From NCBI RefSeq assembly GCF_001194135.2, contig NC_068986.1, forward strand, positions 77,884,499 to 77,948,498: a DNA stretch of 64,000 nt. Reading direction: 5' to 3'. Shown here in pieces: positions 1-64,000 of the stretch (position 1 is its first letter; each line of letters opens with the position of its first letter). The translations under genes were made by a program, and so were the position numbers. The stretch is from Octopus bimaculoides. Taxonomy: Eukaryota. The notes under the pieces were generated by a model. The model was not told the origin of the DNA. It saw nothing but the letters and a program-made list of their open reading frames with translations, and did no database searches.

Positions 1-13860: not shown

Positions 13861-14083
13861 TCGCTTGCCTTAATAAGTCTTCCAAGCTGAGTTTCGTGTC
13901 CAATGAAGGAGACGGCGTTGGCACGGGTGCCAGTCGTCGAATTTAGTTCGATTTCACATGCCTCAATAAGTCTTCACAAGCGGAATTTAGTGTCCAATGT
14001 AGGAAAGGTACGCATAACTGGGCTGGCTACACCCCTGGCAGAGACCTTGGATTTAGGTCTCACTGAGTAACCAGTTGCATGTA

Positions 14084-14136
<53 letters not shown>

Positions 14137-14287
14137 CATGTATCTGAAAAAGAAGCACACTCTAAAACATAAAGCAGTAATGCATTTATAAGTAGTGGAG
14201 TCCACGTCCAGTCATAGAGTAACCAATGATTTCACGCCCACAAAAGCCTTAGCCAGAGGGGACATGAGTTACTTTTGTTTTCAGCTT

Positions 14288-14352
14288 TAGAGTCTGATGA
14301 GGCATTCACAGAGCTAATGACTTTGTGGATGTGAAACCATTGGTCTACTCTA
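14288..14352 (+). ncRNA. Type I hammerhead ribozyme motif, near-intact
   Basis: Stem I TAGAGT/ACTCTA; core CTGATGA (14294-14300); 12-bp stem II GCATTCACAGAG/CTTTGTGGATGT; GAAA; stem III ACC-ATT-GGT; GTC site followed by one extra T. Confidence 0.75.
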
Positions 14353-14382
14353 TGACCGAACTTAGATTCAACTACTTATATA

Positions 14383-14436
<54 letters not shown>

Positions 14437-14572
14437 TATCTTGCTATGACATTGCAATACTAATAACTTGGAGTAGAACTAAATGCACATATGCTTCAGA
14501 CTAGTGGAGTACAGAATGGTAATAAGAAATTAAGATGACATAGGAATAAACAATTATCTTATTAACTTCATT

Positions 14573-14653
14573 AGCTTACAGCTGTTTCTGCAATATGAAG
14601 CAGTTGACTCATAGTTGAGTGTCTGAGTATCACATTATAGCTTCATCAGAGCT
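14573..14653 (-). ncRNA. Minimal PLE-type hammerhead motif with palindromic stem III
   Basis: Minus strand AGCT-CTGATGA-A-GC...GC-A-GAAAC-AGCT-GTA-AGCT. Stem I AGCT/AGCT, palindrome ACAGCTGT, GTA cleavage triplet. The stem II closing pair is A/A. Confidence 0.7.
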
Positions 14654-14748
14654 TCAAGCATTGAGTCCACTGCATCATATATATATGAAGTTAAATGAAG
14701 AGTAGGAAGTTAATAATTATTTATTATTGACAAATTGGTCATCTTTAC

Positions 14749-14844
14749 TTCTTACAGCCATTTCAGTTAATACTGAATAATTTAATTACAAATCTGTGCA
14801 TTAAATTTACATTTATGCAACATGAGCATAATTTCATCAGAGAA
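14749..14844 (-). ncRNA. Degenerate minimal hammerhead motif (tandem partner)
   Basis: Minus strand TTCT-CTGATGA-(long stem II)-GAAAT-GGCT-GTA-AGAA. Stem I TTCT/AGAA is intact; stem III has two substitutions relative to GAAAC-AGCT-GTA. Confidence 0.55.
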
Positions 14845-15753
14845 AAAGATATACCTTGAGTCTGCTGAAATGAACTGATAGGTTGGCATGTTACATCTCA
14901 AGGAAGACGATATATATATGTATATATATACATATATATATTTGAATCCTTGTGACTTAGTCGTTTAGCAAAGGCATAGGATAAGTACCAGATATATAAA
15001 AAATTGTGATGAGATATTGTTCCATTTGTTTTGTCTCTAGAGTGGCTGAGTTCCTTTTGAGCATTGGGCCTCACAAAGGAAATGACAAAGATCTTTGGCT
15101 TTATGTCATGCTTGAGAAGAAGACCCATCAAGCCAAGCAATTTTGCAGTCATGGCAGATACTGGTGTCACACAAATGGCCACCATGCCGGTAACACATAA
15201 AAGTATCCATTACACTCTCTATGCAGTTGGCATTATGAAGTGCATCCAGCTGTAGAAAACCATGTCAAATGTGACTGGAGTCTGGTGCAGCCTTCTAGCG
15301 TGCCAGCCCAGGCAAACCATTCGACTCAGCATGGACAACGGACATTAAATGATGATGATGGTTTTGATGACAATGTGGAATTAAATCAGAGAATGAAATA
15401 TAGTTGGTGAAATATTAAATATTTCCTCATTTCATGATATACAAAGATATTGTATTGACTCTTGATAATGCTGACAAATTCCAGTGTCTTAATTTATTTC
15501 TAGGAATTCTATTTAGTTTGCAATGTTGCTAAGTCATAGTTTTTTAAATCATAACAGTCACTGCTTGCCACTGCCCACCCACTTTATTATTAGTATTAGG
15601 GCCAGGTCTCTGATTTGAGACTGCCTTCCTCGACTAGTTTCAAAGGCCCTGTGAAAAGATTAAGGAGCCATAGACACTGCCTTTCTCTCTCAGATTAAAA
15701 GGAAAGCAGCATAACTTAGTAGCTTTTCTCTCCTGTTGCTGCCGTTGTTATTG

Positions 15754-15799
<46 letters not shown>

Positions 15800-16735
15800 A
15801 ATAGCAATGAAAAGTGACAAATGATTAAAGACTATGCTGGGACAGATCCATCTAACCCATGCCAATATGAAAAAGAAAGATGCCAGTTGATCATGATGAA
15901 GACAACCATGATGATGAGGATGTTGAGGATACTGTAATGTTTTGTATTATTGTTAACTTATTTAAATTGTTGTAAACTACTGAACCTGAAATGGTAGGAG
16001 CTATGTGGGTTATACTGCATGTAAGTTTCATTGTGTGTCTATGGTGAGTATGTGTGACATGTGTAAAGCCAGTGATGAAGTGTATTATTTTGAATAGTCT
16101 AAATATTTTTGCAGCTTGTAACAAAAGAAATCAAGAGCTCAACTGGAATGGAAGCATTGTTTGCAAACTTGCATCAGATTATCTTTATTTGATTAAATGA
16201 TAAATGAAGTGCTGATGAGAACTCTGGGTGTTAAATCATTTCCATGTATTAATTAGGATAATGATACTTTGCTATGGAGGAGAGGATGTCAAATTAAATA
16301 AGCCAGTATTTTACATCCTGTTTCTTGGTCATGTATTTATGGTAACATCACTTGTGCTGGTGCAATGAAAAAAGTACTCTGTATATGTTTGGAAATTAGG
16401 AAGAACATCCAGTCATAGAAACTATGCCAAAACAAACATAGGAGCATGGTGCAGTTGTCAGGCCCATCAGATTCTACCCAGCAGTCCAGCCTGTATCAGG
16501 AGGAAAGATAGACATTAAAAGATGATGATGAACAATTCTTGGGTTAAATGTTTAACTGAATGATAAATGTAAAAGATTTTTTCCCTTTGAATTTAAACTG
16601 AATGCTTCTTTCTTGATCTGATTTTCAGAAAACTGTATTTATTTATTGATATTATTTTGATATACAGAGTAAAAACTTAATAGTACATAAAAAACACTGT
16701 AGGACAAGAGTTTAATGAAAAAAAAACACTCTTAC

Positions 16736-16887
16736 CTTAATACTACAATAAAACCATCAAATAAATTGAACCCGTCACTAATGTATCCAAAAAGACCATA
16801 CGCTGCAACTTTGAGCAGCATCTCAACAGCAAAAAGAAAACTGAAGACTATATTGCTGTATTCTAATGCTTGTGTCAATTCTTCTGG
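16736..16887 (-). CDS. Cav3: Cav3 exon, domain II S2-S3 ([51 protein letters not shown])
   Basis: Acceptor attttatttgcag|, donor AG|gtaaga. 152 bp, phase 0 to 2. QPEELT..LE.SNIVF...FA.EMLLK is characteristic of Cav3. Confidence 0.97.
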
Positions 16888-17599
16888 CTGCAAATAAAAT
16901 ATGAAAAGTGAGAAATAAATAACAAAAATGTAAAAGTGTATTGTGTATGTTTTATGAAAGGATAGAATCTTTGTCACATCAAAAATTAAATAATTAACAA
17001 AATTACCATTACATCAAAATTACCATTACATCAAATGAAATTACAAGTATTTCATCATAAATTAATGGATAAAGAAATCTATATTTATTTGGCACGTTCA
17101 AAATTTGCTTTATGTAAAGATCAATAAAAAGAGATTTGTGCAATTTTATGAGGACATCGTTTTATAGAAAATGTGTAGATTTTATGTTGTATTGACTCTA
17201 AGACCTCAGTGCAGAATAAAGAAAGTTTGTATAGATTGGAAGGGAATAAAATACAGGTGAATGTATAATGAGAATTTGAAGAAAATTTGGTTAAAGAAAC
17301 TGATGCAAATTAAAAGTATTGCTTCTCCTCAAAAATGAAAGGTGCTGATTACTGAGATATCGAAACTATCCAGATATGTAAGTCATGTGCTATTTAATAA
17401 TATTATTAACCATGTTGTTATTACAGTGCTATCATTAATAACTGGCAGAGCAGTGTCATTGTTAATAGCTACAAGAGCAACAAAGATTAACTGGACAGAT
17501 ACAATTACAAATGTATCAAACTGTAGTAATCTGATATGAAAGTCTCTGAGATTGCTTTTAGCAAAATGAGTTCTGAATGGATTGATCTATATAACATCC

Positions 17600-18800
17600 A
17601 CTCAGGTGGGGGAACAGCACATCCTGTATTTAGTGAAATATCTGTAAGAGAAGTTCTTTGCTAAGGAAAAACCATTTCTTTGTATCTGACAATCCTGTAG
17701 AAGCTTTGGACAGAGTCTCATATGTTGTAATCGGGTGGGTGTTAAGTGTGCATGAATAGATTATGAGTGTTATGATGTTATTAAAGAAAGTGCTATTATC
17801 AAGGCCCTAGTTAGGGGTGAGTTCAGTGAGAAATTTATTGTATACAGGGCAGTGCTCACCAGAACTCATCGTCTATTATAGCTCTTGAGTCTATAATTTA
17901 AGATTTGCATGTTGATGACCAGGTTTTTACAGAAAAATCTAGCAGAAAGTTGCAAAAATGTCTCATGGTCTAGAGTCCAATGGTCCAAAAGTCAACATGG
18001 CAAAGATCAAAGTATTCATTAATAAAACAGAGCATGACATACTACTTCCACCTGGGAAGTAGTCAAACGTGTAGGGAAAGAGTTGACAGGAACTGGATAT
18101 TGTGTACTTAGTGTTAGAAATGAATACACAAAGTATAGTAACAAAGAATTAAAACTTCAGCTGTATTAAATGCACAGAAATAGTTATCAGTAAGAAATGA
18201 AGATGATGGACAGTTTGGATAGCTAACTAGATGTAGCTGATAATTTATGTTATTTGGATGGAGGGAAAAAGTTTACTGTGTTAGGAAGGGATGGAAAAGT
18301 TCAGGGACATGTTTCATTTACTGACAATAAAGACTTGCTCTTTGGATGTGAATGGAGTGGGTATGATGTATGAAAAGATTGATACCACAGAACAGTGTGA
18401 TGTGGACATCGAATATGTAAGATCTGTACAAGCTGGAGAGACCTGTATGTATAATGGATGCTTAAAATTAATCTGCATGAAAAGTGGAGAACAGTAAGAT
18501 TAGAGAGTGACTGAACATTAAAGGTAGATGTTCAAATATGTTGCCTATACACCTATATTGGCATGGACATTTAATATATATATGGATGATTAATGTGAAA
18601 TGAAGAATTGCTCTCTGCTGTTGGTGAAATATTTGAAGAAGAGAAATAAATTCTAAGATATGGGATTATATTTAAATCTCTGAACTTTAGAGAATACATG
18701 ATGATAAATTGACAAAATGCTGTACAGCATATCTACTTAACCCAGAAGGGAAAATGAACAACAAAACACTTATAATGGTGACTATGATGACCTAGAACAA
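17600..18800 (+). mobile_element. Highly degenerate RTE LINE RT relic
   Basis: Broken AFDRV-like (gaagctttggacagagt), QGSVL-like (cagggcagtgctc), ADD-like (gttgatgac) and KVNMAK.KV (aaagtcaacatggcaaagatcaaagta) motifs in the expected order. Confidence 0.6.
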
Positions 18801-19975
18801 CTAGATGAAAGAAAGCATAGGTCTGATCATACTCAAGCTGCTTAAAGAAAACATTGAAGGAATGTCTGTGCTGAGGGGCAGTTTAAAATGTGGCTGAGAG
18901 TAAATCATGATCAACCAGTTTGGACAACAAATTGACTGTGTATAGAGTTAAATTAGAATGAATCTGTTATTTAGAACTATTAAAATTATGGAATTAAATA
19001 ATTAAATGAAAATTATTGCTGCACAAGTGATTTGTAAAGGTAAGTTTTTGACACCCACTATCAACTTTGCAAATGTAAAACAATAACTCCAAAAAATTTG
19101 ATGGGCACAGTTTGTTGTCATAGTCTCAACTACTTACTGGCAAACTCCTCACTGAACACATCTACAACATTTAGAACACTACTGCACTTCTATACTAAAG
19201 CACTCTCTTTCCAAAACATCAACAGCCTCATTATTTTTATAAATACAGATAACTAACAACTGTTGTACCTGCTTCCATTGTGCCCACCACCAACATTTAC
19301 AGGCATAGAAATAGAATTGTGGAGAGAGCATAAAATGTTTAGACTGCAGTCAAAAGCAAGATTGTATAATAAATATTGCTTCTAAGTTAATTTGTTTCGT
19401 TTCATAAATAGTAGTTGAAATTCTTGTTTAGTTTTGCGGCAAGCCCTTATGATCAAAGGCATTCTAGTCATGGTCACACCATCTTATTTTCAGGCTGCAT
19501 AGCTATAGAACCAAATTATCCAATGTACTTTTCCATTTTTTAAAATGTAAGTTGAGTGAGATTTAGCCCTTTTGTTACTATATTTCAGTTGAAATATACC
19601 AACTTTGTTTCAGTTAGTTTTAAAAATAGTGAAAAAGTTTCACAAATAACTATCACTATTAAACTGTTGTTTAGAACATAAATTAGCTGAAATTTTGGCG
19701 GAATATTTTAACTTAAATACACTTTAAAACCAAAGGTTTGTATCATGGAACCAGGGGTTGGCTTCTGGTGGGTTTGTATCAAAACAGTTTACTGTTCTTT
19801 TTAGAGAGTCTGAGTAACCACTAAGAGGTTTGAGTGTTGACTTGTTGAAACGCTGCTTTTTGATGACAATAGTGATGATTAAATTTGTGAAATTGAGTCT
19901 GTGTTGTTAATTCTAATTTTCTATTATGAATATTAATATGGACTTTACTGGGGATTAAAAGTTGACACCATTATT

Positions 19976-21150
19976 AAGGCAGTGAAGGCAGTGAGCTGGC
20001 CGAATCATTAGCAGTACAGGCAAAATGCTTAGCAGTATTTTGTCTGTCTTTATGTTCTGAGTTCAAAAGTTTTCAGTGTTGATTTTGCCTTTCATCCTTT
20101 TAGGGTTTATAAAATAAGTACTAGTTGAGCACTGGCATCGATCTAATTGACTAAGACTTCCTCTGAAATTGCTGGCCCTGCACCAAAATCTGAAATCATT
20201 ACTAAGGCAGTGAGCTGACAGAATTGTTGCCCAAAATGCTTAGCAGCATTTATTCCAGCTGTTTACATTCTGAGTTCAAATTTAACTGAGGTCAACTTGG
20301 TTTTTCCTCCTTTTGGGGATTGATAATAAAATAAGTACCATTTGAGTACTGTGGCTGATGTAACTGACATGCTCTGTTTGCTAAAATTTGCCGATGGTAT
20401 GCCAAAATTTGAAACTATTACAGGTCACATCCTTCAAAAGATAATCCTGAGTTACTCCCTCATTATCGTATATTAGAACAAGATATTTTTTCAGTTAAAG
20501 CATTATTATAATGGTTTCAAATTTTTCCAAAAGGGCAACAATTTTGGAGGAGGGGATGAGTCAATTACATCGATGCTAGTGTTCAACTGGTACTTATTTT
20601 ATTGACCCCGAAAGGATGAAAAGTAAAGTTGACCTCGGTAGAATTTGAACTCAAAACGTAACGACGGCTGAAATACCACTAAGCATTTTGTCCGGCATGC
20701 TAATGATTCTGCCACCTTATATATCATTATTATAATAAGAAGAATTGGGAGGCTGGTGCCAATGCTAAAAGATTTATTCAGTCATATTACTTTACTGTCT
20801 TGTAAGAAGTGATTTCCAATAAAAGAAAGGAATTTGTTAGTGCTGGTTTTCAATTTGAATATGGGTGAAAGTGTTTCATACCTCTGAAACAGAGGCCCCC
20901 TCATTACTTCATAAGTTCTAGTACTATATTAAGGTGGATTTAAAGATGATGAGTTGGCAGAATCGTTAGCATGCTGGGCAAAATGCTTTGCAGCATTTCA
21001 TCCATCCCTACTTTCAAATTCTGTTGAGATTGACTTTGCCTTTCATCCTTTCGGGGCTGATGAAATAAGTATCAGTTGAGCACTGGGGTTGATATAATTG
21101 ACTTACTCCTGCCCCTGAAATTGCTGGCCTTTTACCAAAGTTTTAAACCA
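19976..21150. mobile_element. Cluster of four tRNA-derived SINEs (family A) in +,+,-,+ orientation
   Basis: g(t)gagctggcagaa...aaatgcttagc...ttctgagttcaaatt...gactttgcctttcatcctttcgggg..gataaaataagtaccag units. Other copies at about 5180(-), 5410(-), 33850, 39195, 46805 and 58690. Confidence 0.88.
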
Positions 21151-24100
21151 TATTAAGGTGAATTCAATCTACTATGCTAAAGTTTTATAGAATTGCTACC
21201 AGTGAATTAAAACTGGGTGTATATGAAGAAGCACATGTCATAATGCGTAAAATATTAAAGATGAACACTTGTATTTTAGCAAAAAACAAAGTTGGAAATG
21301 TGAATGCTTTCTTTGATTGAAGTTATTTACTTTTTCCATTGCAAGCAAATCTACACAAGAGAATAATGGAAAGTGGAAAAAATAAATAAATAAAAGGAAA
21401 CAAATTTAGACACTTTTATATTATTCTCAGAAAGAAATTCCAAGAAAGTTTTGCTCACAGTTACAAAATTGTCTGGATTCATGTAGAAGTTATTTATTTT
21501 ATTTCTGTTGCGAAAAAAAAAAGCTCTAAGCATGTAAACTAGAAAAGCTACATTATGTCAACCTCTAGAATATACCATCCTTAAGTATAGTAACTTTTAT
21601 TAATAAAATGGAGAAATAAGAAAGTTGCTGCTGTTTCATCATGAAATCAGTGCTTATGACCTGGCTGATATCAGAAAGTAGAGAAAACCATTTGGTATCT
21701 GCTGTTATAATTTCTAGTTTTAAATGATATCTTTATGGATGGGAAAATGTGTGATCTTTATTCCCTTTTACTCATTTAGGTATCTCATTTCATGGACTGC
21801 AGCTATGCTGGGGTGCTAAATTGCAATGCAGTTACTGTCTACCAATTTTGTAGACAATAGCTGCATGGAATCCCATGCAGTTGGATTTGTTCAGCTGTAG
21901 GCGCAGTAATAAAAAAAATGGAAAACAGTTCAAAGTGCTGTGTAGCAGGACAGAACTCAGAACCACACAGTTGCAAAATTAACTACATAACTACACAGAC
22001 AGCTCTATGTGTTGTGTTATTTGTTTTAATATAATAAATTTAAAGCAAGCAATTATTCAAGGAATGGAAATTGTAAAAATACCATTATTACAAACTTCAC
22101 ACTGAACATAACTGTTTCTCTGAAGAATTACTTCTTTATAAACTAGTTTATTATGAAACTATTTCATGATGTCAATGGTAGAAAACAACTGTTTTACTAT
22201 TGCTATGGAATAACTATGCTATAAAGCAACTGTCTAAATATCTATAATGAAAGCATACAGAACATTCTCTTTAGAAAAATGTTCTTTAATAGAAATACAA
22301 TGAAACAGAAGATAATGATTTCCTCAAAGGAAAATATCTGGAACATTCTATGACAATAAAATTCATGTGGAACAATCCATTTACTGCAGTACAATTTAAT
22401 GGAAACAGCGTTTAATTATAACTTTCTTGAAACTTGAAGGAAAGACTTTGAAAAAGAAAAAAAGTATGAAAAAATGAAAAAAGCAAGTGAAAAAAAACAA
22501 GTTTTAATTTCCTCATTTTAGATTTCCATTCTGAGGCTGTCATTGATCCTGAAGTGATGGATTAACATATAATTTCTTTTTATTGCATTTTTATATCTAC
22601 TTTTCTATGTAACAACAAGGCATATGTTTCTGAAAATTTGATTATTTGTATAGAATCTTGGATGCTCTTCATAACACTTATTATTTAACAGTGATGTGTG
22701 TGAGTGATGTCTAATGTTGTTCATTAATTGTAGTCAATTCTGATCTATTCTAACAGGCTATGGCTTTTCTCTTTCTCTTTTTTTTTAATGGCTTACTCAT
22801 CAGAAGAAGAAGGGCAGCATTCATAGTGTCCATGATTGATAGCAAACAAGAGAAGAAGTTATCTTTAAACTGGAGACCTTGTCCAAATGCTTGCAACAAA
22901 CTGAACTGTTATGAAGATGCCCAAGGACTGGGTGGTGGTGTTAAAACACAACAGATTAAGCCTATGTTCCCAAAACAGGCTGGTCTCTCTGGCAAGCTTC
23001 CACACTAATTCTTTTTCCTTTTTTTTTTTCTTCTTACTTGTCTAGTCTGAGAGTAACCATGCCTTTTACAGGCCAACTCAGATTAGTGAATTTGAAATCA
23101 TTAATGCTTCATTAAATCCACTGCAGGTCAAGTACAAATATGGAGAAGATTCCCGAGGGTCAGTACTCTGAGGAGGAAGGATTGGGGATACTGCAAGATT
23201 GGGATATTGCAAGACTGCTTTCATTAGTTTGATGGCATTTTCAATTCCACTGAATAGAATAGGTGGCACTTCTTCCAACATTTGTATGTATATGTGTGTA
23301 TGTGCATATGTATTTTTGGATACACACACACACATGTGTATGCTTATGTCTGTATATCTATCTATCTAATTATTTATCTATTATTTAGTTTAGAAATTAA
23401 AATATTGTTTTCTCAATTATCCACAGGTGGGAGGTTGATGTCTACATATATGAAATTATAATAAGCATCTGAAGTAATTCTAGCAGGCTATTATTTGAGG
23501 AAGTAAAGAGCTGGTCTAAATATCTCTATGTAATTCTGGTGGGATTTGAACTTGAAATTTATAGGGACTAATTCCAAATAGTGTCACACATTTAATATAT
23601 TGCCATTAAGCATCACACCTGTCTACTCTGAAGTATCATTAATCCTCCTCCTTTCTTCTGTAAATATTAGGATGTTAGCTATTACTATCAGTTCATCCAC
23701 TATCAACACTATTACCATTAACACTATAGTCTCATATTTGTGGCAATCATGTTGACTTCCAGCTATTAATATTTATATAGTAACACCACATTGTCCCTAT
23801 AGTCCTTGGCACTAGTATTCATTCAATGATAACAATAATTATCTATACCACCACAACTGCTACTGCTTTAACCAGCTCCCCCACCACTAACACTCTAACA
23901 TCACAAGGCCACTGTCAACTGCTATTATCTTCCCCCATTATCAGGTGTTTCCCCAATCTCCCCATCCATCAACACCACTATCTCTTCTACTACCTCCACC
24001 AACATATCAATAATATCAGTCAATAATTGATCTTCTGACATCTCAGCATTCCATACAGTTCACTATTCTTCTTCTTTCACCTCACTAGCACTAAACCAAC

Positions 24101-25364
24101 AGCACCATCCTTATCATGGCCAACCAGAACTAAATCCCTCCACTAAATATCACAAAATTAACAGCCATGGTACAACCTCCATATTGATCGATTTCTTTAC
24201 ATAGCTACAAGAATATATTCCATCAGGAAAGACTTTTTTTTTTTGACAGTACCCTTGAATAAAATGCATCTCCCTGAGCCATTGATGGAACCTTTGTGTG
24301 GTCATTCAACCTGCTAGAAATAGTAGCCAAATCTATCTTAAATCATCCTTGCCCCGTCATCTCGTAAGAGACTTCATTTGTTCCTTGAACACTAATGATG
24401 AGAGTTACTGAGATATAAGAAGAAAAACAAACTCTTCAGTATATGAGTTAAGAACAGAACTTCCATGTGGCATTGAATCTGCTTGATATAGTGACAATGA
24501 AATTGACTTTAAATCATATCCTGTTATCTAAAACAAAAACAAAAAAAAAAGAAAAGTAACGATACATTAGATAATAGAGTCCACTGGGACTCTTTAGTAT
24601 AGTTGAAAAAAACAACAAAAAAACAAAAGAAAAACGAAAGTGAAAGATCAGCTGGTCATTGCTGGAATTCCTTTGATCATAAGTTCCACTTGATCAAACC
24701 TGACCTGGGACTAAACAACAACAACAATAACTGTAGCAGCAGCAGTAGCAACAACAACAATGAAAATGATAAACAAATCATTCTGTAAACCATCATCCAC
24801 TTTTTGTTGGAATATTTCCTCAACAGGAAGAGCTTATATAATGTCCATGTCATTTAATATTCAGTCGATAAATATCTGTATAATGGCTGTGATCACTGAA
24901 TATTCAATGCCGCTTCATTGAATAAATGATGTTATTTTTTTACCTCTTTTCTCCAGCTTTTTTTATTTTTTTATATTGATAGTACTCTTCCATTTCTCAT
25001 TTATGATCTCAGCTGGTTGTTGTTGCTGTTGTTATGGTTGAGAAATTGTGTTCTGTTGTTGTCTTTGTTTAGCACCTAACATGTCCTGATTGAACAGTCT
25101 TACAAAAAGCTTCCCTGCAATGACACCCTTGCCTATTTCTGTCTCAGGCACTACATGGTCAAATGTATCAGGGACTACTTAATTCAATGTATCGATGAAG
25201 TGACTGACACAGCATTTTATCTTTGTATGGGTCAAGAAAATAAGTATCAAATAATTTACTAAAGTCATTTTTGTCAACTGTTCCCTTTTTTTTTTCCATA
25301 ATTTGTGGCAAAAAGGTATAAATGTTACAAGTTACAACTGGTTATTACTATTATCATTATTATT

Positions 25365-26350
25365 AGGGTGGTGAGCTGGCAGAATCATTACCATGCTGGG
25401 CAAAATGCTTAGCAGCATTTCTTCTGTGTCTGTGTTCTGAGTTCCAATTTCGCTGAGGTCAACTTTGCCTTTCATCCTTTCAGGATTGATTAATCAAGTA
25501 CCAGTGAAACACTGGAGTTGATGTAATCAACTAGTCCCCTCTCCTAAAATTCCAGGCCTTGTGCCTTTAGCAAAAAGAGTTATTATCATTATTATTATTA
25601 AGGTAAGGCAATGACCTGGCACAATTGTTAGTATGCTGGAAAGAATGCTTAGTGACATTTCATCCATCTTTATGTCGTGAGTTCAAATTCCACTGAAGTT
25701 AATTTTGCCTATCATCCTCTCAGTGTTAATGAAAAAGTACCAGTTGAGCACCGAGGTCAATGTAATCAACTAGAACTCTCCCCTCAAATATTTCAGGCCT
25801 TGTGCCTATAGTAGAAAGGATTATTATTATTATTATTATTATTATCAATATTAAGGTGGTGATGGGGTAGACTCATTAGCATGCTAGACAAAATGTTTGG
25901 CAACATTTCGTCCATCTTTGTGTTCTGAGTTCAAATTCTGCTGAGATCAACTTTGCCTTTTGTCCCTTAGGGGTGAATGAAATAAGTACCAGTTAATCAC
26001 TGGGGTTGATGTCATTGATATACCCCTTCCCTAAAATTGCTGGCCTTGTACCAAAATTTGAAACCATTATTATTATTATTGAGTGAGAGAGCAGTGCATG
26101 CCATCAAAGTGACACTGGGTAAAATATACGAAGCCCATTATACCCATCATGACTACCCGTCTGATAAGAGTACACCAGGCACATGCATCACAACCATATG
26201 TGCGCAACATGGTGATCTCATATCAAAATAAATAGCGCATGACCTCGCAGGTGGGGTCCAGTTAGAATTTTGTTCAGGTTGAGTAGCCCTTCCCGCTCAA
26301 AAGGTCCCTGAATAAGGTTTGTTTAAGGATGTTAAATAAAACTACTGAAC

Positions 26351-26422
<72 letters not shown>

Positions 26423-26650
26423 GATGATAATAGTAAGGCGGTGAGCTGGCAGAAACGTTGGCACACTGGGCGACATGCTTAGTGGCATTTCGTCTGTCTT
26501 TACGTTCTGAGTTCAAATTCCGCCAAGGTCAACTTTGCCTTTCATCCTTTCAGGGGTGATAAATTAAATATCAGTTGCATACTAGGGTCGATCTAATCGA
26601 CTGACCCCCTCCCACAAAATTTCGGACCTTGTGTCTAGAGGAGAAAAGAA
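25365..26650 (+). mobile_element. Head-to-tail array of family A SINEs separated by (ATT)n/(AAT)n, with a family E repeat inside
   Basis: Copies start at about 25365, 25602, 25852 and 26435. Confidence 0.88.
26081..26340 (+). repeat. Dispersed ~250-bp repeat (family E)
   Basis: Near-identical copy at 56279-56525 (gagagagcagtgcatgccatcaaagtgacactggg...gaataaggtttgtttaagga). Confidence 0.85.
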
Positions 26651-38880: not shown

Positions 38881-40556
38881 ACAGTCTCCAAACAGCTATA
38901 TACAATAGCCACATTCTGCTTGAAAATTGAAGATAACTAAACCTACATTTCAGAATATATTATTAGATATATGGTACTTCCTTTTCTCTTTTATTTTTTC
39001 TTTTCCTTAATGTTTAGTCAAGGAAGAATAACACCCACCCAAAGCATTTTATTATTAAGGGGCTCTTAGGCTAGTTGGATGAAGGGAGGAAGCTGTCCTT
39101 TAACTGGGGGCCTTAATAATGAGAAACTAAGGAGCTCAAATAAGGAGCTTAATAATGACAAACTACAATTAATCAATATTAAGCTGGTATTTAAGGTGAG
39201 GAGCTGGCAGAGTTGTTAGCATGCTGGGCACTATGTTTAGAAGCATTTTGTCTGTCATTACATTCTGAGTTCAAATTCAAAGACTTTGCCTTTCATCCTT
39301 GCAGGGTCAATAAAATAAGAACCAGTTGAACCGAGATCAATGTAATCGACTTACCCTCACACCTGAAATTGCTGGCCTTGTGCCTAAATTTGAAATTAAT
39401 GTCAAGCTGGTATTTGAAATTTAACAAAAACATATTCTTATATAAAGTCACAATGGAAATCAGAATCAACATAAAATAATATGTGAGATGTCTGGATTGA
39501 ATTGCCGGTACAATCCATCTGATAAACTTCCATACAGTTTCCATCTGTACCTAATTTTATTGCAAAGGCTTGGATGTTGACCTGCAGCTGTGTTGAATTG
39601 TAAACATGAAAGCAGTGTATTTCAATAGAAATATTATTGTCTTGGAAAAGTTAGTATTAGAGTGATTGTTTGTGACATGGTTGTCAGATTAGATTTTTTT
39701 AATTCCTCCTCCTCCTCATGGTCGTCATGGTCATCCTGGTTGTCCTAGTCTTCATGGTAATCATCGTTGTCATCATCATCATCGATATCATTGTTATCCT
39801 CCCCTCCTCTTTATCATCATCAACATCATTCTNNNNNNNNNNNNNNNNNNNNNNNNNNNNNNNNNNNNNNNNNNNNNNNNNNNNNNNNNNNNNNNNNNNN
39901 NNNNNNNNNNNNNNNNNNNNNNNNNNNNNNNNNNNNNNNNNNNNNNNNNNNNNNNNNNNNNNNNNNNNNNNNNNNNNNCCTTCTTCCCCTTCTTCTTCTC
40001 CTCTTCTCCATACCCTCATGCTCCTGCTTCTCCTTGTCATCTCATCATCATTACCATCCTCCTCCTCCTCATCCATCCTGCAAAACCACCACCACCACCA
40101 CCACCGTCGTCGTCGTCGTCATGTCATGCAGTGGAATTGAGCCCAAATTCTCATAATTGCAAAACAAGCATCTAAGCCAATCAGCTACGCTTACATCCAT
40201 AATAATTCCCTATACAATAATCACTGACATAAGCATAAGAAATGCCATCTTAAGTGTACAAGTATGTTTCAGTTGAATGAAATAAGATTGTTATTAGTCA
40301 CTTCAAATTTTGGTAACAAACTGAAATTATTAGTTCCTACAGTCTAAGAGAGAACTTGTGTTATCACTTATTATAAGAGCGGTGCCTCGTTAACTCTTAT
40401 ACCTCGTTGGTGTTCAATCATACTAGGTCTTATGGAAAAATATAATTGGATGCAATAGATGGTAATAGCAAATATCAAAATACCTAAAAATGATTAAATA
40501 AATGTAAAGCAAATAAAACAAACACTAGATATCAAACTCTCTGAAGATAATCTATG

Positions 40557-40612
<56 letters not shown>

Positions 40613-40643
40613 GATATATATACATATATATATACATATACAC

Positions 40644-40678
<35 letters not shown>

Positions 40679-40889
40679 TTTGTATGCATATATGTCTATA
40701 TAAAATGGACATTAGATAATGATAGCAATGACAATGATGATATATATATATATATATAGGTGCAGGAATGTCTGTGTGGTAAGAAGCTTGCTTCCCAAAC
40801 ACATGGTTCTAAATTCAGTCTCACTGTGTGACATCTTGGGCTGACCAAAGCCTTGTGAGTGAATTTGGTAGATGGAAACTGAAAGAAGC

Positions 40890-40939
<50 letters not shown>

Positions 40940-41719
40940 CACACACACATATGTATGTATATTATGTATATGTATACAGATAACCATTTATTATATTGTA
41001 AGTTGCCTTGGAATTTATTTGTACATATGGATAAAGATATTGTCTTCTCTCTGTACTGTACATGTACAATTTAAAGGAAGAAAATGAAAATCCCAAAAAT
41101 ATTGAAAAAAAAAAAAGAAATTATAGAAAAATATAGAAAATCTAAATTCAAATGAAATAAAATAAATGAAAGATAGGGAAAATACCTTGCAGTAAGAAAG
41201 CGAAAAGCAAAAAATATAAACAGAAACAAAAAAGAAAACAAAGAAAAAACAAAACTAATGAAAGGAAACAAAAAACAAAAACAGATAGGATAGTCAGAAA
41301 ATATGTCATTGGGAAAGTACTATTGTAATTATTGCTGAAGGCCTGCCTTATGGTTTCTCCCTGAAGCTGTATTCTTCATTACTCTTCACTGTTTGCCAGT
41401 TAAGGGGGAAAAGAGAACAAGGAAAGAATAGAACTGATGACTGGAGAAAGATGGTAAAATGAAGTAGCAGGAAACAAGCGACTTGTGAAGCAGGTAGGTG
41501 ATGAATTGGAAGTAAGCTTACCAAAGAAAACGAAAGATCTAATTTTTGTTATTTACATGTAGGCATGGCTGTGTGGTTAGAAGTTTGCTTTCTAACAACA
41601 TGGTTTGGGGTTCAGTCCCACAGCATGACACCCCAGGCAAGGATTTTCTAATATAGCTTCAGGCTGACCCAAGCCTTATGAGTTGATTTAATAGACAGAA
41701 ACTGAAGGAAGCTTGTTGC

Positions 41720-41753
<34 letters not shown>

Positions 41754-41877
41754 ATTCTCTCTCACTCTCTTTCTCTTCCTTTCTTCTTCCCCCCATACCC
41801 CGCTTCCCTCTCTCTCNNNNNNNNNNNNNNNNNNNNNNNNNNNNNNNNNNNNNNNNNNNNNNNNNNNNNNNNNNNNN

Positions 41878-41911
<34 letters not shown>

Positions 41912-42559
41912 GCACGTGCCATCAGCAATTACTCAAGGTAGGAAGCTGGTGACGTTTATATAGTAAAACACAAAAAGTAAGTGAAACACAGGCATGCGGC
42001 TGAGTTGTAGGCAGTTTTACTTTTGCCTTTATAGTGTGTAAAGAAAACGTTGTTGTAGGAATGCACGCAACACATATACTACAGCAGTTTTATGTATAGC
42101 TTTAATACTGAGATCGAAAGGCAAGGGCAAATTATCCCTACCTAGTCTACAAAAAAGAAAGATATTTTGCATTTTATGCATAGTAATCAGAGTAACCTTC
42201 ATAATCTTATTGAATTAGGTGCGTATTTTACCATACAAGGAAAATGTTGCTATCAATCTATTTCATTCACGGTAGGCACTGCCTACCTTGCCTACTCAGG
42301 CCGCATGTCCATGATATATATATATGGTAGGGGTTTGCTCCCCTCCTTGCAATATATTGAACACAGGTTGTATTATTAACTAGCTGAAGATCTTCACCTG
42401 AGGTTAAAAAAAAATAGTAGTGTCATTCTATATGGAACAGCCATGTTGAAGTGGCAACAAAGATTACTTTTCAGAAGAGTTACTACTTGCATCTCTTATA
42501 GAGATTTCAGAACTAGCAGCTTTGCTTGTTATATATATATATATATATATACAACAAAT

Positions 42560-42870
42560 TAATGTACCTGCTTGTTGTTCTTTCACCTGTCTTCGTCTTG
42601 GTTTCTGTAAATTCGAACTATATGTATATATATGTATATGTATATATATGTATATGTATATAAATATATATATATATTCGCCATGATAGATCGTTAGCCA
42701 CTAAACCTTTTTCTATTTTTTTCTCCCTGTTTATTTTTGTGTTCCTTTCTGTTGAAGAGCATAGGCTTGAAATGTAAAAGACTTTCTTACTTTCCAAGCA
42801 TTAAACTAATACATCTGTTTGTTGTTTACACACCTCTCTTTGTCTTTTGTTCTTTTGTAAATTCTCACTG
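42560..42870 (+). mobile_element. PLE pLTR-like terminus with HHR-like motif
   Basis: cttt-CTGTTGA-A-GAGC-ATAG-GCTT-GAAAT-GTA-AAAG at 42745-42780. A homolog in reverse orientation lies at 59755-59940. Confidence 0.6.
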
Positions 42871-42882
42871 TATATATATATA

Positions 42883-42951
<69 letters not shown>

Positions 42952-43287
42952 ACTTGGGGATGGTCATATTGCCAGTTTAGCCAATAAAAACACACGCACT
43001 GTATATNNNNNNNNNNNNNNNNNNNNNNNNNNNNNNNNNNNNNNNNNNNNNNNNNNNNNNNNNNNNNNNNNNNNNNNNNNNNNNNNNNNNNNNNNNNNNN
43101 NNNNNNNNNNNNNNNNNNNNNNNNNNNNNNNNNNNNNNNNNNNNNNNNNNNNNNNNNNNNNNNNNNNNNNNNNNNNNNNNNNNNNNNNNNNNNNNNNNNN
43201 NNNNNNNNNNNNNNNNNNNNNNNNNNNNNNNNNNNNNNNNNNNNNNNNNNNNNNNNNNNNNNNNNNNNNNNNNNNNNNNNNNNNNNN

Positions 43288-43358
<71 letters not shown>

Positions 43359-44423
43359 ATATATAAAGGTTTGGTGCTGCAAACAGGAAAAATAGAACTC
43401 AAAACTTGAATATGTGTGTACTGTATTGTATTTATTAATATATGTATGTGTGTGTACATGTATGTGTGTGTAGGTGTATGTGTGTGTGAGCGTGTGTGTG
43501 TGTGTGTGTGTGCATGCACGCACACGTGCATGGTATGTGCATGCATATATATGTGTGTGTGAGTCATTGTATTTGTATTTGTCACACCACAGTTTGACAA
43601 CTGGTGTTGGTTTGTTTACATCCCTGTAACTTAGCAGTAGACTAAAAAAAAATTTTATGTATATTGTCATCAAATATATAAGTAGTCATTATCCTCAGGC
43701 TTTAGAAAACCTATATCAATTCTTACTAATACTCATCATCCCCACCCACCCTCCTCTTTTAACATTCATCTTCTGTGAAGGTACTAGCTGGCCATGTGCC
43801 ATCAAAAATGAAAGAATAGAGATGAAAGAATAGAGTATGGAGGAAGGAACTGGAATAGGTTTCTTGCTGTAATGATGATACTTGCTGTTCATATTATACA
43901 GGAGTAGATAGACGTAATCAGTGTGGTGCTGGGAAGATGGTAATGACAAGGATATCAAGGTGGGCTTGGGGCCAGAAGAACACGAACTATGGCTGAATAG
44001 AAAGTCCTATTTTTCCTGTTTGCATCACCAAACCTATATATATATATATATATNNNNNNNNNNNNNNNNNNNNNNNNNNNNNNNNNNNNNNNNNNNNNNN
44101 NNNNNNNNNNNNNNNNNNNNNNNNNNNNNNNNNNNNNNNNNNNNNNNNNNNNNNNNNNNNNNNNNNNNNNNNNNNNNNNNNNNNNNNNNNNNNNNNNNNN
44201 NNNNNNNNNNNNNNNNNNNNNNNNNNNNNNNNNNNNNNNNNNNNNNNNNNNNNNNNNNNNNNNNNNNNNNNNNNNNNNNNNAGGTACCTGCAGTAGTTTT
44301 TAAGTTATATCAGATATATTCATTGCAACATGTGGAAATGTAGAAATATGCAAACACAAAGTGAAATAAAATTCTAAATAATGTTTCAACTCCAGAATGA
44401 AAAAAAATTATTTATTCCTTTTT

Positions 44424-44468
<45 letters not shown>

Positions 44469-45020
44469 AAATTAATATTTAAGAAATAAATAAAAATGAA
44501 ATCTCTTTGGCAATTAGTAAATATATTAGATTGAATATTAGATTGGAGCCTGGTGCAGCCTTCTGGCTTGCCAGCTCTCAGTCAAACCTTCCAACCCATG
44601 CCAGCATGGAAAACGGACTTTAAATGACGGTGATGATAATGATAATCATCATCATTGTTTAACGTCTGCCTTCCATGCTGGCATGGGTAGATCACAGTAT
44701 CGACCAGACTATTGAATGTTATACATCACTGGTCACAATGCACTTCACATCATTTCAGCTTTTGAATTACACCACCCCACTGGCTAGGTTGAGCAGGCCA
44801 ACATACCCCCACAAACAGGAAGGCTATTCCATTGTAGTGTTACCCTTTTACAGCTTAGTAGACTGGAGCAATGTGAAATGAAGTGTTTTGCTCGAGAACT
44901 GCTGCCCAGTCCAGGAGTCAAACTCATGATCTGGCAATCATGAATGCAACACCCAAACTATTAGGCCACACACCTTCACATGTTTGTGTGTGTGTGTGTG
45001 TGTGTGTGTGNNNNNNNNNN

Positions 45021-45052
<32 letters not shown>

Positions 45053-47489
45053 AATATATTCATTCATTTATTTATCATAATTGTAGAAGAAGAATGATGA
45101 CAATGATTTCAAAGTTACAGCCTGCTGATGATGGCTAGCGGGTCAAAACTTTAAGGTCACTATCACTGCTCTTGTAAAAATATAATAAATGTTATGTACT
45201 CTACAAAAGTATTAACTAATACTTCAGTTTAATGTAAGATTGTTTTTTTATAACTAGACATAAAAAACAATCATTAATACATGAATGTGTGTGCGTGTGC
45301 ACACACACATACATGCATGCACACACATTTATATGTTAGGAAGGGCATCCAGCTGTAGAAACCATGCCACAATAGACAATTGGAGTCTGGACAGCACCCC
45401 GGCTGGCCACCAGCTCCTTTCAAACCATCCAAATTATGCCAGCATGGAAAACAGATGTTAAGCAATGATGATGAAATCTTTCCTATATATATATATTACA
45501 AGTAACATTCGTGCATACATTTCCCTCTTACATAAAAAGCGAAAGCGAAATCATGATGGCACCTGTGCCCAGCGTTGCCTTCCTGGCACTTGTGCCGGTG
45601 GCATGTGTAAAGACATTCGAGCGAGATCGTTGCCAGTGCCACTGGACTTGCTCCTGTGCAGGTGGCACGTAAGATACACCATTTTGAGCGTGGCCGTTGC
45701 CAGTACCGCCTGACTGGCCTTCGTGCCGGTGGCACATAAAAGCACCTACTACACTCTCTGAGTGGTTGGCGTTAGGAAGGGCATCCAGCTGTAGAAACTC
45801 TGCCAAATCAGATTAGAGCCTGGTGTAACCATCTGGGTCACCAGTCCTCAGTCAAATCGTCCAACCCATGTTAGCATGGAAAGCAGACATTAAACGATGA
45901 TGATGATAAAAATATACATTTAAATTCATGTTTAGTATATCAGAGTGTAGAAAGATAACTTTATTGCTTAGCACCAATATTTCCTGGATGTCATGCTAAA
46001 AGTTTCAAAATCACAAAATAAGCTATTGATTAAACAAAAGACTTGACATCCTAAAGGAAGTGCAGTGAAATGGGATAAGATCATAAATTTTTATTCTATC
46101 ACTTTTATTCTCTTGTGTTCTCAAGCATGTCACCCAATATAACCATGCAATATTTACCAGTTACATAAACAGTTGAAAATTAAAAACAAAACAGGTGGAG
46201 TGGAAAGAACTCCATAGAGAATGATTTAATGTAGAAGGTGGGGTTTCATAATGCCTTGTAAATTATTTGGTATGAACACTCTAAATAATTATAAATGGCA
46301 TTAAGCCCTGATCATGAGATAGCTTGTGACAAACTAAAATGCACTTACCCCTATTCTAAGATAGCTCACGTAAATCCACCCCTCTACTATTTGCTGACAC
46401 ATAACCCCAAGATAATTCATGCTTCTGTTGGTGCTTGTAAAACCAATTAATTTAGTTGTCATTGGAATTTCTTATATTGACCAATCTAAAAACGTTTTAC
46501 TAATGTTATTGGCAAGTTTTGGCATACAATTTAGTTATACAAACCAATTTGAATGCATTTCTATTCACTGTGGAAACATAACAATAATGGATAAAAAGAG
46601 CTAGTCACTCTTGTTGCTAGTGTGAAGAGGCACAAAATGTTTTTAGTCTCTAATGCTTGTTAATTAAGACGGGAGCCCCAAATATGTATTTACCCCAGGC
46701 ATTGAAGATCCTTTGATGATGGTGATGATGATGATAATGGTGGTGGCGGTGGTGCTACTGTGATGATGACGATGATGATGATGATGATGATGATGACAAT
46801 GATGCTGACTGGCAGAATCATTAAAGTATTGGAGGAAAAAAAAGCCTTGTGGTACTGGTTCTGACTTTACATTCTGAGTTGAAATCAGTTGAGGTCAACT
46901 TTGTCTTTCATCCTTTCAGGTTTAATAAAATAAGATACCAGTCAAGTACTAGGGTCAATATATATAATTTGAGAGAAACAAGTTAACTGACTATATTGAC
47001 TACACTTGTGCCCGTCTTTGAAGCTATTAATAATATTATTGTTATTGAGGGTTTGTTTAAATTTCTTAAACGAATACAAGAGATAAACAGTATCAAGTTG
47101 TTTGTCTGTGAAGAAATAAGAGAAAAGCACATGAAGAACAGACTGATTATGAAAACAACATCAACAGTCTCTTGGAAGATGTATCTGAGCTTTCAGCAGG
47201 ATGTAGATTCCCTACTAATTTTCCAGCAGATAAACTCTTCACAGGCTTGTCCAAAATGGAACAAACGTGTATGGCAGTCTCAGATAGCCATGGAATACTT
47301 CTCAGCCATGTATGGATGAGTTGCCTAAAATATTTTCCATCTCTTTTCTTTTTTTTTTTTATATATATATATATTGTACCTTTTTCTAATGACAATATAT
47401 ATTGATCTTTAATTATGTAGCAAAATTTCATTGTTACAACTAATTATAAATGACTACATACATATATATATACATACACACACATATAT

Positions 47490-47564
<75 letters not shown>

Positions 47565-47689
47565 TACCTATATATATACACACACAAACATTTGTGTCCT
47601 ACACTTCTCTATGGAAAGCACCAATATCTGCTAAAAAGTACTGTCTAAAAATACTACTACAAAAAAAAAGTAAGTTTTATCAAAAAATT

Positions 47690-50370
47690 CAGATGGAAAA
47701 ATTTACCATTATGAAAAAGACCAAATGGAAAACCAGCACCCAACAACAGTTAAATGTCCACCTTCCATAGCTACAACCCTTCAAAGATGACCTATGTAGA
47801 ATGATCAAGCAAATGAAATTCAACAAGTGAGCCAACGAACTGCAAAAAAAAGTTGAAGCAGAAAATCAACTGCATAAAAAGAAACCTAAATTTGTAAAAT
47901 TGGACAAGACAAGCAACCTCTACCAGATAAGTCATCCTACTTATAACTGCTTTCTTTCTAACACAATATCTAACATATACAAAAACACACGAAATATGCA
48001 ACTTTAAATGATATAAACACCACAACCAAATAATTAGCCACTAAATTAGGATAAATGATAAAGTAGACACATTAACACCACAATCCTCAAATATAATCAT
48101 GAAAGATCACAAGTCAAACATCAATAGCAACCCATCTGTCAAACTTATAAATCCTTTGAAACCAGACAAAAATATTATAGACAAATTTTCACCAAAAACT
48201 AAAAACAATATTGTCTGGAGTAACACATATGAAGTAATAGATTGGTTCAATAGGATTCTAAACAAAAATGAATGTCATTTCTTCCAGTTTGACATCAGAG
48301 ATTATTACATGTCAGTATCAAAATTTTTCTTATAGCTGCTTTGAACTTCACTAAAGCCAAATCCACAGTAAATGACACCGACAGAGAAACAATATTACAA
48401 ACAAGAAAATCATTCCTCTCCCATAACAATTCTTTCTGGATTACAAAAACACTAAAGGATCATCTGATCTAAGCATGGGATCAAAGGACTTGGCAGAGGT
48501 AAGTGACTCTGAACTAGTCTCTTCATGCAAGCACAAAATCTTAAAAACATTAAAACATTTCAAATCAATAATGTTTACTAATGGCTAAACATCTCACCAG
48601 CTTCTCTCCTTCTACCTGCACCATAAACTATCTCCATAACATACATAAAAAACATTTTTACAGCTTCATACTAAACAAGTATAGTAGAAATTATCTAGAA
48701 GTTTCCCTGTCTCCAACTAAAATTTCCACAAAAGATTTTCTAATATAAGTGCACAAACCTACATGTACACACATAAATGTATATTTGTATGCAAGCAAGT
48801 TGGAAAACCCTTTTCTTTTTAATTTGCCATTTAAAAAAAAATATTAAAACATTTTTTAATCAATTTTTAAAATTAAATTTTATTTTTATTCTCATTTTTA
48901 ATGCTCCACTTTTGCATATATCCATAGGCCTAAAATAGTACATTATAAAATACCCACATTTAAAACAGAGTTGAAGAACATTATTTACATTATTTACAAT
49001 TGATGGATATTTGTCCTCATCTTGTTTGTTGTTAACACAACGTTTTGGCTGATAGACCCTCCAGCCTTCATCAGGTATCTTGAGGAAATTTCGAACCTAG
49101 GTTGTCATTCCTAAGGTATTTTTCAATGTTGTCATTATTATTATTATTATTAGTCAGGTCACTGCCTGGAATTGAACTCAGAATCTTGGGGTTAGTAGCC
49201 CGTGCTCTTAACCACTATGCCATATGCACATGAGTATAGTGGTTAAGAGCGCGGGCTACTAACCCCAAGATTCCAAGTTCGATTCCAGGCAATGACCTGA
49301 ATAATTATAATAATAATCATCGAAAAATACCTTAGGAATGAGAACCCAGGTTCAAAATTTCCCCAAGACACTTGATGAAGGCTGGAGGGTGTATCAGCCG
49401 AAAAGTTGTGTTAACAACAAAGAAGATGAGGACAAATATCTGTCAATTGTAAATAATGTACATAATTCCTCATCTCGTAAATATGGAACAAAATTGAAGA
49501 AATATTTACATTGCCCACAAACTCTGCCTCCATAAAATGCAAAGGTTAAAATTTCTATATATTAATCAAATTGTTTATCGAACAATGAACCCTAAGAGAG
49601 AAACTTACAGACCAATAACCTTTACACTTAACCACATCTTGTGGATGTCAAAGCACAAGATAAACAAATTCCTATACAAACAATACCAAGACATGCCTGA
49701 CTGATAAATTCCAGCCTTCCAGACAGGAAGTACCCTAAATAACAATGGCAAGTAAAGGAACTGACCAGCTAAAACATGCCATCTTTTGTTGTGAACCCTA
49801 AAAAAATTCCATAACAAAAAAGTAAATACACCCAATTACTAAGTTTTTAAATACTGGTCTAAAATTTGAAGCTTTGACATTTACTTTGCCAAAGCTAAGG
49901 ATTAAATTCTATAAAACCAAAAGTAATTAAAACTACTGGCACATCCTGTACCTACATACATCCTTTTTGTGAACCACTAAAACACAATCCCATGAAGGAG
50001 AGAAACCTAAATATACACAGCTGCTTACAACTTTCTACATACATGAATAAATTCTAAGCAATAACGCAATCCCATATTTAATCAATAGAATTTCTCTAAA
50101 ACACCTCTCCATTGTAACTCACCCAACAACCTAATTACCCCCACTCTAAACCCATATATCCAAGGAAGATTTTAACTCTACAGAAACTATATAAAGCCAA
50201 GTTTATTTTCAATGCACTCCAGTCTGACGATGGCTTAGCTGGTCAAAACTTCGAAGTCACTGTCAACAATATTCTTGTTTAAGAATAATAAATTTGTACT
50301 CTACAAAAGTATTGAGTAACACATCAGGTTAATGTAAAATTGTTTTTATCATAACTGAACATAAAATCAA
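47690..50370 (+). mobile_element. Penelope-like element relic (Neptune-type RT), interrupted
   Basis: KLDKTSNLYQ, MKDHKSN..NPSVKLINP, WSNTYEVIDWFNRI..CHFFQFDIRDYY, ILQTRKSFL..FWITK and DLSMGSKDLAEV occur in PLE RT order. The 3' end carries ctgacga...aaaac; a solo copy of that end lies at 45120-45270. Confidence 0.78.
48979..49485. mobile_element. Palindromic non-autonomous element: two divergent tRNA-like heads, each followed by (AAT)n and a minimal HHR
   Basis: Arms 48979-49220 and ~49232-49465 are reverse complements. TSD aaacagagttgaagaa / gaacaaaattgaagaa (13/16). HHRs at 49034-49079(-) and 49367-49412(+). Confidence 0.85.
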
Positions 50371-50503
50371 ACAACAAGATTGCCTGCTTCAGTGTGCCAG
50401 CAAATTTAAAGGAAGTCTGAAGGAAAGTTTTAGCAAAAACAATGGCGGGGCAATGAGACATGAGATGATGCATATATATATTTATATAGATAGATAGATA
50501 TAA

Positions 50504-50541
<38 letters not shown>

Positions 50542-50781
50542 NNNNNNNNNNNNNNNNNNNNNNNNNNNNNNNNNNNNNNNNNNNNNNNNNNNNNNNNNNN
50601 NNNNNNNNNNNNNNNNNNNNNNNNNNNNNNNNNNNNNNNNNNNNNNNNNNNNNNNNNNNNNNNNNNNNNNNNNNNNNNNNNNNNNNNNNNNNNNNNNNNN
50701 NNNNNNNNNNNNNNNNNNNNNNNNNNNNNNNNNNNNNNNNNNNNNNNNNNNNNNNNNNNNNNNNNNNNNNNNNNNNNNNAA

Positions 50782-51090
50782 GCCAGTCCAGGGGCGCTGG
50801 TAACGATCTCGCTCGAAAATCCTACAGGAGCCAGTCAGGCGGTACTGGCAACGGCCACGCTCAAAATGGTGCATCTCATGTGCCACCCGCACAAGAACCA
50901 GTCCAGGGGCACTGGCAACGATCTTACTTTGCTTGCCGGGTCTTCTCACGCACAGCACATTTCCAAAGGTCTCGGTCAGTAGTCATCGCCTCGGTGAGGC
51001 CCAATGTACGAAGGTCTTGCCTCACCACCTCAGCCCAGGTCTTCCTGGGCTTACCTCTTCCACGGGTTCCCTCAACTGTTAGGGTGTGGC
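50782..51090 (-). mobile_element. RTE LINE 3' end
   Basis: TLTVEGTRGRGKPRKTWAEVVRQDLRTLGLTEAMTTDRDLWKCAVREKTRQAK* plus UTR subrepeats. Confidence 0.88.
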
Positions 51091-51247
51091 ACTTATATAT
51101 ATATGTATGTGCACATATGTGTACACACATTGATTAAAGAGCTTCTAATGTTAAAAGGAACAAAACACAGAAGTAAAACAACAAAAAAAAAAGGTATAAA
51201 GAATGGAAAAACTAAACATTAAAAAATATCTACATCTAACGACGTAC

Positions 51248-51369
51248 CTGGTTATGATATTCAATTCCCATACTAAGTGTATTGATTAAGATGGCAAGTA
51301 ATATTCCCCTCTGGAAGATTTTGCTTTCCACTGCCTTCTTCAAGTATCCTTGTGACTTTGTTAAAATTT
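51248..51369 (-). CDS. Cav3: Cav3 exon, domain II S1 ([40 protein letters not shown])
   Basis: Not in the ORF track; read manually. Acceptor tactttttcag|, donor CAG|gtacgt. 122 bp, phase 1 to 0. Matches the Cav3 IIS1 signature (IVDSKYF.RGI..AIL.NTLSMG.EYH.Q). Confidence 0.96.
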
Positions 51370-51435
51370 CTGAAAAAGTAAAGCAAAACAAATTATAGAA
51401 TTAAAATGACAATAGGAATCACAAATTTTAATCAG

Positions 51436-51497
<62 letters not shown>

Positions 51498-52194
51498 GTT
51501 CATGTACATATATACACACAAAATTGAAATAAATTTGTAGTAATTCTGTTTGTTATCAATGTTAGTTCTTTTAACAACAAGAAATGAAACAGGATTATTT
51601 CACTCAGACAGATACAAAAAAGCAAGAAAGTATGTATACATATAAAATAAAATAATAATCATAATAATAATGATGATGATACTAATAATTATAATAATAA
51701 AGCATAAAAATGTATGTGAATTTTACAAAAACCATCCATAGATGCACACACGTGCACACCACACTCATTAAGTATCCTGATTTTACTTTCCCTTTCTTAC
51801 ACAAATTTTTATATTAATATTCTGTCTTCTTTAACTCTTTTCTGTTGAATGTAGACAATTTTAGTCTATCAACTCATTTTGTATCTGCTTTCCATGCTGA
51901 CACGAATTGGACGGGTCATCACAGCTTAAGTCATATCTTCATAGGAGTCACCCATTCGTGTCATTTTGGTTAGTTTTGTTTACGGCTGGGTGCCCTTCTT
52001 ATTGTCATCTATTTTGCATTGGTGCATTGAGTGCACTTCTCCTCATGGAACCAACACCAGTGAAGTGGAATAGTCCTCGGCATGGCATGACTAAAGAGAC
52101 CTCACAAACATACTTTCTGTGTTCACTTGCCAATCACTTTACCTTGTGTACTGGGTGTGTATTTCACAGTAACTAGACTTATTCACCAATCACT

Positions 52195-52440
52195 CTCTCT
52201 TTCTTTTATTCTTTTATTTGTCTCAGTCATTTGACTGGCCATACTGGAGCACTTCCTTTAGTCGAAGAAATCAACCCCAGGACTTATTCTTTGGAAGCCT
52301 AGTATTTATTCTATCAGTCTCTTTTGCCAAACCGCTAAGTGACAGGAACGTAAACACACCAGCATCGGTTGTCAAGCGATGTTGTGGGGACAAACACAGA
52401 CACACAAACATATACACACACATACATATATATATATATT

Positions 52441-52501
<61 letters not shown>

Positions 52502-64000: not shown

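What the first reader, a model, noticed from the sequence alone, without database searches (positions are those of the whole stretch)
14573..14844. Tandem pair of minimal hammerheads in the sense orientation of the Cav3 pre-mRNA
Seen on the minus strand: TTCT-CTGATGA...GAAAT-GGCT-GTA-AGAA, then about 95 nt later AGCT-CTGATGA...GAAAC-AGCT-GTA-AGCT. Each has its own complementary stem I, which is covariation between the two motifs. The second has a full catalytic core and the palindrome ACAGCUGU. Known: PLE minimal HHRs with palindromic stem III cleave as dimers when in tandem (Cervera and De la Pena 2014). Inference: these could cleave the intron 8944-16735 co-transcriptionally, about 1.9 kb downstream of the IIS2-S3 exon and upstream of the S4 exon.
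Basis: partly seen in the sequence, partly recalled or inferred. Interest (0 to 1): 0.72.

Follow-up and report, generated by a model that had tools for sequence, protein, structure and literature searches.

The report
Decayed hammerhead-like repeat pair in intron
Two neighbouring sequences in an intron of an octopus-type T-type calcium channel gene carry the full hammerhead-ribozyme core and are not a chance match, but they most likely are worn-out remnants of a ribozyme-bearing mobile element rather than working ribozymes that cut the channel's pre-mRNA.

Summary
On the minus strand, 14844..14749 and 14653..14573 each read helix I (4 bp), CUGAUGA, a long insert, GAAA, a 2-bp/tetraloop helix III, GUA, then the helix I complement. 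These are the only two such matches in 64 kb (0.0245 expected). Given the two heptamers, both being completed by chance has p≈5e-6. They lie in the sense strand of a 7.8-kb Cav3-like intron, 1.9 kb from the IIS2-S3 exon.

The functional reading is weak:
- No Rfam hammerhead model matches, even at E≤10 in 96–116-nt searches.
- Helix II is a 54/69-nt insert whose base is A·A (unit 2) or A-U then A·C (unit 1), not G10.1-C11.1.
- The hammerhead folds sit 5.8/9.3 kcal/mol above each unit's MFE, and 18–24 kcal/mol above the ensemble in context, because 14515-14762 forms a strong inverted-repeat hairpin (z −5.8).
- A unit1–unit2 double hammerhead would keep only 2 of 4 helix I pairs.

The 476-bp AT-rich block sits between (TA)n tracts, a known target of Penelope-like elements. 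Best reading: decayed fragments of a hammerhead-carrying retroelement. This is ordinary for invertebrate genomes. No other copies or orthologues could be fetched.

The parts
14749..14844 (-). Unit 1, a hammerhead-like type I motif. Helix I 5' strand UUCU 14844-14841; core CUGAUGA 14840-14834; 69-nt 'helix II' insert 14833-14765; GAAA 14764-14761; helix III U-G plus loop GGCU 14760-14755; U16.1 and A17 at 14754-14753; predicted cleavage 14753/14752; helix I 3' strand AGAA 14752-14749.
   Evidence: The constrained hammerhead fold is -5.8 against an MFE of -15.1 kcal/mol, and helix II does not form one hairpin.
14741..14850 (-). Possible outer extension of unit 1's helix I: AUCUUU 14850-14845 pairs with AAAGAU 14746-14741 (6 bp) across a GU bulge at 14748-14747.
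14573..14653 (-). Unit 2, a hammerhead-like type I motif. Helix I AGCU 14653-14650; core CUGAUGA 14649-14643; 54-nt 'helix II' insert 14642-14589 (A.A, G-C, C-G, U.U, A-U, U-A, A-U, then an irregular hairpin); GAAA 14588-14585; helix III C-G plus loop AGCU 14584-14579 (palindrome ACAGCUGU); U16.1 and A17 at 14578-14577; predicted cleavage 14577/14576; helix I AGCU 14576-14573.
   Evidence: The constrained fold is -10.5 against an MFE of -16.3 kcal/mol. The helix II insert alone folds at -11.2 kcal/mol, z -1.27.
14515..14762 (.). Imperfect inverted repeat (long hairpin) centred near 14638/14639. It pairs the spacer after unit 1 with the region after unit 2, and places unit 2's CUGAUGA at the apex.
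   Evidence: Inverted self-alignment of 65% over 261 nt, E 3e-17. RNA fold of the minus strand -71.5 kcal/mol, z -5.8; plus strand -74.7, z -4.8. Arm-to-arm similarity z 6.8, 0/1000 shuffles.
14434..14909 (-). The whole AT-rich block (31% G+C) that holds both units, lying between two (TA)n microsatellites. Inferred to be one or two insertions of a hammerhead-bearing element.
   Evidence: No second copy in the window.
14377..14433 (.). (TA)28 microsatellite flanking the block on the low-coordinate side.
14910..14941 (.). (AT)16 microsatellite flanking the block on the high-coordinate side.
14677..14686 (.). Short (AT)5 tract between the two units. It may be a remnant of the microsatellite target between two separate insertions (inference only).
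16736..16887 (-). Upstream exon of the host gene: Cav3-like T-type calcium channel, domain II S2-S3. The 5' splice site GTAAG begins at 16735.
8760..8944 (-). Downstream exon (approximate bounds), domain II S4-S5: [25 protein letters not shown].

Best explanation
The pair is a relic of a hammerhead-carrying mobile element of the Penelope-like-element (pLTR) or non-LTR-retrozyme kind.

- Two related but diverged copies, or a complex tandem/inverted insertion, landed in the same orientation in a (TA)n microsatellite inside the Cav3 intron.
- The conserved boxes (CUCUGAUGAA, GAAA-YR-GCUGUAAG) and the compensated helix I were shaped by selection for a type I hammerhead while the element family was active. 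In that family the ribozyme would process the element's own RNA.
- At this locus the copies have since drifted. Helix II has mismatches at its base and the block now folds as a long inverted-repeat hairpin.
- Today the motifs are probably inactive or very slow, and probably have no role in Cav3 expression.

Shown: the motifs, their non-randomness, the flanking microsatellites, the competing hairpin, and the failure of the family models.
Inferred: the retroelement origin, two insertions versus one, and present inactivity.
For: Non-random collinear boxes:
- Only two descriptor hits in 64 kb against 0.0245 expected.
- Both heptamers being completed has p=5e-6.
- The 14-nt 3' box is unique to the two units.

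Selection rather than neutral drift of a copied chance motif:
- The rest of the units is barely alignable. The helix II interiors are not similar (177/500 shuffles do as well). The tails show only weak direct similarity (1/1000 shuffles; blastn E 0.24).
- By my own estimate, neutral drift would keep both motifs intact only about 6e-5 of the time. It would almost never produce two double compensatory changes in helix I.

Fit to known min-HHRs:
- Helix I of 4 bp, a short helix III with a palindromic loop, and an unpaired A after A9 followed by G-C/C-G in unit 2 all match the description in PMC4209133.

Fit to known element biology:
- Penelope-like elements show insertion bias for microsatellites and form tandem and inverted partial copies (PMC8557442). 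The block lies between (TA)28 and (AT)16.
- Octopus genomes carry many Penelope-like elements, with a burst about 56 My ago (PMC13282606). The giant squid has 235 Rfam Hammerhead_1 loci (PMC6962438).
- Low G+C (31%) and a 176-191 nt spacing fit non-LTR retrozyme unit sizes of 51-972 bp. About 44% of Xenopus copies overlap introns.

Decay:
- A.A, or A-U followed by A.C, at the base of helix II.
- No Rfam hit.
- Hammerhead folds disfavoured by 5.8/9.3 kcal/mol locally and 18-24 kcal/mol in context.
Against: - No reverse-transcriptase or GIY-YIG ORF and no second copy of the element in the window.
- Family membership could not be tested against an octopus genome or a repeat library.
- Inserts of 54 and 69 nt in place of helix II are far longer than in described PLE and retrozyme hammerheads (helix II of 4-8 bp).
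- The strongest homology signal in the block is inverted, not tandem (E 3e-17 against 0.24). Under a simple inverted-duplication model, unit 2's 3' box would lie in sequence antisense to the spacer.
- Short purine-rich motifs (ATGAAG, GTAAG, AGCT) recur locally, so simple null models may overstate significance.
Confidence: 0.5

Rival explanations
1. There is no hammerhead ancestry. The block is an AT-rich inverted-repeat element (a MITE or foldback-type element, or a local inverted duplication) built from short recurring motifs. Within it, hammerhead-like boxes arose and were copied fortuitously.
For: - The dominant signal is a DNA-level palindrome that is equally stable on both strands.
- The plus strand at 14435-14540 looks like a degenerate inverted copy of unit 1 without a core (borderline, 60/1000 shuffles).
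- AGCT occurs four times in unit 2, and ATGAAG-like motifs recur in both orientations.
- No Rfam hammerhead hit.
- Perreault et al. warn that consensus-conforming hammerheads occur by chance in large data sets (PMC3088659).
- TA-rich targets are also typical of many DNA transposons (my own knowledge).
Against: - Two complete, collinear motifs on one strand have p about 5e-6 even when the heptamers are granted.
- The identical 10-nt and 8-nt G/C-containing boxes stand out against otherwise unalignable interiors.
- Neither helix I lies symmetrically about the dyad centre, so the palindrome does not supply those helices for free.
Confidence: 0.3
2. One reading: the two motifs are active, possibly domesticated, hammerheads. 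They cleave the nascent Cav3 intron, alone or as a dimer, and so modulate channel expression or release a 176-nt RNA (14752..14577).
For: - The core is complete in both units, and helix I is compensated.
- Boxes that are perfectly kept while the flanks have diverged is also the pattern expected from purifying selection at this locus.
- The helix III heteroduplex AUGGCUGU/ACAGCUGU forms 8 pairs, at -7.9 kcal/mol.
- There is a precedent: intronic type I hammerheads are conserved in the RECK, CTCL and DTNB genes of amniotes (PMC6155905).
- In viroid-like RNAs the hammerhead fold is normally a metastable alternative to a rod (my own knowledge). The unfavourable equilibrium energies are therefore not decisive.
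Against: - Mismatches at the base of helix II, and inserts of 54/69 nt.
- Unit 1's insert does not form a single hairpin.
- No recognisable loop-loop tertiary contacts.
- No covariance-model match.
- Forcing the folds costs 18-24 kcal/mol in context.
- Trans helix I keeps only 2 of 4 pairs.
- Comparable min-HHRs gave no monomer cleavage and weak dimer cleavage in vitro (PMC4209133).
- No conservation or expression data could be obtained.
Confidence: 0.07
3. One or two intron-encoded C/D box snoRNAs. CUGAUGA contains the C box UGAUGA, the units are 81 and 96 nt long, and each has a short terminal stem.
For: - All weak Rfam hits on the two units are C/D box families (SNORD11B 17.3 bits, snoR31 18.6, snoMe28S-Cm788 17.7).
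- Size, sense orientation in an intron and a terminal stem all fit.
Against: - The scores are far below the gathering thresholds (36-90 bits), with E-values of 0.7-9 in searches of about 100 nt.
- No CUGA D box lies next to the 3' strand of the terminal stem. The conserved 3' box reads GCUGUAAG.
- The conserved GAAA and the compensated stem sit exactly as a hammerhead requires.
Confidence: 0.03

Closest known systems
Minimal type I hammerheads (min-HHRs) of Penelope-like elements (Cervera & De la Pena 2014, PMC4209133)
   Same: - Exact CUGAUGA / GAAA / UH core.
- Short helix I (4 bp).
- Very short helix III with a palindromic loop (unit 2: ACAGCUGU).
- An unpaired nucleotide after A9 followed by G-C (unit 2).
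- Occurrence as nearby pairs and as solo motifs away from any ORF.
- AT-rich context next to microsatellites.
- Helix changes between copies that are compensated.
   Different: - The described helix II is 6-8 bp with a small loop and a conserved G10.1-C11.1. Here the inserts are 54 and 69 nt, with A.A, or A-U then A.C, at the base.
- No PLE ORF or pLTR is identifiable in the window.
- No genome-wide consensus family could be examined.
Metazoan non-LTR retrozymes: tandem repeats with type I hammerheads expressed as circRNAs (PMC7229834; bioRxiv 10.64898/2026.07.22.740005)
   Same: - Two same-strand motifs 176-191 nt apart.
- Low G+C (31%).
- A predicted 176-nt cleavage product with a more stable fold than shuffles (z -3.5).
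- Intronic copies are common in Xenopus.
   Different: - Retrozyme units within an array are near-identical and carry canonical hammerheads that Rfam-type models detect. Here the direct similarity outside the boxes is weak and the main homology is inverted.
- Only two units are present.
Intronic hammerheads of amniotes (RECK, CTCL, DTNB; Rfam HH9/HH10; reviewed in PMC6155905)
   Same: A type I hammerhead core in the sense strand of an intron of a protein-coding gene.
   Different: - Those are canonical and highly conserved across species, with tertiary-contact loops and demonstrated cleavage.
- Here conservation is untested, the loops are absent and helix II is aberrant.
Palindromic MITE / foldback-type repeats
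   Same: A 248-nt imperfect inverted repeat that folds equally on both strands, is AT-rich and is embedded in TA repeats.
   Different: - No clear terminal inverted repeats with target-site duplication at the ends of the block.
- No second copy in the window.
- This kind does not explain two complete collinear hammerhead cores.

Membership tests
Hammerhead ribozyme (type I) | Conserved core: C3 U4 G5 A6 N7 G8 A9, G12 A13 A14, the A15.1-U16.1 pair, and H17 not G. | tested here: met
   Both units carry every core nucleotide, with H17 = A.
Hammerhead ribozyme (type I) | Helix I formed by the strands flanking the motif. | tested here: met
   UUCU/AGAA and AGCU/AGCU are 4 Watson-Crick pairs each. 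Unit 1 can add 6 more pairs across a 2-nt bulge.
Hammerhead ribozyme (type I) | Helix II is a hairpin that stacks directly on the core through a 10.1-11.1 pair (normally G-C). | tested here: not met
   - Unit 2: A.A, then G-C, C-G, U.U.
- Unit 1: A-U, then A.C.
- The inserts are 54 and 69 nt, and unit 1's insert does not form one hairpin.
- 10.1-11.1 is the most conserved pair after 15.1-16.1 (PMC3088659).
Hammerhead ribozyme (type I) | Helix III closing the junction. | tested here: met
   A15.1-U16.1 plus C-G (unit 2) or U.G (unit 1), capped by a tetraloop. This is as weak as in many metazoan type I motifs (PMC4209133).
Hammerhead ribozyme (type I) | A match to the curated covariance models (Rfam Hammerhead_1, _3, _II, HH9, HH10). 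| tested here: not met
   No hammerhead hit at gathering score in the window, at E<=10 in 1 kb, or at E<=10 in 96-nt and 116-nt searches.
Hammerhead ribozyme (type I) | The hammerhead fold is energetically accessible. | tested here: not met
   - The constrained folds lie 5.8 and 9.3 kcal/mol above the MFE of the isolated units.
- They lie 18.4 and 24.4 kcal/mol above the ensemble of the 466-nt block.
- z-scores of the units are about 0.
- Caveat: nearest-neighbour models ignore the tertiary energy of the core and co-transcriptional folding.
Hammerhead ribozyme (type I) | Site-specific self-cleavage that gives 5'-OH and 2',3'-cyclic phosphate ends. | not testable with these tools
   Needs in vitro transcription and RNA end mapping.
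PLE min-HHR (Cervera & De la Pena 2014) | Located in the flanking repeat (pLTR) of a Penelope-like element, or in a truncated copy of one. | tested here: inconclusive
   - No RT or GIY-YIG ORF in the window.
- Most described motifs are solo, however.
- The flanking (TA)n fits the PLE bias for microsatellites.
PLE min-HHR (Cervera & De la Pena 2014) | An unpaired nucleotide between A9 and 10.1, a G10.1-C11.1 pair, and a helix II of 6-8 bp. | tested here: not met
   - Unit 2 has the extra A and then G-C/C-G, but also an extra A between C11.1 and G12.
- Unit 1 lacks the G-C.
- Both have long inserts.
PLE min-HHR (Cervera & De la Pena 2014) | Palindromic 15.2-16.2 and loop 3, allowing a dimeric (double-hammerhead) helix III between tandem copies, with helix I formed in trans. 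| tested here: inconclusive
   - Unit 2's ACAGCUGU is a perfect palindrome. Unit 1's AUGGCUGU is not, but it pairs with unit 2 over 8 bp (2 of them G.U).
- Trans helix I keeps only 2 of 4 pairs on each side.
PLE min-HHR (Cervera & De la Pena 2014) | Membership of a multi-copy consensus family with covariation in the same genome. | not testable with these tools
   - No cephalopod genome is searchable here.
- There is no other copy in the window.
- Exact-ORF look-ups and a metagenome pattern scan returned nothing.
Non-LTR retrozyme | Head-to-tail tandem units, each with one type I hammerhead. | tested here: inconclusive
   - Boxes are collinear at a spacing of 176-191 nt.
- The tails are weakly similar (1/1000 shuffles; blastn E 0.24). 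The interiors are not alignable.
- The stronger signal is inverted.
Non-LTR retrozyme | Low G+C (<45%) and a unit size within the known range. | tested here: met
   31% G+C. Units of 176-191 nt fall within the reported 51-972 bp.
C/D box snoRNA | A C box RUGAUGA and a D box CUGA brought together by a terminal stem. | tested here: not met
   UGAUGA is present, but no CUGA lies next to the 3' strand of the stem (GCUGUAAG instead). Only sub-threshold Rfam hits of at most 18.6 bits.

The most novel reading that the evidence does not exclude
The two motifs are working members of an undescribed hammerhead variant with a long, irregular helix II and a non-canonical 10.1-11.1 position. They would be retained under selection in the Cav3 intron, where transient co-transcriptional folding lets them nick the nascent pre-mRNA or release a 176-nt (possibly circular) RNA.
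Probability: 0.06. Interest if true: 0.7.

Novelty: new member of a known kind. Interest (0 to 1): 0.3.

Why it matters
If the relic reading is right, this is one more hammerhead-bearing retroelement fragment in an invertebrate intron. Such fragments occur by the thousand in many metazoan genomes, so it has little consequence for Cav3 biology.

It is mildly useful in two ways:
- It is a pointer that octopus genomes hold a hammerhead family with an unusually long helix II that Rfam models miss.
- It is a worked example of how a complete hammerhead core can be statistically real yet probably non-functional.

Only if cleavage or cross-species conservation were shown would it bear on the open question of whether intronic hammerheads regulate host mRNAs outside amniotes.

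Tried and rejected
- **Rfam at three scales**: no hammerhead hit, only noise-level C/D snoRNA and (TA)n-driven miRNA hits.
- **C/D snoRNA reading:** rejected because there is no D box.
- **Tandem-duplication model:** only partly upheld. TRF finds no tandem repeat. A third unit upstream (S0) or downstream (X3) is not supported. The 5'-box-like sequences at 15451..15428 and 15402..15379 are at chance level.
- **Rod-like retrozyme monomer:** the 176-nt cleavage-to-cleavage RNA folds with z -3.5 as a circle. However, sliding windows show that equally low z-scores arise from the (TA)n tracts and the hairpin apex, so this is not specific. The spacers alone do not fold.
- **Relaxed descriptor:** three more hits in the window (11459-11508 +, 53310-53382 +, 2639-2539 -). 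All have non-consensus N7 or poor helices, and I judged them chance.
- **Search for the element or an orthologous locus elsewhere:**
  - No other copy in the window.
  - Four exact-ORF look-ups in public assemblies returned nothing.
  - A metagenome pattern scan returned nothing.
  - No supplementary sequence file is held for the 2014 PLE paper.
- **PLE proteins near the site:** none.

Full report
**What is there.** On the minus strand the window reads UUCU-CUGAUGA-(69 nt)-GAAA-U-GGCU-G-UA-AGAA at 14844..14749. After 95 nt it reads AGCU-CUGAUGA-(54 nt)-GAAA-C-AGCU-G-UA-AGCU at 14653..14573. Both units carry the whole hammerhead core, not only the second: C3-A9, G12-A14, A15.1-U16.1 and H17 = A. 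Unit 1's helix I can extend by six further pairs (AUCUUU 14850-14845 with AAAGAU 14746-14741) across a GU bulge.

**Gene context.**
- The exon ending at 16736 matches domain II S2-S3 of T-type channels (Cav3.2 9ayg and Cav3.1 6kzo, E about 1e-27; Pfam Ion_trans).
- A GTAAG 5' splice site starts at 16735.
- The next minus-strand exon near 8944-8760 encodes [25 protein letters not shown], which is IIS4-S5.
- The motifs therefore lie in the sense strand of a 7.8-kb intron, 1.9 kb from its 5' end.

**Is it more than chance? Yes.**
- I used a strict descriptor: exact CTGATGA, GAAA within 100 nt, a 15.2-16.2 pair, a 2-8 nt loop, U, then H that is not G, and four Watson-Crick helix I pairs. It finds only these two sites on both strands of the window, out of 12 CTGATGA heptamers.
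- Two thousand first-order Markov simulations give 0.0245 hits per window and never two.
- With both heptamers planted in sequence of local composition, each is completed with probability 0.0022-0.0024, and both with 5e-6.
- The 3' box GAAAYRGCTGTAAG has only these two perfect matches in 64 kb.
- The units share the collinear blocks CTCTGATGAA and GAAA-YR-GCTGTAAG. Their 54/69-nt interiors are no more alike than shuffles.
- The inner two pairs of helix I are identical in the two units. The outer two differ by double compensatory changes.
- If one chance motif had simply been copied and left to drift to the roughly 65% identity seen in the alignable tails, my back-of-envelope estimate is that both copies would still satisfy the descriptor about 6e-5 of the time. 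Two compensated pairs would be rarer still.
- The boxes therefore bear the mark of selection for this fold at some stage.

**What argues against working ribozymes.**
- No Rfam hammerhead model (types I, II, III, HH9, HH10) matches. This holds at gathering score in the window, at E<=10 in 1 kb, and at E<=10 when each unit is searched alone in 96 or 116 nt. The only hits are noise-level C/D snoRNA families.
- The place of helix II is taken by long inserts. Their bases read A.A, G-C, C-G, U.U in unit 2 and A-U, A.C, U-A in unit 1. The 10.1-11.1 pair, normally G-C, is the most conserved pair of the family after 15.1-16.1 (PMC3088659).
- Unit 2's insert can form one irregular hairpin (-11.2 kcal/mol, z -1.3). 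Unit 1's cannot.
- The constrained hammerhead folds lie 5.8 and 9.3 kcal/mol above the MFE of the isolated units. The units' folding energies do not differ from shuffles.

- 14515-14762 is an imperfect inverted repeat. Its inverted self-alignment is 65% over 261 nt, E 3e-17. Arm-to-arm similarity has z 6.8, 0/1000 shuffles.
- As RNA it folds into a long hairpin of -71.5 kcal/mol (z -5.8) on the minus strand and -74.7 (z -4.8) on the plus strand. It is therefore a DNA-level palindrome with no strand bias.
- It pairs the spacer after unit 1 with the sequence after unit 2. It puts unit 2's CUGA into the apical stem and buries unit 1's 3' box at its base.
- In the 466-nt block, forcing hammerhead 1, hammerhead 2 or both costs 24.4, 18.4 and 42.9 kcal/mol of ensemble free energy.
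- Caveat: viroid-type hammerheads are also metastable alternatives to a rod, and folding during transcription could favour unit 1 briefly.

**The dimer idea.** The palindrome ACAGCUGU of unit 2 can pair with AUGGCUGU of unit 1 over eight positions, two of them G.U, at -7.9 kcal/mol. In a double hammerhead, however, each active site takes its helix I 5' strand from one unit and its 3' strand from the other. Here that leaves two of four pairs on each side. Published min-HHRs of this type did not cleave detectably as monomers and cleaved only weakly as dimers or trimers in vitro (PMC4209133).

**What it most likely is.**
- The 476-bp block (14434-14909, 31% G+C) lies between a (TA)28 and an (AT)16 microsatellite, with a short (AT)5 between the units.
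- Penelope-like elements carry type I hammerheads in their flanking repeats. Most genomic motifs are solo or truncated copies. The described motifs have a 4-5 bp helix I, a tiny palindromic helix III and an unpaired nucleotide after A9 (PMC4209133).
- These elements insert preferentially into microsatellites and form tandem and inverted partial copies (PMC8557442).
- Non-LTR retrozymes are their non-autonomous derivatives. They have AT-rich units of 51-972 bp, and about 44% of Xenopus copies overlap introns (PMC7229834; bioRxiv 10.64898/2026.07.22.740005).
- Octopus genomes hold many Penelope-like elements, with a burst about 56 My ago (PMC13282606). The giant squid genome has 235 Rfam Hammerhead_1 loci (PMC6962438).
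- The most economical account is this. One complex insertion, or two insertions, of diverged members of such a family landed in the same orientation in a TA microsatellite. Their boxes and compensated helices were shaped while the family was active. Neutral decay at this locus then followed: helix II mismatches, and a degenerate inverted copy on the plus strand at about 14435-14540 (borderline).
- I give this 0.5.

**Rivals.**
- An AT-rich palindromic repeat with fortuitous hammerhead-like boxes (0.3). This is favoured by the dominance of the inverted signal, the local recurrence of AGCT, ATGAAG and GTAAG, the abnormal helix II and the lack of any model hit. It is disfavoured by the joint statistics.
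- Active or domesticated ribozymes acting on Cav3 pre-mRNA (0.07). This is not excluded, because 'boxes kept, the rest diverged' is also what locus-level selection would give, and amniote intronic hammerheads set a precedent (PMC6155905). Every structural test short of the core argues against it, and conservation could not be examined.
- C/D snoRNAs (0.03). These are rejected for want of a D box.

**Limits.**
- No cephalopod genome, repeat library or transcriptome was reachable. The window holds no second copy and no PLE ORF.
- Exact-ORF look-ups in public assemblies and a metagenome pattern scan were empty.
- Family membership, copy number, orthologue conservation and activity therefore remain untested.

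**Verdict.** The hammerhead/retroelement ancestry is plausible. The proposed function is unsupported. Such fragments are common in invertebrate genomes, so interest is modest (0.3). The only unusual trait is the long helix II, which would matter only if the family consensus or an assay showed it to be compatible with cleavage.

Noticed in passing
window 14515-14762: A 248-nt imperfect inverted repeat forms a long hairpin on either strand (z about -5 to -6). Beyond its overlap with the hammerhead-like units, it could be a MITE or foldback element, or a hairpin-RNA source.
   Followed up: partly
window 13609-13678 and 13724-13793; similar sequence near 50800-50980: Two 70-nt direct repeats, 93% identical and 115 nt apart. 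Their translation resembles an ORF at 50482-50982 (…MCHPHK.QSRG.GN…). This looks like a dispersed SINE-like repeat family.
   Followed up: no
window about 14960-15345 (minus strand): A repeat of SINE-like appearance (…gtccgttgtccatgctgagtcgaatggtttgcctgggctggcacgctagaaggctgcaccag…) lies directly upstream of the (AT)16 tract. The 95-aa ORF at 14898-15185 has no Pfam match and is not on record in public assemblies.
   Followed up: partly
whole window: There are 3463 N in several assembly gaps (for example near 1700-2250, 4150-4420, 12400-13050, 28250-28650, 43000-43300, 57870-58230, 59330-59720). Almost all are bordered by TA/TG/CATA microsatellites, so microsatellite-rich introns were hard to assemble.
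   Followed up: no
window 11459-11508 (+), 53310-53382 (+), 2539-2639 (-): Three further matches to a relaxed hammerhead descriptor (N7 free, helix I of at least 3 bp with G.U allowed). The one at 11459-11508 has a U-tract in place of helix II. I judged all three to be chance.
   Followed up: partly
window 1155-1589 (+): A 144-aa ORF (…LGDQVSSQEGCSESVAVRIRITWAKFRELLPLLVTKGLSLRVKGRLYDACIQTAMLHGSETWAV…) resembles, from memory, the C-terminal region of a non-LTR retrotransposon ORF2. It has no Pfam hit at E<=0.01.
   Followed up: partly
window 28946-30343 (-): A 465-aa open frame made almost entirely of F/S/L/P, from a long CT-rich low-complexity tract. It is not a gene.
   Followed up: no
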